A stretch of DNA of 63,945 nt, filler included, from Parachlamydiales bacterium (GTDB lineage: Bacteria > Chlamydiota > Chlamydiia > Chlamydiales > Parachlamydiaceae), in NCBI GenBank assembly GCA_020051075.1. It is 4 parts of 4 records of this genome, joined end to end, with 100 filler letters (N's around TTAATTAATTAA, not from the genome) between each part and the next. Parts side by side here need not be neighbours in the genome. Positions count along the whole stretch, not along the records: positions 52,371 to 61,240 come from JAGVJP010000021.1; 3 more parts are not named here. One strand, written 5' to 3'. Under the pieces are notes generated by a model. That model saw only the letters and a program-made list of their open reading frames with translations. It searched no databases and had not been told where the DNA came from. Both the position numbers and the translations under genes were made by a program. Below, one piece after another: positions 1 to 63,945 of this stretch (positions are counted from its first letter, which is position 1; each line of letters starts with the position of its first letter).

Positions 1-45
1 CCCACAGTGAGAGCAAGCGTAACGAACAGGAAGGATTAAAAACAA

Positions 46-98
46 GCGCGATTCATCCCAGACCTGAAGGACTGGGTTTTCTCGCGTCCACGGATAAA
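46..98 (-). mobile_element. IS200/IS605-family left end (subterminal hairpin), element body extends off the left edge
   Basis: Minus strand reads TTTAT-CCGTGGACGCGAGAAAA-CCCAGTCC-TTCA-GGTCTGGG-ATGAATCGCGC; close match to 21791-21843, which abuts a TnpA C-terminus. Confidence 0.75.
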
Positions 99-125
99 TC
101 TCCCTCCAGAAATGGAGGGAGATTT
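96..125 (-). terminator. Intrinsic terminator-like hairpin downstream of the MerR gene
   Basis: AAATCTCCCTCCA-GAAA-TGGAGGGAGATTT perfect 13-bp stem, 7 nt past the stop codon. Confidence 0.75.
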
Positions 126-132
126 TGGAATA

Positions 133-894
133 TTATGAGAGTTGTCTCTCCGCAAACACTTTCATCGCTTCCGCCATAAATGTGGCGAGCTCGGAATGAA
201 AAGGGTCCAGCTGTTTTCTGAATTCAGGATGTTCTTGGTACAGCTGCGCTAGTGCCCTGTAGACTTCTTGAGTAGCATTATGAATCTGCTCTGTAAATGC
301 ATGGTGTCTCTTGATGATCAGCTGCACTTCATCTGAAGCAGGCTCTAGGCCTTTTTCGATACACTGAACGAGCTCTTTAAAGAGAGAGTGGGAGGCCTTG
401 GTAATATTCTCGTAGAACGTTTTTTCCCTTTTCTCAACAGTTGGATTTTTTACACTTTTTAGAACGATTGCTTCGGCAGCAAAATAGGGCTCGCCTTCTT
501 TCGCTAACTTCACTATTCCAATACTGAATCCATTGAAAATTTCATTGTCTTTCATTCTTTTCTTCCCCTGCAAATGTTGGATTGTTTTATCGATGGTCTT
601 AAGCAGCAGCCCTATTTTCTCCCATTCGCAATTAAGAGACTTGCGATGAGAATAAAGGGCTGAGAGCTGGTCAAAATCGTCTCGTCCCAGAACCTTGTGG
701 ATCTGTTTCAAAGAAAAGCCAAGCTCTTTAAAAAAGAGAATCTGCTGAAGCTGCAATAGTTCCTTTTCTTCGTAGTATCGGTAGCCATTAGAGCCATGAT
801 AGGCTGGTTTGAGCAGGCCGATTTCCTCGTAGAAATGGAGAGTGCGTATCGTCACTCCAGAGAGCTCGCTTAATTTTTTAACTGTGTAAGCCAT
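133..894 (-). CDS. MerR-family regulator, TipA/Mta type (HTH + TipAS-like domain)
   Basis: YTVKKLSELSGVTIRTLHFYEEIGLLKP...NGYRYY HTH; C-terminal YRALAQLYQEHPEFRKQLD TipAS-like segment. Confidence 0.9.
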   Translation of the reverse strand: MAYTVKKLSELSGVTIRTLHFYEEIGLLKPAYHGSNGYRYYEEKELLQLQQILFFKELGFSLKQIHKVLGRDDFDQLSALYSHRKSLNCEWEKIGLLLKTIDKTIQHLQGKKRMKDNEIFNGFSIGIVKLAKEGEPYFAAEAIVLKSVKNPTVEKREKTFYENITKASHSLFKELVQCIEKGLEPASDEVQLIIKRHHAFTEQIHNATQEVYRALAQLYQEHPEFRKQLDPFHSELATFMAEAMKVFAERQLS

Positions 895-941
895 TGATTT
901 ACTTGTCCTTTAATATCCCTTTGATTTTAAAGAATGTGCCC

Positions 942-973
942 ATTATAAGGAATGACGTATACGTGAGGGTCAA
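942..973 (-). promoter_or_regulatory. MerR-type promoter with long spacer and operator palindrome
   Basis: TTGACC-20 nt-TATAAT on minus strand; spacer holds perfect palindrome ACGTATACGT (955-964). Confidence 0.8.
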
Positions 974-1084
974 GCATCTGTTGTTTAAAATAAATAATAA
1001 ATGACTTTGTCCGGGTCCTTGCATAATTCAACTATTTCAAGCTAAACTGGATAAGTTCGATCCAATTTTTTTAGGTATTCAGAA

Positions 1085-1645
1085 ATGAATGAGAAAAAAC
1101 CGATCTCATCTGCGCGGATTATGATTTTCGGTATTCCTGGAAGTGGCAAGTCTACTTTTGCAGTTCATCTAGGAAGTCGGTTGAATTTGCCCGTGTTTCA
1201 CTTAGATAAATATTTTTTTATTAAGGATTGGCAAGAACGCGACTACGAAGAGTTTTTGCAGATTCAACGAGGTTTGGTGGAGAAGAATGCATGGATCATT
1301 GATGGTAATGCAACGAGATCCTTGGAAATGCGTTTTAGTCGTGCCGATAGTGTACTCTACTTTCGTTTCAATCGGTTTCTTTGCCTATGGCGTATTTTTA
1401 AGCGATTGGTTTTTAAAGATCATCGAATTTCCGATCGAGCGGAAGGATGCTCAGAAAATGTGCGTTTACGTTTGATCCCTTATTTATGGGGCTTTGATCA
1501 GCGGGTTAGGCTGAACATCCAAAACCTCCGCAAACAGTATCCCGATGCCCTTTTCCATGAATTACGAAATCAGAAGGATCTCGAATTGGTCATGGAGTCG
1601 ACCGCAAAGATGAAGATGCCAGCGCAGCCGAAACCCAAATTTTGA
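1085..1645 (+). CDS. Adenylate-kinase-like P-loop protein (FlaR / topology modulation protein family)
   Basis: IMIFGIPGSGKST Walker A, FHLDKYF, WIIDGN. Confidence 0.8.
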   Translation: MNEKKPISSARIMIFGIPGSGKSTFAVHLGSRLNLPVFHLDKYFFIKDWQERDYEEFLQIQRGLVEKNAWIIDGNATRSLEMRFSRADSVLYFRFNRFLCLWRIFKRLVFKDHRISDRAEGCSENVRLRLIPYLWGFDQRVRLNIQNLRKQYPDALFHELRNQKDLELVMESTAKMKMPAQPKPKF

Positions 1646-1696
1646 AACACGTTCGGTATATATGTTAAAGACAGAGATAAATTAGTGGAGGCTTGT

Positions 1697-2542
1697 GTGG
1701 GGTTGTCATTTAAGGAATTTGAACGGGAAGGATGGGAAAGAGTTGCCGATGACTATCATGATTGTTTTGGCCAGCTTACCCCCATGGCGGCCTTAGCTTT
1801 AATTAATAGTGCCCTACTTAAACGAAACGATAAGGTATTGGATATCGCTTGTGGACCTGGATACGTAGCGGCACTCGCTTCTGAAAAAGGTGGAATCGTT
1901 ACTGGAATTGATTTTTCAAATGCCATGATCCAAAAAGCTAAAACTCTGTATCCCCATATAAATTTTCAGATTATGGATGCTGAAGAATTACAGTTTAGCG
2001 ATGGGATCTTTGATGCGATTTTAATGAACTTTGGGATTCTGCATTTGGCAAAACCAGAGCAGGCCATTGCCGAGGTCTTTCGCGTTTTAAAGCCAGGGGG
2101 CAGATTCCTCTTTACAGTTTGGGATAGACCTATCAGATCAAAAGCGTTTGAGCTTCTTTTGAGCGCCGTCAAAGAAGAGGGAGATTTGAATGTCTCCCTA
2201 CCTGAAGGGCCAGACACTTTCAAGTTCAGCGACCCGAATACCTCGAAGGAAATCCTTTCTCATACTGGTTTCGATATGATCGAATCCACGAGCATCGACT
2301 TGACATGGTCCCTCAATAGTTCTGAAGAATTATTCCAAGCTTATTATAAGGCGGGCGTTCGTATTGGCGAGATTCTTCGTGCTCAGAAACCAGAAGCCAT
2401 TCGCAAAATCATTGAAAAACTGGAGAATACAACAAGAGTATTCCAAAGAGAAGGGAGGCTAGAAATTCCCATTTCTGCACTATTATTTAAAGCCGAAAAG
2501 GTTGACATCAAGAATCAGGCTTTAGAGACCACTCCTGAGTAG
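1697..2542 (+). CDS. Class I SAM-dependent methyltransferase
   Basis: VLDIACGPG motif I, FDAIL, LKPGG; GTG start after GGAGG (ORF open from 1685). Confidence 0.85.
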   Translation: MGLSFKEFEREGWERVADDYHDCFGQLTPMAALALINSALLKRNDKVLDIACGPGYVAALASEKGGIVTGIDFSNAMIQKAKTLYPHINFQIMDAEELQFSDGIFDAILMNFGILHLAKPEQAIAEVFRVLKPGGRFLFTVWDRPIRSKAFELLLSAVKEEGDLNVSLPEGPDTFKFSDPNTSKEILSHTGFDMIESTSIDLTWSLNSSEELFQAYYKAGVRIGEILRAQKPEAIRKIIEKLENTTRVFQREGRLEIPISALLFKAEKVDIKNQALETTPE

Positions 2543-4103
2543 CTATTTTTTCGATAAAAGTCGAATCGTGCGAAATGGCCAAAATGGCGCCTTCAAAATT
2601 CAGGAGCGCTGCTTCAAATGCCTCCAGAGTCAGAAAATCAAGATGGTTGGTAGGCTCGTCCAACAAAAGAACGTTGGGCTTCTCAAAGATCAAAGAAAGC
2701 AGCATGAGGCGTTTTCTCTGCCCTACGCTTAGAGTGGAAAAAGGACGGCTTAAGAGTTCAGATCCCCCAATAGCGGCCTTATGTAATTCGCGCCGAAGCT
2801 CCTCTTCAGTTAAGCTGAATCGGTTTTCAAAGTAGTGCAGAGGTGTTTGTTCCATCGGCAGCAATTCAACTTCTTGATCCAGGTAAGCGATTTTTGCAGT
2901 CGGTGCATATCGAATCTGGCCCGCATCATGAGGCAGCAGACCAGCAATGCAGCGAAGCAGCGTTGTTTTCCCCGTTCCATTGGGACCTGTTAAAACAATT
3001 CGATCCCCTTTACAGATCATCTTGTTAAAACCAGTGAATAGAACCTTTTCGCCAAATGCCTTAGAAACCTGTTCCAATTGAATCGCTACTGAAGAAGCTA
3101 GGGGTGCTGGCAGAAATCTTAGCCCCTTAATAGTTTTTTGCCTCGGATGAGGCAGAGGATTGGCCTCAATTTCTGAAAGCCGAGCCTTTAAAACATCCAA
3201 ATTGCGCTGTAGAGATTTTTGATGCTTTTCACCTCTTCGATCAAAAGCCATGAGATTGCGATCTTTTGGAGCAGAGAATTTTACTTTGGAGACGCTCTCT
3301 GCCTTGATTTTCTGTTTTAAAAGAACTCTTTCCTCTTCCTGTGCTTCGAAAGCTTTCAATTGTCTTTCCTCAAGACGAGCTCGTTCTTGCAGGTAGAAAT
3401 CATAGTTTCCTCCATAGCAAACGAGCTTGCTGTTTTTAATTTCAATCAGCCGATTGCAGGTGGCATTTAAAAACTTGCGATCGTGTGAAACAACGATCGT
3501 TGCTCCTTCTCGAGCCAATAACATCTTCTCCAACCATTCAAGCATTTCCAGATCCAAATGGTTGGTGGGCTCGTCTAGTAAAAGAAGATCGGGGTTTTCG
3601 ATGAGCGCTTTAGCCAATGCTATCCGGACTCTTTGCCCGCTACTCAGCGATGCCATGGGGAGATCAAGCGAGGATGCATCTAGTTTGAGTCCTCTCAAAA
3701 TCTTCTCAATCGGCATACGTCGATAGCCGCCAAGTTGTTCATATTGCTCATGGAGCTCCGACCAACCGATCAGGTTCTCTTCCTCCAAACAGACTGCCAT
3801 TTGCCGTTCAAGTTCCGAAAGAGTCCCCTCTTCGATATATGCTCTGGCGCATATGTCTGTGGCTGGTAGTAAGACCTCTTGCGGTAGATGCCCAACGCTC
3901 AAATGAGAAGCTCTACTGAAATGGCCCGCGTCTGGAATGGATGCGCCCGTTAAAAGCTGCAAAAGCGTTGTTTTTCCTGCGCCATTTTCGCCTATGAGCG
4001 CAAAAATCTCTCCTTGGTTGATCGACAAAGAGATATCGTCAAAAAGTGAAAAAGAATCAAAAGATTTAAAAAGATGCGAAAATTGAATAAGGAGCCGAGA
4101 CAT
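2508..4103 (-). CDS. ABC-F ribosome-associated ATPase, paralog 1 (possible ribosomal protection)
   Basis: Two NBDs (GENGAGKTT, GPNGTGKTT; LLLDEPTNHLD twice), charged linker, no TM segments. Confidence 0.9.
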   Translation of the reverse strand: MSRLLIQFSHLFKSFDSFSLFDDISLSINQGEIFALIGENGAGKTTLLQLLTGASIPDAGHFSRASHLSVGHLPQEVLLPATDICARAYIEEGTLSELERQMAVCLEEENLIGWSELHEQYEQLGGYRRMPIEKILRGLKLDASSLDLPMASLSSGQRVRIALAKALIENPDLLLLDEPTNHLDLEMLEWLEKMLLAREGATIVVSHDRKFLNATCNRLIEIKNSKLVCYGGNYDFYLQERARLEERQLKAFEAQEEERVLLKQKIKAESVSKVKFSAPKDRNLMAFDRRGEKHQKSLQRNLDVLKARLSEIEANPLPHPRQKTIKGLRFLPAPLASSVAIQLEQVSKAFGEKVLFTGFNKMICKGDRIVLTGPNGTGKTTLLRCIAGLLPHDAGQIRYAPTAKIAYLDQEVELLPMEQTPLHYFENRFSLTEEELRRELHKAAIGGSELLSRPFSTLSVGQRKRLMLLSLIFEKPNVLLLDEPTNHLDFLTLEAFEAALLNFEGAILAISHDSTFIEKIATQEWSLKPDS

Positions 4104-4221
4104 AAGTTTGATCCTGGGTTGTATTTTAGTTACAGATTGGATTCAAACTTATTTTCTCATTGGACGAGGCTCCTTCAGAAGGTTATAGCTTTATTTTAAC
4201 GCATATTTGAGTTTCTTTCAA
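4103..4221 (-). promoter_or_regulatory. ABC-F leader: sigma70-type promoter plus RBS-sequestering hairpin
   Basis: TTGAAA-17-TAAAAT (4221-4193); TAAGTTTGAATCC pairs with GGATCAAACTTA covering RBS/start. Confidence 0.7.
4149..4160 (-). CDS. 3-codon leader uORF (MRK*) of ABC-F paralog 1
   Basis: AAGGAG SD (4170-4175) then ATG AGA AAA TAA; positionally conserved in paralog 2 leader. Confidence 0.7.
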   Translation of the reverse strand: MRK

Positions 4222-4285
4222 TGCTTTTTTATACCCAAATAAATTCAAAAGCTGAAGTTGTTTGGGTATAAATCGAGTGGCGAAC

Positions 4286-4600
4286 CTACAAAAATTTTCT
4301 GTAGTCTGTTTTGAAAACCTTGGCCAACCTCAACGCCATCACTTTACCGATCGGACGTTTCCCATTTTCCATTTCGCTAATATGATTCTGAGAAATCCCC
4401 AAAGCATCCGCTAGATCTTTTTGAGTCATCTCAGCTTTATGACGGTTCCCCTTAAGCAAAAATCCAGCTTCTCCATATTTCTCAAGCTCATCTTTAAACA
4501 CTTCACGCCAAGGAATAGATTCCTTTTCTGACTTAGACTTTACTTTTGTTTTAGGTGTTACAGCTCTTCTAGTACGGTGCGTTTTCGTGGGTGCCGACAT
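4286..4600 (-). CDS. Xre/HTH antitoxin (HigA-like)
   Basis: MTQKDLADALGISQNHISEMENGKRPI HTH_3; directly downstream of toxin-like gene. Confidence 0.8.
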   Translation of the reverse strand: MSAPTKTHRTRRAVTPKTKVKSKSEKESIPWREVFKDELEKYGEAGFLLKGNRHKAEMTQKDLADALGISQNHISEMENGKRPIGKVMALRLAKVFKTDYRKFL

Positions 4601-4886
4601 AAAATATCTCAATGATTTTAATTTTTTTATTCACAACTTGCCAACAAACCACATAGGTAGGTCGGCCATTTTTAATGTGACAATGGTGCGAATCTCCAGG
4701 AACACCTTTTGCCTTTCCAAGCGGGCTGTAATGCGACCATTCGCGTTGAACAGGACCTTTGTGCTCTAAATCCCAAGTCAAGTCAAGCAATCGAGAGGTC
4801 AAGGACTCTGGTAGCTTCATTTTCTGTTTTGCGGCTTTTGCCGAATATTCTACTGTCCATGGCCTTGTCGTTTTCGATTCGCTCAT
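4569..4886 (-). CDS. RelE/HigB-like toxin
   Basis: 105 aa; WTVEYSAKAAKQ...HHCHIK...YVVCW...IEIFYVGTHENAPY RelE-type fold; toxin-first order. Confidence 0.7.
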   Translation of the reverse strand: MSESKTTRPWTVEYSAKAAKQKMKLPESLTSRLLDLTWDLEHKGPVQREWSHYSPLGKAKGVPGDSHHCHIKNGRPTYVVCWQVVNKKIKIIEIFYVGTHENAPY

Positions 4887-4906
4887 GTCGACCTGCTTTG
4901 AACTTT

Positions 4907-4936
4907 ATTATATGCCAGTCAATGGTATATTATCAA
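4907..4936 (-). promoter_or_regulatory. TA promoter with overlapping imperfect inverted repeat
   Basis: TTGATA-18-TATAAT; ATATGCCA-N5-TGGTATAT in the spacer. Confidence 0.5.
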
Positions 4937-5061
4937 CGATGTTTATGACACTGAAGCCGCAGCAGCTTCAGATCGCTCATGTTGCTTATCCTCAGCATTT
5001 AGGAATTTAATTAGTTTTTTAAAAAAAGAAATGAACACGAGAATCCCTTATAATCAAAGAT

Positions 5062-5358
5062 TTACAAATTAATCAGCTTGATGACCTCAATAGGGCTTGC
5101 TAGCCATTCCTTAAAAGCAAGTTTTATGGCTTGCGTATAGCTTTGCTCGAGATAACAATTGTAAGCTTCTTGCGAATCAAATACTTCATAAAGATAAAGA
5201 GATTTATCACCATCAGTTGACGATCCGTGTAAAGCGAAGACTCTAACTCCAGGCTCTTTAAGGACTTTCGGAACGACATCTAAAATAGCGTTCTTAAGAT
5301 TCTCATAAAACTCGGGTTTAGGAGTAATCTTCAGAAAAAGCACAATCTGTTTGTCCAT
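5062..5358 (-). CDS. ABM-family (quinol monooxygenase-like) protein
   Basis: KEPGVRVFALH...LYLYEVFDSQEA, 98 aa. Confidence 0.75.
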   Translation of the reverse strand: MDKQIVLFLKITPKPEFYENLKNAILDVVPKVLKEPGVRVFALHGSSTDGDKSLYLYEVFDSQEAYNCYLEQSYTQAIKLAFKEWLASPIEVIKLINL

Positions 5359-5537
5359 AGCTGGCTCCTACAAATGAGTTGTGAAAAATTTTAGCAGATT
5401 TGCGACTTTTTTGCGGATAATTATGTTGTGTGGAAACTTAAGTTTGTCGAGAATTTACTCCAATGTGGGAAAAGACAACACATAACTGACTATGCAGCAT
5501 ATGAGCGCAATAAGTTATCGAAGGAGAAATTTATAAA

Positions 5538-6263
5538 ATGCAGAATTCGTTGAAAAAGCAAATTATTATTCATGGTGGTGGCGGGTTTTCGAGATATGGG
5601 TCATATAGTCCTTCAAATTTGCTCATAGAGAAGTATTTTCTCGATCAAACTCTCAACAAATGTCCCCGTATTTGCTTTATTCCTACCGCCAGTGGCGAGT
5701 CATTGAAGTACATTGTAGACTTCTATCGAGCTTTTGGAGCTTTCGAATGTAAGCCGTCTCATCTTTCTTTATTCGATCCGCCAACTGCTGACATTGAGTC
5801 TTATCTTCTGGGGCATGACGCCATATATGTCGGTGGAGGAAATACCAAAAGCATGCTTGCCTTATGGAAGGAATGGAAGTTGGATGTTTACCTAAGGAAA
5901 GCATGGACTCAGGGTATTGTTTTAGGAGGAATCAGTGCGGGGGGATTATGCTGGTTTGAAGAAGGTGTAACAGATTCAATTCCAGGTCCTCTCACCCCTT
6001 TAAAATGTTTAGGATTTTTGCCGGGCAGTCACTGTCCACATTATGATGGAGAAGTGGAAAGAAGACCCGCTTACCATAGAATGGTTAAAGAAGGGATGGC
6101 AAGTGGAATTGCAGTTGATGACCATGTTGCATTACATTACATCGATGGAAAGTTAGAAAAAGTGGTCAAGGCAAATGCAGAGGGAGCTGCTTATCATGTG
6201 CACGTTCTTAACGGTCGATTAATGGAAGAAAAAATTGAAGCTGTTGATCTTCAAACTTCATAG
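5538..6263 (+). CDS. pepE: Peptidase E (S51 family)
   Basis: FIPTASG, YVGGGNT, GISAG nucleophile, CPHY. Confidence 0.85.
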   Translation: MQNSLKKQIIIHGGGGFSRYGSYSPSNLLIEKYFLDQTLNKCPRICFIPTASGESLKYIVDFYRAFGAFECKPSHLSLFDPPTADIESYLLGHDAIYVGGGNTKSMLALWKEWKLDVYLRKAWTQGIVLGGISAGGLCWFEEGVTDSIPGPLTPLKCLGFLPGSHCPHYDGEVERRPAYHRMVKEGMASGIAVDDHVALHYIDGKLEKVVKANAEGAAYHVHVLNGRLMEEKIEAVDLQTS

Positions 6264-6364
6264 GATTCGAAATTGTAGTTTGAGACTCTGCATATCCTAC
6301 GCGAAAGTCACCTAAGAAGAGTATTCCGATCAAAAGCATGACCATCGAAATGTGAGGTCTCTTT

Positions 6365-6934
6365 TTACTCATGTGTCGCACGTCTTTGCCATTCGCTTGC
6401 ATTTAGTCTATACAGGACATGCCTTCTCAACGGGTGCCCCTCTGGCATCTTTGGATGATCGAAATCGTCTTTTGGATCGTGGTGCATGCCAATTCTCTCC
6501 ATGACAGCTCTTGATCGCATATTTTGAACCGTGGCAAAAGAGACGATCGTTTCCAATTGTAACTTCTCAAACCCATACTTAAGAGATGCTAGGGCGCCTT
6601 CCGTGGCGTACCCCTTTCCCCAATAATCAAAGGCTAGTCGCCATCCGATCTCAACCGCCGGTGTAAAGGGAGCTGTGAAATGGACATCATCCAGACCGAT
6701 AAAACCGATAAACTCGCCTGTTTGGATCAGGGACACAGCCCAAAATCCCCAACCACATCGTTCAATGTGATTGGACGCGATCTTAACAGATGCATCACTT
6801 TCTTCTCGGGTCTTGAGACTTGGAAAATATTCCATGACTCTTGGATCAGCATTTAGCCTGGCAAAAGGTTCTAGGTCTTCTTCTTTCCAGGGACGTAGAA
6901 GCAATCGTTCGGTTTTAATCGTATTGTCTTTCAT
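6365..6934 (-). CDS. GNAT acetyltransferase, RimJ/RimL type
   Basis: IKTERLLLRPW, VEIGWRL, WGKGYATE, NMRSRAVMERIGM. Confidence 0.9.
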   Translation of the reverse strand: MKDNTIKTERLLLRPWKEEDLEPFARLNADPRVMEYFPSLKTREESDASVKIASNHIERCGWGFWAVSLIQTGEFIGFIGLDDVHFTAPFTPAVEIGWRLAFDYWGKGYATEGALASLKYGFEKLQLETIVSFATVQNMRSRAVMERIGMHHDPKDDFDHPKMPEGHPLRRHVLYRLNASEWQRRATHE

Positions 6935-7069
6935 AGTATTAAATTGAGGGGGTTTTCTTGAGGAGAATACCATTAGATTGTCTATGATTTCCATAGAAAA
7001 TATTAACGCTGAAGTTTATATTTTCTAAATCCTGTAGTGGGATTGATTAAAGCTGCAAGAGAGGCATTC

Positions 7070-7645
7070 ATGTTGAATCCAGATTTCTCCTACGAAGATA
7101 AGATATTCAAATCGCTGGATTTAAAAGGAAAAAGCCTCAAGAAGAGCGTATTTGATGACGTTGCATTTGAGAGTTGCCATTTTGTGGAGAGTGATTGGAG
7201 CCAAGCTCAATTCAATGGGTGTCGATTTAAAAACTGCAACTTAAGCCTTGTCAATCTGAAAGGATGCCGGTTTCAGCAAGTAGTGTTTGAGGAATGCAAA
7301 ATCGTCGGGCTGGACTTATACAGGTGCGAAAAGGTTCTTCATGTCTCGTTTAATAAGAGCATCTTGCTGACGTGCAATTTCACTGACTTGAAGTTAAAAG
7401 GGACATCTTTCGTTGGATCGAAAATTAGAGAGGTTTATTTCACTAATACAGACCTTTCCGAAGCCAACTTTACCGATACAGATCTGATGGGAACAACCTT
7501 CCATCAATGCAATTTGACAAAAGCTGATTTCAGGAACGCCAAAAATTATTGCATTGATTTGCAGACGAATAACGTAAAGAAGGCCCTGTTCTCCTTCCCC
7601 GAAGCGATGAGTCTTTTGCAATGCTTTGATATCGTGGTTTCATAA
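7070..7645 (+). CDS. Pentapeptide-repeat protein (Qnr/MfpA-like fold)
   Basis: Continuous (A/C)x(F/L)xx pentapeptide repeats; AGAGG SD before ATG 7070. Confidence 0.85.
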   Translation: MLNPDFSYEDKIFKSLDLKGKSLKKSVFDDVAFESCHFVESDWSQAQFNGCRFKNCNLSLVNLKGCRFQQVVFEECKIVGLDLYRCEKVLHVSFNKSILLTCNFTDLKLKGTSFVGSKIREVYFTNTDLSEANFTDTDLMGTTFHQCNLTKADFRNAKNYCIDLQTNNVKKALFSFPEAMSLLQCFDIVVS

Positions 7646-8530
7646 AGAAATTATTGTTTCAAGAAACAGGCGGTTAAATTGGTATACGCGAGCGTGCGTA
7701 CTTTCCCATGTTCCACTTTTGACCAAAAAGCCAATGGTAGAAAAAGCTCTGCTAAGGCGCAAAAGCGGCATCATGGCGCTGTAATCAGGGACAGGTCGAA
7801 TACTTGTATATCCTGCTAAAAAAGACTGTTTGGTTTCTGGCGTGGTCGGCCACTCCCCGTGTTCCATAGGACAAAAATCTTCCTGCGCAAAACTTGCACG
7901 TCCCGAAGACCAATCGATAATTCCTTGAAGTTTACTCTCATCCACCATCACATTTCCAGGTCGAAAATCACGGTGTATCAGACAAGGGCCATCCGCTGAC
8001 ATCAAGAGATGAACATGTGTGTCATAATACCTGCGGCATCGTTCAAGCAGTGCTTTTGGCAGGTTCTCGCTACATTCAGCAAATCCCTCTTCGAATTTAA
8101 GAGTAAAATATGTACGTGGGTCAGGATATAAATTCTGCGGCTGCATCAGATCGCCATAGCAGGTGACGCGATTGAGATGAATGCACGCCAGAACCGAACC
8201 TAATTCATAGGCCATCGAATCGGTCAAGTCCGCTGCCTTAAGCAGGGCTCCAGGGAAACACTGCATTAAAATAGCTCCAGGAATATCAGGTCCCGGTTCT
8301 ACATGCTGCAGAATAAACGGCACCGGTATTTTTCCGGCGAGGTGCTTCAGAAAATACATTTCGTTCCAATAATCTTTAGCACGCGTGCATATTTTTAAAA
8401 TGAGCTGCGTACCGGTCGGCTGGATAACCTTATAGACGATTGCAACCATGGCATCCTCATGGTCTATCCGTGAAAAGGTAGCGTCTTGGAGGTTAAGATG
8501 GTGCTGATACTTCGTAATGAGATTATCCAT
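7640..8530 (-). CDS. Aminoglycoside phosphotransferase-family kinase
   Basis: LIHRDFRPGN and GIIDW motifs. Confidence 0.85.
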   Translation of the reverse strand: MDNLITKYQHHLNLQDATFSRIDHEDAMVAIVYKVIQPTGTQLILKICTRAKDYWNEMYFLKHLAGKIPVPFILQHVEPGPDIPGAILMQCFPGALLKAADLTDSMAYELGSVLACIHLNRVTCYGDLMQPQNLYPDPRTYFTLKFEEGFAECSENLPKALLERCRRYYDTHVHLLMSADGPCLIHRDFRPGNVMVDESKLQGIIDWSSGRASFAQEDFCPMEHGEWPTTPETKQSFLAGYTSIRPVPDYSAMMPLLRLSRAFSTIGFLVKSGTWESTHARVYQFNRLFLETIISL

Positions 8531-8553
8531 GTTAAGCCTGCTGAGGGTGCTTC

Positions 8554-9237
8554 TTATTTTTTATGCGCAATCACTTCAAAAACATGAGAGTGAATAGGGC
8601 GGCCAGTACCGCTGAAGCCATCTTGCTCCGTTTCTTTAAAGTGCGCAATTTCAAAATCTTGAAAAAGTTCGATGACTTCTTCCCGTTTAAAAAAAGTCAT
8701 CCCCTTCATTTCTTGAGTCGTAAATCCTTGGTAATTCAATCCGAAAAAATGTCCTGCAAATCTTCCCTTTGGGCTGATATGTTCTTTTATATGGCTCCAG
8801 ACTTTTTTAAATTCCATCTGCTTACAAAAGGGTAAAGCATAGGACGCATAGATAAAATCAACAATCGGTAACGTATTCCAAGTGGATTCATCCTCAAATT
8901 TTGCAACTGCTGAGATTATTTGCTTCGAATCTTTGATGTCAGTGCGCTGTTTGATCAGCTGAATTGCTTTATCTTCACTATCTATGGCCCATACAGTCCA
9001 TCCGTGATTAAGCAGGAAAACAGCCTCATTTCCGACGCCACATCCTAGATCAATGGCTTTCCCCTGATTTTGAAAAAGATGCAGTGCGTCTGCAACAATG
9101 GGACGCGGCGGCAAACCCATTTTATTTTTATAATATTTATCCCATTTCCCATGCTGCAAATAGACTACAAGACCGAATAAAAGAACTGCTCCTGCAATAC
9201 AAACTGTACAACTCTTCTTAAATTTCAGTGAGCGCAT
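8554..9237 (-). CDS. SAM-dependent methyltransferase (TehB-like) with N-terminal hydrophobic anchor
   Basis: AIDLGCGVGNE; HVFEVIAHKK end. Confidence 0.8.
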   Translation of the reverse strand: MRSLKFKKSCTVCIAGAVLLFGLVVYLQHGKWDKYYKNKMGLPPRPIVADALHLFQNQGKAIDLGCGVGNEAVFLLNHGWTVWAIDSEDKAIQLIKQRTDIKDSKQIISAVAKFEDESTWNTLPIVDFIYASYALPFCKQMEFKKVWSHIKEHISPKGRFAGHFFGLNYQGFTTQEMKGMTFFKREEVIELFQDFEIAHFKETEQDGFSGTGRPIHSHVFEVIAHKK

Positions 9238-9962
9238 GAATATTCCCGTATTGTCTGCAAGAGCTTGAACCCAATCTTTTTGTACATTGGCTGGCCCATT
9301 TCTGACCCATAAAGGACGGCCTGATTAATATTTTTATCTTTTGCTGCCTTCAGGCAGGCATGAGTGACCGCAGTCCCTAATCCCCGATTGCGAAAAGAAG
9401 GTAATGTGCCAAGGCAGTACAGCGATGCGCCAAGATTACCAAGATAGGCGAGGGATGTTGCTGCAGGCTGCCCTTCGTAGAATCCCAAGTAGGGAATGAA
9501 TTTACCCGTTTTGATCCAAGGAGTGAAGAATTGATCCACAAATGCCGGATCGATATTCAACCACCCAGCTGCCACTTTGATCCAATTCATGCGGTCCTCT
9601 GAAGAGCGAGCTTCGCTCACTTCGAGATCTTTATGAGCACCTGGGTAGTGATATTCGTCTAAGTCCAATCCCATTTCAAAAGTAAAATCGGGTCCCGTAA
9701 ATCCCCACTGAAGCAAGAGTTGTTCCTCTTGAGACTCTGAAAGCAGCCAAAAAAACGGTTTATCTTGATAGAAAGCTTTTACTTTCTGGTACCGTTCTAA
9801 GGTGACGTTTCCATAGACGAAATTCATGAAAGGAATAGCCACAGAAGCTTTGAATGCGATTAAGTCCCCTTCTTCTAAAAATTCCCAGCCCGGTTCATGA
9901 ATCAGGCTCATCGATTCTAAAAACAGCTCTTTTTGTAGACCTATTTGAATATGATTTGTCAT
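9225..9962 (-). CDS. GNAT acetyltransferase
   Basis: GTLPSFRNRGLGT acetyl-CoA motif, MYKKIGF; ATGA overlap with upstream gene. Confidence 0.85.
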   Translation of the reverse strand: MTNHIQIGLQKELFLESMSLIHEPGWEFLEEGDLIAFKASVAIPFMNFVYGNVTLERYQKVKAFYQDKPFFWLLSESQEEQLLLQWGFTGPDFTFEMGLDLDEYHYPGAHKDLEVSEARSSEDRMNWIKVAAGWLNIDPAFVDQFFTPWIKTGKFIPYLGFYEGQPAATSLAYLGNLGASLYCLGTLPSFRNRGLGTAVTHACLKAAKDKNINQAVLYGSEMGQPMYKKIGFKLLQTIREYSCAH

Positions 9963-10897
9963 GTGCAACTCAATTGTTTTGTAAGCCATAGGATTAGATC
10001 GTCATCTATTGGGTATTTTTCTCCAGGAACGACGACGGTGTGATTGTAGGTAATTCCCTCGCCGTCTGGTTTGTAGCTTAGTCGGAAATAGAGCCGTTGA
10101 GCGGCCCCATAGTCTCGGTACAGGCCAACTCCAATCCCGATTGCGGTGTACCCATTTTGTTTGGCCAGCTGTTCCAGATGAGCAATCAATGCGGTGGCGA
10201 TCCCCTTTTTTCTATTTTCTTCATAAACCCAGATATCATTGATCTCAGGAATATTGTTTTTTCTAAAATGGAGATACTCAGAAGATAGGAGCAGGTTGCC
10301 ATACCCGACTATTTTCCCCTGTTGCTCAACAATGCAAGCCAGTCGAGCTCCTTGTTGCTGCTCGTCCAGATAGCGGGTCCACTTTGCCACAGTCTCTTCT
10401 CTAGTGGACCATGGGAAATACAGGTCGCCGAGGGCTTCAATGTCTTGCTCTCGGAGAGGGCGGATATTGAAATCATCTGAGAATATGAGTTTCTTCGAGA
10501 GGTAATGAAATGATGTGCCATGGGCATAGCCTGAGCGAGTATAATCTAGCTCAAACCCCATTTTCTGATAGAATTCTAGAGCTTGAAAACTCATTGTTTC
10601 GACAAAAGCAAAGGGACACTTTTGCTCCAATCCATACGCAATTACACACTGCATGAGACGGGTGCCCATTCCTTTACCTCGATATTGTTCGTCGACGTAA
10701 ACGTATTTCACGTGGAGAGCATTCCAAAAACGTTCACCTACCATTGCACCTACAAAGGAATCCCCTTCCATTGCTACAAATGCGACTGCATCAAATTTCT
10801 CATTGTGGCCAGTCATTTGAATTGCATGGCGACTAAAACCATCATAAATCTTCTTCTTTAGCTCTTCGGTGAGAGCCTGCTCTCTAATCTCGATCAT
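9959..10897 (-). CDS. Tandem two-domain GNAT acetyltransferase
   Basis: VDEQYRGKGMG...FYQKMGF and VYEENRKKGIA...AAQRLY. Confidence 0.85.
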   Translation of the reverse strand: MIEIREQALTEELKKKIYDGFSRHAIQMTGHNEKFDAVAFVAMEGDSFVGAMVGERFWNALHVKYVYVDEQYRGKGMGTRLMQCVIAYGLEQKCPFAFVETMSFQALEFYQKMGFELDYTRSGYAHGTSFHYLSKKLIFSDDFNIRPLREQDIEALGDLYFPWSTREETVAKWTRYLDEQQQGARLACIVEQQGKIVGYGNLLLSSEYLHFRKNNIPEINDIWVYEENRKKGIATALIAHLEQLAKQNGYTAIGIGVGLYRDYGAAQRLYFRLSYKPDGEGITYNHTVVVPGEKYPIDDDLILWLTKQLSCT

Positions 10898-10916
10898 TGC
10901 GGCTTCTCAAGAATTT

Positions 10917-12686
10917 TCATTCGTTATGTGTATCTTGTATTCTTAACTGCATGTTGTACAAATTCGCATACGTTCCATTTAATGCGATCAATTCCTTGTG
11001 AGTTCCCTGTTCCTCTATCCCGTTATCAGTCAATACTAAGATTCGCTTAGCGGTCCTCACTGTTGAAAGACGGTGCGCGATGACAATTGTTGTGCGATTT
11101 TCAATGAGCTTTTCCAGCGAGTCTTGGACAGCTTTTTCGCTTTCATTATCTAGAGAGCTCGTTGCCTCATCAAAAATAATAATGGGAGGGTTTTTCAGGA
11201 AAACACGAGCCACACTTAAGCGTTGTTTTTGCCCGCCTGATAACTTTACGCCGCGTTGCCCGATATCTGTGGCGTACCCGTTCGGTAACGACATAATAAA
11301 TTCATGGGCATTTGCCATCTTGGCTGCCGCAATGATCTCCTGATCACTTGCATCCAATTTACCGTAGCGGATATTCTCTGAGACGGTTCCGGCAAACAGA
11401 TACACATCTTGTTGAACAAGCCCAATATTTCTTCTTAAAGACTCAAGCTGAAGACTTCTCACATTCTTATTGTCAATTAATATTTCCCCTTCGCTGACTT
11501 CATAAAATCGTGGGATTAAAGAACATAGAGTTGTTTTCCCAACTCCAGAAGGCCCGACCAAAGCAACATATTCTCCAACGTTGATGTTCAGAGAGATGTT
11601 TTTTAGAACATGCTCATAGCCTTCTCTATATTTAAAACTTACATTCTTAAATTCGATGTTTCCTTTCACGTGAGTAAGTTCACTGGCATCTGAAGCGTTT
11701 TTGATATCGGGCTCTACTTCTAAAACTTCCATAAATCGGTTAAAGCCTGCGACGCCTTCCTGGTATAGCCTTGTAAAATTCCCTAGCCTTTGTATGGGTT
11801 CAATGAGAATAACAAGATAAAGTAAAAATGTGAGCAAGTCGGCTAAATCTAAGGAGTTTTTGACAATACTGGCTGCTCCGAAAATAACAACAGCAACAGT
11901 CATGAGCTGGGTGAGGGAAATCAAACCGTCATAAAACTTAGCCTCGTTTTTATAACCCTCTCTTCTGCTTTCAACAAAACGGTTGTTTTCGTATGCAAAT
12001 TTCTTCTTTTCAACTTCTTCATTGGTAAAAGACTTTACAACTCTGATGCCAGCAAGCGAGTCTTCAACCTGAGCATTAATATCCCCGATTCTATTCTTGC
12101 TTTTCCTTAAGGCATGGTGCATTTTCTTACTAAAATAGAACCCATAGATAGCCATAATGGGCAAGAAAAGAAAAGCGATGAGGCCAAGCTTGACATTGAT
12201 ATTAATCAAAATGACAAAGGCACCGATAAAATTCAAAAGTGAGATTACGATATCTTCGGGACCATGATGATATAATTCAGCGAGATCAAACGTATCGTTT
12301 GAGATGCGTGTCATGAGTTGACCCGTTCTGTGCTCGTCATAAAATTTGAAGGAAAGCTTTTGGCAATGTTCAAACAGTTCATTACGCATGTCTCTTTCCA
12401 TTAAGGCACCCATCATATGCCCCTTGTAGTCAATAAATGCATGGCAGATGGCATTAACGGCTACCAAAGCCAGCATAACGCCGCCCATGACGTAAATTTG
12501 ACTGAGCGCATTAGGAGAGTGATTTTCTATCAAATCCTTGGTGATATATCTTACAACTAATGGAATTGCCAGCGTGACTGCTGATACAACGATTGCGCAA
12601 GCCATATCTGCACAAAACAGACCTAGGTAAGGCTTATAGTATGAGAGAAATTTTCTTGCTCGTGAGTTCACAATTTTGACCTGCAA
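10917..12686 (-). CDS. ABC exporter (TMD + NBD fusion)
   Basis: Multiple TM segments, GPSGVGKTT, LSGGQKQR, IFDEATS; true start may be GTG at 12671. Confidence 0.9.
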   Translation of the reverse strand: MQVKIVNSRARKFLSYYKPYLGLFCADMACAIVVSAVTLAIPLVVRYITKDLIENHSPNALSQIYVMGGVMLALVAVNAICHAFIDYKGHMMGALMERDMRNELFEHCQKLSFKFYDEHRTGQLMTRISNDTFDLAELYHHGPEDIVISLLNFIGAFVILININVKLGLIAFLFLPIMAIYGFYFSKKMHHALRKSKNRIGDINAQVEDSLAGIRVVKSFTNEEVEKKKFAYENNRFVESRREGYKNEAKFYDGLISLTQLMTVAVVIFGAASIVKNSLDLADLLTFLLYLVILIEPIQRLGNFTRLYQEGVAGFNRFMEVLEVEPDIKNASDASELTHVKGNIEFKNVSFKYREGYEHVLKNISLNINVGEYVALVGPSGVGKTTLCSLIPRFYEVSEGEILIDNKNVRSLQLESLRRNIGLVQQDVYLFAGTVSENIRYGKLDASDQEIIAAAKMANAHEFIMSLPNGYATDIGQRGVKLSGGQKQRLSVARVFLKNPPIIIFDEATSSLDNESEKAVQDSLEKLIENRTTIVIAHRLSTVRTAKRILVLTDNGIEEQGTHKELIALNGTYANLYNMQLRIQDTHNE

Positions 12687-12940
12687 TATTTTTCAAAAAA
12701 TGGGCGATTTTTCCGAATTCTTCAGAAAAAAAACATCGACTACTCCCATGTGGATCTCTGGCAGCCCTTTTACAGAGAGATCTTAGCAATCAAACAGGAT
12801 GTTTTCCAAGAAAAACTGAACATGAGCGTATCTCGAAAGTAAAAATAAAATATTTACTCTTAAGACAGACTCTAAGACTAACCCTTGAACCCCCTCCTTC
12901 TATTATGGTAGAATAGTCCCTCAAACAGAGGAAACCTCTC

Positions 12941-13723
12941 ATGAAAAAAACAGGGTTAATCCTGGCAGTACTTGTATGGGTGACAGCGGCCATAGCCGAA
13001 GTGCGAGAAGTCTCCTCCGTTGAATCGATCTATCAAGAGGTTAGCCAATCCGACGAACAGACTCTTATCTTGTTGGATGTTGGAGGCACATTGCTCTGCC
13101 GTCCTGACCCTGTCTTTCATAAAGAGCATGAGAAATGGAGAGTCGCCTGGTTTCAGCGCAACTATCCCGATTTGTCTTTGGACGAGTGGACCGCTTTATG
13201 GAATGTGGTGGAAGAAAGCAATAACAGCTGGTCCTTGATGGATAAGTGGCCCAACTTAATTGAGCAAGCCCATTGCCGAAAGATTAAGGTGGCTGCATTC
13301 ACCAAGGTGTTGATGGACCCTTCATTTTTAGACGCGCGCGTAAACCAACTCGCCCACTTTGGGTTGGACGTCCAAGATGAGCTTCCTGAACTTGCGCCAG
13401 GAGGAGATCAGTTTACCTATATTCGTGGGGTGATTCTGACAGGTGAAAAACTCAAAGGGCCTGTTCTGCAAGAGGTCTTGAAAAAGCTTAAACACCGTCC
13501 TTCCAAAATTCTCTTTGCCGATGATCGCAAGGAGCAGATAGAAAGCGTCGAGAAAACGTGCCTGGAAGAAGGAATCCCCTTTATTGGATTCCATTACACA
13601 CCTTTGGATACCGTTCCTCCTCTTGATGAATCTGTGGCTGAATACCAACTCCAGACTCTCATAAAAGAACGTCGATGGGTTTCAGCGAAAGAAGTGAACA
13701 AGGACCAGCGCCTTTCCAACTAA
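12941..13723 (+). CDS. Secreted HAD-like protein (DUF2608-like)
   Basis: Signal peptide; LILLDVGGTL, KGPVL, ILFADDR, FIGFHY. Confidence 0.7.
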   Translation: MKKTGLILAVLVWVTAAIAEVREVSSVESIYQEVSQSDEQTLILLDVGGTLLCRPDPVFHKEHEKWRVAWFQRNYPDLSLDEWTALWNVVEESNNSWSLMDKWPNLIEQAHCRKIKVAAFTKVLMDPSFLDARVNQLAHFGLDVQDELPELAPGGDQFTYIRGVILTGEKLKGPVLQEVLKKLKHRPSKILFADDRKEQIESVEKTCLEEGIPFIGFHYTPLDTVPPLDESVAEYQLQTLIKERRWVSAKEVNKDQRLSN

Positions 13724-13874
13724 AATTGACTTTCCGCATCCCCGAGCGATTACCGGAAGAGGAAGTCTCAAATCTTTTGCCTCGGACACAACCACGCGCT
13801 TGACCTCGCCTGAAAATAGGCTGAACTTACGTGAGTTTTTCTTCTTAAAAAAATTGCCTGCAACTGCCCTGCTG

Positions 13875-14885
<1,011 letters not shown>

Positions 14886-15080
14886 TCATTTTCGCTGCAG
14901 TTAAAATTGGTAAATAGCTTTATCGAGCCGTAAATTTTTGCTTCAAGTAAATAAAATTTACAGACTCGGTGTGCTTAATGCAAGAAGTATTTATGAAAAA
15001 CACCGAATTCAGTTGATAATTGAAGCCGACTAGTGCATAAGTGTTGCCCTTTCTCTTAAAAGATCAAAATAAAGCGAGGT

Positions 15081-16346
15081 TTGATCATGGACAGTCCTAG
15101 TGATTTAAAACCCAATTCCAAATTGAATGTTATCATCATCCTTATGATTGCATTTGTGGATTATGTCGGTATCGGACTGGTTTACCCGATATTTGCAGTC
15201 CTGTTATTCGACCCAAGCAATTTGATTGTCCCAGCAAACTCTTCACCTGAATATCGAGGGGCTATGCTCGGCATCCTCATTTCACTCACGCCCATTTCCC
15301 AGTTTTTCCTGTCACCTGTTTTAGGGACTTTTTCTGATATTAAGGGACGAAGACCAGCCCTTTTAGGAGGGATCAGTTTAGGATGTTTAGGTTACATGGT
15401 TGCTGTCTTGGGTATCTATATGAGTTCGTTGTGGCTGCTCTTTTTGTATCGTATACTTGTCGGAGCCTCAGATGCGACTGCAGCGGTAGGCCAGGCAGCA
15501 CTTGCAGATATCAGTACGGAGCAAAACAAAGCCAGAAGATTCGCTTACTTAAGCTCTTGTCTTGGATTAGGCTTCACGGTTGGACCATTTCTAGGCGGTA
15601 TCATTGCTGACCCTTCTATCGTCAGTTGGTTTAATTATTCTACTCCTCTGGCGGCTGCAGGCTTAATGTCTTTAACAAATTTAATTTTAGTTGTTTGGAA
15701 ATTCCGAGAAACTCGACAAATTTTAGAAAAAAGAAATTTTAATTTCTTTGAAGGTCTATATAACATTCGCAAAGTGTTTTTACTCAAAAATTTAAGATGG
15801 CTGTTTTTTGCAGGTTTTGCACTTTATTTCGGCTGGTCGTTTTTCAATGAGTTCGTTCCTTTATTACTGCGGGAACGTTTTGACTTTTCTTTAAGTCATA
15901 TTGGCGAGTTCTATGCATATACCGGAGCTTGGTTTGCTATTGGAGCCCTGATAGCCACCCGATTCGTGCACCGCTTTTCACCAGAAAAAATTGCGGTTGT
16001 TTCGACTTTTTTAGTGGCAATATGCATGTTGAATTTTCTAATTCCATCTCAATCCTTATATATTTGGTGGATTACCCCATTGATGCTGTGCTCTCTCGCT
16101 TTTGCTTACCCTACTGCCACCACGGTTATATCCAACCGTACTTGCAGCGAATCTCAAGGGGAAGTATTAGGTGTCTATCAATCGGTATGTGCTGCTGCAA
16201 TGGGATTGAGTCCATTATTTGTCGGCCCTGCTGTAGGCGCTCATCCGAGTCTGATTGCATGGGGAGGAGCCTTGTGTTTTCTACTTTCCAGCCTGGGGTA
16301 TTGGAATAGCAGAAAAAGCGGCAGCTCTAAATCAGTAGAGATTTAA
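15081..16346 (+). CDS. MFS efflux transporter (TetA/DHA1-like)
   Basis: About 12 TM segments, SDIKGRRP motif A, GFTVGPFLGG motif C. Confidence 0.85.
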   Translation: MIMDSPSDLKPNSKLNVIIILMIAFVDYVGIGLVYPIFAVLLFDPSNLIVPANSSPEYRGAMLGILISLTPISQFFLSPVLGTFSDIKGRRPALLGGISLGCLGYMVAVLGIYMSSLWLLFLYRILVGASDATAAVGQAALADISTEQNKARRFAYLSSCLGLGFTVGPFLGGIIADPSIVSWFNYSTPLAAAGLMSLTNLILVVWKFRETRQILEKRNFNFFEGLYNIRKVFLLKNLRWLFFAGFALYFGWSFFNEFVPLLLRERFDFSLSHIGEFYAYTGAWFAIGALIATRFVHRFSPEKIAVVSTFLVAICMLNFLIPSQSLYIWWITPLMLCSLAFAYPTATTVISNRTCSESQGEVLGVYQSVCAAAMGLSPLFVGPAVGAHPSLIAWGGALCFLLSSLGYWNSRKSGSSKSVEI

Positions 16347-16353
16347 ACTTTTT

Positions 16354-16767
16354 TTATGGAACCAACAGCGTCTTGAATTGATCGACCTCTGTTTCCATTT
16401 CAATTGCATCATCAGAAATAGGAATAATTTGGTGAGGTTTTTCGATCTTAAAATAAGAAATGGGCTTATTCGCCTTCTGAGCAAGAAGAATTTCAACTAG
16501 CACCCCATTTGAAATCGGGCCAAAGACCCAAAGTTGATCGGCCCGATGAACAAGGGAATTGTTAGCATCCCTGACAAGATTTCTATCCACACAATCTAAG
16601 AGAAAATAGTCAAAAAGCATGAACGGATTTAAAGGAACCTTACCCTGCTCCAAGACATAACGAGAGATGAACATCCGAAAGTAAAAAAAGTGCTTCGACA
16701 TCGCTGTATAGACGAGTTGTTGATCGCCTGCCAAAGACAACGCCTCATGAAAAAAAGGAACATTCAT
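16354..16767 (-). CDS. Hypothetical protein, nucleoside-deoxyribosyltransferase-like fold
   Basis: VPLNPF...ADQLWVFGPISNGVLVEI...KPI pattern. Confidence 0.55.
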   Translation of the reverse strand: MNVPFFHEALSLAGDQQLVYTAMSKHFFYFRMFISRYVLEQGKVPLNPFMLFDYFLLDCVDRNLVRDANNSLVHRADQLWVFGPISNGVLVEILLAQKANKPISYFKIEKPHQIIPISDDAIEMETEVDQFKTLLVP

Positions 16768-16932
16768 TTAGGACTCCACATTAAGATCTATTAACCTTGC
16801 AATAGGATAACAAAGGAGATTATTTTTGACCACCTACCCAGATACCAAGCAGAGACTCCCGCTAAATACTGGGAAAATTAATCACTGAAGGCTCTCTTTT
16901 TTCTTCCAAGCTCTTTGCGAAGAGCCCAGCTC

Positions 16933-17709
16933 TTAAACCTTTTCGCGGAAACGGTAAAACTTGACGGTATCACCGTAGTAGTCGAGAGTCCAAAAGACCT
17001 CGTGTTCGTAGACGTAGTGACACCTCATCCAGCCCCATTTAGACTCAATACTCCCCCCTTCAGATGAATTCCAATTGCGCTGGGTTGCACGGTAGATCCC
17101 CGCATGAACAGTTCCTTCGATCCGGGTTCCATCAGCTGTGAGAGCTCCCAGAGGGTTCTCGTAAACGGCGAGATCTCCGTCTTGTGGAACTTCGGGAGGA
17201 GGAATTGGGACAAAATACTTCTGGACAAGTTGATTGAAATGAAATGCCTGACCTGGGTATTCCACATCGTTGATCGATTCGCCGTACTGATCCTTAATTC
17301 TCGTTTCAAAAATCCGGATCGCATATTCCATGCAATTAATGAAACGGCGCTGATCATCATCTTCGAATGTTTTAACAACAAGGAAATAGCCCCCTCCTTG
17401 ATACTCGGAAGAAGGGATACTTCCAAATGGTCTTCCATCTCTGAGACGAGAAGGAGTATAACTATATGCCAGTCCGTGTGTTTTGTAGTCATCTGAGCAG
17501 AAGAAGCAAATCCGCCGAATTTTTTCTCTCGGGTCAACCCATTCGCGACTTCCATATTGATCGGTGAATGGGATTTTCGTGAGAGGAACGTACGTTCTTG
17601 CGTAAGTCAACTGACCATGCAAGCCGGGTAAATAGGTCGGGACTCCAGCCATGGTTCCTAAAAAAGGAGTGGAGGAGCTTGATTCTTCTGCAGACATACT
17701 AAGCCTCAT
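16933..17709 (-). CDS. Hypothetical protein, possible papain-like Cys-His enzyme / effector
   Basis: Ser-rich N-terminus; NCMEYA, GDLAVY, HAGIY, ESKWG. Confidence 0.5.
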   Translation of the reverse strand: MRLSMSAEESSSSTPFLGTMAGVPTYLPGLHGQLTYARTYVPLTKIPFTDQYGSREWVDPREKIRRICFFCSDDYKTHGLAYSYTPSRLRDGRPFGSIPSSEYQGGGYFLVVKTFEDDDQRRFINCMEYAIRIFETRIKDQYGESINDVEYPGQAFHFNQLVQKYFVPIPPPEVPQDGDLAVYENPLGALTADGTRIEGTVHAGIYRATQRNWNSSEGGSIESKWGWMRCHYVYEHEVFWTLDYYGDTVKFYRFREKV

Positions 17710-17837
17710 TATTTTTATTAAATTATAACAACTTTTACGTATTATTTGAATAAAAATGAAGGTTTTAAATTTAAATTATATTATAAATGCTGCAGCACGC
17801 TGTATAATAAAAATTAATTTTAACAAAAGTGGAAGAT

Positions 17838-18290
17838 TCAAGAGCCTTGGAGCGCATTAGAATGAGATTGACTACTTGGAAGAACAGATCCCTTTTTGCC
17901 GGTGCACAACGGAGTAAGATAAGTCAATTCAGGTTCGCCAACAATAAGAGACGTAATTATTGAGACCTGTTGAAGAAAATGCGGAGAATTAAAATGTGCC
18001 TCTAAAGCCTCTTTCGATACCCACCCTTCAACTAACACAAAAATGGATGGGTCCTCAACATCGCGGTGCAAGGCGTAAAGTAAGCATCCTGGTTCTGTAT
18101 AAGTAGCTTCTGATAGCGTCTTTAGGGCGTCTTCCAGCTTTTCTTCACAACCCTGTTTTGCTTTCATCTTGCCAAGCATAACAAATTCTTTCATGTTTTC
18201 TCCGTTGATTGACGCTTGCTTTGCCACCCCTTGATTATTTAGGAAAACAGCAGCTAAAAAGCACAGTAAAACAATACAAATTTTCTTCAT
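17838..18290 (-). CDS. ABM-family monooxygenase with signal peptide
   Basis: MKK + hydrophobic leader; EPGCLLYALH, FVLVEGW, AHFNSPHF. Confidence 0.8.
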   Translation of the reverse strand: MKKICIVLLCFLAAVFLNNQGVAKQASINGENMKEFVMLGKMKAKQGCEEKLEDALKTLSEATYTEPGCLLYALHRDVEDPSIFVLVEGWVSKEALEAHFNSPHFLQQVSIITSLIVGEPELTYLTPLCTGKKGSVLPSSQSHSNALQGS

Positions 18291-18357
18291 CTGATGGATC
18301 CTTTGGTCTTAGAATTTATATTTAAGGATGATTTCTCTCAAAGCATCTTTCTTAAGG

Positions 18358-18495
18358 CTTGAAGAATCGGGATTTTGGCAAGGAGGGGCCGCAACATTTG
18401 GATTCGGAGCGAATGACCATTGCTAAGAGGCAAAGCATGAGTGAGAATCCAAATGTTGAGGACACCCCAACACAGCCAAAAACCGATTCTTCAAG
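18358..18495. repeat. 138-bp palindromic element (MITE/RPE-like)
   Basis: Perfect 13-bp terminal IR CTTGAAGAATCGG/CCGATTCTTCAAG; inner 14-bp IR CAACATTTGGATTC/GAATCCAAATGTTG. Confidence 0.8.
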
Positions 18496-19134
18496 TTATT
18501 TCAGTATTAGGGCTTTTTTACAAAAAGCCTGAATGAACGGATGAGTGTGATAGGACGATTCTTTGTCTCTGGTGAAAAGATCTAAGATCTCAAACTGCGC
18601 ATCGAGCAAAAATTTCTGGAGTTCGTCTTCCTTGAAATAGGAGAAGAACTTTTGAATGTTGCCGTAGCGATGATCGGTCTCCAAGCCTTCCCCTTCTCCC
18701 TTTTTGAGTTTTAAGAAGAACACTCCATTGGGATTCAACATTCCATGAATTTTAGCGAGGATTCGTGGAATGTCGCTCTTTGGAATGTGTAAGAGGGACG
18801 CATTTGCCCAGGCTCCATCGAAAGCGGTGTCTAAATCTAAAGATTGGATGTCCTGTACTTGAAAATGAGCAAGAGGTGCTGTTGCTTTGGCGATTTCAAT
18901 CATGTTTGGTGAATAATCGATTCCTAATACCTGGTAACCCATTTCAGAAAACACCTTGGCATCTCTACCTGATCCACATCCAATATCAATGATGGATCCA
19001 GTAGGAGGTATCAGCGAAAGAAATCGGGCGGCATCGCTAGGGTTGTACAAGGGAGCCACGTTTTTGGCGTATGCGTTGGCAGAGGATTCGTAAGATCTCC
19101 AAGTCTCATCTTTTTCATTTTTGGGATCGACCAT
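18496..19134 (-). CDS. Class I SAM-dependent methyltransferase
   Basis: IIDIGCGSGRD, FDGAWANASLLH. Confidence 0.85.
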   Translation of the reverse strand: MVDPKNEKDETWRSYESSANAYAKNVAPLYNPSDAARFLSLIPPTGSIIDIGCGSGRDAKVFSEMGYQVLGIDYSPNMIEIAKATAPLAHFQVQDIQSLDLDTAFDGAWANASLLHIPKSDIPRILAKIHGMLNPNGVFFLKLKKGEGEGLETDHRYGNIQKFFSYFKEDELQKFLLDAQFEILDLFTRDKESSYHTHPFIQAFCKKALILK

Positions 19135-19147
19135 GTTTAGATTCTCC

Positions 19148-19660
19148 CTATTCAACGGAATAATGCTCAGCTTGATTTGTTTTCGTATCATAGATGGCAA
19201 AGCTGGCTCCTAACGGCTCTCCCAATGTTGCTTTCATCAGAGACCCGGGATTTAAGGACAGCGTTTTACCGACTGTTTCATTGATCTTCTGATGAGTATG
19301 TCCATGGAAAACGGCATCATAAGCGCCACAAGTGACTAAGGCATCGACGATCCCTTGATAATCGCCATGAAAGACAGCAATTTTTCGATGATCGATGGAG
19401 AGTTCAAGAAAACGGTCTTCAAAAGTAATGTTTAAGCCATACTGTTGACTGAATTTTAAATGGCGAAACTTATCCCCATCATTATTGCCAAAAACGCCTT
19501 GCATCGGCATTTTCAATCCTTTAAAAGCGTGCAAAATGAAAGGGGAAATCCAATCTCCACAATGAATTACCAAATCCACATGAGCATCATTTAACATGTT
19601 CACACACTGCACAATCAGCTCCTGCTGGTCATGCGTATCTGAGAGGACTCCAATTTTCAT
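19148..19660 (-). CDS. Metallophosphoesterase, YfcE family
   Basis: SDTH, HCGD, GNND, HG, GHTH, NPGS. Confidence 0.9.
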   Translation of the reverse strand: MKIGVLSDTHDQQELIVQCVNMLNDAHVDLVIHCGDWISPFILHAFKGLKMPMQGVFGNNDGDKFRHLKFSQQYGLNITFEDRFLELSIDHRKIAVFHGDYQGIVDALVTCGAYDAVFHGHTHQKINETVGKTLSLNPGSLMKATLGEPLGASFAIYDTKTNQAEHYSVE

Positions 19661-19717
19661 TTGTTCACCTATTCTTAAAACCAGATCCCTTTTGCAAAGG
19701 ACCTGGCGTATAGATTT

Positions 19718-21094
19718 TTACTTCGCGCTGGTGGATTCGATCTTGGTTCTTAAGGTATCTTCCAGGGAGTCCTGGTTGACTTTGCCGAGGTACTGCGGGA
19801 GCTCAAGACCTGCGAGGGATGCAATGTCGTGCAGAGCTGGCAAGGATTTGGTGAGCTGGCTGATGAAATTGGAGGTCGAAGACCCTTTTCCATCTGCGCT
19901 GCTGCTGCCGCTGTCCCAAACGGTGATTTTGTCGATCTTGATGTTCTTGATCGCTTCGACTTGGAGTTTGACGATCTCTTCGAGTTTTTCAATGAGGAGC
20001 ATGGTGGCTGCGCTCTTAGCATCTTCACCGCAAGCTTCGAAGAGCTGCTTGTAACCAGTAGCTTTTGCATCGAGGAGCTTTTGGATCCCTTCTGCTTCTG
20101 CTTGTCGGATCGAAAGGATCGCTTCGGCCTCACCGCGGGCGATGATGACATTTTTCTGAGCTTCTGCTTCCGCTTCGATTTGCATCTGTCGTTTTTTAAT
20201 TTCTTGGGGAACGATCTGCTCGGCTTCTAAAAGCTGTGTTTGCGCTAGAGCTCTTGCTTTTTGGATCATCGCCTCAGCATTTTGTTTGGCAACTTGGCTG
20301 CGCTGAGCGGCTTCTGCTTCTTTTTCCGCGAGAATCGCGTTCGTGAGTGCCATGTGGGCTTTCGAGTCGTTCTCCCCTTTCACAGCTTCCGCGTTGAAGG
20401 AGGCAACCGATACTCTGCGATCGCGTTCTGCGAGGGATTTTCCGATATCCCCTTGCTTTTCTTGTTCCGCGACATCGACTTTCGCTTGGTTAACAGCCAT
20501 GGAAGAAGCTTTCATCCCGATGCTTTCGATGTAGTTGGACTCATCGGTGATATCGGTGATGTTGACGTTTAGGAGAGTGAGGCCGATTTTGTGCAGTTCT
20601 GGCTCGATGTTCTTTTTGATCGAGTCTAAGAAACGCTCTCGGTCTTGGTTAATTTCTTCAATGCGCAGAGAAGCTACAGTGAGGCGGAGCTGGCCGATGA
20701 TGATCTCGGTTGCCATCGACTCTATCTCTTTGTGGCCCAAATCTAAGAGGCGGACGGCTGCGTTGTTCATCACATCAGGCGTGATCCCGATCGCAACAGT
20801 AAAGGTGCTGGGGACGTTGACGCGGATGTTTTGATGTGAGAGGGCGCCGCGAAGGGGGATGTGGATCGTGCGAGGCGTGAGGTCAAGAAATGCATAGCCT
20901 TGGATCAAAGGCCATATGAAGGTTCCTCCCCCGTGATAACACTGAACGGTTTTGCTGCCGGCAACGCGTCCGTAAACGACGAGGACTTTGTTTGAGGGAC
21001 AGCGGCGGTACATTTTCGCCAAGAAGAGCACAGTCGAGAACAAGCAGAGAAGAAAGCCTGCGACGGTGATGTTTAAATAAGAGATGTCATGCAT
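19718..21094 (-). CDS. Flotillin (SPFH domain)
   Basis: N-terminal TM, SPFH domain, AEAEA coiled-coil repeats. Confidence 0.9.
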   Translation of the reverse strand: MHDISYLNITVAGFLLCLFSTVLFLAKMYRRCPSNKVLVVYGRVAGSKTVQCYHGGGTFIWPLIQGYAFLDLTPRTIHIPLRGALSHQNIRVNVPSTFTVAIGITPDVMNNAAVRLLDLGHKEIESMATEIIIGQLRLTVASLRIEEINQDRERFLDSIKKNIEPELHKIGLTLLNVNITDITDESNYIESIGMKASSMAVNQAKVDVAEQEKQGDIGKSLAERDRRVSVASFNAEAVKGENDSKAHMALTNAILAEKEAEAAQRSQVAKQNAEAMIQKARALAQTQLLEAEQIVPQEIKKRQMQIEAEAEAQKNVIIARGEAEAILSIRQAEAEGIQKLLDAKATGYKQLFEACGEDAKSAATMLLIEKLEEIVKLQVEAIKNIKIDKITVWDSGSSSADGKGSSTSNFISQLTKSLPALHDIASLAGLELPQYLGKVNQDSLEDTLRTKIESTSAK

Positions 21095-21100
21095 AAATAC

Positions 21101-21679
21101 CTACTTCGGTGCGACGACAACAGTGTTGTCGTCTTTTTTTTCAATGATGGTGACCTGCGTAAAGGAAGGCAGTTCTTCTAAATGGTGAGAAATCGCATCG
21201 ATCTCATGGGTGAAATTCTGCAAAGAGATCGAGATTTTGCCTCTTCCCCCTTTGGGAATGGTTTGATAGACATAGGCTTCGCAGCCGATGGCATCTTCAA
21301 TGCGGTATGAGGTTCCTGGGCTGTGGAGTTTTTTGGCGAGCTTAAGGAGCGCACGAATAATGTAGGCTGCAAAGATGCCGGCAGTAATGGCTATCGCCAT
21401 AGAGGGCAGCAAGGATAAGCTAAATTGATTGTTGCACGTGAGCGCTGTCCACCCGAAGATCATTAAGAATCCAGCGATGGTCTGCAGAGAGAGCCACTTA
21501 ACATTGCTCACATCAGCGGCATCGCTGCCCGTGTCAGCATCGAAGTTGTTTGGGTCGGTGCCAACGAAGAGGTTAATGAGGAGCTGGATCACAAACATCC
21601 CCGAGCCCGCCAAGGCACAAAACCAGAAAATAGAGCCAGATTGGAGCTGATCAATAAAATAATTAATAGTCTGAGACAT
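21101..21679 (-). CDS. NfeD-like membrane partner of flotillin
   Basis: Three TM segments plus C-terminal OB-fold-like region; directly upstream of flotillin. Confidence 0.8.
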   Translation of the reverse strand: MSQTINYFIDQLQSGSIFWFCALAGSGMFVIQLLINLFVGTDPNNFDADTGSDAADVSNVKWLSLQTIAGFLMIFGWTALTCNNQFSLSLLPSMAIAITAGIFAAYIIRALLKLAKKLHSPGTSYRIEDAIGCEAYVYQTIPKGGRGKISISLQNFTHEIDAISHHLEELPSFTQVTIIEKKDDNTVVVAPK

Positions 21680-21790
21680 GACGTGTACAAGTAATTTTTA
21701 ACTCGATGATGACCCCCATTGTAATTAACTGCAATATCTATAGCAAGGCTGCAGGTTTTTGCTTGTGGTTCAAGACTCTTTTTCGTACTC

Positions 21791-21889
21791 TTTATCTGCG
21801 GACGCGAGAAAACGCGGTCCTTCAGGGCCGCGATGAATCGCGCCATTTAGATTTGAGGGGATTGTTGTTGTTCGATATATTGCCGGATC
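21791..21889 (+). mobile_element. IS200/IS605-family element left end, truncated by contig end
   Basis: TTTAT target motif, hairpin CGCGGTCC-TTCA-GGGCCGCG, followed by the 3' end of tnpA on the opposite strand. Confidence 0.85.
21847..21888 (-). CDS. tnpA: C-terminal fragment of Y1 (HUH) transposase TnpA
   Basis: Minus strand translates IRQYIEQQQSPQI*, the catalytic-Tyr helix YIxxQ. Confidence 0.75.
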   Translation of the reverse strand: MRQYIEQQQSPQI

Positions 21890-21989
21890 NNNNNNNNNNN
21901 NNNNNNNNNNNNNNNNNNNNNNNNNNNNNNNNNTTAATTAATTAANNNNNNNNNNNNNNNNNNNNNNNNNNNNNNNNNNNNNNNNNNNN
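21890..21989. other. Artificial contig linker
   Basis: N run with central TTAATTAATTAA six-frame stop. Confidence 0.99.
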
Positions 21990-22046
21990 ACCATTACCCA
22001 TTTTTTCAGCGCGAAGCGTTTGGAGTGCGAAAGTCCTCTTTCGCTT
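21990..22046. repeat. REP-like repeat, GCGAAGCGTTTGGAGTGCG family
   Basis: Same motif at 52133-52197 and 61214-61237; ACCATTACCCATTTTTTC also inverted near 49492-49509. Confidence 0.75.
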
Positions 22047-22183
22047 TATTCTAGATCAATTTTTGGGACATTCGTGTCTTTTGAATTTTTCTACCGCTTC
22101 GCGCAGCGCTCGTGAGGGAAGGGTATTGTTTTTTTTTAAATGAGCCTCTATGATGCCTGATTCCACAAAAGGAATTTTTTTTC

Positions 22184-23134
22184 ATGCGTTTCCTAGCTAC
22201 CCTCCTTTTCTACTTACTGATACTTTCTCCCTTCCAGCAGATCTACACAAAAGAAGATGATCATTTACAGCTTGCTAAAGATTCTGAAAATCCCCTTGCA
22301 AAGCTTACAGCACTCCCCGTTCGGCTAAACATCTATCCCCATGTGACAGCGGCGGCGGGTGGAGATCCAACAACAGGGTTCCCAGGTGCAGGATCGACAA
22401 CTGGTTCAACACAAAAAGCCAAGAACAGCCCCTGGCGTCCCATCGACCTCTTCTCCGATGAAGCTCCCCCTGAAAAATTTAGAGGGACATTGAATACCAT
22501 TGATATCAACCCTGTGGTGCCTATTTCTATTACAGAACGTCAATATCTCTTATTGCGTTGGCAACAGGCGATAAGTTTTGCTGAAAATGTCTATGAACCG
22601 CACAGCTATCAAAATGGTCTCGGAGATGCCAATCCTTCTTTTGCCTACGCCTATGCCTTCACGAAAGACCTTTTCTTGGGTTTAGGGGGAGCTTTGGTTA
22701 TACCAACAGCAACGACTCACTTTCTAGGGCAAGGGAAATGGTCTGCCGGCCCGGCTATTACTGGAGTATGGGCACCTGGCCGTTTCGTGATGGGGTTTTT
22801 AGCTCAAAATATCTTTTCCTTTGCAGGGCCAAGAGGCCGCCCAGATATTAACATCATGACGATTCAACCTGGATTCAGCTACAACTTCGATCATGGGTGG
22901 TTCTTATCTAGCCAGCCCTACATCATAGCAAACTGGAATAATCCTCCCGGACAAAAATGGACAATCCCTATTGGTGGGGGTATAGGAAAGCTCATCAAAA
23001 CAGGTAGTCAACCTCTGACAATTGCATTAGCTGTCTATTGGTATCCAGTAAAACCAAATGGAGGACCTGACTACAGTGTGAGGATCTCTCTCAAATATTT
23101 ATTTCCCCAAGTCGAGAAGAAAAATGGATCGTAG
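22184..23134 (+). CDS. Putative outer-membrane beta-barrel protein
   Basis: Signal peptide, ENPLA, GLGD, GKWSAGPA, WTIPIGGG, terminal alternating strand ISLKYLFP. Confidence 0.65.
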   Translation: MRFLATLLFYLLILSPFQQIYTKEDDHLQLAKDSENPLAKLTALPVRLNIYPHVTAAAGGDPTTGFPGAGSTTGSTQKAKNSPWRPIDLFSDEAPPEKFRGTLNTIDINPVVPISITERQYLLLRWQQAISFAENVYEPHSYQNGLGDANPSFAYAYAFTKDLFLGLGGALVIPTATTHFLGQGKWSAGPAITGVWAPGRFVMGFLAQNIFSFAGPRGRPDINIMTIQPGFSYNFDHGWFLSSQPYIIANWNNPPGQKWTIPIGGGIGKLIKTGSQPLTIALAVYWYPVKPNGGPDYSVRISLKYLFPQVEKKNGS

Positions 23135-23233
23135 AACAGAGCAGTGCCTCATTTGATTGTTTAACCAGAAAGCGGTTTTCTCGAATAATCCATACCAACT
23201 GCAATAATACAGGGAAATTTCTTGATCGAATTA

Positions 23234-24100
23234 TCAAGCTTTCAAGGTTTTCTCTACTATAACGGTGAAAGAACACCCCTCGAGATCATTCACAAACCTT
23301 ATATTGGGCCAATCTCGCAAGGCTCTTCTAATTCCGGTCCCTAATCCCCTGTAGGGCAGTAAACCTTTTGCTGCATACGATGCCAAAATTGGATTACGCT
23401 GCACAGAATTCCCCGCACGAATTTTTTCTACGTTAAGATGGTTTGGGAGGGTTCCTGGGCTGATAATTTCGAATCTATCAATGAAGGAGAACACTTTAAT
23501 CGGTCCATTCAGAAAATAATCCCTGTGGATTAATGCGTTCACTAAAATCTCTTCAAATACAATTTGGGGGATTTCAGGAATTCCAATTGAATTAACACTT
23601 TGATCTTTTTGCACTTTTCTAACATTGCGCATGATAAAAGCCAAAGCTCCTTTATACATTTCCTGCAATACACCCGAAAAATCTTCACTATCAAAGTAGC
23701 TATCCATAATTTCCGTACCAGTAAATGCCACAGCTTTGACGATCAGTGCAGGTTTAAATTTTTGCGGATTTTTTCCAAACAGAAGTAGGCCAGCAAGGTT
23801 GAGTTTATCCTCAGAAGCAAGATTCATATTTTGGAGTAGTTGGACCAGCCCGATTTCTGGATGGAGAAGCTCTTCCCCAAATTTTTTTTCCAAAAACTCT
23901 ACCAAAGCCGGGAGATTCAACTCATCAACCCCTGCTCTTGTAGGAACTTCATCTGCATGAACCAGATCAACAGTTTGAAACAGCCTTCTAAATTCTTCTT
24001 TAGAATTGATCCTGCGCTTATCAGCGCCGCTTTTCAACCAAATGACCCCCTGATGATCAAACCCCCTCGATACAAAGGAAGCAAGTTGTTCCAGATTCAC
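23234..24100 (-). CDS. RecG-C/HATPase_c_4 domain protein apparently lacking its AlbA_2 domain (possible pseudogene)
   Basis: EEILVNALIHRDY, DRFEIISPGTLP, RNPIL, GTGI; N-terminus short for this family. Confidence 0.65.
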   Translation of the reverse strand: MNLEQLASFVSRGFDHQGVIWLKSGADKRRINSKEEFRRLFQTVDLVHADEVPTRAGVDELNLPALVEFLEKKFGEELLHPEIGLVQLLQNMNLASEDKLNLAGLLLFGKNPQKFKPALIVKAVAFTGTEIMDSYFDSEDFSGVLQEMYKGALAFIMRNVRKVQKDQSVNSIGIPEIPQIVFEEILVNALIHRDYFLNGPIKVFSFIDRFEIISPGTLPNHLNVEKIRAGNSVQRNPILASYAAKGLLPYRGLGTGIRRALRDWPNIRFVNDLEGCSFTVIVEKTLKA

Positions 24101-24358
24101 GATATTTCATCCTAGTTTCAACGTCATTCATAACTTTTTGATGTATATCACAGGTTGTCGTGATATCCCTTCTATTGCTTTTTTAACTTATTTTTCATCT
24201 GCAATTCAAAAGGAATTCCTGTTAATTACAGCTTTGGAGTTCACGGCTGAACCACCTTCAAGATGCTCGAAAGCCCTTTAAAAGTAAATCATTTTCCTGT
24301 CGTTCAAAACACTTCCCGTTTATTGAATTTTGATTACGAATAGAGGGGGATGCAAAAC

Positions 24359-26107
24359 TCATACGGAATGCAGTTTAGGATCGAGGGCATCACGCAAGCT
24401 ATCGCCCACGAGGGCGATAGAGACCAACAGCATCGTTAACAAGATCGCTGGAGGCCAGAGAAGATAGCTCTCTGACGGAAATGCTGTACGCCCTTCATCC
24501 ATGAGCACTCCCCATGAATTAGACCCTTCCTCCCCTAATCCCAGGAACGAAAGCCCCGCTTCGCTTGTAATCGCGGCCATGATCGCAAAAGGAATCAACG
24601 TCAGCAAAGGAGGGATCGCATTGGGAAGAAGATGTGAAAAAATAATGGTGCGATCGTTATAACCTAATGCACGACAGGCCTCCACATACAGAAGCTGCTT
24701 CTGACGTAAAAACTCCCCCCGGATAAAGCGACTAAAACTTGTCCAACCAAACACTCCGATGACAGTGATGATTAAAAAAATCGATTTACTCTGAAGAAAA
24801 GCCACGATCATCAAGAGCATAAAAAAAGTCGGCATCGATTCCCATATTTCTATGAAGCGATAAGACACCAAATCCACTTTACCACCATAGTACCCTGCGA
24901 CAGCACCAATGGGGATTCCGATCAACAAAGCCACGCCGATCGCCAAGAATCCGACCGATAAAGAGACACGAATTCCAAAAATAAGGGCTGAAACCATATC
25001 TTTGCGGTTGATGCGGGTGAGATCCCACCAAGACACAAACTGATTCAACGCCTGATCTCCAGCAGCATCGTCCTCCCAATGAAAGGGACGCAGTAGAGGC
25101 ATGACTTCCCCTTTTAGCTGTGACAGCTGCTCTTCAAACCAGGAACGACGATCTGCGATGTATTTTAAACGATATTCCTTCTTTTCATAAGCTTCGACAG
25201 TCAATTTAACTCCCTGCAGAGCCATTCTCTCGTCCGGCGGCAACGAGTCTAAATATTCGCATAACACCCATGTTGGGAATAGAGGATTCACATGATTCGA
25301 AGAACTGCAAAGCTCCTCCGAGGTCGTTAAAATCAGCTTATTTTTTTGATATTTCTCCTTGATGGCTTCATTAGCTTCTTTCAAGCTTTGAATTTCATTT
25401 CGTTCATTTTGAAAGGTGAGGTTCCAAAGAGTGGGAAAGATGCTGCCCCGCTTCCCCTTCCTCTCAGCTTGTGCCAGATAATCCTTTTCAAACTGTTGAA
25501 GTTTTAAATGCTGCTGCTTCTGCTGCTGATATTTTAGAACTAGGCTGAGCCTTCCATAAGGGGTCATATGCTTCAGTTCATCCTCCCAGCTTGAAAGAAG
25601 AGGAGGATTAAACAAAGGCTCGGTATTGAGATAATCTCGCCTTGCAATCATCTCTCTCTGGCGTAGTTGGAAGAGCTGCGGACTGAAAGCAGGATCTTGA
25701 GAAGGATATAAAATCAGATAGATAAATAACCCAATCTGAAGCAGACCTATGCTTAGAAGCGCTTTCTTCCTGTGCTGCGGCCAGTTTTTCAATCCGATCC
25801 AAGCGGCAATGAAAAGAGGAAAAGTGAATATCAATAGATTATAAAAGATGTCAAGTCGTTTGCTGAAAAATCCGGGGAAGAAGAGATAGCGGAATAGAGG
25901 GAAAAACCAATGCCCTTCAAATTGAACCATTAACGGTTTGCTCGATGCCAATAAAGGAGCGTAGATACCAACCAGAACAAAGAGTGCGACGACAAGCAAT
26001 GCAGCAACCCCAAGTCGATGCCGCTTAAATTGCCTCCACACAGTTTGCCAATAGGTGAGATGTCTTTGTGTCATAACGCTATTATTCCAATGTGATACGA
26101 GGGTCAA
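24359..26107 (-). CDS. oppC: Oligopeptide ABC permease with large insertion
   Basis: YWQTVWRQFKRH, YVEACRALG EAA loop, HLLPN, EAGLSFLGLG, LRDALDPK. Confidence 0.9.
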   Translation of the reverse strand: MTLVSHWNNSVMTQRHLTYWQTVWRQFKRHRLGVAALLVVALFVLVGIYAPLLASSKPLMVQFEGHWFFPLFRYLFFPGFFSKRLDIFYNLLIFTFPLFIAAWIGLKNWPQHRKKALLSIGLLQIGLFIYLILYPSQDPAFSPQLFQLRQREMIARRDYLNTEPLFNPPLLSSWEDELKHMTPYGRLSLVLKYQQQKQQHLKLQQFEKDYLAQAERKGKRGSIFPTLWNLTFQNERNEIQSLKEANEAIKEKYQKNKLILTTSEELCSSSNHVNPLFPTWVLCEYLDSLPPDERMALQGVKLTVEAYEKKEYRLKYIADRRSWFEEQLSQLKGEVMPLLRPFHWEDDAAGDQALNQFVSWWDLTRINRKDMVSALIFGIRVSLSVGFLAIGVALLIGIPIGAVAGYYGGKVDLVSYRFIEIWESMPTFFMLLMIVAFLQSKSIFLIITVIGVFGWTSFSRFIRGEFLRQKQLLYVEACRALGYNDRTIIFSHLLPNAIPPLLTLIPFAIMAAITSEAGLSFLGLGEEGSNSWGVLMDEGRTAFPSESYLLWPPAILLTMLLVSIALVGDSLRDALDPKLHSV

Positions 26108-27581
26108 GCCACATGTACGCCAAATCGGCGAACAGATAACCGATGAGGGATAAGAAAGAGCCTGCTAAAGCTGAAAACATAATGACGTTGTAATCCCGAT
26201 TGATGATTGCATCGTAAAAAAATTTCCCGAAGCCATTGATGTCGAAAAGGATTTCAACGATTAACGCTCCTCCAAGAATGGTCCCTAAAGAGCCTGCAAG
26301 CGAAGTGACGATCGTGATACCGGCATTGCGTCCAACATGTTTGAACATCACTGTAAATGGAGATAACCCCTTTGCATATGCAGTACGAACATAATCATGA
26401 CGCAGAATCTCAAGCACCGCTGTTCTAGAAAGACGGGATTCGGCTGCTAGGCTTCCATACATGATTGCAGAGATGGGGAGTGCAATATGTTTGAGGACAT
26501 CGATCAGCCGTTGCCAAGAAGTTTCTTGATTATAGATCCGGTCCGGACTTGTGAACCCATTCAGAGGAATCGGCGTATCTGTAAAGGGAAAACAGTGGTA
26601 AAGGGCGACTTTTTCAATTAAAAAAGGTGCGACGACAAAGACGGGGATAGCATATAAAACTAAAAACGTAATATTCAACGCATAATCAGGCCATCCGTGC
26701 TGGTAATAAGCCATTGTCAACCCGAAGAGCTGACAAAGACCAAACGTGATCAGCATCGGCAAGATCGACAGAGTCAACGAATATTTGAACCGCTTGGTCA
26801 CTTCCCTCAGCACGCTCTTGTTTGAATCGTTGCGCATGGTGCCGAAGTCAAGATGGATGATACGGCTCATATACCGTGTAAACCGAGTTTGTGAAAATAA
26901 AATTCCGATTTTTTCTTTCGTGTCCGGCTGAAACTGATAAATTGCCTCATTGTCTTCATACCATTTTGCCATTGCGCTGATTTTGCCTTTAATCTCTTCA
27001 GGAGAGGCTGAAACGGGCCAAATAAACGAACGGAGGAGCAAGTCATCTTTGGTGACCCGCTGGTTCCAGGCACGCTGTTCTAGCGACAAATTTGGTCCGA
27101 TGAAGCCTTGACGCATTCCGCCTCGAATAAAAAATTGGGCAGCTAATCGTCTGATATCAGGTGCCGTATCAGGAGATTCTAAGATTGCAAGAAGATGGGT
27201 CATGATATAGCGCGACTGATCGCCAAATTTTATGCGGAGGTTGTTATAGTCTTTTCCTGGCATTTCCCGCTTGTCATCAGGGGAGATCTGCCTATGCTGA
27301 AGCTGCCAAAGCGCTCCTTTGACATAGTCTAACTTCAGCCAAGGCCAGGTGTTAAAGAGAATCGGTAATGTCAGACCATAAAATTCCCGAAATTGCAGGT
27401 AACGTTGGTCGCTTGAAGACGCACCGGATTGATCGGCGCGGCGCGAGGCCCCCTCAGGAGAAATCTCTGCCACAGAGACGGGATCCCCAGGTGCAAGATT
27501 GATAATGATGAAATTGACAAGGATGATGCAAAAGAGGGTAAAAGGGAGGAGAAGAAGCCGGCGTAAAGTATAAGTCCACAT
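26082..27581 (-). CDS. oppB: Oligopeptide ABC permease with large insertion
   Basis: YTLRRLL, LAPGDP, DYVRTAYAKGL, RDYNV, LDPRI. Confidence 0.9.
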   Translation of the reverse strand: MWTYTLRRLLLLPFTLFCIILVNFIIINLAPGDPVSVAEISPEGASRRADQSGASSSDQRYLQFREFYGLTLPILFNTWPWLKLDYVKGALWQLQHRQISPDDKREMPGKDYNNLRIKFGDQSRYIMTHLLAILESPDTAPDIRRLAAQFFIRGGMRQGFIGPNLSLEQRAWNQRVTKDDLLLRSFIWPVSASPEEIKGKISAMAKWYEDNEAIYQFQPDTKEKIGILFSQTRFTRYMSRIIHLDFGTMRNDSNKSVLREVTKRFKYSLTLSILPMLITFGLCQLFGLTMAYYQHGWPDYALNITFLVLYAIPVFVVAPFLIEKVALYHCFPFTDTPIPLNGFTSPDRIYNQETSWQRLIDVLKHIALPISAIMYGSLAAESRLSRTAVLEILRHDYVRTAYAKGLSPFTVMFKHVGRNAGITIVTSLAGSLGTILGGALIVEILFDINGFGKFFYDAIINRDYNVIMFSALAGSFLSLIGYLFADLAYMWLDPRITLE

Positions 27582-27734
27582 GTGCTGAATGCTATAAATA
27601 TAATGCTAAAGATCGCAAATTGATGAAGTGGCATCATAAGGATAAGCATTCAGTCCGTCAATATGGAATTTCAATTTGACGACTTCCGCTCTCCTGAGTA
27701 ACACACTTTCATGCCCGTACCCTGCCCATGCTAG

Positions 27735-27809
27735 AATTGAAACACAGAGGCACAGAGGGCACGGAGAGAGAGATCCATGCTGGCTCTCTGTGTTCTCTGT
27801 GTTTCAATT
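27735..27809. repeat. CACAGAG-family palindromic repeat
   Basis: AATTGAAACACAGAGGCACAGAG...CTCTGTGTTCTCTGTGTTTCAATT. Confidence 0.8.
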
Positions 27810-27832
27810 GACGATAGGGAGCACGAAGGGTC

Positions 27833-28108
27833 TTAGCTGAATAACTCTGAGTGAGAACCTAATCTTTCCAAGATTAAGAACCCCTCCATTTTTTGGACGC
27901 GATAGATAAGAAGAACATCCGGCTTAATATGACATTCGCGACAACTGCCCCAACTTCCTATCAATGGATGGTCTCTATGATGGACATCCAATGGTTCCAG
28001 TTTCGTCAAACGTTTGATCACAGAATCAAGTTCCTTTAAAACGGATGAATCATGTCTATACCTCTTAAGGTCTCTTTTAAACTGTGTTGTATTATCAATC
28101 TTAAGCAT
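27833..28108 (-). CDS. yafQ: YafQ-family mRNA interferase toxin
   Basis: FKRDLKR, DHPLIG, RECHIKPDVLLIY, RLGSHSELF. Confidence 0.9.
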   Translation of the reverse strand: MLKIDNTTQFKRDLKRYRHDSSVLKELDSVIKRLTKLEPLDVHHRDHPLIGSWGSCRECHIKPDVLLIYRVQKMEGFLILERLGSHSELFS

Positions 28109-28496
28109 TCGGATCGATTCCCATAGACTCCCAAAAATCCTCTACCGAATCATGATGCTCTAGGTTTTCACCTCTTGCACTTTCTTTGAGAACTTTTTCT
28201 GTGAGTTTATTGGGTTTGTGAATCCCACCACATCCAGGCAGATTACACCTTGATTTGGGCATTCTCTGACGAGCAAATGACAAAAGATAATCGCTAATTG
28301 TCATTCTCTCCTTAGCAGCTAACATTTTGACATACATTTTTTCGTCTTCAGTACATGAAATAACAATCCTAATTTTTTCGCTGGATGACAACTTTTCTTC
28401 AACAGGATTTTTTGTTTTATCATGACCTAACCTGTTCACCTTACGAACACCAACATTTGCTTTAATTTTTTTCAACGCAGATTTTTTCTTTAACAT
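28101..28496 (-). CDS. Antitoxin of the YafQ pair (RHH-like core, DinJ/RelB-like C-terminus)
   Basis: Overlaps toxin start; PNKLTEKVLKESARGENL...SVEDFW; GAGGTG SD before ATG 28496. Confidence 0.7.
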   Translation of the reverse strand: MLKKKSALKKIKANVGVRKVNRLGHDKTKNPVEEKLSSSEKIRIVISCTEDEKMYVKMLAAKERMTISDYLLSFARQRMPKSRCNLPGCGGIHKPNKLTEKVLKESARGENLEHHDSVEDFWESMGIDPNA

Positions 28497-28629
28497 AATG
28501 CACCTCTTATACAATTGCCATTATAGCACATTTGTGCATTTTGAGAAAATGACATACTGAATTAGCAGTCATTTTGATTCGGATTCATTGCCCGAAATTG
28601 ATTTTTCACGGCCTTCCCCGATTACCTCC

Positions 28630-28691
28630 CCATCCTCCCTATCTTTCCCATCCTGTCAATTTTTACAAGATAGGAAAGATAGGGAGGATGG
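28630..28691. repeat. CAGGAT-family hairpin repeat
   Basis: CCATCCTCCCTATCTTTCCCATCCTGT / ACAAGATAGGAAAGATAGGGAGGATGG. Confidence 0.75.
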
Positions 28692-28802
28692 AGGGCAATC
28701 GGTAACAGTTGATTCATGCAATTACCAGTCCCTCTGCGTCTCCGCGACTCTCCGTCTCTGCGTTAAATTATTTACATTCAGGTGATTGGAATTTTTTCAC
28801 AT

Positions 28803-28844
28803 GAAAGCTATTTGAAGACACCGCAAGTTAGCTTGATGCGTATG
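28803..28844. repeat. IS-end-like repeat ending GATGCGTATG
   Basis: About 42-nt match to 42789-42829; core also at 63743-63758 and inverted at 52208-52226. Confidence 0.65.
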
Positions 28845-28993
28845 GGATGGGAAGGATAGTAGGATACCCTTGTAAGTCCCTTGTTCTTGTCTGATGAATT
28901 TTATTTCGTCACAACTTGTATACAAACTGATGAACTGGCATCATATAAGAAATTCAGAACGTCAGTAGAAATGCGAGAGATAAGGAGAGGAAA

Positions 28994-30403
28994 GTGGAGG
29001 AGAAGAAATTTGATCTGATCGTCTTAGGGGGCGGACCAGGAGGCTACCCAGCAGCTATCCGAGCTGCCCAGCATGGCCGTTCCGTCGCTTTAGTTGAAGC
29101 CAAAGAGCTCGGGGGCACCTGTTTAAACCGAGGCTGCATCCCTTCCAAAGCGTTGATTGCTGGTGCAGATTTTGTCGACAGACTCGGAGCCGCCAAAGAA
29201 TTCGGAGTGGACATCGCCAACTTCACCTTCGATTACAACCGGTTAGCAATCCACAAAGACCGGGTCGTTGAAAAAATGAGAACCGGCCTGGAAGGGTTGA
29301 TCGCTGCAAATAAAATCACGGTCTATCGGGGATTTGGGAAATTCACCTCCCCCAATCAGATAAAAGTGCTGGGGGAACAGTCTGCCCTAATCACAGCGGA
29401 TCAGATCATCATTGCCACGGGATCCGAACCACGCAACATCGCTGCCTTTCCCTTTGACTATAAAAAAATCCACGACTCTACCTCCCTACTTGAGATGAAG
29501 ACTCTGCCAAAGAAGATCATCATCATTGGAGGGGGCGTCATCGGCTGTGAATTTGCCTCACTTTTCGCCCGTTTAGGTTCAAAAGTCACGATCCTTGAGC
29601 TGCTGCCACGAATCATCTCCACCGAAGCTCAAGAGATATCGCAGGCGCTTGAACAAGCTTTCCGCAAAACGGGAATTGCCGTTGAAACCAATGTAAAAGT
29701 GTTGAACGTCTCTTCAGCAGAAAAGGGAGTTTCTGTTGCTGTTGAAGGGGGGCGGACTTTTGAAGCAGACTGCTGCTTAGTGGCAGTGGGACGTGCGTTA
29801 AACACAGAGAAGATCGGATTAGAGAAAACCGGAGTCATAGTACAAGAAAACGGGATGATCAGCGTCGATGAGAGGATGGAAACAAACGTCAAAGGGATTT
29901 ATGCTGTCGGCGATATTGCCTCAAAGTGGTGGCTAGCCCATGTCGCCTCTCATCAAGGACTCGTCGCTGCAGATAACGCCTGCGGCAAAGACGCTCAGAT
30001 GTCATACAAAGCCATCCCATCGGTCATCTTCACCCACCCTGAAATTGGATCGGTTGGACTCTCTCTAGAACAGGCCAAGAGCAAAGGCTATCAAGTCAAA
30101 TTAGGCGCCTTTCCCTTTCAAGCGCTTGGAAAATCGCAGGCCACTCTCCAGGCAGAAGGGTTTGCTCAAGTTGTCGTGAACGAGCCGACAGGGGAAATTC
30201 TAGGGGCCCAAGCTGTGGGATTTGAAGCTGCAACGCTCATCGCAGAGATGGCTTTAGCTATCACTAATGAGTTGACGATAGAGTGCATCTCAGAAACCAT
30301 CCACGCACACCCTACCTTATCAGAGGCATGGCTTGAAGCGGCTTTCACTGTGGAAGGATTTTCTTTGAGCCTACCCCCTCGCAGATCGCAGCATAAAGGA
30401 TGA
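28994..30403 (+). CDS. lpdA: Dihydrolipoamide dehydrogenase
   Basis: GGGPGG, GGTCLNRGCIPSK redox disulfide, HAHPTLSE. Confidence 0.97.
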   Translation: MEEKKFDLIVLGGGPGGYPAAIRAAQHGRSVALVEAKELGGTCLNRGCIPSKALIAGADFVDRLGAAKEFGVDIANFTFDYNRLAIHKDRVVEKMRTGLEGLIAANKITVYRGFGKFTSPNQIKVLGEQSALITADQIIIATGSEPRNIAAFPFDYKKIHDSTSLLEMKTLPKKIIIIGGGVIGCEFASLFARLGSKVTILELLPRIISTEAQEISQALEQAFRKTGIAVETNVKVLNVSSAEKGVSVAVEGGRTFEADCCLVAVGRALNTEKIGLEKTGVIVQENGMISVDERMETNVKGIYAVGDIASKWWLAHVASHQGLVAADNACGKDAQMSYKAIPSVIFTHPEIGSVGLSLEQAKSKGYQVKLGAFPFQALGKSQATLQAEGFAQVVVNEPTGEILGAQAVGFEAATLIAEMALAITNELTIECISETIHAHPTLSEAWLEAAFTVEGFSLSLPPRRSQHKG

Positions 30404-31350
30404 ATGAGACTCGCATGAAACGATTACCCGTTCTTCCCAATCATGACGATAACATTGGCAACGATGAGCGGCCCGTTGCCTTAGGACGCTTCCCTTCCTG
30501 GCTGCACAGGCGCCTTCCAAAAGGCACTGGACTCAAGAAAACCGAAGGCATCGTAGCGGAACATCGCCTTCACACCGTTTGTGAAGAGGCTAACTGTCCA
30601 AACCAATTGGAATGTTGGGCGCGAAAAACCGCAACATTTCTCATTATGGGGAAGGAATGCACCCGCAACTGCGGATTTTGTTCGATTGATTTCTCAAAAA
30701 GTCCCCGGCCCTTAGATGAAGATGAGCCTCAGAGGGCTGCCGAATCGGTTAAAGCGTTGGGATTGCAGCATGTTGTCATCACAATGGTGGCGAGAGACGA
30801 TTTAGATGATGGTGGAAGCAGCCATCTTGTCAAAGTCATCGCTGAAATCAGACGGATTAACCCCGGCGTTAACGTCGAAGTTCTCACATCAGACTTCCAA
30901 GGCTCCCATGCTGCCTGGCAGACTGTCCTAGAGGCTCAACCAGAAATCTTCAACCATAACATTGAGACTGTGCGAGCGCTCACCCCTCGGGTTCGCCATA
31001 AAGCCACTTATGACCGCACATTAGAGCTTCTCTCCTATGTGAATTCTCATCGTCTGACCCCAAAAACAAAAATCAAATCAGGACTGATGGTCGGACTCGG
31101 CGAGACAGAAGAACAGGTCTATGAGACATTGCGGGACCTCAAGGACGCAGGCTGTGAAATCGTCACGATTGGTCAATACTTGCAATCAGATCACAAAAAG
31201 CTATTAGTAAAAGCTTTCATTCCCCCAGAACAATTTAAAACATATGAGCGCTATGGCTACGATTTAGGGTTTGCCTTTATGTACTGCGGCCCTTTTGTCC
31301 GTTCTAGCTATCACGCTGATGCCGTCTATGGAGAGAGTATTCATGACTAA
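30400..31350 (+). CDS. lipA: Lipoyl synthase
   Basis: CEEANCPNQLEC, CTRNCGFC, RSSY. Confidence 0.97.
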   Translation: MNETRMKRLPVLPNHDDNIGNDERPVALGRFPSWLHRRLPKGTGLKKTEGIVAEHRLHTVCEEANCPNQLECWARKTATFLIMGKECTRNCGFCSIDFSKSPRPLDEDEPQRAAESVKALGLQHVVITMVARDDLDDGGSSHLVKVIAEIRRINPGVNVEVLTSDFQGSHAAWQTVLEAQPEIFNHNIETVRALTPRVRHKATYDRTLELLSYVNSHRLTPKTKIKSGLMVGLGETEEQVYETLRDLKDAGCEIVTIGQYLQSDHKKLLVKAFIPPEQFKTYERYGYDLGFAFMYCGPFVRSSYHADAVYGESIHD

Positions 31351-32260
31351 AGAATCGTTACATCCCGAAGAATTTCCACTTATTGACTCGGTCGACCAAG
31401 AAATCCTTAAACATCGCGACGTTCATTTCGGCGGTTTATTTTCAATTATGCTCGATTACTACAGGAAAGAGGGAAGAGGCATTCAACCTGAATTTAATCT
31501 TTCCCGCATTGAAGAGTTGGCCGAAATAGAAGATAAAATGAAATTAAACTTGGCTGGACTATTCCTGCAAGGCAACGATGCGATTCAAGTTGCAGAAGCT
31601 CGACATGCTTACAAAGCCTTGAAAGATATTTATGAGATTAAACAATCCAAATCAATCTACCCTCAGCTCATCGCAGATTTAATCCTTACTGAAGATGAAG
31701 CAGCTGAAGCTGAAATCGAGGCGATCGTTAAAGAAAAAGCAGGCATCGTCCCCTCGCTCATCGAATTGCTTAAAAGTGAAAAATTTCACGACCCCCTCTT
31801 TCCAGGGTATGGGTTAACCCCCCAATTAGCTGTGATCTGCCTGGAAAAAATCGGGGATAAGCGGGCTATCATCTCCCTCTTCGAAACTCTTGGAGAAGGC
31901 GATTTCTTCTCTGATGAGCAGGTCATCAAAGCGTTGCATGCGATCGGAGAACATGCACGCGACTTCCTCTTGCGCGTTCTTGCAGCCCGGCCGCTCACCC
32001 AAGATAATGAAAAAGCCGCCATTGCACTCATTGCATTTAAGGACGATGAATCAGTGGCTGAATACTGTTTCGATCTGCTTCAGCAACCTGACATACAGGC
32101 AGACCCTTGTCTTCCAACCTATCTCGTGTTAGCCTCTGTCGGACTGAAAGATAACACTAAAAGGGAAGCCTTCAAAGCAATGGCGTCTGATCCTAAACAG
32201 CCTCGACTCTTACGCGAAGACATGAAAGTGCTGATGAAAAGCTGGGATATCGATGAGTAG
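31343..32260 (+). CDS. Conserved hypothetical alpha-helical (HEAT-like) protein
   Basis: Overlaps lipA and the next gene; HRDVHFGG motif; GGAG SD before ATG 31343. Confidence 0.7.
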   Translation: MTKESLHPEEFPLIDSVDQEILKHRDVHFGGLFSIMLDYYRKEGRGIQPEFNLSRIEELAEIEDKMKLNLAGLFLQGNDAIQVAEARHAYKALKDIYEIKQSKSIYPQLIADLILTEDEAAEAEIEAIVKEKAGIVPSLIELLKSEKFHDPLFPGYGLTPQLAVICLEKIGDKRAIISLFETLGEGDFFSDEQVIKALHAIGEHARDFLLRVLAARPLTQDNEKAAIALIAFKDDESVAEYCFDLLQQPDIQADPCLPTYLVLASVGLKDNTKREAFKAMASDPKQPRLLREDMKVLMKSWDIDE

Positions 32261-33260
32261 ATTGACATGCTCTTCTTTAGAAGTTCTTCCAACGCCTTTA
32301 TGGCGCACAGTGCTTCGAACAAATTTTCATCGTGTAGAAGCCCTGGCAGATTTTCTAGAGCTCAGCGATACCCAGCGCAAGAAACTTGATTATCGTCCTA
32401 GATTTGCTGTGCAGGTGCCTTGGCGCCTCGCTCAGAAGATGGAGAAACGGACCCTCAACGACCCCTTAGTAAAACAATTCATCCCTCTTATGGAAGAACG
32501 GGAATCCTATCCAGGATTTGTTCAAGATCCCGTTTGCGATCTCCAATTCAATCAGGAAGGGAAGCTGCTGCAAAAATATGAAGGGCGCGTGTTGCTAGCC
32601 TGTACAAGTGCCTGTGCCATGCATTGCAGGTATTGTTTTAGACAACACTACCCTTATGATCTCTCCAAGTCCTTTGAAAAGGAACTCTCTTGGATTAGTC
32701 AAGATGCATCAATCCACGAAGTGATCCTAAGCGGCGGCGACCCGTTGTCGCTTTCAGATGAAACACTTGCAGCTTTTTTGATCCCACTATCCAAATTGCC
32801 TCATATTCGACGCATCCGCTTTCATACCCGCTTTCCCATCGGGATTCCAGAACGGATTGACTCTTCGCTTCTCGATTTATTAGGGGAGCTCCCTCAGCAG
32901 ATTTATATCATCATCCACTGCAACCACATCAATGAATTAGATGAAGATATCTTCGACGCTTTACGCAAATTACAGCGTTTGGGCTGCATCGTCATGAATC
33001 AGGCTGTGCTCTTGAAAGGAGTCAATGACGACAGCGGCGTTCTGACAACGTTGTGTGAAGCGCTTGCTGACAGAGGCGTGATCCCCTATTACCTGCACCA
33101 ACTCGACAAAGTCAATGGCAGCGCACATTTCGACGTCCCGATTGAGGCAGGCCGCATCTTGATCGACGAAGTCTCCCATCGCCTACCCGGTTACGCCGTT
33201 CCAAAATATGTACACGAGCAGGCTGGAGAAAAAAGCAAGACATCGCTAGTACAATACTGA
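32253..33260 (+). CDS. epmB: KamA/EpmB-family radical SAM lysine 2,3-aminomutase
   Basis: CAMHCRYCFR, ILSGGDPL, RFHTR, NQAVLLKGVND, PYYLHQLD; short 335-aa form. Confidence 0.8.
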   Translation: MSRLTCSSLEVLPTPLWRTVLRTNFHRVEALADFLELSDTQRKKLDYRPRFAVQVPWRLAQKMEKRTLNDPLVKQFIPLMEERESYPGFVQDPVCDLQFNQEGKLLQKYEGRVLLACTSACAMHCRYCFRQHYPYDLSKSFEKELSWISQDASIHEVILSGGDPLSLSDETLAAFLIPLSKLPHIRRIRFHTRFPIGIPERIDSSLLDLLGELPQQIYIIIHCNHINELDEDIFDALRKLQRLGCIVMNQAVLLKGVNDDSGVLTTLCEALADRGVIPYYLHQLDKVNGSAHFDVPIEAGRILIDEVSHRLPGYAVPKYVHEQAGEKSKTSLVQY

Positions 33261-33263
33261 ATA

Positions 33264-33406
33264 ATAGAAACACAGAGGCACAGAGGACACGGAGAGCAGA
33301 CTAAAATCTTTCGTGCCAATAACGTCTCCCTTTTTTAACGCAAAAGTAGACATTATGGGCAAGTCTGATATGCGTCTCCGTGTTCTCTGTGCCTCTGTGT
33401 TTCTAT
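33264..33406. repeat. CACAGAG-family long inverted repeat
   Basis: About 30-bp arms TAGAAACACAGAGGCACAGAGGACACGGAGA / TCTCCGTGTTCTCTGTGCCTCTGTGTTTCTA. Confidence 0.85.
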
Positions 33407-33513
33407 CATCATGCGTCTGGTCTGAAATACCATCACTTTTGCCTGTCAAATAAAATCTTCAATATGATATAACAAAATCCAAAAGATCCATCAAACAATC
33501 TGGGAGATGTCCC

Positions 33514-34248
33514 GTGATCACCCAATTCATACTCTCATTAATCACTCCATTGGCTTTCCTCTTCTGGGGCAACGGTGCTTCCACTGCTGAAAAGAGCCCA
33601 TCAGACTATCGTGACAGTCAAATCATCCGTGAGTCAGATCCTAAAATCGATTCTCTCGTAGGCATCCCCATCAAAGAAAGCTGGTGGAGTCGTGGACATG
33701 AATATGCTTGGGCATCGCAGTTCGCAGGCGAAGATCTCACCGTATTAGATGCTGCCTGCGGCGTCACCCAACCCTTTAAATGGTACTTGGGAGAAACCTG
33801 CAAAGAAACTTGGGCGTGCGACATCCACTTCCATCTCGGATCTCGTTCCATTATTGTACAAAGAACATTAAACGAATTAGGGGAAACAGCACACCACATC
33901 ATTTCCAGTACCCCCCGGTTGATCGATCAAGTGAGACTCTTTCGCGCCTCAATCACACAATTACCGGACGACCTGCCTCTGTTCGACCGCATTTTCTGCC
34001 TCTCAGCGCTCTTTCATTTATCTCCAACAGATCAAGGCAAGGCTTTATCAGAATTTGTCCGTGTTCTTGCCCCTGATGGCTTGGTGGTGATCACGATCAA
34101 TCACCCGACAATCAGTCTTGAAGACTTAATCGCTACTGCAGAATCGGTGGGATTAACTCCCGCCGGCGAGGTAGACATAACTACCCCTTACGATGCATTG
34201 ACACATGGTGATTTTTCCATCTATCGCCTCGTCCTCAAACATCGATAA
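33514..34248 (+). CDS. SAM-dependent methyltransferase with N-terminal signal/anchor
   Basis: WSRGHEYAWA, VLDAACG, FDRIFCLS, RVLAPDG. Confidence 0.75.
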   Translation: MITQFILSLITPLAFLFWGNGASTAEKSPSDYRDSQIIRESDPKIDSLVGIPIKESWWSRGHEYAWASQFAGEDLTVLDAACGVTQPFKWYLGETCKETWACDIHFHLGSRSIIVQRTLNELGETAHHIISSTPRLIDQVRLFRASITQLPDDLPLFDRIFCLSALFHLSPTDQGKALSEFVRVLAPDGLVVITINHPTISLEDLIATAESVGLTPAGEVDITTPYDALTHGDFSIYRLVLKHR

Positions 34249-34256
34249 TAAAATGA

Positions 34257-36005
34257 TTACATCTTTTCGACGGTATGAAGTCCAAGGAGGTTCAACCCCT
34301 TCTTCATCACCCTGGCTGAGGCCTCGCAGAGGAGGAGCCGTTCATTTTGTTGCGGACTTCCTTCAACCCTGCAATCGCGAAAAAAGGCATTGAATTTCTC
34401 AGCGAGGGTATAAAGGTAATCTGTCAACCTATGAGGGAGGAGGTCGTTGGCAACAGCTTCTAAAGCTTCTTGAAAACGAAGGAGGTGCAGGCCAAGATCT
34501 ATTTCCGCTGGGTGTTCAAGCTTGATTTTTGACTCCCTCATCACTTGCAGAAGATCTTGATTCACTTTTCGTTTAATGCCTGCAATTCTAACGTAGGCGT
34601 ATAATAAAAACGCTGCTGTATTCCCCTCAAATTTCAACATCCGATCATAGCTGAACGTATAATCACTTACTCTGTGGTTCGATAAATCAGCATATTTGAT
34701 GGCGCCAATGCCGATGGCCTTTGCCAGGTAATGCCTCTCCTCTTCACCCATCTCAGGATTTCTTTCTTTCAGAATTTGATCTGCCCGATCAATGGCTGTT
34801 TGAATCAGATCGATTAATTTCTCCGTCTCACCTGAACGGGTGCGGAATTTCTTTCCGTCAGCACCGAGGACAAGGCCAAAAGCAACGTGGTCAACACGGA
34901 TTTTAGCAGGATCGAGGTATCCAGCCAATTCAGCAGCTTTGAAGATCATCTGAAAATGGGTGCTCTGTCCTGCATCGGTCACATAAATTAAACGGTCGGC
35001 TTTCTCTTGCGAGATCCGGTGATTGATTGCCGCCATATCAGTCGTGTCATAGTTGTAGGCTCCGTCAGATTTCTGAACCATCAGCGGCAACGGGGCGCCT
35101 TCCCGGTTTTGGAAGCCTTCAAGAAAAATGCATTTAGCCCCTTCTGATAGCTGGACTAACCCCTTCCTCTCTAAATCTGCTACAGTCTCAGCGAGAAAGG
35201 GATGATAGTAAGACTCCCCCCTTTCGATGAGCCGAACATCGAGAAGATCATAGATCTCTTGATACGCTTTGCGGGAGATGTCGCAAATTTTCTCCCAAGC
35301 TATCCGCGACTGCTGCTGGCCTTGCTGCAGAGCGACAACTTCAAGTTGTGCGACTTTTTTGAAGTCGGCGTCTTCATCAAATTTCTTTTTCGACTCCCGA
35401 TACCATTGAACTAAATGAGATAAATCGGTGTTTTGATTTTCTAGTATCACCTGCGGAACTTCTGCCTTCATATAAGCGATGAGCATGCCGAAGGCAGTCC
35501 CCCAGTCGCCAATATGGTTATGGCGTATGACATCATAGCCCAGAAACTCGAAAACGCGCGCTAAGCAATCGCCAATAATAGTCGAGCGAAGATGGCCGAC
35601 ATGCATCTCTTTGGCGACATTGGGTGAGGAGAAATCGACAATGATGCGGAGAGGTTCTTTGAGCTGCTCGACTCCTAAGTGGATATCTCTTAGAAGGATA
35701 TCGACAGACTCGCTGAGGAAGGTTTGATCTATCGTGATATTGATAAATCCCGGCCCTGCGATTTCGAGAGCTGAGATAAACCCTGTAGAATGATTTAATG
35801 CATGGACAATTTTTTCAGCAATTTGACGAGGGGGAAGCTTAAGAGGTTTGGAGAGCTTCATCGGGGTATTGCATTGATAATGGCCGAATTTATCCTGGGT
35901 ACTCTGCGTCAATTCAACAGCTGCCGATAGGTCATCCAGCTCTGGAAAGGCTGTCTTAATGGCTCTATGAAAACGATTTGATAGTTCTGAAATGATGCTT
36001 TTCAT
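34257..36005 (-). CDS. argS: Arginine--tRNA ligase
   Basis: DFSSPNVAKEMHVGHLRS, KKFRTRSG, DALR-type C-terminus. Confidence 0.97.
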   Translation of the reverse strand: MKSIISELSNRFHRAIKTAFPELDDLSAAVELTQSTQDKFGHYQCNTPMKLSKPLKLPPRQIAEKIVHALNHSTGFISALEIAGPGFINITIDQTFLSESVDILLRDIHLGVEQLKEPLRIIVDFSSPNVAKEMHVGHLRSTIIGDCLARVFEFLGYDVIRHNHIGDWGTAFGMLIAYMKAEVPQVILENQNTDLSHLVQWYRESKKKFDEDADFKKVAQLEVVALQQGQQQSRIAWEKICDISRKAYQEIYDLLDVRLIERGESYYHPFLAETVADLERKGLVQLSEGAKCIFLEGFQNREGAPLPLMVQKSDGAYNYDTTDMAAINHRISQEKADRLIYVTDAGQSTHFQMIFKAAELAGYLDPAKIRVDHVAFGLVLGADGKKFRTRSGETEKLIDLIQTAIDRADQILKERNPEMGEEERHYLAKAIGIGAIKYADLSNHRVSDYTFSYDRMLKFEGNTAAFLLYAYVRIAGIKRKVNQDLLQVMRESKIKLEHPAEIDLGLHLLRFQEALEAVANDLLPHRLTDYLYTLAEKFNAFFRDCRVEGSPQQNERLLLCEASARVMKKGLNLLGLHTVEKM

Positions 36006-36074
36006 GATGGAATCTCTTGTTAAGTGCAGTATATACTAACAACAAATCTTCCTCAACCATACAAGGACATCCTA

Positions 36075-36310
36075 CAAAAAAAACAGGATGGGCAGGATAA
36101 ACAAAAAAACAGGATAGGCAGGATCGCTTCGCGGCAGGATAGGCAGGATAGGGAAGATAGTGATGAAAAAATAGGATAGGTTTAAATATATTAATTTTTT
36201 ATTCTAAATTTGTTTTTCCCGTCCTATCTTTCTTTTCTTATCCTGTTTATCCTGCCGCGAAGCGATCCTGCCTATCCTGTTTTTTTGTTTATCCTGCTTA
36301 TCCTGTTCTT
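36075..36310. repeat. CAGGAT-family long inverted repeat
   Basis: Perfect 50-bp arms 36092-36141 / 36248-36297. Confidence 0.9.
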
Positions 36311-36313
36311 CTA

Positions 36314-37483
36314 TTACCGCCGCATATGTTCTTTTCCAACACTTTCAAGCAGGGCGTTGTAAGATTCATACCTTAGAGGAGATAACTCCTCATTTTCTAG
36401 CGCCTGTTGAACTGCACACTGCTCTTCATGTGTATGGGTGCAATCAGAAAATTTACACTGCCTTCCGCATTCCTGTATTTCAACGAAGTAGCCTTCAATT
36501 TCTTCACGGCTTAAATCCCACACACCAAAACTCTTGATCCCTGGGGTATCGATGCACCATCCGCCAAAATCTAAAGGGATAAGATTTGTCGTCGTCGTGG
36601 TATGAGCCCCTTTCTTGGTCTTTCCAACGACTTCGCCAACACGGATATCCAAACCCGTGATTGAGTTAATCAAAGAAGATTTTCCCACTCCAGATGGACC
36701 TGAAAACACAGAGGCTTTATCTCTCATGGCATTTTTCAGGTCTTCAATCCCCACGCCGGTCTTTGTGCTGACAGCGATGATGGGGACGTTGGCAGCTGGA
36801 TAGGCTTTCATCGCCTCTTCGAAGATAATTCTCTCCTGTTCAATCACAACAGGATCGGCTTTGCCGTCGCCATCTTCTAAAAGGTCAATTTTATTAATCA
36901 CAATCAATGGTTCCATCCCTCCTTTGTAGGAGGCGATGATATAGCGGTCGATAATGGGAAATTTGATCGGCGGGTTGACAACAGAGACGGTGATGATGAC
37001 TTGATCGATATTCACTGCAATCAGCTGCTCTTTGCGGCGGGAGAGGTTATCAGCACGGGATAAGATCGTGCGGCGAGGCTTCACCTGGCCGATGATCCCC
37101 TCATTCTTGTTGGTCATTTCAAACCGGACGAAGTCGCCGACGGCAACAAGATTTTTTGCGTGGGTTTTTTCCTTCTTTAGGAGCCCTTTCAGCACACAAC
37201 TGACAATTTCCCCTTGCCAGTCAACCAGGATGCCTTGCGGCACGATCGATAAAACACGCCCCTCTAACCAATCCTGCTTCCCTAATTTAGCGGCGAGGTC
37301 TTCTTTTAAACTACGTTGGTATTTTTTTTGGTCGGTTTTCTTATATTTTGAACGGTCTTTGTCTTTGGCTTGCCGCCTCTCGACTTTTCCTTCTTTTCGA
37401 TTTTCCGTGAGATACTCTTCTTCGATGGGACAGCCGATCCATCTTCTAGGAGTATTTTCGGATGGTTTATCATGCTTCTTCAT
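36314..37483 (-). CDS. rsgA: Ribosome small subunit-dependent GTPase
   Basis: AVGD, NKIDL, GPSGVGKSS, HTT, DTPG, CKFSDCTH...C zinc finger. Confidence 0.95.
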   Translation of the reverse strand: MKKHDKPSENTPRRWIGCPIEEEYLTENRKEGKVERRQAKDKDRSKYKKTDQKKYQRSLKEDLAAKLGKQDWLEGRVLSIVPQGILVDWQGEIVSCVLKGLLKKEKTHAKNLVAVGDFVRFEMTNKNEGIIGQVKPRRTILSRADNLSRRKEQLIAVNIDQVIITVSVVNPPIKFPIIDRYIIASYKGGMEPLIVINKIDLLEDGDGKADPVVIEQERIIFEEAMKAYPAANVPIIAVSTKTGVGIEDLKNAMRDKASVFSGPSGVGKSSLINSITGLDIRVGEVVGKTKKGAHTTTTTNLIPLDFGGWCIDTPGIKSFGVWDLSREEIEGYFVEIQECGRQCKFSDCTHTHEEQCAVQQALENEELSPLRYESYNALLESVGKEHMRR

Positions 37484-38238
37484 AAAAGATTTCCACCATG
37501 AGGTTTCAGTGAATAGAGGAGGATTCCTCCCGCTATCGCAACATTAAGCGATTCCATATTTCCCGCCATTGGAATCGTGATCGGAGAGGAGAATTTTTTG
37601 ACTTCTGTGCCGATCCCATGCGCCTCATTTCCCAGAATTAATAGCCTTTTTGGTTGATTAGGAATGTTGTCAAAAGGCTTGCCTGAGATGTCAGCAGCAA
37701 GGGCGTCGACTTGATGCTCCTTAGTCCATTGAGAGAGCTCTTCAACGGTTCCTTCAGACATCTTCAGTTTGAATTGAGCGCCCCTGGCAGCTCGTAAAGC
37801 TTTTTCATTGAAAGGATCGCAGCATCCTGGAAGGAAGAAAGCAGCCTCCCAACCCAGGGCAAGAGCAGTCCGCAAGAGTGTTCCTAAGTTGCCTGGATCA
37901 TTGATGCCGTCGAGAGCTAAGACATAATGTTCGTTGTTCAATGGCAAGAAAGGAGGCCTCTTCACTTCAGCGACAACGCCTTCAGGCTGCGTCATCCCAG
38001 AGATCTTCTGCAAAATTGGATCGGTGACTTCCCAATGCTCTCCTTGGAGATCTTTGACTAAAGAGGCGTAGGCATCAGTATAGAAGAGGTTGATGATATG
38101 GGAAGACACCTCCTGAATCGGCTTCAACCCTTCCATGACAAGCGTCTCGTGCTCCTCCCGATAGCTGCTTTCTTTTCGCAGGCGGACGAGATGTTTCACG
38201 ATAGGATTTTGCAAACTAGTAAGAGATCGGGTCATCAT
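37480..38238 (-). CDS. TrmH/SpoU-family RNA methyltransferase
   Basis: DPGNLGTLLRT, LGNEAHG, ESLNVAIA. Confidence 0.92.
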   Translation of the reverse strand: MMTRSLTSLQNPIVKHLVRLRKESSYREEHETLVMEGLKPIQEVSSHIINLFYTDAYASLVKDLQGEHWEVTDPILQKISGMTQPEGVVAEVKRPPFLPLNNEHYVLALDGINDPGNLGTLLRTALALGWEAAFFLPGCCDPFNEKALRAARGAQFKLKMSEGTVEELSQWTKEHQVDALAADISGKPFDNIPNQPKRLLILGNEAHGIGTEVKKFSSPITIPMAGNMESLNVAIAGGILLYSLKPHGGNLL

Positions 38239-39476
38239 TCATTCCACACAGGAAGGGTTTGCAAACGATCGAAGATCGCGTGAGGTTCATGGAGATCTTC
38301 TTGGATAGCAAGTCGTTCTCCTTCTCTGATCAGGCGGCCCATCTTGATGCCCGGATTGATTCCCTGATTCTTGAGAAAGGTAGCATTGATGAGAGGAGTG
38401 TTCTCTTTCAAACGCAAAATATGTGGGCGCAGCCGATCAGCACGTTCCTGGTGGATCTGGAGGAAGCGGATCCGATCCTCGTTTGACATCCGTGCGGCGA
38501 TGATCTGCAAACAGCATTCACAGTCGAGATGGGAGTATAATCGAGACCACTCATAGGGGTCGGCGACTGCTGCTGCTGCATCCCTGGCAACAGCATGTTC
38601 GAGTGTTCCCATAAACTCAATCCATTTATATTCCCTATTCGTCCCTTTGATCCGTTTGGCGATTTCAATTTTATTTTCTACCGTTTGACTCAGAAAAAGT
38701 TCCATCAGATAGGCGATTGTCGGGCTCTCACGAGGGAAGTGGACAAAAGATTTCACCCATTGACGAAGATCTTTGATGTGTACCGATTCAAGCTCTGGGA
38801 AGATGACGCTCAGCAGTCCCAGTTGGTGCATCTGCACGAGGGCATGGTCAAAGCCAGGGTATGAGGCCATTTTATTGAATTCTTGCCAGACACGCTCCAT
38901 CGCTACAGCAGGGAATAATTTCACTGCTGTCTGCCTGATAGCTTCCTGCGTTTCTCCATCGATGGAAAAGTTGAAGCGGGAGGAAAACCGGAAGGCCCGC
39001 AACATCCGCAGGCGGTCTTCAAAAAAACGTTCGTATGGATCTCCAATGGTTCGGATGATCCCTTGGCGAATATCGTCTTGTCCATGAACGAAGTCATGAA
39101 TCAGTTCTTCAATGGGATCATAGAACATGCCGTTGATGGTGAAATCACGCCTTAAGGCATCTTCACGCGGAGTAGACATCTCAATCCCTTCAGGGTGCCT
39201 TCCGTCGGCATAGTGGAGATCCTTGCGGAAGGTTGCCACTTCAAATTGATGTCCATCAGAGACGACGATGACAACCCCAAAAGCTAAGCCGACGAGGACG
39301 GTGTGAGGAAAGAGATCCATGATCTGTGCAGGGGTCGCATCGGTGGCGATGTCGATGTCTTCGGAGGGGTGGTCCATCACATAGTCCCGCACCCATCCGC
39401 CAGCAAAGTAGGCAATGAACCCTGCTCGATGGAGTTTTAATACAATGAGTTTGGCGATATGATAGGCGTCAGTCAT
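38235..39476 (-). CDS. cca: CCA-adding tRNA nucleotidyltransferase family
   Basis: GGWVRD, DIDIAT, RRDFTING, EDRLRMLRAFRF. Confidence 0.85.
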   Translation of the reverse strand: MTDAYHIAKLIVLKLHRAGFIAYFAGGWVRDYVMDHPSEDIDIATDATPAQIMDLFPHTVLVGLAFGVVIVVSDGHQFEVATFRKDLHYADGRHPEGIEMSTPREDALRRDFTINGMFYDPIEELIHDFVHGQDDIRQGIIRTIGDPYERFFEDRLRMLRAFRFSSRFNFSIDGETQEAIRQTAVKLFPAVAMERVWQEFNKMASYPGFDHALVQMHQLGLLSVIFPELESVHIKDLRQWVKSFVHFPRESPTIAYLMELFLSQTVENKIEIAKRIKGTNREYKWIEFMGTLEHAVARDAAAAVADPYEWSRLYSHLDCECCLQIIAARMSNEDRIRFLQIHQERADRLRPHILRLKENTPLINATFLKNQGINPGIKMGRLIREGERLAIQEDLHEPHAIFDRLQTLPVWNE

Positions 39477-39549
39477 AAAATAAGGATATAATGATTTACC
39501 TCACCATTATACAGAACTTAAGATAATAAAAACAGAGAGACCTGCATCA

Positions 39550-39912
39550 AGATGAGCAGGATGAGTAGATCGCAAACAAGATGGCAAATAAACAGGATAG
39601 ACAAGATAAACAAATAAACAAGATAGGCAGGATCGCAAGCGGCAGGATAGGCAAGATAGCGAATAGCTTTCAGTGATCAAACTGAGACACAGTGTTCTTT
39701 TCCATTCTCCCTATCCTCCCCATCCTGTCAAATTTTAAAGGATGGGAAGGATAGAAAAGATAATTGATCATGCGAAAGATGGGATAGTTTTTACTTATAT
39801 TTTTTATGAGATTTTTGTCTAATTTTTCCTATTATCTTGCCTATCCTGCCGCTTGCGATCCTGCCTATCCTGTTTATGCCTATCCTGCTTGCGATCTTGC
39901 TTATCTTGTTTT
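39550..39912. repeat. CAGGAT-family nested inverted repeats
   Basis: 44-bp arms 39615-39658 / 39833-39876 (1 mismatch) around an inner hairpin near 39706-39762. Confidence 0.88.
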
Positions 39913-39976
39913 TCTAAAGGGACGATAAAAGGCAAATTCATTATGATAGTTGCGAAAATGAATTTGGAGTCTGTCC

Positions 39977-41998
39977 ATGGGTGTCCAATCTAAAATTAGA
40001 GTGTTGACTGAACATACGATCAATAAGATCGCTGCTGGGGAAGTCATCGAAAACCCTGCTTCGGTGATCAAAGAATTAGTTGAGAATTCCATCGACGCCG
40101 GCTCGACGACAATCTGCGTTGAAATCCAAAACGGCGGAAGGCAGCTGATTCGAATCACCGACGACGGCTGCGGGATGTCCCACGATGACGCCCTTCTCTC
40201 CCTCGAAAGGCATGCGACATCAAAAATCAAAGAAGTCGACGACATCCAAGAAGTCACGACGATGGGATTCCGCGGCGAAGCGATCCCTTCTATCGCCAGC
40301 ATCTCAAAATTCACACTGCTGACCTGCCCGCGTACAGACGATGGTGCCGAGGTAACAGGAACCCTCGTCTGCGTCGATGGGGGACGCATCGTCTCATGTG
40401 CAGGAGCTGCCCGCTCAACTGGAACCACCATCGAAGTGAAATCGTTGTTCTTCAATGTCCCTGTGAGACGGAAATTCCAAAAATCTCCTGCTTATGACAT
40501 CCATGAAATTCAGAAAATACTCTCGTTGATCGCTTTGGGCTATCCCAATGTCCAATTTGAATTAATCAGCGACCAGAAGACACTGCTCAAGACTTTACCC
40601 CCTCTAGACGATAATTCTTTTTCTGATCGGCTGCGAAAGCGGATCGAAGAGGTTCTAGGCAAGGTGGTGAGCGGTCCGCTCCTCCCTGTGTCTTTTGAGC
40701 AGCCTCCTTTTGGGATCCACGGCTTCATCGCCCCTCCATCAGTCCATAAACCTAACCGCACCGGACAGTATCTCTTCATCAACCATCGCGCTGTCTTCTC
40801 CCCACTCGTCTCAACAGCAGTTAAAGAGGGGTATGGAACCATGCTCCCCGCTCAGCGCTTTCCCTTCTTCATTCTGCACCTCTCCCTCCCGGGATCTTTA
40901 GTCGATGTCAACGTCCATCCACAAAAAAAAGAGGTGCGGCTGCGGCAAGAATCTCAGCTTAAAGAGATCATCATCAGGGCGATCCAGTCGACATTCCTGC
41001 AAGAACAGGGGAAGCGTCCAGAAAATCAACATAACCCATTCACGCGTCCTTGTCAAGATGGGGAGACTGTACCTCCGTATTGGGGACCATATGCTGCTCT
41101 GCTGTCGCCAGCCAAAAAGGAAGATGAAGGAGATTGGGAATTTCGCACAAACAATCGCTCCGACGCTGTTGGGGGGGACATCTCGGCTATTGAACAAGAA
41201 AAGGAAATTCAGAGATGGGAGACAAAATGGAACCTTGATGATGTCGCTGATCGAACTCTTCCTTTCGAGACAAAAGTGCTGCAACACCCCCAAGAGAGGC
41301 CACGCGATCAGGAGCTGACCCCACCATTGTCGCCTTTCCTTAGAAACCATCGGCAGCAGCTGCCTACGATGGAAAATGCCCTTCCTTTTTCCAATGAACG
41401 GATCCAAGTGGTGTCTACACTGGTTGGATATTGTCTTGTCGAGCCTTTTGGCTTAGCCCGGAAGCTCTTCGGCTCAGACTGCGATAAAAAAGAAGGGGGA
41501 TTAGCTCTCATTGACCAGCGAGCTGCCTTTAGCCGGATCCACTACGAAAAATTAATCAAAAGAACAGATCAGGTCAACGTCCACTCCCTGCTCATCCCGC
41601 TGACGCTGCAATTCTCTTCGTTGGAGTCCCGTCTGATTGTCGAACAGCTGGAGGTGCTCAATGCGATGGGCTTCAGCCTGCGGGAGTTTGGGACCAATAC
41701 CTTCATGGTCGATGCCATCCCTGCCTTTATGAAGACTACAGATATTCAGCAGATGCTCGCTTTGATGGTGCAAGACCTTGTTGACATGGACTCTTCCCGT
41801 CGCCTGCAAATCAAAAAGGAAGAACAGCTTGCTCTAGCAGCATGCCGCCATTCGATTCCATCAGCAAAAAGGCTATCCATTGATGAAGCTGAGGGACTGC
41901 TTAAGCAGCTGCTGGCATGCGACCAGCCAGCACAATGTCCCTTGGGAAAGAAGATTTCTGTTTATTTTGCTCCTGAAGAGGTGTCGAAATGGTTTTAA
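39977..41998 (+). CDS. mutL: DNA mismatch repair protein MutL
   Basis: KIAAGEVIE, ELVENSIDAG, HATSK, GFRGEA, DVNVHP. Confidence 0.97.
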   Translation: MGVQSKIRVLTEHTINKIAAGEVIENPASVIKELVENSIDAGSTTICVEIQNGGRQLIRITDDGCGMSHDDALLSLERHATSKIKEVDDIQEVTTMGFRGEAIPSIASISKFTLLTCPRTDDGAEVTGTLVCVDGGRIVSCAGAARSTGTTIEVKSLFFNVPVRRKFQKSPAYDIHEIQKILSLIALGYPNVQFELISDQKTLLKTLPPLDDNSFSDRLRKRIEEVLGKVVSGPLLPVSFEQPPFGIHGFIAPPSVHKPNRTGQYLFINHRAVFSPLVSTAVKEGYGTMLPAQRFPFFILHLSLPGSLVDVNVHPQKKEVRLRQESQLKEIIIRAIQSTFLQEQGKRPENQHNPFTRPCQDGETVPPYWGPYAALLSPAKKEDEGDWEFRTNNRSDAVGGDISAIEQEKEIQRWETKWNLDDVADRTLPFETKVLQHPQERPRDQELTPPLSPFLRNHRQQLPTMENALPFSNERIQVVSTLVGYCLVEPFGLARKLFGSDCDKKEGGLALIDQRAAFSRIHYEKLIKRTDQVNVHSLLIPLTLQFSSLESRLIVEQLEVLNAMGFSLREFGTNTFMVDAIPAFMKTTDIQQMLALMVQDLVDMDSSRRLQIKKEEQLALAACRHSIPSAKRLSIDEAEGLLKQLLACDQPAQCPLGKKISVYFAPEEVSKWF

Positions 41999-42020
41999 AT
42001 TATGTAAGAAGCGAGATAAT

Positions 42021-42392
42021 TCAGGCATTTTGATCGAATTCTAATCTCGTGAAGTCTAAAACCCAAGATCTGATTTCTTTCAAGATTGCGGGTGAGTTTA
42101 TTTGGCCTAATTTTTTGATCAAGCGTTCTCGACTTATTGACCTTAATTGCTCACATAAAGCAAAACTTGTCAGAGTAATCCCCCCTATTGGTGGTTCGAT
42201 TTTAACGTGGGATGTTATTCCTTTATTAATGCTTGTCAGTGGAACAATAAAAACCAACCCTGATGGTCCAGCATTCATCAAATTATGGGATAGGATGAGA
42301 CCTGGTCTAATTTTTTTTCCAATCTCATTTCCTTTGACGGGATCTGGGTCAAATAACCAAATTTCTCCCTGCCGTGGTTTTAAATTATTCAT
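42021..42392 (-). CDS. mazF: PemK/MazF-family toxin
   Basis: GEIW..DPVKGNEIGKKIRP, IVPLTS, EQLRSISRERL. Confidence 0.9.
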   Translation of the reverse strand: MNNLKPRQGEIWLFDPDPVKGNEIGKKIRPGLILSHNLMNAGPSGLVFIVPLTSINKGITSHVKIEPPIGGITLTSFALCEQLRSISRERLIKKLGQINSPAILKEIRSWVLDFTRLEFDQNA

Positions 42393-42630
42393 CTTCAAAA
42401 CCATCCATTAAAGTCCCTTCTAATTCCTCTCGATCCGCCAATTCACAAACCCATGCATCTTCATCAGATCGAAGTTTTTCATATGATTCGTTAAATAGAC
42501 GCATACGTTCTTGAAAACGGTAAACTTCAAGAGCTTCTTCAATGATGACAATTTTAGATTTACCCGTTTTATTCACTAATTCATGGATGATTGCATCACT
42601 AGTTGATGAAATTCTTGCTGTGAGTGCCAT
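42385..42630 (-). CDS. RHH-type antitoxin of the MazF pair
   Basis: Small, acidic C-terminus (DGFEDE), overlaps toxin start. Confidence 0.75.
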   Translation of the reverse strand: MALTARISSTSDAIIHELVNKTGKSKIVIIEEALEVYRFQERMRLFNESYEKLRSDEDAWVCELADREELEGTLMDGFEDE

Positions 42631-42708
42631 AACCACCTCCTATTTGTCTACTTATTAGTATACAAAAAAGTAAGCACGCTGTAAAGCAAAAAAACAGGAC
42701 CTGCAGGC

Positions 42709-42829
42709 CATATTTATCAGACTTCGCTTTTTCATCTCATAAACACTTGATTGTAAGTAGAGTTGCAGAGAAGCTTTGCATAAGTCGAGAAAGCTACTTG
42801 GAGACACCACAAGTTGCCTGATGCGTATG
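42709..42829. mobile_element. Degenerate MITE-like element with IS4/IS231-like ends
   Basis: CATATTTATCAGAC ... GCCTGATGCGTATG imperfect terminal IR; no clear target duplication. Confidence 0.4.
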
Positions 42830-42917
42830 AGATATACAGGATCACAAGCAGCAGGACATACAAGATGATTGAAAAGTTCGGGCCAACCTTAAAAAAGCCA
42901 GATAAAAGAAAAGCTTA

Positions 42918-42986
42918 TCTCCCTATCATCACTATCCTCCCCATCCTGTAAAAAAGACAGGATGGGAAAGATAGGAAGGATGAGAG
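42918..42986. repeat. CAGGAT-family hairpin repeat
   Basis: CTATCCTCCCCATCCTGT-AAAAAAG-ACAGGATGGGAAAGATAG. Confidence 0.7.
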
Positions 42987-42995
42987 TAAGTTAAG

Positions 42996-43871
42996 TTATC
43001 CTCTATTTGGAATCGTCGCTCTTGCGTCATTTTGAAGACCAATCAATGAAACCAGACGAGACAATTCCCCTTGAACCCTTCTTGTCTGTACGTCCAAGGT
43101 GTTTCCAGGCCAGATAGAATCGGGATTCGTTATAACCGCAACTGCAGTCCTGCAATCTTCGATCGATTGAATGATGTCAGGTAAATGAGTTGTCAACACG
43201 TTAACCGATTGGACAACTTGGGGGCGATTCCCCTCAATCATGTCAAACAGCCGTGAACGAGTTACTCTATCGCTGAGTACTTCCCAACCATGAACCAGCC
43301 GAAGAGTGTTCACCCATTCTTCTAGATTATTTTCCAATCCTTGATTAATCTCGAAGTTTTCTGTGAGCTGCCCGTTCTGAATTGCACCATCTGGAAAAAT
43401 CGTGTTTACAGCATTAATTCTAGTAAAAATATCGTTAATGAATGTTTCTAATTGGCTATAAGCTCGATTTTCAATCTCTTTTAACCGATTTTCTTCCTTC
43501 ATGGCTCTAAATAATTTTCGTAAGCAAACGACTAAGAAAAAGATCGCTCCGATAACCGTGATAGGAATCAGTAGACGTCGATAAGCAGGAGTTCGACTCA
43601 ACAAAGCCGCAACGCCAACGCCCACCGCGTTGAATAAAATTGAATAGATCATCCAAGATTGGGTTTTCTTTTTTGCAGCAGCTGTTACACCTGGCATCTC
43701 TCTGAAGAGCCGTTCTGCACCACATGCGATTTCAGAACATTGATTGGCATCAGGATAACGGTATACTCTTGATCCAGAAGACGAAGAGGAAGACGAACTT
43801 GAAGAAGTAATCTCGTTATTTTGGCAGGGCCCTAAAGACAGCGGCAATCTAGTTGAAGAAGAAACTAACAT
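42996..43871 (-). CDS. Inc-like bilobed membrane protein, paralog A
   Basis: Poly-Ser N-terminus, two close TM helices, coiled coil, LRLVHGW. Confidence 0.65.
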   Translation of the reverse strand: MLVSSSTRLPLSLGPCQNNEITSSSSSSSSSSGSRVYRYPDANQCSEIACGAERLFREMPGVTAAAKKKTQSWMIYSILFNAVGVGVAALLSRTPAYRRLLIPITVIGAIFFLVVCLRKLFRAMKEENRLKEIENRAYSQLETFINDIFTRINAVNTIFPDGAIQNGQLTENFEINQGLENNLEEWVNTLRLVHGWEVLSDRVTRSRLFDMIEGNRPQVVQSVNVLTTHLPDIIQSIEDCRTAVAVITNPDSIWPGNTLDVQTRRVQGELSRLVSLIGLQNDARATIPNRG

Positions 43872-43980
43872 AATTTAACCTTGTTTTGTTTTTTAATTAT
43901 CATTATTGTATAGATTAAAACTTTTTTCTACAATAAATATTTAAACAACATAAAAAAACCGGCAACGCAGCTTAGATAAG

Positions 43981-44904
43981 TCAGGCATTAGGCCGGATAT
44001 CGATTGGCGTTAAAAATTGTGAAGTGTTGCTTCTAATAACTCCCCTCGGAATTCTCTCCATTTCTACCCTTAGAGCACGAATCGATGCGACCAGAGCATT
44101 CATTTGCAGCAAAAAGATTGACGTTCTAATGCTAGCACGATCGGATGAAACATAATTTGGATCCAGTCCCTCTTCAAGGTCTCGGCTTCTCTCTTCGATG
44201 TTTTGAATAATCCCTGGTAAACGGCGGGTGATCACTTCAATATTTCTGTTAAGATGAAGGAGATTCCCCTCTTCAGCCGAATCAAGGGGTGCTTGAGGTG
44301 CAAATTCTTGCCAATAGCTCCTGAAGTTATCCCAACCATGAACCAGTCGCAGACTTTCGATGAATAAGTCTAGTTTATCTTTCAATTCTTGATTGATCTC
44401 GAACCTGATTGGGGAATCCTTGTTTGTCCCTGGAAAAATCGATTCTACAGCATTTATTCTGGTAGAAATATCGATGATCAAGGTTTCTACTTGGCGATAA
44501 ATTTGATTTTCGGCCTCTTTTAAACGGTTTAATTCCTTCAAAGCTCCAAATAATTTTGGCAAGCAAACCACAACGAAGAAGATCAACCCGATAACGGCAA
44601 AAGGAATCAGTAGACGTCGGTAAGCAGAGGTTCGACTCAAAGCAGCCGCAACGCCAACGCTTACGCCGATGATTAATGGATAAATCGTCCAGGAATTGAT
44701 TTTATGATAAACATCAGGCTTTTCACGATTTATTCGCCTTAAGCAATTTTCTGTATCCATTACGGCTTGACCACATCGATTGGCTTCAGGATAACGGTAA
44801 GCTCTCGATCCAGACGTTGAAGTGTGAGACGAACTAGAGGAAATAATCTCGTTATTTTCGCAGGGCCCTAAAGACAATGGTGATCTAGCAGAAGAAACTA
44901 ACAT
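43981..44904 (-). CDS. Inc-like bilobed membrane protein, paralog B
   Basis: Same N-terminus, TM hairpin and LRLVHGW motif as paralog A. Confidence 0.65.
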   Translation of the reverse strand: MLVSSARSPLSLGPCENNEIISSSSSHTSTSGSRAYRYPEANRCGQAVMDTENCLRRINREKPDVYHKINSWTIYPLIIGVSVGVAAALSRTSAYRRLLIPFAVIGLIFFVVVCLPKLFGALKELNRLKEAENQIYRQVETLIIDISTRINAVESIFPGTNKDSPIRFEINQELKDKLDLFIESLRLVHGWDNFRSYWQEFAPQAPLDSAEEGNLLHLNRNIEVITRRLPGIIQNIEERSRDLEEGLDPNYVSSDRASIRTSIFLLQMNALVASIRALRVEMERIPRGVIRSNTSQFLTPIDIRPNA

Positions 44905-45037
44905 ATTTTTACCATATTTTAAAGAATGTAAATGATTATCTAAAAAAAGACATTATTATTCAACAAGTATTTAGATAACATAAAATTTCTTGACCGATTT
45001 CTCTATCGAATAGTAATGTGATACCGAGAGGTGAACC

Positions 45038-46117
45038 ATGGATTATCGAGAACGACTTAAACGATTAAGACAGAAACTATCCCATCTTACTTGTGAAGCG
45101 TTGCTGATCGACCATTCGACTGATCTCTTCTATCTCACAGGGTTGGAGCTCTCTGCCGGCAAGCTCCTGATCTCTCAAACATCATCACAGCTTATCGTCG
45201 ACGGACGATATCACGAAAAAAGCCTATCGCAAACACTCTATCCAGTCTGTAAACTATCTGACACCGCCATGAATGAATGGCTCCTTGCCAACGACATCCA
45301 TTCGCTAGGATTCGACATCAACCAAACCACATATCTGGGATATACTGCGTTAAATCAGATTGTCGAAGAGCTTAAAAGCAAAAATCATCCCTTAGAGATG
45401 ATTCCGATCGAACCGGTCATCCAAGAAATGCGGATGATCAAAGATCAAGAAGAGATCGCCTGCTTGCGCGCGGCCGCTCGGCTCGGCTATCAAGGGTATG
45501 AATATGTGGTCTCGCTTCTGCGAGAGGGCATACTAGAGTCGGAGCTCGCCTTTGAGCTCGAATTATTCTGGAGAAGACTCGGAGCAAAAAAACTCGCCTT
45601 CGAATCCATTATCGCGTTCGGACCCAACAGCTCGATGCCCCATTATCATGCAGGAAGCGCCCCACTCACCCATGACACACACATTCTCATCGACATCGGC
45701 GTTGTGTTGGATCATTACCACTCAGATATGTCCCGGGTCGTCTTCTTCGGCACTCCCCCCGAACCTATTCGCAACATCTTCCCGATTGTGGAAGAAGCCC
45801 AGCAGAAAGCAATCGAGTTATGCCGTCCGGGCACTCCCATCAAAGACCTTGACGACACCGCCCGGAAGGTGATTGAATCGCATGGATATGGAGAATCATT
45901 CACACACAGTCTAGGGCATGGATTAGGGTTAAATATCCATGAACCTCCCATTATCAGACGAAAAGGGGTCTATAGCGAGCTCCTTCTACAGCCTGGCATG
46001 GTGATCACGATTGAACCTGGCATCTATTTGCCGAGAATTGGGGGCGTCAGGATTGAAGACACCATCCTCATCACTGAAGAGGGACATGAAGTTCTCTCCT
46101 CATCCCTGAAGGTTTAG
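45038..46117 (+). CDS. pepP: Xaa-Pro aminopeptidase (M24B)
   Basis: IDIG, YHSDMSR, HSLGHGLGLNIHE, TIEPGIY, GGVRIED. Confidence 0.93.
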   Translation: MDYRERLKRLRQKLSHLTCEALLIDHSTDLFYLTGLELSAGKLLISQTSSQLIVDGRYHEKSLSQTLYPVCKLSDTAMNEWLLANDIHSLGFDINQTTYLGYTALNQIVEELKSKNHPLEMIPIEPVIQEMRMIKDQEEIACLRAAARLGYQGYEYVVSLLREGILESELAFELELFWRRLGAKKLAFESIIAFGPNSSMPHYHAGSAPLTHDTHILIDIGVVLDHYHSDMSRVVFFGTPPEPIRNIFPIVEEAQQKAIELCRPGTPIKDLDDTARKVIESHGYGESFTHSLGHGLGLNIHEPPIIRRKGVYSELLLQPGMVITIEPGIYLPRIGGVRIEDTILITEEGHEVLSSSLKV

Positions 46118-46128
46118 GAAAGATAGTT

Positions 46129-47046
46129 TTAGCGAGATTTTTGCCTCTCTCTATAAGCTCTGTTAAGAGATTTTAAATCCCTCAGAATCTCTTCTCTTTC
46201 TTGTCCCATATTCCTGTAAATCAATCCTAACAGCTGACGCAATAATCCATTGGCAACTCGGGTCATAGCTGGAGTATCCCTTTCTTGTTCAGTTTGGGGG
46301 TATAATGTCCTGATGATGGAGGCTCTGAACTCTTCTATTTTGCTAATGACTTCCACTAAATGCCTTGTCGATCGATACCGATTAAACGTTTCGTTGACGA
46401 AATAACGACAACTGTTCGCATGATTAGCGACAAAAGCTCGTTCAGGTGGGTTCCAATGTTGTGCAAGGTCATCCCAACCATGAACCATTCGAAGAGTGTC
46501 TATCCATTGATCTAGATTATCTTTTAACTTTTCAGTAATCTCCATGTCTCTTACGGCTCCTCCTTGAACAATATTTTCTGGGAAAATGGTGACCAACGCA
46601 TCGAGTCTCTCTTTAATGGAGTCTATCAAAATTCTTGCTCGTTCATAGATTGGATTCGCTATCTGTCGTACTTTGTCCAATTCTTTCCCAGCGGAAACTA
46701 ACATTGGAAGGCAAACGACAAGGAAAAAGAGCACTCCAATAAGCATACAACTAGAAAAACGATGGTAAGCAGGCATTCTCTTGTGAAATCCAGCAACACC
46801 GAATAGAATGACCACATCGATTGCTATACACGTCGACCAGAAGTCTAATTTCTTAGAAGGGGCTGGCTCTTCACGTCGTATCCTCATAAAACACTCTTGA
46901 GCTTCTCTTGCTAGTCGAGCACAGCTATTCGCATCATCATAACGATAGACTGCTGATCCAGAAGAGGAAGCGGATAAATCAGTGCAGGAAATAAGGTTAT
47001 TTTCAAGGGGTCTCCACGATAACGGTGATCTAGTACTTTCAAGCAT
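46129..47046 (-). CDS. Inc-like bilobed membrane protein, paralog C
   Basis: RSPLS..NN..SSGSAVYRY, TM hairpin, LRMVHGW. Confidence 0.65.
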   Translation of the reverse strand: MLESTRSPLSWRPLENNLISCTDLSASSSGSAVYRYDDANSCARLAREAQECFMRIRREEPAPSKKLDFWSTCIAIDVVILFGVAGFHKRMPAYHRFSSCMLIGVLFFLVVCLPMLVSAGKELDKVRQIANPIYERARILIDSIKERLDALVTIFPENIVQGGAVRDMEITEKLKDNLDQWIDTLRMVHGWDDLAQHWNPPERAFVANHANSCRYFVNETFNRYRSTRHLVEVISKIEEFRASIIRTLYPQTEQERDTPAMTRVANGLLRQLLGLIYRNMGQEREEILRDLKSLNRAYRERQKSR

Positions 47047-47252
47047 GTTTTTCTCCTTTTCATCTATCGAAAAATCATAGAAAAAATTCTAACAGTATCA
47101 AATTCATACGTCAATGAAATAATGAAAAAGCTATTATCGTAAATCATATATCAACAAATCTATAAACAAAAAAAAACACTTATAACAGAAAAACTATTTT
47201 CCTCATTCCCTCTCGCGCTTTTGTACCCATAGTAGTTTTACCCATATCTTAA

Positions 47253-47382
47253 AGACACAGAGGGCACAGAGAGAAGCCCAAATGTTTACTCTCTGTGTTC
47301 TCTGTGCCTCTGTGTTTGTTAAAAAAGTTGTGGGGTTTGTAACCTTTGCGACTTTGCGTCTCTTTTGCTCCTCTGCGTTAAA
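47253..47382. repeat. CACAGAG-family inverted repeat plus CTCTGCGTTAAA half-repeat
   Basis: ACACAGAGGGCACAGAGAG / CTCTCTGTGTTCTCTGTGCCTCTGTGT; CTCTGCGTTAAA also ends 28731-28767. Confidence 0.75.
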
Positions 47383-47522
47383 ATGGAGAGACGTGAATAG
47401 TTACAATTTCCGAAAATTTCCCTGACGAGACAGTTTTTGCAAAGAAAACTTATTAATAAATTTATTTAAATAAATCAACGTTTCTGTTAATATAATTCTT
47501 AATATTTTTAAATAGGAACGCT

Positions 47523-49286
47523 ATGTTTAGCTTCAGGCAAAAAATTTTTCTTAGCTATCTCTCTGTCTTTTTGCTCTTCCTCGTCTTCATGATGCCCGTC
47601 GTCACCAACTGGGTGCATCGAATCATTTTTCAAGCAATGGAGTATCGAGCGTCGGAGATTATTCGAAATATCAAAGATGCCCCCAATGATGAAGCTCTCA
47701 TCAGACGGCTAAAAGATCAGAAATGCATCATGTTCTTCCGCTCGAGTATCATCAGCGACGAGCACAAAGTTCTCTATGACTCTCACACGAAACGACTTTT
47801 AGGACCAAAATTCAGTCAAAATTACGTCGTCGACCACCCAGAAGTGATGCAAGCCTTCAGAGAAGGGATTGGCTATCATGAAGATTATTCCCAAATCCTT
47901 AACCAAGAATTCTCCTATTTCGCCAAGTCATTCGATTTCCACGGCCACACCTACGTCTTAAGAACAGCTTTTCCTCACGAATATGTCGAAGAAATCTCAC
48001 AAGACTTTGAGTTCGGTTTCTTAGGATTTTCTGGCTTCGTTCTGTTAATGTTCAGCATCATGACCTGGTTTGTCATTCACCGCTTATCCAAGCCGATTCA
48101 ACGGATCATCACCGCGATCACTCCCTATCAAGGAGGCGATCAACACACTCTTCCCGCCATCGACATTGGAAACGTCAACCCCAAGGATGACTTCGCCAAA
48201 CTGGCGTTTACCCTAAATAGCCTCTCTGCTCATATTCAAAATCACATCGACATGATCACTAAAGAGCGCAATGAGAAAGAAGCGATCCTAGAATCTCTCG
48301 TCGAAGGCGTTGTCGCTGTCGAAGACAATATGGAAATCTCCTATTCTAACCATATGGCCTCAAAACTTCTCAACAGACAGCACTCTCAAATCGTCGGAGA
48401 GAACTTCTCAGAACTTCATCAAGAACAATGTGAGAAACTGCTTAAACAGTGCCAGGAACAAAACACCCCTCTCGTTGATACAATCGAAGTCTACCTAGAA
48501 GGCAAAAAATTATATCTCGACATCGTCGTTGCTCCGAAGAAAGATGATGCAGGAGCCATCCTTGTTCTCCAAGATAAAACGGACCATTATAAGATCTTCG
48601 AGATGCGGCGTGATTTCATTGCAAATGCCTCGCATGAGCTTAAAACTCCGATCACAGTGATTCGAGGCTTTGCCGAAGCCCTTCACGACAATCCTAACCT
48701 CCCTCAAGAAATGCAGAAGGAGATGACAACGAAGATTATGCGAAGCTGCCAACGGATGACCGCGCTGATTAAAGACTTGCTCACCTTGGCAGACATCGAA
48801 AACATCCCCTCTTCCCGCCTGCATGAATGCGACATCCCTGCATTAGCAGAAGAGTGCCGCCTGATGCTTGCAGAAGTTTTCCCTGATGCAGAAGTCACTA
48901 TTAAGACAAATCAACCGGAGATCACAACGGTCGCCGACGTTGATTTGCTTGAACTCGCTCTGATGAATCTCATAGAAAATGCTGCGAAGTATTCTAGTCG
49001 CCCAGCTCACATCGAAGTGAACATCGAAGATCAATCTGACAGCATCATCGTTGAAGTGTCGGATCGAGGCATTGGCATCCCTGAAGTAGACCAAGAACAC
49101 ATCTTTGACCGTTTCTATACTGTCGATAAAGCTCACTCCCAGAAGATGGGCGGATCGGGCCTGGGCCTCTCCATCGTGAAAACAATCGTCGAAAAGCACT
49201 TTGGAACGATCACACTGAAATCTAAGTTAGGAGAAGGGACGACTTTCAAAATCATCCTTCCGAAAAGATCGATGCACATCAATTAA
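47523..49286 (+). CDS. Membrane sensor histidine kinase (PhoR-like; HAMP, PAS-like, HisKA, HATPase)
   Basis: RRDFIANASHELKTP, NLIENAAKYS, DRGIGI, IFDRFY, GSGLGL. Confidence 0.92.
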   Translation: MFSFRQKIFLSYLSVFLLFLVFMMPVVTNWVHRIIFQAMEYRASEIIRNIKDAPNDEALIRRLKDQKCIMFFRSSIISDEHKVLYDSHTKRLLGPKFSQNYVVDHPEVMQAFREGIGYHEDYSQILNQEFSYFAKSFDFHGHTYVLRTAFPHEYVEEISQDFEFGFLGFSGFVLLMFSIMTWFVIHRLSKPIQRIITAITPYQGGDQHTLPAIDIGNVNPKDDFAKLAFTLNSLSAHIQNHIDMITKERNEKEAILESLVEGVVAVEDNMEISYSNHMASKLLNRQHSQIVGENFSELHQEQCEKLLKQCQEQNTPLVDTIEVYLEGKKLYLDIVVAPKKDDAGAILVLQDKTDHYKIFEMRRDFIANASHELKTPITVIRGFAEALHDNPNLPQEMQKEMTTKIMRSCQRMTALIKDLLTLADIENIPSSRLHECDIPALAEECRLMLAEVFPDAEVTIKTNQPEITTVADVDLLELALMNLIENAAKYSSRPAHIEVNIEDQSDSIIVEVSDRGIGIPEVDQEHIFDRFYTVDKAHSQKMGGSGLGLSIVKTIVEKHFGTITLKSKLGEGTTFKIILPKRSMHIN

Positions 49287-49408
49287 CGTTGATTCCAAAC
49301 AATAGACTTTATGGACACACAATGGACTCTATGGACTTCAATAGGGTCCATTGTGTCCATTACCTCAAGACCCTGCAAAAGAAGTAATGCGCCTGAATCA
49401 ATACTGCC

Positions 49409-49509
49409 AGCTATCGCCCGGAACTGACGCTTTTTATTTCACAGGTTCTGATCAACACTCTCTGGTGAAAAAGCGGAAGAGGAGAGCTTGAGAAAAAATG
49501 GGTAATGGT
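49409..49509. repeat. Degenerate copy of the ~105-bp repeat at 52051 and 61133
   Basis: AGCTATCGCCC...CACAGGTTCTGATCAACA...GAAAAAGCG. Confidence 0.65.
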
Positions 49510-49631
49510 AAGCCACACTCGCCTGGGCTATGATATGCCGGCACTTCGTGCCTTAGCAAAGTTTGCAACAAGATTTATTTTAATAAGTTGATTTTGGGCC
49601 AGGCATGAAAGGAGATCAAGAGGGATAAGAT

Positions 49632-49661
49632 ATTCTGGCAGCCTGAAGAGGCTGCCAGAAT
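49632..49661. terminator. Hairpin just past the stop of the 748-aa gene
   Basis: ATTCTGGCAGCCT-GAAG-AGGCTGCCAGAAT 13-bp stem; weak U-tract. Confidence 0.65.
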
Positions 49662-49669
49662 GCTGTCGG

Positions 49670-51916
49670 CTATTTTCTTTTTGATTTAGTAGATTCCGAG
49701 TGATTTCTTCTCTTACCTCTTGATTTGGATCCCGCTTGCTGAACCACTTGTGGTTGTCGAGCCTTTCCCCGGATCATGGATAAATCCTGTAATAGTAAAT
49801 CATCTGCGGATCTTGGCTTAATCTCAACAGCCCCTCTGAGATTTGTTTCAAGTTGATTGGAGTAACTGGTTTTAAACTTCCTATAACTTGTCACTCCTAA
49901 CCTGTTTCTCGCTCCTTCTATTAAACAGCGATAAGAACAGTTCCCCGTTTGCTGTGGTTTCTCTCTCCGAACGGTAGCTGTGATCCCTTCTCCTGGAAAA
50001 CCTGCAAGATCATTGAGCTTTACAAGCGCCCGAGTCACCTCTTCCATTGTCGTCCCTTCATAACTCGCTGTATTAATGAAATACCCCAACGCAGCCTCTA
50101 CATTCGTTTGAGTTTCGGACCTTGTTAAATCCACTTCAAAGCCCACTGCGATTGGATATCCCCCTGGGCCGTTCCATAGATTGCGTAATGAGAATGTATT
50201 ATCTCCCGCGAGCCGTTGTTGTTCTCTCAGTCCTAAACCTGTATTGAAGTGTTGGATTTGGACCCGTCCTTCAGCTGTTTTCGTCATCATCAAAAGCGTT
50301 GCATGACCATCGCAACCAATTGGAAGATACACTGCTTGGCCAATATCCATCGTCGCTAACTTTTCATATATCTGATGAGACAAGATATCTTCTCTTTCCT
50401 TGTTGCCTCCAATGACACTCGCTTCGAAAGCAAAGGGAAGGGAACGTTCAAGATCCCCTCTTAATGTAGTCATATTAGGGTCTTGGTTTGTTTTGGATTC
50501 AGCCTCTAAAAGGTTATACATATAAAACATATGCGCAACCGTGTTTTCTCCCTCTAATTCACGCTTATCTTGTTCAGATTTAGGAGCTGATGTTTGTATC
50601 TGCTCTCTAGTTTTCTCTCCAACATTGCCAACAAAGGCTCCCCAAATTGATTTTCTCACGTATTTTACAAAGCTCGTTTGTTGGTTATCCTTACTTTCAA
50701 CTATGCTCGTACGTGTGACAATTTTGTTGAATTGAACATTCCGTAATCGATTAAAAACCCGGCTCGTTGCATCAACCGGAGTTTCTTCTTTAAGAACCAA
50801 TGAAGCCAACCGTTCTCCCATCGTAGGCTCTGCCTGCGGGCTTGATGAAGCCGCTGATGAGGAGGCTGTCTCTCTGATTTGCTTAGAAGAAGCTTTCGTT
50901 CCTTCTGATGTCTTGAATGCTGAAATGACCCTTTTTTTGATACCCTTCCCCACTTTTTTGACACCAGCCCCAGCTCTTTCCAAAGCTGAATTCAGTCTTT
51001 CATTAAACCATGTCAGAGGTCGTACCAGAGGCCGTGCAAATTCTTGGATATCACGAGCAACAGTGGGTCTTGATTCGTTAAATGTCGTCAAGCCTGTGAT
51101 TTCTCGAACCAAAGCCGCATCGGTCTTATTTGCTGAATCTGCAGGGAAAGTTTCTCTATATTTGCTAAGCAATTGTCTAAATTCAGGATCAGTTGCAACA
51201 TCTGGCAAATTTCTGCCCGAACATTTTTCTGTTAAATTATTACGCACTTTAGCTTTAAAGGTGTCCAATAAAGTCTGATCTGGGTTAGTCCGATATGCTT
51301 CTGTAAGATTTCTATTTGCTTGAGTTGCCGCAATGACCCCTGTGTCATTTCCATCAAAAGATCTTAGTTTATTAATTAAAGTTTCATTTTCATTCTTGAA
51401 TTTATTTATTAATTTCTTATTTTTAACAGCTTTGAGTGTTTCAGGTCCTGTACTTCTCAGATGCTCTGTCGTAATGGCATTATTGTCTTCTTGAGTGAGA
51501 ATTGGTGCTGGGCGATCTTTAATTACATTTTCTAGGTCTGTTTTGTAATTGGGTTGAAACAGATTATTTGCAATTGCAGTAAGTTTTTTCATGCTTTGGA
51601 ATAAACTTGGCTTATGACCTCTCATGCGCACTTGTAATCGCGCCATCCCTTGTTCAATGTGTTTTAATTCTTCACCAGATAACCCTCTTTCTTCAATATT
51701 GTTCCTTGCAAATTGTGCGATTTTATTTGCAGTGGCAGCGATGTCTTTTGCCCCCATCTTGCCAGATGTGGACTGACCAGGTCTAATGTATGCATAAGTG
51801 TATCCAGCTTCTGTTTTAGTTTTTTTTATGTACCCCTTCTGAGCCCCCTCTGCAGCTAATTGGCTCATCGCACTCGCAAACGTTGTGGCTTCATGATCGG
51901 TAATGTTATCTGGCAT
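49670..51916 (-). CDS. Large effector-like protein with putative C-terminal CE-clan cysteine protease domain
   Basis: 748 aa, helical N-terminus, Ser-rich linker, GHA...FNTG...QQTGNC. Confidence 0.55.
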   Translation of the reverse strand: MPDNITDHEATTFASAMSQLAAEGAQKGYIKKTKTEAGYTYAYIRPGQSTSGKMGAKDIAATANKIAQFARNNIEERGLSGEELKHIEQGMARLQVRMRGHKPSLFQSMKKLTAIANNLFQPNYKTDLENVIKDRPAPILTQEDNNAITTEHLRSTGPETLKAVKNKKLINKFKNENETLINKLRSFDGNDTGVIAATQANRNLTEAYRTNPDQTLLDTFKAKVRNNLTEKCSGRNLPDVATDPEFRQLLSKYRETFPADSANKTDAALVREITGLTTFNESRPTVARDIQEFARPLVRPLTWFNERLNSALERAGAGVKKVGKGIKKRVISAFKTSEGTKASSKQIRETASSSAASSSPQAEPTMGERLASLVLKEETPVDATSRVFNRLRNVQFNKIVTRTSIVESKDNQQTSFVKYVRKSIWGAFVGNVGEKTREQIQTSAPKSEQDKRELEGENTVAHMFYMYNLLEAESKTNQDPNMTTLRGDLERSLPFAFEASVIGGNKEREDILSHQIYEKLATMDIGQAVYLPIGCDGHATLLMMTKTAEGRVQIQHFNTGLGLREQQRLAGDNTFSLRNLWNGPGGYPIAVGFEVDLTRSETQTNVEAALGYFINTASYEGTTMEEVTRALVKLNDLAGFPGEGITATVRREKPQQTGNCSYRCLIEGARNRLGVTSYRKFKTSYSNQLETNLRGAVEIKPRSADDLLLQDLSMIRGKARQPQVVQQAGSKSRGKRRNHSESTKSKRK

Positions 51917-52050
51917 ACAAACCTCTAATAAAATAAAAAACTATATGTCATAATTATATCTCTCAATTGTTAAATTATAATAAACACATGGTAACTATCC
52001 TTGTAATAATTAGAGTAAAAACCAAGTCAGGCTAACTTCACTTTTCATCT

Positions 52051-52197
52051 GCTTAGCTATCGCCCCCAACAAACTTTTATCAACTCACAGGTTCTGTTCA
52101 ACATCCTTTGGCGGAAAAGCGAAAGGAGGCTTTCGCACTCCAAACGCTTCGCGTAGCCAACAAATCGTCTTGAATACGCGAAGCGTTTGGAGTGCGG
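52051..52197. repeat. ~105-bp dispersed repeat plus inverted GCGAAGCGTTTGGAGTGCG pair
   Basis: Highly similar to 61133-61237; CGCACTCCAAACGCTTCGCGTA / TACGCGAAGCGTTTGGAGTGCG perfect IR. Confidence 0.85.
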
Positions 52198-52207
52198 AAG
52201 TCTTCTT

Positions 52208-52270
52208 CATACGCGTTAAGCTAACATAACCAGAATATATTCAATTAGTTATAAAATATTAACGACCTCA
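52208..52270. mobile_element. Possible IS4/IS231-like terminal repeat running into contig end
   Basis: CATACGCGTTAAGCTAAC, inverse of motif at 28827-28844. Confidence 0.45.
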
Positions 52271-52370
52271 NNNNNNNNNNNNNNNNNNNNNNNNNNNNNN
52301 NNNNNNNNNNNNNNTTAATTAATTAANNNNNNNNNNNNNNNNNNNNNNNNNNNNNNNNNNNNNNNNNNNN
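52271..52370. other. Artificial contig linker
   Basis: N run with TTAATTAATTAA. Confidence 0.99.
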
Positions 52371-52385
52371 AAGAACAACAAGACA

Positions 52386-52411
52386 AGGCATCGCTATGCC
52401 TGATTTTTTTT
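52386..52411 (+). terminator. Intrinsic terminator
   Basis: AGGCAT-CGCT-ATGCCT followed by GA and T8. Confidence 0.6.
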
Positions 52412-52481
52412 ATCTTGAGTTCCATGCTCAGTAGTCTACAGCTTCAGGCTGCCAGCGGGAATTGCTGTACATTCTCGCCTC

Positions 52482-52602
52482 TTGCGAAAAATCAGAATTG
52501 TTGTTATAATTAATCTTTAATAGCATCCCTTGAAGGAGGGTTCACCAATGAAGAACTAAGTTTGATTCCAATCCGTAAACGATAAACCCAGGATCAAACT
52601 TA
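52482..52602 (+). promoter_or_regulatory. ABC-F paralog 2 leader: promoter plus RBS-sequestering hairpin
   Basis: TTGCGA-17-TATAAT (52482-52510); TAAGTTTGATTCC (52557-52569) pairs with GGATCAAACTTA (52591-52602). Confidence 0.72.
52548..52559 (+). CDS. 3-codon leader uORF (MKN*) of ABC-F paralog 2
   Basis: AAGGAGG SD then ATG AAG AAC TAA. Confidence 0.7.
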   Translation: MKN

Positions 52603-54191
52603 TGTCTCGTCTCCTTATTTGCTGTTCACATCTATATAAATCTTTTGGCCTCTCACTCCTTTTTGATGATGTCTCTTTTGCCGTCAACGAACGCGAGATC
52701 TTTGCTCTCATCGGAGAAAATGGCGCTGGTAAAACAACACTTCTGCAGCTGTTGCAGGGAGAGGTTCAACCAGACGCAGGAGATTGCATCAGAGCGTCTC
52801 ATTTAAGTATTGGCTTCTTGCCGCAAGAAGTGTCCCTGAAATCGTCGGACATGAGTGCAAGAGCTTATCTAGAAGAAGGACCATTACCTGAACTCGAACG
52901 GCAAATGGCCGCCTATTTAGATGCACCCGATCAGCTGGCCGAGTGGGCTGCCTGTCATGAAAAATATGAACAGCTCGGCGGCTATCGACGGCTGCCGATA
53001 GAAAAAGTTCTGAGTGGACTCGATCTTGATCTCGCCCTCCTCGATGTTCCGATGGCCAGCTTAAGCAGCGGGCAAAGAGTCCGTGTGGCTTTAGCTCGGG
53101 CCCTTATCGAAAACCCTGACCTGCTTTTGCTGGATGAACCGACAAATCATCTGGATCAGTCTATGGTGGATTGGCTTCAGATGACATTACGTCAACGAGA
53201 GGGGGCCACCATCATCGTCTCACATGACAGAACATTCCTCAATGAAACCTGCAACCGTTTGATCGAACTCAAACAGGGCAGGCTTTCTTGCTATGGAGGC
53301 AACTACGATTTCTATCTTGAAGAACAGAAGTTGCTGATGGAAAGGCAGATAAGGGCCTATGAGGCGCAGGAAGAGGAACGGGCGGCATTAAAGCAGAAGA
53401 TCAAGGCGATGAGTTTCTCCAAAAGAAAAGCCTCTTCCCCCACTGACCGCAATGTGATGGCTTATGACCGGAGAGGCGAGAATCATCAAAAATCCTTGCA
53501 GCACAGTCTCTCCGCTTTGAAAGCTCGGCTTACAGAAATCGAGGACAACCCGTTGTCCCATCCCAAGCCAAAAACCATTAAAGGGTTAAGATTTGCCGGC
53601 GTCCCCCTTGCCTCTGTCGTTGCCATCGAGTGTGATCACATCAGCAAAGCCTACGACGGCAAGTTGCTGTTTGCTGAGTTGAGTCGCACCCTGTGCAAAG
53701 GAGACCGCATTGTCCTGACTGGATCTAACGGCTCTGGCAAAACGACATTCCTTAGATGCCTTGCTGGGTTGCTGCCGGTCGATGCAGGACTCATCCGCAC
53801 GGCTCCGACAGCAGTCATCAGTTACTTAGATCAAGACATCGCGTTGCTGCCGATGAGTGAAACTCCACTCCAATATTTTCAGAGCAAGTTTCACTTATCA
53901 GAGGAGGAATTGAGACGAGAACTGCACAAAGCAGCCATCGGCGGGTCAGAGCTTCTCAACCGTCCATTTGCAACCCTTAGCACAGGACAGAGAAAGCGCC
54001 TGATGATTCTTTCCCTCGTCCTGGAGAGGCCCAATGTTCTGTTGTTAGATGAGCCCACCAACCATCTGGATTTATTGACGTTAGAGGCGTTGGAAACAGC
54101 TATTTTGAGTTTTGAAGGGGGGGTCTTAGCTGTTTCCCACGACCAGACTTTCATCAATAAAATCGCCACAGAGGTGTTGGAATTCAGATGA
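52602..54191 (+). CDS. ABC-F ribosome-associated ATPase, paralog 2
   Basis: Two NBDs; colinear with and highly similar to 2508-4103. Confidence 0.9.
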   Translation: MSRLLICCSHLYKSFGLSLLFDDVSFAVNEREIFALIGENGAGKTTLLQLLQGEVQPDAGDCIRASHLSIGFLPQEVSLKSSDMSARAYLEEGPLPELERQMAAYLDAPDQLAEWAACHEKYEQLGGYRRLPIEKVLSGLDLDLALLDVPMASLSSGQRVRVALARALIENPDLLLLDEPTNHLDQSMVDWLQMTLRQREGATIIVSHDRTFLNETCNRLIELKQGRLSCYGGNYDFYLEEQKLLMERQIRAYEAQEEERAALKQKIKAMSFSKRKASSPTDRNVMAYDRRGENHQKSLQHSLSALKARLTEIEDNPLSHPKPKTIKGLRFAGVPLASVVAIECDHISKAYDGKLLFAELSRTLCKGDRIVLTGSNGSGKTTFLRCLAGLLPVDAGLIRTAPTAVISYLDQDIALLPMSETPLQYFQSKFHLSEEELRRELHKAAIGGSELLNRPFATLSTGQRKRLMILSLVLERPNVLLLDEPTNHLDLLTLEALETAILSFEGGVLAVSHDQTFINKIATEVLEFR

Positions 54192-55527
54192 GCTTTGTCT
54201 TCAGAATCTCAGCCCATTTATTTTTCTCCTCGTCAACCCACTGTTGATAGTCTCTGCGTTTGGCATCGCTCTTTGCTATTCCCAGATTTCCTGTAGCCCC
54301 TAGATGTTTTTTAGACAAAATGTTAGCAACAGGATCGGTTTCAGAAACATCCATTGGGTCTTTTGCCACTTGTTGATAAGCATCTCTAAATGGAATGCCT
54401 CCACTGGTCAATTTTAATACTTGATCAGTGGCGAATAGTTCAGGTGTAAATGCCTCTATACATGTTTTTTTATCGACCTGTATTTCAGAAAAGATCAGAG
54501 AAAAAACTTTTAGAGAGAGGGCTGTTGTATCCAATCCCTGCATCATTGGACGTTTAGTCTCTTGAAAATCTCTATTGTAGCCTGAAGGTAAAGCGCGTAT
54601 CAGTTCTAAAGTTTGAAACAGCAGTCCTTGAACAATGGCAGATTTGGCGCGGACGATTTCCAGCGGGCATGGATTTCGTTTTTGCGGCATTAAGCTGCTT
54701 CCTGGACAGAACTTTTCAGGCAATACTAAATACCCAAATTCAGGAGTGCTGAAAATAATCACATCTGTAGCTCCTTTGCTGAGGTCATTCATGATTTGAA
54801 CGAGAACATGCAAAACTGCAGCTTCAAATTTTCCTCTGCTATTATTTGCGTAGAGGACGTTATTTTGAACTGATTTAAATCCTAAGAGATCTGCACAATA
54901 TTGTCGATCAATGGGCAGAGAGACTCCATAGCTTGCTGCAGAGCCTAATGGACATTGATCAACAAGTTCATAAACTCCCTTTAATAAATGCATATCATCG
55001 AGGAGGGATTCTGCAAAGGCGCCAGCCCATAGCCCAATGGAAGAAGGCATGGCCCGTTGAAAATGGGTCCTTCCCGGGAAAGGGACTTCTTGGTGCAACT
55101 CTGCAAATTTGCAGAGAATATGGCAAGCACTTAAGACTTCTGCAGCAATCTCAAGGAGTTGATTTTTCATATAGAGACGCATGTCTAGAAGAACCTGGTC
55201 ATTTCTAGATCGTGCTGTATGAAGTTTTTTTCCAATATCGCCTAGCTTGCTCACTAATGCATTTTCAATTGCAGTGTGGACGTCTTCATCTTTTGCGTGA
55301 ATGACAAATTGACCCTCCTCATCTAATTGAATGATATGCCTTAATTGATTCACTAATTTCTGACATTCTTCAGCAGTTAAAACACCAATTTTTTCGAGCA
55401 TTTTTGCATGGGCAATGCTTCCTAAGCAGTCGTAAGTAATGAGGGCACGATCCAGCAAAGGATCGTCCCCAGTCATAAATGTTTCTACCAGATGATCTAA
55501 TGTATACCCCTTTTCCCATAATTTCAT
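54184..55527 (-). CDS. argH: Argininosuccinate lyase
   Basis: EDVHTAIE, LHTARSRNDQ, GSSLMPQKRNP, SGYNRDFQETK. Confidence 0.95.
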   Translation of the reverse strand: MKLWEKGYTLDHLVETFMTGDDPLLDRALITYDCLGSIAHAKMLEKIGVLTAEECQKLVNQLRHIIQLDEEGQFVIHAKDEDVHTAIENALVSKLGDIGKKLHTARSRNDQVLLDMRLYMKNQLLEIAAEVLSACHILCKFAELHQEVPFPGRTHFQRAMPSSIGLWAGAFAESLLDDMHLLKGVYELVDQCPLGSAASYGVSLPIDRQYCADLLGFKSVQNNVLYANNSRGKFEAAVLHVLVQIMNDLSKGATDVIIFSTPEFGYLVLPEKFCPGSSLMPQKRNPCPLEIVRAKSAIVQGLLFQTLELIRALPSGYNRDFQETKRPMMQGLDTTALSLKVFSLIFSEIQVDKKTCIEAFTPELFATDQVLKLTSGGIPFRDAYQQVAKDPMDVSETDPVANILSKKHLGATGNLGIAKSDAKRRDYQQWVDEEKNKWAEILKTKLI

Positions 55528-56774
55528 GATATCCCTCCTTGTGTGATCGTTTCTTGTCTTTTTGCAAGGATTTCACAAGGAAGCCCTCGTATCTTTGCGG
55601 CATGAGCGCACCATCTTTGATCAAATGAAGCGTTTTTTATTGATCGTATCTCAGGTGCAAAAAGAGAATAGGCAGACTCTCGATAGGTGATTGTGATATT
55701 GCCTTTGTATAATTTTGCTTTTACCTTTCCGCAGACCATTTGTTGTGTTTGGAAAATAAACGCATCTAAAGCTTGTTTCAGAGGGGAGTACCAGAGTCCA
55801 TGATAAACAAGGTAAGCCCATTGTGCATCGACACTTCTCTTGAATTGAATTTCATCTTTAGTCAAACATTGCTGTTCCAGATCACGGTGAAGCTTTAGAA
55901 TGACATGGGCTGCAGGAGCTTCATAGATTTCTCGGCTCTTAAGTTCCATGATGCCATCTTCAAACATGTCGATTAAACCGATCCCTTGTGAACCAGCGAT
56001 GTGATTCAGTTCGCTGATCATGGCATCGATAGGAAGTTCTTTGCCGTTAAGGCTGGTCGGCAGTCCCTGTGAAAACTCGAGTTCAATTTCTATCTCCTGA
56101 TCTACAGCTTTTTGTGGAGGAATTCTCCACATCCAGACGTCATCAGAGATAGGTTGATTCAGATCGATTGCTCCAGAGGCAATAGAACGACACCATAATG
56201 TCTTATCATCTCCACCAACGATTTGTTCTGTTATAGGCACCCCCCAATGCTGGCATAGCAGCTGTTCTTCGAGTCGAGTTAAGTTAAAGTCCCTCACTGG
56301 TACTAACACATCAAGTTCAGGAGCGAATAATTTAAACACATTGTGCATCCTGTATTGATCATTTCCTTTTCCAGTCGATCCTTCTAAGATCGCATCGCAA
56401 CCCAGTTTTTTTGCTTCTAGTGCAATGATTCTTGCGACCAGCTGGCGCGTCATCGAAGTTGACACGGGATAGCCATTGTAGTCAGCATTGGCTTGGATAG
56501 CTTTTGATAGCCATTCTTTTGAAAATTCCTCTTTAGCATCAATCATTATGGGTTTGATGCCCATTGCGACAGCTTTGTCATACACTTCTTTGATTTCTTC
56601 ATCCCCTTGACCGACATCAATCGTGATTGGAATGATTTCCTTAGCTTGATAGATGTGTCGAAGCAGAGGGATGGCAAGGGATGAATCTAGACCCCCCGAG
56701 AAGGCGACCGCAACTTTTTGTCCTTTTTGAATAGGTGTATGATTGATTTTTTCTAAAATTTCTAAAATTGTCAT
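55524..56774 (-). CDS. argG: Argininosuccinate synthase homolog, divergent copy
   Basis: AFSGGLDSS, GSTGKGNDQYR, KSREIYEAPA; atypical GGDDKTLWCRSIASG segment. Confidence 0.8.
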   Translation of the reverse strand: MTILEILEKINHTPIQKGQKVAVAFSGGLDSSLAIPLLRHIYQAKEIIPITIDVGQGDEEIKEVYDKAVAMGIKPIMIDAKEEFSKEWLSKAIQANADYNGYPVSTSMTRQLVARIIALEAKKLGCDAILEGSTGKGNDQYRMHNVFKLFAPELDVLVPVRDFNLTRLEEQLLCQHWGVPITEQIVGGDDKTLWCRSIASGAIDLNQPISDDVWMWRIPPQKAVDQEIEIELEFSQGLPTSLNGKELPIDAMISELNHIAGSQGIGLIDMFEDGIMELKSREIYEAPAAHVILKLHRDLEQQCLTKDEIQFKRSVDAQWAYLVYHGLWYSPLKQALDAFIFQTQQMVCGKVKAKLYKGNITITYRESAYSLFAPEIRSIKNASFDQRWCAHAAKIRGLPCEILAKRQETITQGGIS

Positions 56775-56792
56775 GATATTTTCTCCTTATAT

Positions 56793-58004
56793 TTATATTG
56801 CTTTATTGTGTTTTAGTCTTAACGCATTGAGCTTGATAAAGCCCTTAGCGTCGAGCTGGTCATAATTTCCTAACTGATCCATGCTGGCAATGTCTTGGTT
56901 ATAAAGGGATTTGCACGATTCACGTTTCGTGATGATGGCATTTCCTTTATATAGTGTTAAATACACTTTACCTTCTACATGCGCTTGACTTTTTTCTATT
57001 GCAGCCATAAGAAATTCCATTTCAGGGCTAAACCAGAAGCCGTTGTATATCAATTGTGCGATTTTTGGCATCCACAGCTCTTTCAAATGGAAAACCTCTC
57101 GATCTAATACAAGGGCTTCAAGGTCATGATGCGCTTTCCACAAAACTGTTCCGCCGGGAGTTTCATAGACGCCTCGTGATTTCATTCCTACAAATCGGTT
57201 TTCTACAATATCCATTCTGCCAATGCCATGCTTGCTGCAGAGCTTGTTAAGATAGGTCAGAAGGGCAACTGCCGATTCGTTCACACAGATTCCATCGTCG
57301 CAATCTGTGACTGAAATGGGGATGCCATTTGCAAACTCAATCATAATATGCGCTTCTTCATCGACAGCCTTTTGAGGAGATATAATCTGTTGAAACATAT
57401 CTTCTGGAGGTTCTTGGGAGGGATCTTCCAAAATTCCTGCTTCATAGCTTGTATGCAGAATGTTCTCATCCATGCTGTAGGGCTTTTGCAACGTTGAAAA
57501 GATCGGGATCTCTTGCTGCTCAGCATACGCGATCAAGTCGCTTCGTCCTTTGAATTGGTTGAGAAATTCCTGATCTTTCCATGGACTTATGATGACAGCT
57601 TCTGGCATCAATGTGAGATAGGCAATTTCAAAACGCACCTGATCATTGCCTTTTCCTGTTGCTCCATGAGCAACGATACAGGTATTTTCTTGTCGTGCGA
57701 TCTCTATCTGTTTTTTTGCAATTAATGGTCGAGCCAGAGCAGTGCCTAAGAGATATCTCCCTTCATATTGTGCATTGGCTTTTAATGCTTGAAAAACATA
57801 GTTTTCAACGAAGTCTTGGCGGAGATCTTCGATATAGACTCGACTTGCGCCCAGCTTAAGGGCTTTTTGTTTGATCGATTCCAAGTCTTCTCTCTGCCCG
57901 ACGTCAGCTAAGAAGCAGACAACGTCAAAACCCTTTCCTATTAGCCATTTTAAAATGACAGAAGTATCAAGACCTCCGCTATAGGCTAAAATCACCTTTT
58001 TCAT
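56793..58004 (-). CDS. argG: Argininosuccinate synthase, canonical copy
   Basis: AYSGGLDTS, YLLGTALARP, HGATGKGNDQVRFE, YSMDENILHTSYEAG, KSRGVYETP. Confidence 0.96.
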   Translation of the reverse strand: MKKVILAYSGGLDTSVILKWLIGKGFDVVCFLADVGQREDLESIKQKALKLGASRVYIEDLRQDFVENYVFQALKANAQYEGRYLLGTALARPLIAKKQIEIARQENTCIVAHGATGKGNDQVRFEIAYLTLMPEAVIISPWKDQEFLNQFKGRSDLIAYAEQQEIPIFSTLQKPYSMDENILHTSYEAGILEDPSQEPPEDMFQQIISPQKAVDEEAHIMIEFANGIPISVTDCDDGICVNESAVALLTYLNKLCSKHGIGRMDIVENRFVGMKSRGVYETPGGTVLWKAHHDLEALVLDREVFHLKELWMPKIAQLIYNGFWFSPEMEFLMAAIEKSQAHVEGKVYLTLYKGNAIITKRESCKSLYNQDIASMDQLGNYDQLDAKGFIKLNALRLKHNKAI

Positions 58005-58026
58005 ATGTTCTCCTTGAATGGTTATT

Positions 58027-58749
58027 TTAAATATGTGTTAAAAATTGTTTAATTCTATCTTTGGATGAGAGATCGTCAGTGGTTCGATCCCACTCTTCAA
58101 TCAGCTCTCCTTGTTCCATGAAATACACAACGTCCATCATCTTCCGGATGAAAGGCATGTCATGGCTTGAGAGGGCGATGGTGATCCCTCTTCTGTTGAG
58201 ATCGAGGAGAAGGGACTCCAAGCTCAATTTACTCTCTGGATCCAAGGCTGAGGTTGGTTCATCCAAGAGCAAGATGTTAGGATGCAGCACCAACGCTCTA
58301 GCAATAGCGACCCGCTGTTGCTGTCCACCAGAAAGTTGCGAGGGAAAGGACTGGATGAACGATTGCATGCCTAAGCTATCTAAGGTTACGATCGCTCTCT
58401 TTTCAGCTTCGGTTTCTCCCATCCCCATCGCATTGACAAGAGCATAAGTGCAATTGCTAAGGACGGATAGATGAGGAAATAAATGAAACTGCTGCAAGAC
58501 AAATCCTATTCTCGAAGCCCTTTCAACAGGATCGAACTTTCTAATGTCCTCTCCATTGCATGTGATGACGCCTTCGTAGCTGGAATGCAAATTAGCAACG
58601 CATTTAAGAAGCGTGGTTTTGCCAGCTCCGCTTTGCCCCATAAACGTCGTGATGCGCCCTTTTTTTAATTCAAAAGTGACTTCTTTTAAGACTGGGAGAG
58701 ATCCCTTTTTACTTTTGTAACTCCATGAGATTTTTTTGCCGTAAATCAT
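58027..58749 (-). CDS. Polar amino acid ABC transporter ATPase (GlnQ/ArtP-like)
   Basis: GQSGAGKTT, LSGGQQQRVAIARAL, DEPTSALDPE; TGATG overlap with permease. Confidence 0.92.
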   Translation of the reverse strand: MIYGKKISWSYKSKKGSLPVLKEVTFELKKGRITTFMGQSGAGKTTLLKCVANLHSSYEGVITCNGEDIRKFDPVERASRIGFVLQQFHLFPHLSVLSNCTYALVNAMGMGETEAEKRAIVTLDSLGMQSFIQSFPSQLSGGQQQRVAIARALVLHPNILLLDEPTSALDPESKLSLESLLLDLNRRGITIALSSHDMPFIRKMMDVVYFMEQGELIEEWDRTTDDLSSKDRIKQFLTHI

Positions 58750-59405
58750 CAATACCACCTCTTTTGTGTTAATTGAGCAAACAATGAGACACTTGCTGTC
58801 ATGATAAGATAGAGAGCTGCAGCTGCCAGGTAGATTGTGATCGGATCTAGCTCGCGGGCGACAATATCTTTGCTGACTTTTGTCAGTTCGGCTACACCGA
58901 TGACCATAAGAATGCTGGTTTCCTTGATCAACGAAGTCAGTTCGTTAATTAAACTGGGAAGGGACATCCTGAGCATCTGCGGCAGGATGATTCCTTTCAG
59001 AGTTTTCCAGGGGCTCAGTCCTATCACGTAAGCTGCTTCCCACTGTCCTTCAGGGATTGCATTAATGCCTCCGCGTACGATTTCTGAAATATATGCCATG
59101 GAATTGATGCCAAGGGCGATCACGCCAGCAGTAAAAGGCGAGAAGGATATTCCGATGGCTTCAGGCAAAGCGTAGTAGACGATAAGCACCTGAACAAACA
59201 ATGGCGTGCCTCTTATGATCCAAACAAAGCTATTGAGAATGGACTTAGAGAATGAATTACCCATTTTGCAGCAGTTCAACACACCGATAACGACTCCTCC
59301 GCAAAAGCTTAATGCGATTGAGGCAAAAGCAATCTGGAGGGTTGTTAAAGTGCCCTGAAGTAATAATGGGATTGAATTCATCAATAAAGAAGATTCTTCA
59401 AACAT
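58749..59405 (-). CDS. Polar amino acid ABC permease (GlnP/ArtM-like)
   Basis: RGTPLFVQ, EIVRGGI, GQWEAA, LIKETS. Confidence 0.92.
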   Translation of the reverse strand: MFEESSLLMNSIPLLLQGTLTTLQIAFASIALSFCGGVVIGVLNCCKMGNSFSKSILNSFVWIIRGTPLFVQVLIVYYALPEAIGISFSPFTAGVIALGINSMAYISEIVRGGINAIPEGQWEAAYVIGLSPWKTLKGIILPQMLRMSLPSLINELTSLIKETSILMVIGVAELTKVSKDIVARELDPITIYLAAAALYLIMTASVSLFAQLTQKRWY

Positions 59406-60205
59406 TATTCGCCTCCTTTAAACCATTTATCTTCCAGGTGCTTAAGCTCTCCTGAAGTCTTGAGTTCCTGAATGATTTGTTGAACAAGTTGAAACAGCTC
59501 TTGATTTTCTTTTTTAATCCCGATGCCAAAACCCAACGTCGCATCTTCCTCGGAGAGGGGAACATCTAAAACATGAATTTCGGAATGCTTCTTCTTGAGA
59601 TATTTTGCGACATCTGGTGCGACTAAATTCGCAACAGATTTTCCAAATTTGACATCCATCAATGGAGCTAGAGCACCTTGCAGAGACTTAGTTTGGATAT
59701 CTTGGTATCGACTCATATACAATTCTGGAATGGCTCCCGCTTCAACGCTGACGGTCGGGTTGGGGAGCTTGGCAACGTCTTCAAGGGAATGGACCCCTTG
59801 TGGGATTTCATTCCAAAAAATAAGGCTTAAAGTTGTGACGGCTTCTCCATGATAGGGAACCATTAAAATCTCTTTAAGTCTGCTGTGAGTGATCTCCATG
59901 CCACTCATGATCAGGTCAATTTTGCCTTGTTTGAGCGAAAGAATTTGCCCTTCAAATTCCATGTTGTTGATGACAAGTGTCTTCCCAAGCTTTTCAGCAA
60001 TTCGTGCGGCGACATCGATATCAAATCCGACGATTTTTCCATGGGCATCCATAAATTCAAACGGTGGATACTCACTTTGCAGGCCAACGACTAAGGTTTC
60101 ATGAGAAGGCTTTTCATGTTCTTGAAAAACTGTCATCCCTATGAACCCAAGAACTGCAGCAGTAGTGAGTAGTGCAATAAAATATTTACTTAACAATGCG
60201 GACAT
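59405..60205 (-). CDS. Polar amino acid-binding protein (ArtJ-like)
   Basis: N-terminal anchor, YPPFEF, VGFDID, GKIDLIMSGM.IT..R, KW end. Confidence 0.9.
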   Translation of the reverse strand: MSALLSKYFIALLTTAAVLGFIGMTVFQEHEKPSHETLVVGLQSEYPPFEFMDAHGKIVGFDIDVAARIAEKLGKTLVINNMEFEGQILSLKQGKIDLIMSGMEITHSRLKEILMVPYHGEAVTTLSLIFWNEIPQGVHSLEDVAKLPNPTVSVEAGAIPELYMSRYQDIQTKSLQGALAPLMDVKFGKSVANLVAPDVAKYLKKKHSEIHVLDVPLSEEDATLGFGIGIKKENQELFQLVQQIIQELKTSGELKHLEDKWFKGGE

Positions 60206-60402
60206 AAAAACTCCTAAAAAGGTTTGGACGCAAGGAATCGAGATCCTAAAACGTCTGTTGAAATGATTTGACTAGCAAAATAAGTTTTCAAAACGAGATG
60301 AAAAATGATTTATAGAGCAATAAATTCACGTTTAACAAAAACGATGAACTAAGCTCGTTAGCTAGTTACAGGTAAAAATAAAAAATGAAAAAAAAGGGTG
60401 GC

Positions 60403-60528
60403 TTAACGCCGACGGCGGAAAGAACGACGAAAAGAAGAATTGAACGAAGAAAGATAAGATGCAGAAGAGCTGCTCTTATTGGTATGTATCGGCTCTATCA
60501 TAGAGCTTGGACAGGGTGTAAAGTCCAT
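60403..60528 (-). CDS. Putative Arg-rich leader peptide of the arginine operon (41 aa)
   Basis: MDFTPCPSSMIEPIHTNKSSSSASYLSSFNSSFRRSFRRRR*; AGTAGGT SD-like; same strand as and 197 nt upstream of the operon. Confidence 0.75.
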   Translation of the reverse strand: MDFTPCPSSMIEPIHTNKSSSSASYLSSFNSSFRRSFRRRR

Positions 60529-60572
60529 AGTCGCAACCTACTTGGTTAATGCTAGTTAATAGAACATCACTA

Positions 60573-60602
60573 ATTATATATTATAATATTCATTTCACTC
60601 AA
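60573..60602 (-). promoter_or_regulatory. Candidate promoter for leader plus arginine operon
   Basis: TTGAGT-18-TATAAT on minus strand, about 45 nt before the leader ATG. Confidence 0.5.
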
Positions 60603-60645
60603 GAAAAAAATTGGATCACTCTTACACGTTCTCTTCGATTCCCTT

Positions 60646-60975
60646 CTAACTTCCCAAAAACCATGCAAGATCAAAAAGCAATTGATGAATCTTGACTACA
60701 GCTATGTATGTCATGATGGGGATGAGGTTGCTGCAATACATAAGAGTAATTTTCTCATAATAATAACTAATCCAAATACATAATACCGCTATAAGACACG
60801 AAAGTGGAATCAAAAATCTTAAAAAAATGATTACATACCCTATAAAGACTGGTGGATAAAAAAAATATATGTTGAGAGCTTCAATGAGATGAGTAGGAAA
60901 TAGATATCCAAGCCAGATGACTGTAAAAATGAAGGCAATGCTAAAAGTAATCACTGTTTTTAAGAGGAATGGCAT
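60646..60975 (-). CDS. Small hypothetical membrane protein
   Basis: 109 aa, 3-4 hydrophobic segments. Confidence 0.5.
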   Translation of the reverse strand: MPFLLKTVITFSIAFIFTVIWLGYLFPTHLIEALNIYFFYPPVFIGYVIIFLRFLIPLSCLIAVLCIWISYYYEKITLMYCSNLIPIMTYIAVVKIHQLLFDLAWFLGS

Positions 60976-61132
60976 AATCTTCTTCCTGTTTTAACGGTTA
61001 ATTCGGGCAAGTCATCAAAGAGATCAATAGTTGTCCAAAATTCGTTTTCAGATTTTGACTCTCCTTCAAATTTATCACAATATGTGATTGTCGGCAATCC
61101 CAGAACCATTTCCCAACCATCCTCCCGCTTGA

Positions 61133-61237
61133 GCTTAGCTATCGCCCCCAACCAACTTTTATAAGCGCACAGGTTCTGATCAACATCCTTTGGCGGAAAA
61201 GCGAAAGGGGGCTTTCGCACTCCAAACGCTTCGCGTA
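61133..61237. repeat. ~105-bp dispersed repeat at contig end
   Basis: Highly similar to 52051-52155. Confidence 0.85.
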
Positions 61238-61240
61238 TCC

Positions 61241-61340
61241 NNNNNNNNNNNNNNNNNNNNNNNNNNNNNNNNNNNNNNNNNNNNTTAATTAATTAANNNN
61301 NNNNNNNNNNNNNNNNNNNNNNNNNNNNNNNNNNNNNNNN
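61241..61340. other. Artificial contig linker
   Basis: N run with TTAATTAATTAA. Confidence 0.99.
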
Positions 61341-61341
61341 T

Positions 61342-61854
61342 GGAAACAGGGGTGGGGCCCTTCGCAAACCTGCCTGTCAATTTATTCTGGCACACAACCG
61401 ATCGAATGGCCATTTGACCTACATTCCCCTCGATATCGTGGACGCCGAGGCGACTCTACTCAGAATGGAAAAAGCAGCAACTCCAGACAGTCGTTTGGAC
61501 TTCCACCTCTTTTCTGGCGACACCCTCATCGCCTTCGATGGAGCAGGCACTCCATGCGTCATAAAAAATTCGCTTGTCGGCATCATCCAAAAAATCTATC
61601 GAGGAGAGTCGTCCCTCACTGCTCAAGAACTCGACCAGCTTCATTTATATTTCTCGCGTCGTCCTGATGAGAAAGCTGCGTTCGTCCACTTCCTCGAAGA
61701 GGTGCGTCGTGCATGGCCTCAAACGGCCAAAGTGTTGAATCAGATCACAGCAACGCCAATACAGCCAATACAAGCTGCAAGCTCATCCGGAGCCAGCTCC
61801 TCTTCTTCAAGTTGGTCAGGGGCCAGCTCATCCTCTTCAAGATTGATAGGATAG
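61342..61854 (+). CDS. 5'-truncated hypothetical protein with Ser-rich tail
   Basis: Frame open from contig start; ends ASSSGASSSSSSWSGASSSSSRLIG. Confidence 0.55.
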   Translation, partial: GNRGGALRKPACQFILAHNRSNGHLTYIPLDIVDAEATLLRMEKAATPDSRLDFHLFSGDTLIAFDGAGTPCVIKNSLVGIIQKIYRGESSLTAQELDQLHLYFSRRPDEKAAFVHFLEEVRRAWPQTAKVLNQITATPIQPIQAASSSGASSSSSSWSGASSSSSRLIG

Positions 61855-61972
61855 GCAAAATTGCAACTTTCCAGCATAGAATAACAGGATAGGCAAGATC
61901 GCTTCGCGGCAGGATCCTGTTTTTCTATGTTGAGAAGTTGTGATCTTGCCTACCCTGTTCCTGTCCTTTCGG
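61846..61972. repeat. Degenerate CAGGAT-family repeat
   Basis: AACAGGATAGGCAAGATCGCTTCGCGGCAGGAT / GATCTTGCCTACCCTGTT. Confidence 0.7.
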
Positions 61973-61984
61973 ATGTTGCAAATA

Positions 61985-62860
61985 TTAGGTTTGTCCAACA
62001 AAATAGCGGAACATCTCTTTCGACCAATCTGCAATTTGTGCTGCGTCAGCCACAAAGGGTCTAAGATCTGCAAGCGCGCTCTCTAGATCAAGAGAATCGA
62101 TTTTATCGAACATCAGTTGCTCAAATTGTGCACGAGTGATGGGATCTTTCCCCTTCAAAAATCCTGAAGCTCTTAAGTGAATAGAAAATCTCTCAAGATC
62201 TAATTTTACCCCTTGTCGAATCAGCCATAACCAGTCGTACCAGTCTCGCCCTTTCACCCGTCCTTTCCATTCACGAAATAGAACTGCGTGCATTTTTCCA
62301 GCAAAAATATCTTCTAGGATGACAGTTTTAATCCCGAGATTGATCGGTGTGTTAAGAAAACGCACTTCAGTGCGGTAAGCTGGAGGTGGGTCGGTATCTA
62401 TTTCGAATTTAATTTTCAATTTAGTTTGTGGATGAAAACCTTTGACAAGATGCGGGGGTATTCCAATTTTCAAAAGTTCGCCAAAAGTATTTGTTTTGAT
62501 GAAGGCGGATTGGATAGGTGTTTGCCAAACTTTCACCCCCGTTTCAATCTCAACATTGAAACCATAGGCTTCCAATTCACTACGAATCGCAGTGTTAAAA
62601 AGGCTTAATGAAAAATCGTCATTTGGCTTTAGTAGAGTGAAATCTAAATCCTCAGAAAATCGATCTAGTCCATAGAGGATACGTAACGCTGTTCCACCAT
62701 AAAAAGCTGCATGCTCAAAAAAACGTGCACGCCATAAACCTACTAAGGCTAACTCTTGCAAAATTTCCTTAAGAGCCCGCTCATATTGTGGGCGAGTTTG
62801 ACATGAATATCGCTCAAGCATGCGTTGAATAGCCTGATTCATTTGTGACTCCTTAACCAA
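61985..62860 (-). CDS. abiEii: AbiEii nucleotidyltransferase toxin (type IV TA)
   Basis: FYGGTALR, RFSEDLDF, KFEID, GKMHA, KGRDWYD. Confidence 0.9.
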   Translation of the reverse strand: MVKESQMNQAIQRMLERYSCQTRPQYERALKEILQELALVGLWRARFFEHAAFYGGTALRILYGLDRFSEDLDFTLLKPNDDFSLSLFNTAIRSELEAYGFNVEIETGVKVWQTPIQSAFIKTNTFGELLKIGIPPHLVKGFHPQTKLKIKFEIDTDPPPAYRTEVRFLNTPINLGIKTVILEDIFAGKMHAVLFREWKGRVKGRDWYDWLWLIRQGVKLDLERFSIHLRASGFLKGKDPITRAQFEQLMFDKIDSLDLESALADLRPFVADAAQIADWSKEMFRYFVGQT

Positions 62861-63468
62861 TTGATGATGAGGGATAAGACAGGGCTGCCACCTACCCTTA
62901 CAATGTCGGATAAAACTCCAATACGAAATTTTTTTACTGCCTCCCGATCTAGACGCAAGTCGTCAAACAGAAGGGCTTCCAAATCGGAAAGAGTTTTAAT
63001 TTTTATTTTACGAATATATAACAAATCAGCTAAAGCCTTTTCGGGCGTGGCTATCAGTGCTGATTGATGATCAACAACTTCTAACAAGTTGAATCCAGTT
63101 GAAAAAAGGGGGGAAGGGAGCGGGGTATACGAAAAACGCCCCATAGGAGTCTCGTAATATTTATATCTTTTTGTTGTCACATTTGTGACTTCAACCACAT
63201 GTTCGGGAATTAAACCGTAGAAAGCTAGCGCATATTCACAGGACACATAAGAGGGTCCATAGATTTGGTTGGCTAGGATCTCGAGACTCAGCATAGAACG
63301 TCTCTGTTTGGGTCCGAAAACATAAAGTCCTTTTTTAATTCGGATTAACTCTCCAGAGCGCAGCAAATGTGTCACCTTCGAACGAGGGGATTGATATTCA
63401 GAGAGGCAATCCATGAGAAAGGAATAGTCAAACGATTCTCCCTGAGCTCTATCACGCAAAATATTCAT
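62839..63468 (-). CDS. abiEi: AbiEi antitoxin
   Basis: LIRIKKGLY, PSYVS.EYAL..YGLIPE, ATPEKALADL; GGAG SD before ATG 63468. Confidence 0.88.
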   Translation of the reverse strand: MNILRDRAQGESFDYSFLMDCLSEYQSPRSKVTHLLRSGELIRIKKGLYVFGPKQRRSMLSLEILANQIYGPSYVSCEYALAFYGLIPEHVVEVTNVTTKRYKYYETPMGRFSYTPLPSPLFSTGFNLLEVVDHQSALIATPEKALADLLYIRKIKIKTLSDLEALLFDDLRLDREAVKKFRIGVLSDIVRVGGSPVLSLIINWLRSHK

Positions 63469-63481
63469 AAGAATTTTCTCC

Positions 63482-63561
63482 AGTATGTACGATATTTTTA
63501 TACATACTAGCAATATTTTAAACAATAAAAACCGCCAGTATGTATGAAAATATCGTACATA
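63482..63561 (-). promoter_or_regulatory. abiE promoter with two operator repeats
   Basis: AGTATGTACGATATTTTTATACATACT (63482-63508) and its near reverse complement (63537-63561); TTGTTT-17-TATAAA overlaps the first. Confidence 0.75.
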
Positions 63562-63593
63562 GCAGCAAATCTATGTTCAAAGTCCGTTAAGGT

Positions 63594-63800
63594 ATCACGC
63601 ATCAATTACAGTTTCAGTCCTTCGGACTGTTTTTTGCTATAACCCGAAGGGCTCAAAACTGCAACAGCCCAGGGCAGGGCAACGCCCTGGGTATGCTCAG
63701 AATGAATATTGCAGCCTTACAGGCTGCAAGATGGGAAGGGCGTAGCCTGATGCGTATGGGGCATGATCTTGCCGCTTGCGATCTTGCCTACCCTGTTTTT
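63594..63800. repeat. Composite repeat cluster: REP-like hairpins inside IS-end-like motifs, followed by a CAGGAT unit
   Basis: CAGTCC-TTC-GGACTG, CCCAGGGC...GCCCTGGG, TGCAGCCT-TAC-AGGCTGCA, bounded by ACGCATCA / TGATGCGT. Confidence 0.6.
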
Positions 63801-63945
63801 ATATTTTCTGCACGGTAGATTGTCGTCGTCGAAAAGCTGTTCTGCGCGTTTTAGAGATGAGAGGAATTTTTTTGTGTTTTTGGGCAGCTTCCCACAAATG
63901 TATGTCTGTCTGCAGCCCCATCCAAAACTCTGGTGACGTTCCCAA

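Follow-up and report, generated by a model that had tools for sequence, protein, structure and literature searches.

How is an operon for arginine uptake and synthesis controlled in a chlamydial genome in which no arginine repressor is found? Textbooks treat arginine genes as the exception to control by leader peptides: ArgR represses arg and art genes, the same targets as the leader described here. The window (the whole stretch of DNA analyzed, 63,945 nt, in which contigs of a Parachlamydiales genome, GCA_020051075.1, are joined with N spacers) holds such an operon on contig C40 of this genome (designated G000), preceded by a short upstream ORF (uORF) that ends in a run of Arg codons. Judging from sequence comparison, this is a real, conserved arginine leader, and it is very probably an arginine-sensing regulatory uORF, whatever its mechanism. 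Below, we follow the leader from its own locus to its relatives, and weigh how it might act.

The operon and the arginine genes of the genome

Profile searches bear out the predicted operon for amino-acid uptake and arginine synthesis:

59405..60205, minus strand: artJ-like substrate-binding protein (SBP), with the Shine–Dalgarno (SD) sequence AGGAG at 60215-60211
58749..59405, minus strand: polar amino-acid ABC permease, by profile match
58027..58758, minus strand: polar amino-acid ABC ATPase, by profile match
56793..58004, minus strand: argG, argininosuccinate synthase, first copy, above the curated cut-off
55524..56774, minus strand: another, divergent argG copy with about 31-34% identity to the first type, above the curated cut-off
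54184..55527, minus strand: argH, argininosuccinate lyase, above the curated cut-off

The transporter genes artJ/artQ/artP score below equivalog cut-offs; the solved structure closest to the artJ product is a chlamydial arginine-binding protein. In G000 (completeness 99.9%, 133 contigs), tblastn with homologues from other chlamydiae returns no match for argF, argC, argJ, argB or argR, and weak partial matches only for carA, carB and argD; no ArgR domain is found either. Because argF, argC, argJ and argB are unmatched and carA, carB and argD are weak, the operon probably serves to take up arginine or citrulline and to turn citrulline into arginine.

ABC genes and an argG-argG-argH block are also found together in a Dependentiae record (L035, with argR upstream) and in an uncultured proteobacterium (L021), which suggests transfer of the block among host-associated bacteria. 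Convergent with argH lies an ABC-F family ATPase (window 52602-54191, plus strand) that scores above the 'ribosomal protection-like' cut-off. On a contig other than that of the leader, the window encodes an AbiEi/AbiEii type IV toxin–antitoxin-like pair (61985-63525, minus strand). Short repeats (about 100-250 nt) that recur many times across the genome, often at contig ends, are found at window 21990-22111, 52051-52270, 61124-61240 and 36073-36312, and are probably IS ends or MITE-like elements.

A short ORF that ends in arginine codons

Four features precede the uORF stop:

60573..60602, minus strand: sigma-70/66-type promoter candidate, TTGAGT-18-TATAAT, 10/12 match, with the -10 element ending 44 nt before the uORF start
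60531..60550, minus strand: GCATTA...TAGGTTGCGA element with the weak SD AGGT (60539-60536), present in four of four aligned close homologues
60528-60403, minus strand: leader uORF of 41 aa, with ATG at 60528 and a TAA ending at 60403; the peptide ends in RRSFRRRR
60406..60429, minus strand: control-codon run in which six of eight codons are Arg, each of them CGN (CGT CGT TCT TTC CGC CGT CGG CGT)

Translation reproduces the 41-codon ORF as predicted, with no Arg in codons 1-33 and six in the last eight, and the spacer of 197 nt between its stop and the artJ ATG (60205). The second half of the ORF is Ser/Phe-rich. The claimed SD-like AGTAGGT stands in part: AGGT is present, but it is weak, at about -4.3 kcal/mol against what we take to be the anti-SD sequence, and in 4/19 homologous leaders (see below) the uORF has no SD by our measure. 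The two ends of the GCATTA...TAGGTTGCGA element can pair in several homologues, and a hairpin formed in this way may limit initiation on the uORF. No Pfam or NCBIfam family matches the leader peptide or two small ORFs upstream, and an Rfam scan gives four matches, all with E of at least 1 and with scores well short of the gathering thresholds, leaving no T-box or riboswitch family.

The promoter candidate was likewise found as claimed, but on its own it is not above chance (3 sites vs 2.4 expected). Across the 19 homologous leaders, 12 have a consensus promoter (at least 10/12) in the 110 nt before the uORF, while none of the 19 spacers and none of 19 far-upstream control regions contains one. 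As promoters precede the uORF and spacers lack them, the uORF is probably part of the operon transcript. An internal spacer promoter (60291, 9/12) was considered and rejected, as matches of at least 9/12 occur in only one of the 19 spacers, that of the window itself.

The weak SD and the unexceptional promoter score are what a chance ORF in an AT-rich intergenic region might offer. The rank of this ORF in its genome argues otherwise: among 1898 ATG-started uORF candidates before the 1053 genes with free upstream space, it is the only one with six identical residues in the last eight (three others have four Arg there), and it ranks 1/1191 for pyrimidine content around the stop. With conservation in seven families and the exchange of cognate codons described below, a chance origin is already largely refuted and hardly credible.

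Conservation of the arginine leader and its relation to argR

The check that had been proposed, a search for Arg-ended uORFs before orthologous operons, turns out in its favor: such a uORF precedes 17/20 close artJ homologues (19 at E 5.3e-56 or better, plus G420) and two argG-first operons. In the latter (G195 and L022), the leader stands before an operon-first argG and the transporter is absent, and in several other genomes it precedes the three transporter genes alone. The three artJ loci without a leader comprise one where none is found (G083), one directly behind another gene (G129) and one cut by a contig end (G265). Counting three duplicate loci once, the 19 Arg leaders come from seven chlamydial families and from one genome without family assignment. 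The frame, the Arg run and the stop are kept in the 19 genomes; length (15-48 codons) and N-terminus are not, the N-termini being unrelated, and the spacer between uORF and gene varies from 48 to about 290 nt. The leader of G226 is weak, with only two non-adjacent Arg. An upstream ATG is in frame in 19/19 vs two and one in the other frames, a count that is partly circular because leaders were chosen as ATG ORFs. The operon thus has a short ORF with a start codon and SD in its 5′ leader and a cluster of cognate codons conserved across relatives, as in amino-acid leader-peptide attenuators in the broad sense.

This survey covers GTDB genomes; a metagenome scan with the SBP gave 34 pattern matches, none of which was confirmed. 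The Arg leader is absent at argG inside full arg operons, at the Dependentiae locus L035 (where argR is directly upstream) and at the proteobacterial L021; of the 80 argG2 loci, six were covered by this comparison.

The lack of an argR match in G000 invites the idea that the leader replaced ArgR. As a general rule we reject it, because Arg-ended uORFs also occur shortly downstream of argR, at 8/30 argR loci examined; argR itself is present in 1/19 Arg-leader genomes vs 80/400 in a sample of the phylum, which is no real contrast. In G372, an Arg-ended uORF downstream of argR is accompanied by an ARG-box-like palindrome. By these comparisons, Arg leader and repressor can coexist. A second Arg-leader context consists of argR, an Arg-ended leader, a gene of 260-280 aa, a dapF-like gene and an APC amino-acid permease (L303, L304, L306, L307, L310 and L311, with L305 as a variant). 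The 260-280 aa gene has no Pfam or NCBIfam match.

Histidine in place of arginine

The claim that the leader senses its cognate codons finds support in a His-for-Arg exchange within a paralogous SBP clade. Among more distant SBP paralogues (34-40% identity), 15/21 loci examined have a uORF built in this way but ending in a His run (L125-L134, L178-L180, L182 and L184); the six others are two further loci and four lone genes of family f4, which, with its genomes of 1.0-1.3 Mb, is probably Chlamydiaceae. In a FastTree phylogeny, the Arg-leader SBP clade (16/17 with leader, support 0.996) differs in its pocket motif from the His-leader clade (15/17 with leader, support 1.0). One row of this comparison, G234, is invalid and was disregarded, as it holds a mis-picked 8-residue start; its spacer is 272, perhaps 295 nt. 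As kin are not independent, the Arg/His exchange is one swap and not 30 events. From its codons, the His-leader transporter clade is predicted to be a histidine importer; the solved structures closest to the His-clade SBP are also chlamydial ArtJ, and leave His specificity undecided.

Sibling leaders for other amino acids

The original prediction described a single Arg leader, which holds, but it missed both the coexistence with argR and a family of leaders for several amino acids. G000 was scanned for the architecture alone (an SD and a pyrimidine-rich, G-poor ORF of 15-55 codons at 45-330 nt before the gene), with codon runs and gene function left out of account, and 20/1053 genes passed; ranks 1-4 and 6 are an aromatic amino-acid hydroxylase, artJ, genes for an AGCS symporter and an NSS transporter, and brnQ, although the thresholds were set after seeing the leaders and the scan is no clean test. 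Besides artJ, these correspond to four leaders, all of the L189-L192 set:

G000:C126 2313-3233, minus strand: phhA-like hydroxylase, with a Tyr leader
G000:C68 1700-2872, minus strand: brnQ, with a Val leader
G000:C2 11772-13286, minus strand: NSS transporter, with a Leu leader
G000:C93 25709-27079, minus strand: AGCS symporter, with a Lys leader

Rank 5 of the scan is a 250-aa gene (G000:C17 7645-8394, minus strand) with a strong-SD, S-rich uORF 275 nt before it and no clear cognate run.

Leader ends in the 73-genome family were all read by eye. Tyr-ended leaders precede 7/12 phhA loci there. Val-rich ends are found before 14/14 brnQ loci of at least 59% identity and before fewer of the distant ones, 30 brnQ loci having been examined among many more matches. 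SKRK ends precede 11/21 close AGCS loci and 0/9 distant ones; in G000, a gene without assigned function and then a dapF-like gene come after the AGCS gene, an operon content that fits lysine. Leu-rich ends precede 15/24 NSS loci, the least telling case because Leu codons are themselves pyrimidine-rich. The 260-280 aa gene of the argR/Arg-leader loci also occurs in the Lys-leader operon of G000. At brnQ, the Val leaders end in a GCGCACAT-like nucleotide motif (L218-L231, L234, L238 and L239) that is kept whether it falls within the leader ORF or just past the stop, which suggests an RNA-level element.

Composition and predicted folding of the leader RNA

Around and after the Arg run, three further features were delimited:

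60373..60462, minus strand: 90-nt pyrimidine-rich, G-poor tract across the stop, a candidate rut-like Rho-loading site (78% pyrimidine, 23 C, 10 G)
60400..60410, minus strand: GGC/GCC mini-hairpin of 3 bp that loops around the stop codon, with ACCC and U8 (60395-60388) behind it; a possible pause site or minimal terminator
60271..60366, minus strand: predicted folded domain after the U-rich tract, a possible pause or release region, with pairing rising from +30 to +90 across leaders

Both the 3′ half of the uORF and the region after its stop had been called pyrimidine-rich and G-poor, and only 0.04% of the 130,204 90-nt segments of the genome are as pyrimidine-rich as this tract. Its YC dinucleotides (18 per 90 nt) are unremarkable alone, as 5.5% of genome segments reach that number. 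The same stretch (-60 to +30 around the stop) is 71% pyrimidine in the 19 Arg leaders (C 23.5, G 11.0 per 90 nt) and 70% in the 15 His leaders (C 24.2, G 8.3 per 90 nt); beyond +15 after the stop, the tract is more U-rich than C-rich. Codon choice follows the same direction. Arg codons in the last ten codons of the 19 leaders are CGN in 82/83 cases vs 35% AGR across G000 genes, and Ser codons before the Arg run are TCN in 59/65 (42 TCT) vs 70% TCN and 25% TCT in the genome; in the His leaders, 58/59 Ser codons are TCN. Together, the CGN/TCN bias and the pyrimidine tract point to selection on the RNA and not on the peptide.

This matters for one rival, an arrest peptide, in which the nascent S/F-rich peptide would sense arginine or citrulline in the exit tunnel, as do TnaC, SpeFL and the fungal AAP. 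SFRRRR is retained in many homologues and, since arginine is apparently made only from citrulline, a citrulline-induced stall would have the right sign. Yet peptides of 15-48 aa with unrelated N-termini are not a conserved arrest sequence, S, F, L and I make up about two thirds of the residues before the Arg run and leaders with His, Tyr, Val, Leu or Lys runs have the same S/F/L tract ahead of the run, and the synonymous codons are skewed to pyrimidines. We regard this rival as extremely unlikely.

In predicted folds of the Arg leaders, the least-paired bins flank the Arg run (unpaired 0.63-0.70). The stall site would thereby lie in a C-rich, G-poor, weakly structured Rut-like stretch, as in uORF-gated Rho attenuators, with YC only moderately high; Rho and NusG are both encoded in G000, above cut-off. 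A single-stranded U/C-rich tract of this kind might also be a substrate for an endoribonuclease, from which a stalled ribosome would shield the mRNA. The predicted unstructured U-rich tract does adjoin the stall site, but nothing specific to decay was found, and C enrichment with G depletion fits Rho better than protection from an endoribonuclease, so that we hold control by mRNA decay to be improbable. Its precedent is the Arg pair of Salmonella orf34/speFL, which acts with RNase G (PMC6386406).

The sequence of the predicted folded domain from +30 to +90 is not conserved, and the whole window leader folds better than its shuffles (z = -3.06). Only short hairpins had been noted before the U-run, and the window leader indeed contains no terminator-like site. 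Terminator-like hairpins occur in 4/19 Arg leaders (1.1 expected) and 1/15 His leaders (1.0 expected), at differing places. A classical attenuator of the trpL/hisL type is not supported, with no intrinsic terminator in the window and none at a shared place in homologues, nor is a classical antiterminator, with no conserved alternative fold under ribosome-masked folding (equilibrium models only).

The same masked folding bears on translational attenuation, in which the position of the ribosome on the uORF would alter access to the artJ ribosome-binding site. With the ribosome placed at the first Arg, the last Arg or the stop, the artJ SD region of the window is 0.64 unpaired in all states, and across leaders the mean for the downstream SD is 0.48 in all three. 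Masking the uORF raises predicted SD accessibility only in four short-spacer leaders (G372, G236, G169 and G040), as this rival would have it. In the window and most long-spacer leaders it stays the same, and spacers of 197 nt here and of 48 to about 290 nt in homologues also speak against it. Despite precedents with terminal cognate runs (Ms5788A and Staphylococcus aureus rbfL), translational attenuation is therefore very unlikely.

The main rival is direct occlusion without Rho. Here, the stop-loop G-C hairpin and the U-run, perhaps assisted by NusA, would terminate transcription after the ribosome leaves, while a stalled ribosome would cover the 5′ arm (the last Arg codons), making an antiterminator unnecessary. 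A stop-straddling hairpin of 3-6 bp with at least three G-C pairs is present in 11/19 leaders, with compensatory swaps (GGC/GCC, GCC/GGC, GCCC/GGGC and GCCG/CGGT), and in G319 a 6-bp stem with an immediate U-run scores as a terminator. Against this, the window stem has three pairs only and a 4-nt gap to its U-run, 8/19 leaders lack such a stem, none is seen by eye in folds of the His leaders, which otherwise share the design, and the pyrimidine tract inside the ORF is left unexplained. We consider direct occlusion unlikely, if a good deal less so than the three rivals above.

A model for control by ribosome stalling

The reading that we favor, with modest confidence, is that a ribosome halted at the Arg codons covers a site where Rho would otherwise load, and thereby gates premature termination. 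Translation, stalling, the direction of control and the involvement of Rho are inferred in this model. Transcription would start about 35-40 nt before the uORF, which, as a translated cis-acting leader, would report the level of charged tRNA-Arg. When arginine is plentiful, the ribosome would read through the Arg codons, terminate and depart. The 90-nt C/U-rich tract (the uORF 3′ half and the U-rich part after the stop) would then be free for Rho to load, and RNA polymerase would be released within the 197-nt spacer, aided by pausing at the U-run or at downstream hairpins. When arginine is short, the ribosome would stall at the Arg run, midway along the tract, and block Rho, and the genes for uptake and for conversion of citrulline to arginine would be transcribed. 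Such a direction of control would suit genes for uptake and biosynthesis. Most Arg runs retain a CGG codon, which the ribosome may decode slowly. ARAGORN lists Arg tRNAs with anticodons ACG, TCG, TCT and CCT in G000 and none with CCG; it lists no Ile tRNA either, so this list is probably incomplete.

Rho is favored because the tract composition fits and there is no conserved terminator, and cognate-codon sensing because of the Arg/His swap and the leaders for Tyr at phhA, Lys at the AGCS-X-dapF operon and Val at brnQ. Several observations count against the Rho version. Some spacers are only 48-65 nt, which is short for Rho to catch up. YC density reaches only the top 5.5% and the tract is U-rich more than C-rich beyond +15. 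The stop-straddling hairpin of 11/19 leaders is not required by the model, and terminator-like sites are in mild excess (4/19 vs 1.1). Within the clade, G083 is leaderless and G226 has two non-adjacent Arg. Finally, similar mycobacterial Cys leaders proved translational where tested, and termination after the WWW motif of Chlamydia trachomatis ytgCR is Rho-independent (PMC7755916). Rho itself is active in C. trachomatis, where polarity is reported (PMC7755916).

Comparison with known systems

The arginine leader appears to work like an amino-acid leader-peptide attenuator, and differs from both the classical terminator/antiterminator type and the arrest-peptide type. Like trpL, hisL, leuL, thrL and pheL, it places cognate codons in a short ORF upstream of biosynthetic genes, with induction expected upon starvation. 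Unlike this class, the chlamydial Arg leaders have no conserved terminator or antiterminator, concern arginine, precede mostly transport genes and consist of longer, S/F-rich ORFs. As for ArgR control, argR is not found in G000, while elsewhere leader and argR coexist.

Close in design are the Cys-run leader ORFs of Actinobacteria: their cognate run also lies at the stop, they lack a conserved terminator, their pyrimidine tracts have been put forward as Rho sites, and a genome has several such loci (the 'Cys ribulon'), as described in PMC1262725. There, Rho dependence of the mycobacterial leaders was proposed on grounds similar to ours (Seliverstov et al. 2005, PMC1262725). The actinobacterial set is confined to Cys and to leaderless ORFs, whereas the chlamydial set has SD-led ORFs, at least six amino acids and a conserved pyrimidine tract. 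When tested, one of the Cys leaders, Ms5788A, turned out to act by translational control through base pairing (10.1101/834739), whereas the chlamydial leaders have no predicted SD switch.

Masking of a Rut site by a ribosome held on a uORF is established for tnaC, speFL and cruR, and tnaC, speFL/orf34, cruR, mgtL and corL share with our model that a ribosome on a short ORF controls access of Rho to such a site (PMC12360218). Of these, tnaC, speFL and cruR rely on sequence-specific arrest peptides and ligands, unlike the plain cognate run here, and among the uORF-gated Rho attenuators in the portion of the review's table considered here, none is starvation-driven at a terminal Arg cognate run (PMC12360218). 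The Arg pair of orf34 does respond to arginine, but via RNase G and on a decarboxylase gene (PMC6386406). S. aureus rbfL senses Arg via the rare codons AGA/AGG (PMC13009471), codons that the chlamydial leaders avoid. Both rbfL (PMC13009471) and Escherichia coli argL (10.1101/511675) act on translation and overlap the start region of the gene downstream, unlike the leaders here; argL lies at argF, and the available part of its report describes no arginine response (10.1101/511675).

Within Chlamydiae, which are regarded as poor in regulators and validated attenuators (PMC7755916, PMC2965389), a trpL candidate of Chlamydia felis has a similar build: its 40 aa are S/F/L-rich in the second half, tandem cognate codons lie close to the end, and the ORF stands between trpR and trpB (PMC3937554). 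In the part of that work concerned, it is a single annotation for Trp only, with no attenuator structure reported and no connection to Rho or other amino acids (PMC3937554). On these features, it may be the Trp member of the chlamydial leader design. The passages of PMC4833913 and PMC2965389 that touch on Chlamydiae mention them only as poorly covered, and the available part of a Chlamydia pecorum screen (PMC8632094) describes no such leader motif. Our literature search found no Arg-codon attenuator before argG/argH and no such chlamydial set; an earlier mention in a comparative-genomics paper or supplement is possible, as subscription journals and bioRxiv supplements lay mostly outside its coverage. 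Relative to the literature searched, a terminator-less chlamydial set for several amino acids was not found before and appears new.

A possible shared leader chassis for host-derived amino acids

Taken together, these leaders could represent one chassis of environmental chlamydiae (an SD, a short ORF with an S/F/L Rho-loading tract, a terminal cognate run and a U-rich tail) whose specificity would be set by its last codons. This would be a modular, repressor-independent class of starvation-driven Rho attenuators, mainly before importers of host amino acids, with no dedicated fold or arrest peptide, and covering Arg, His, Tyr, Val, Leu, Lys and perhaps Trp; we advance it tentatively, at somewhat short of even confidence. 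If this chassis reading is true, the codon run would name the substrates of orphan chlamydial transporters, predicting His for one SBP clade, Lys for the AGCS clade, Val for the brnQ clade and Leu for the NSS clade. As the leaders are short and portable, the mechanism is testable in E. coli. If true, obligate intracellular bacteria would read the amino-acid supply of their host directly, for at least six amino acids, and the set as a whole suggests that in host-dependent chlamydiae the ribosome serves to gauge amino-acid supply in general.
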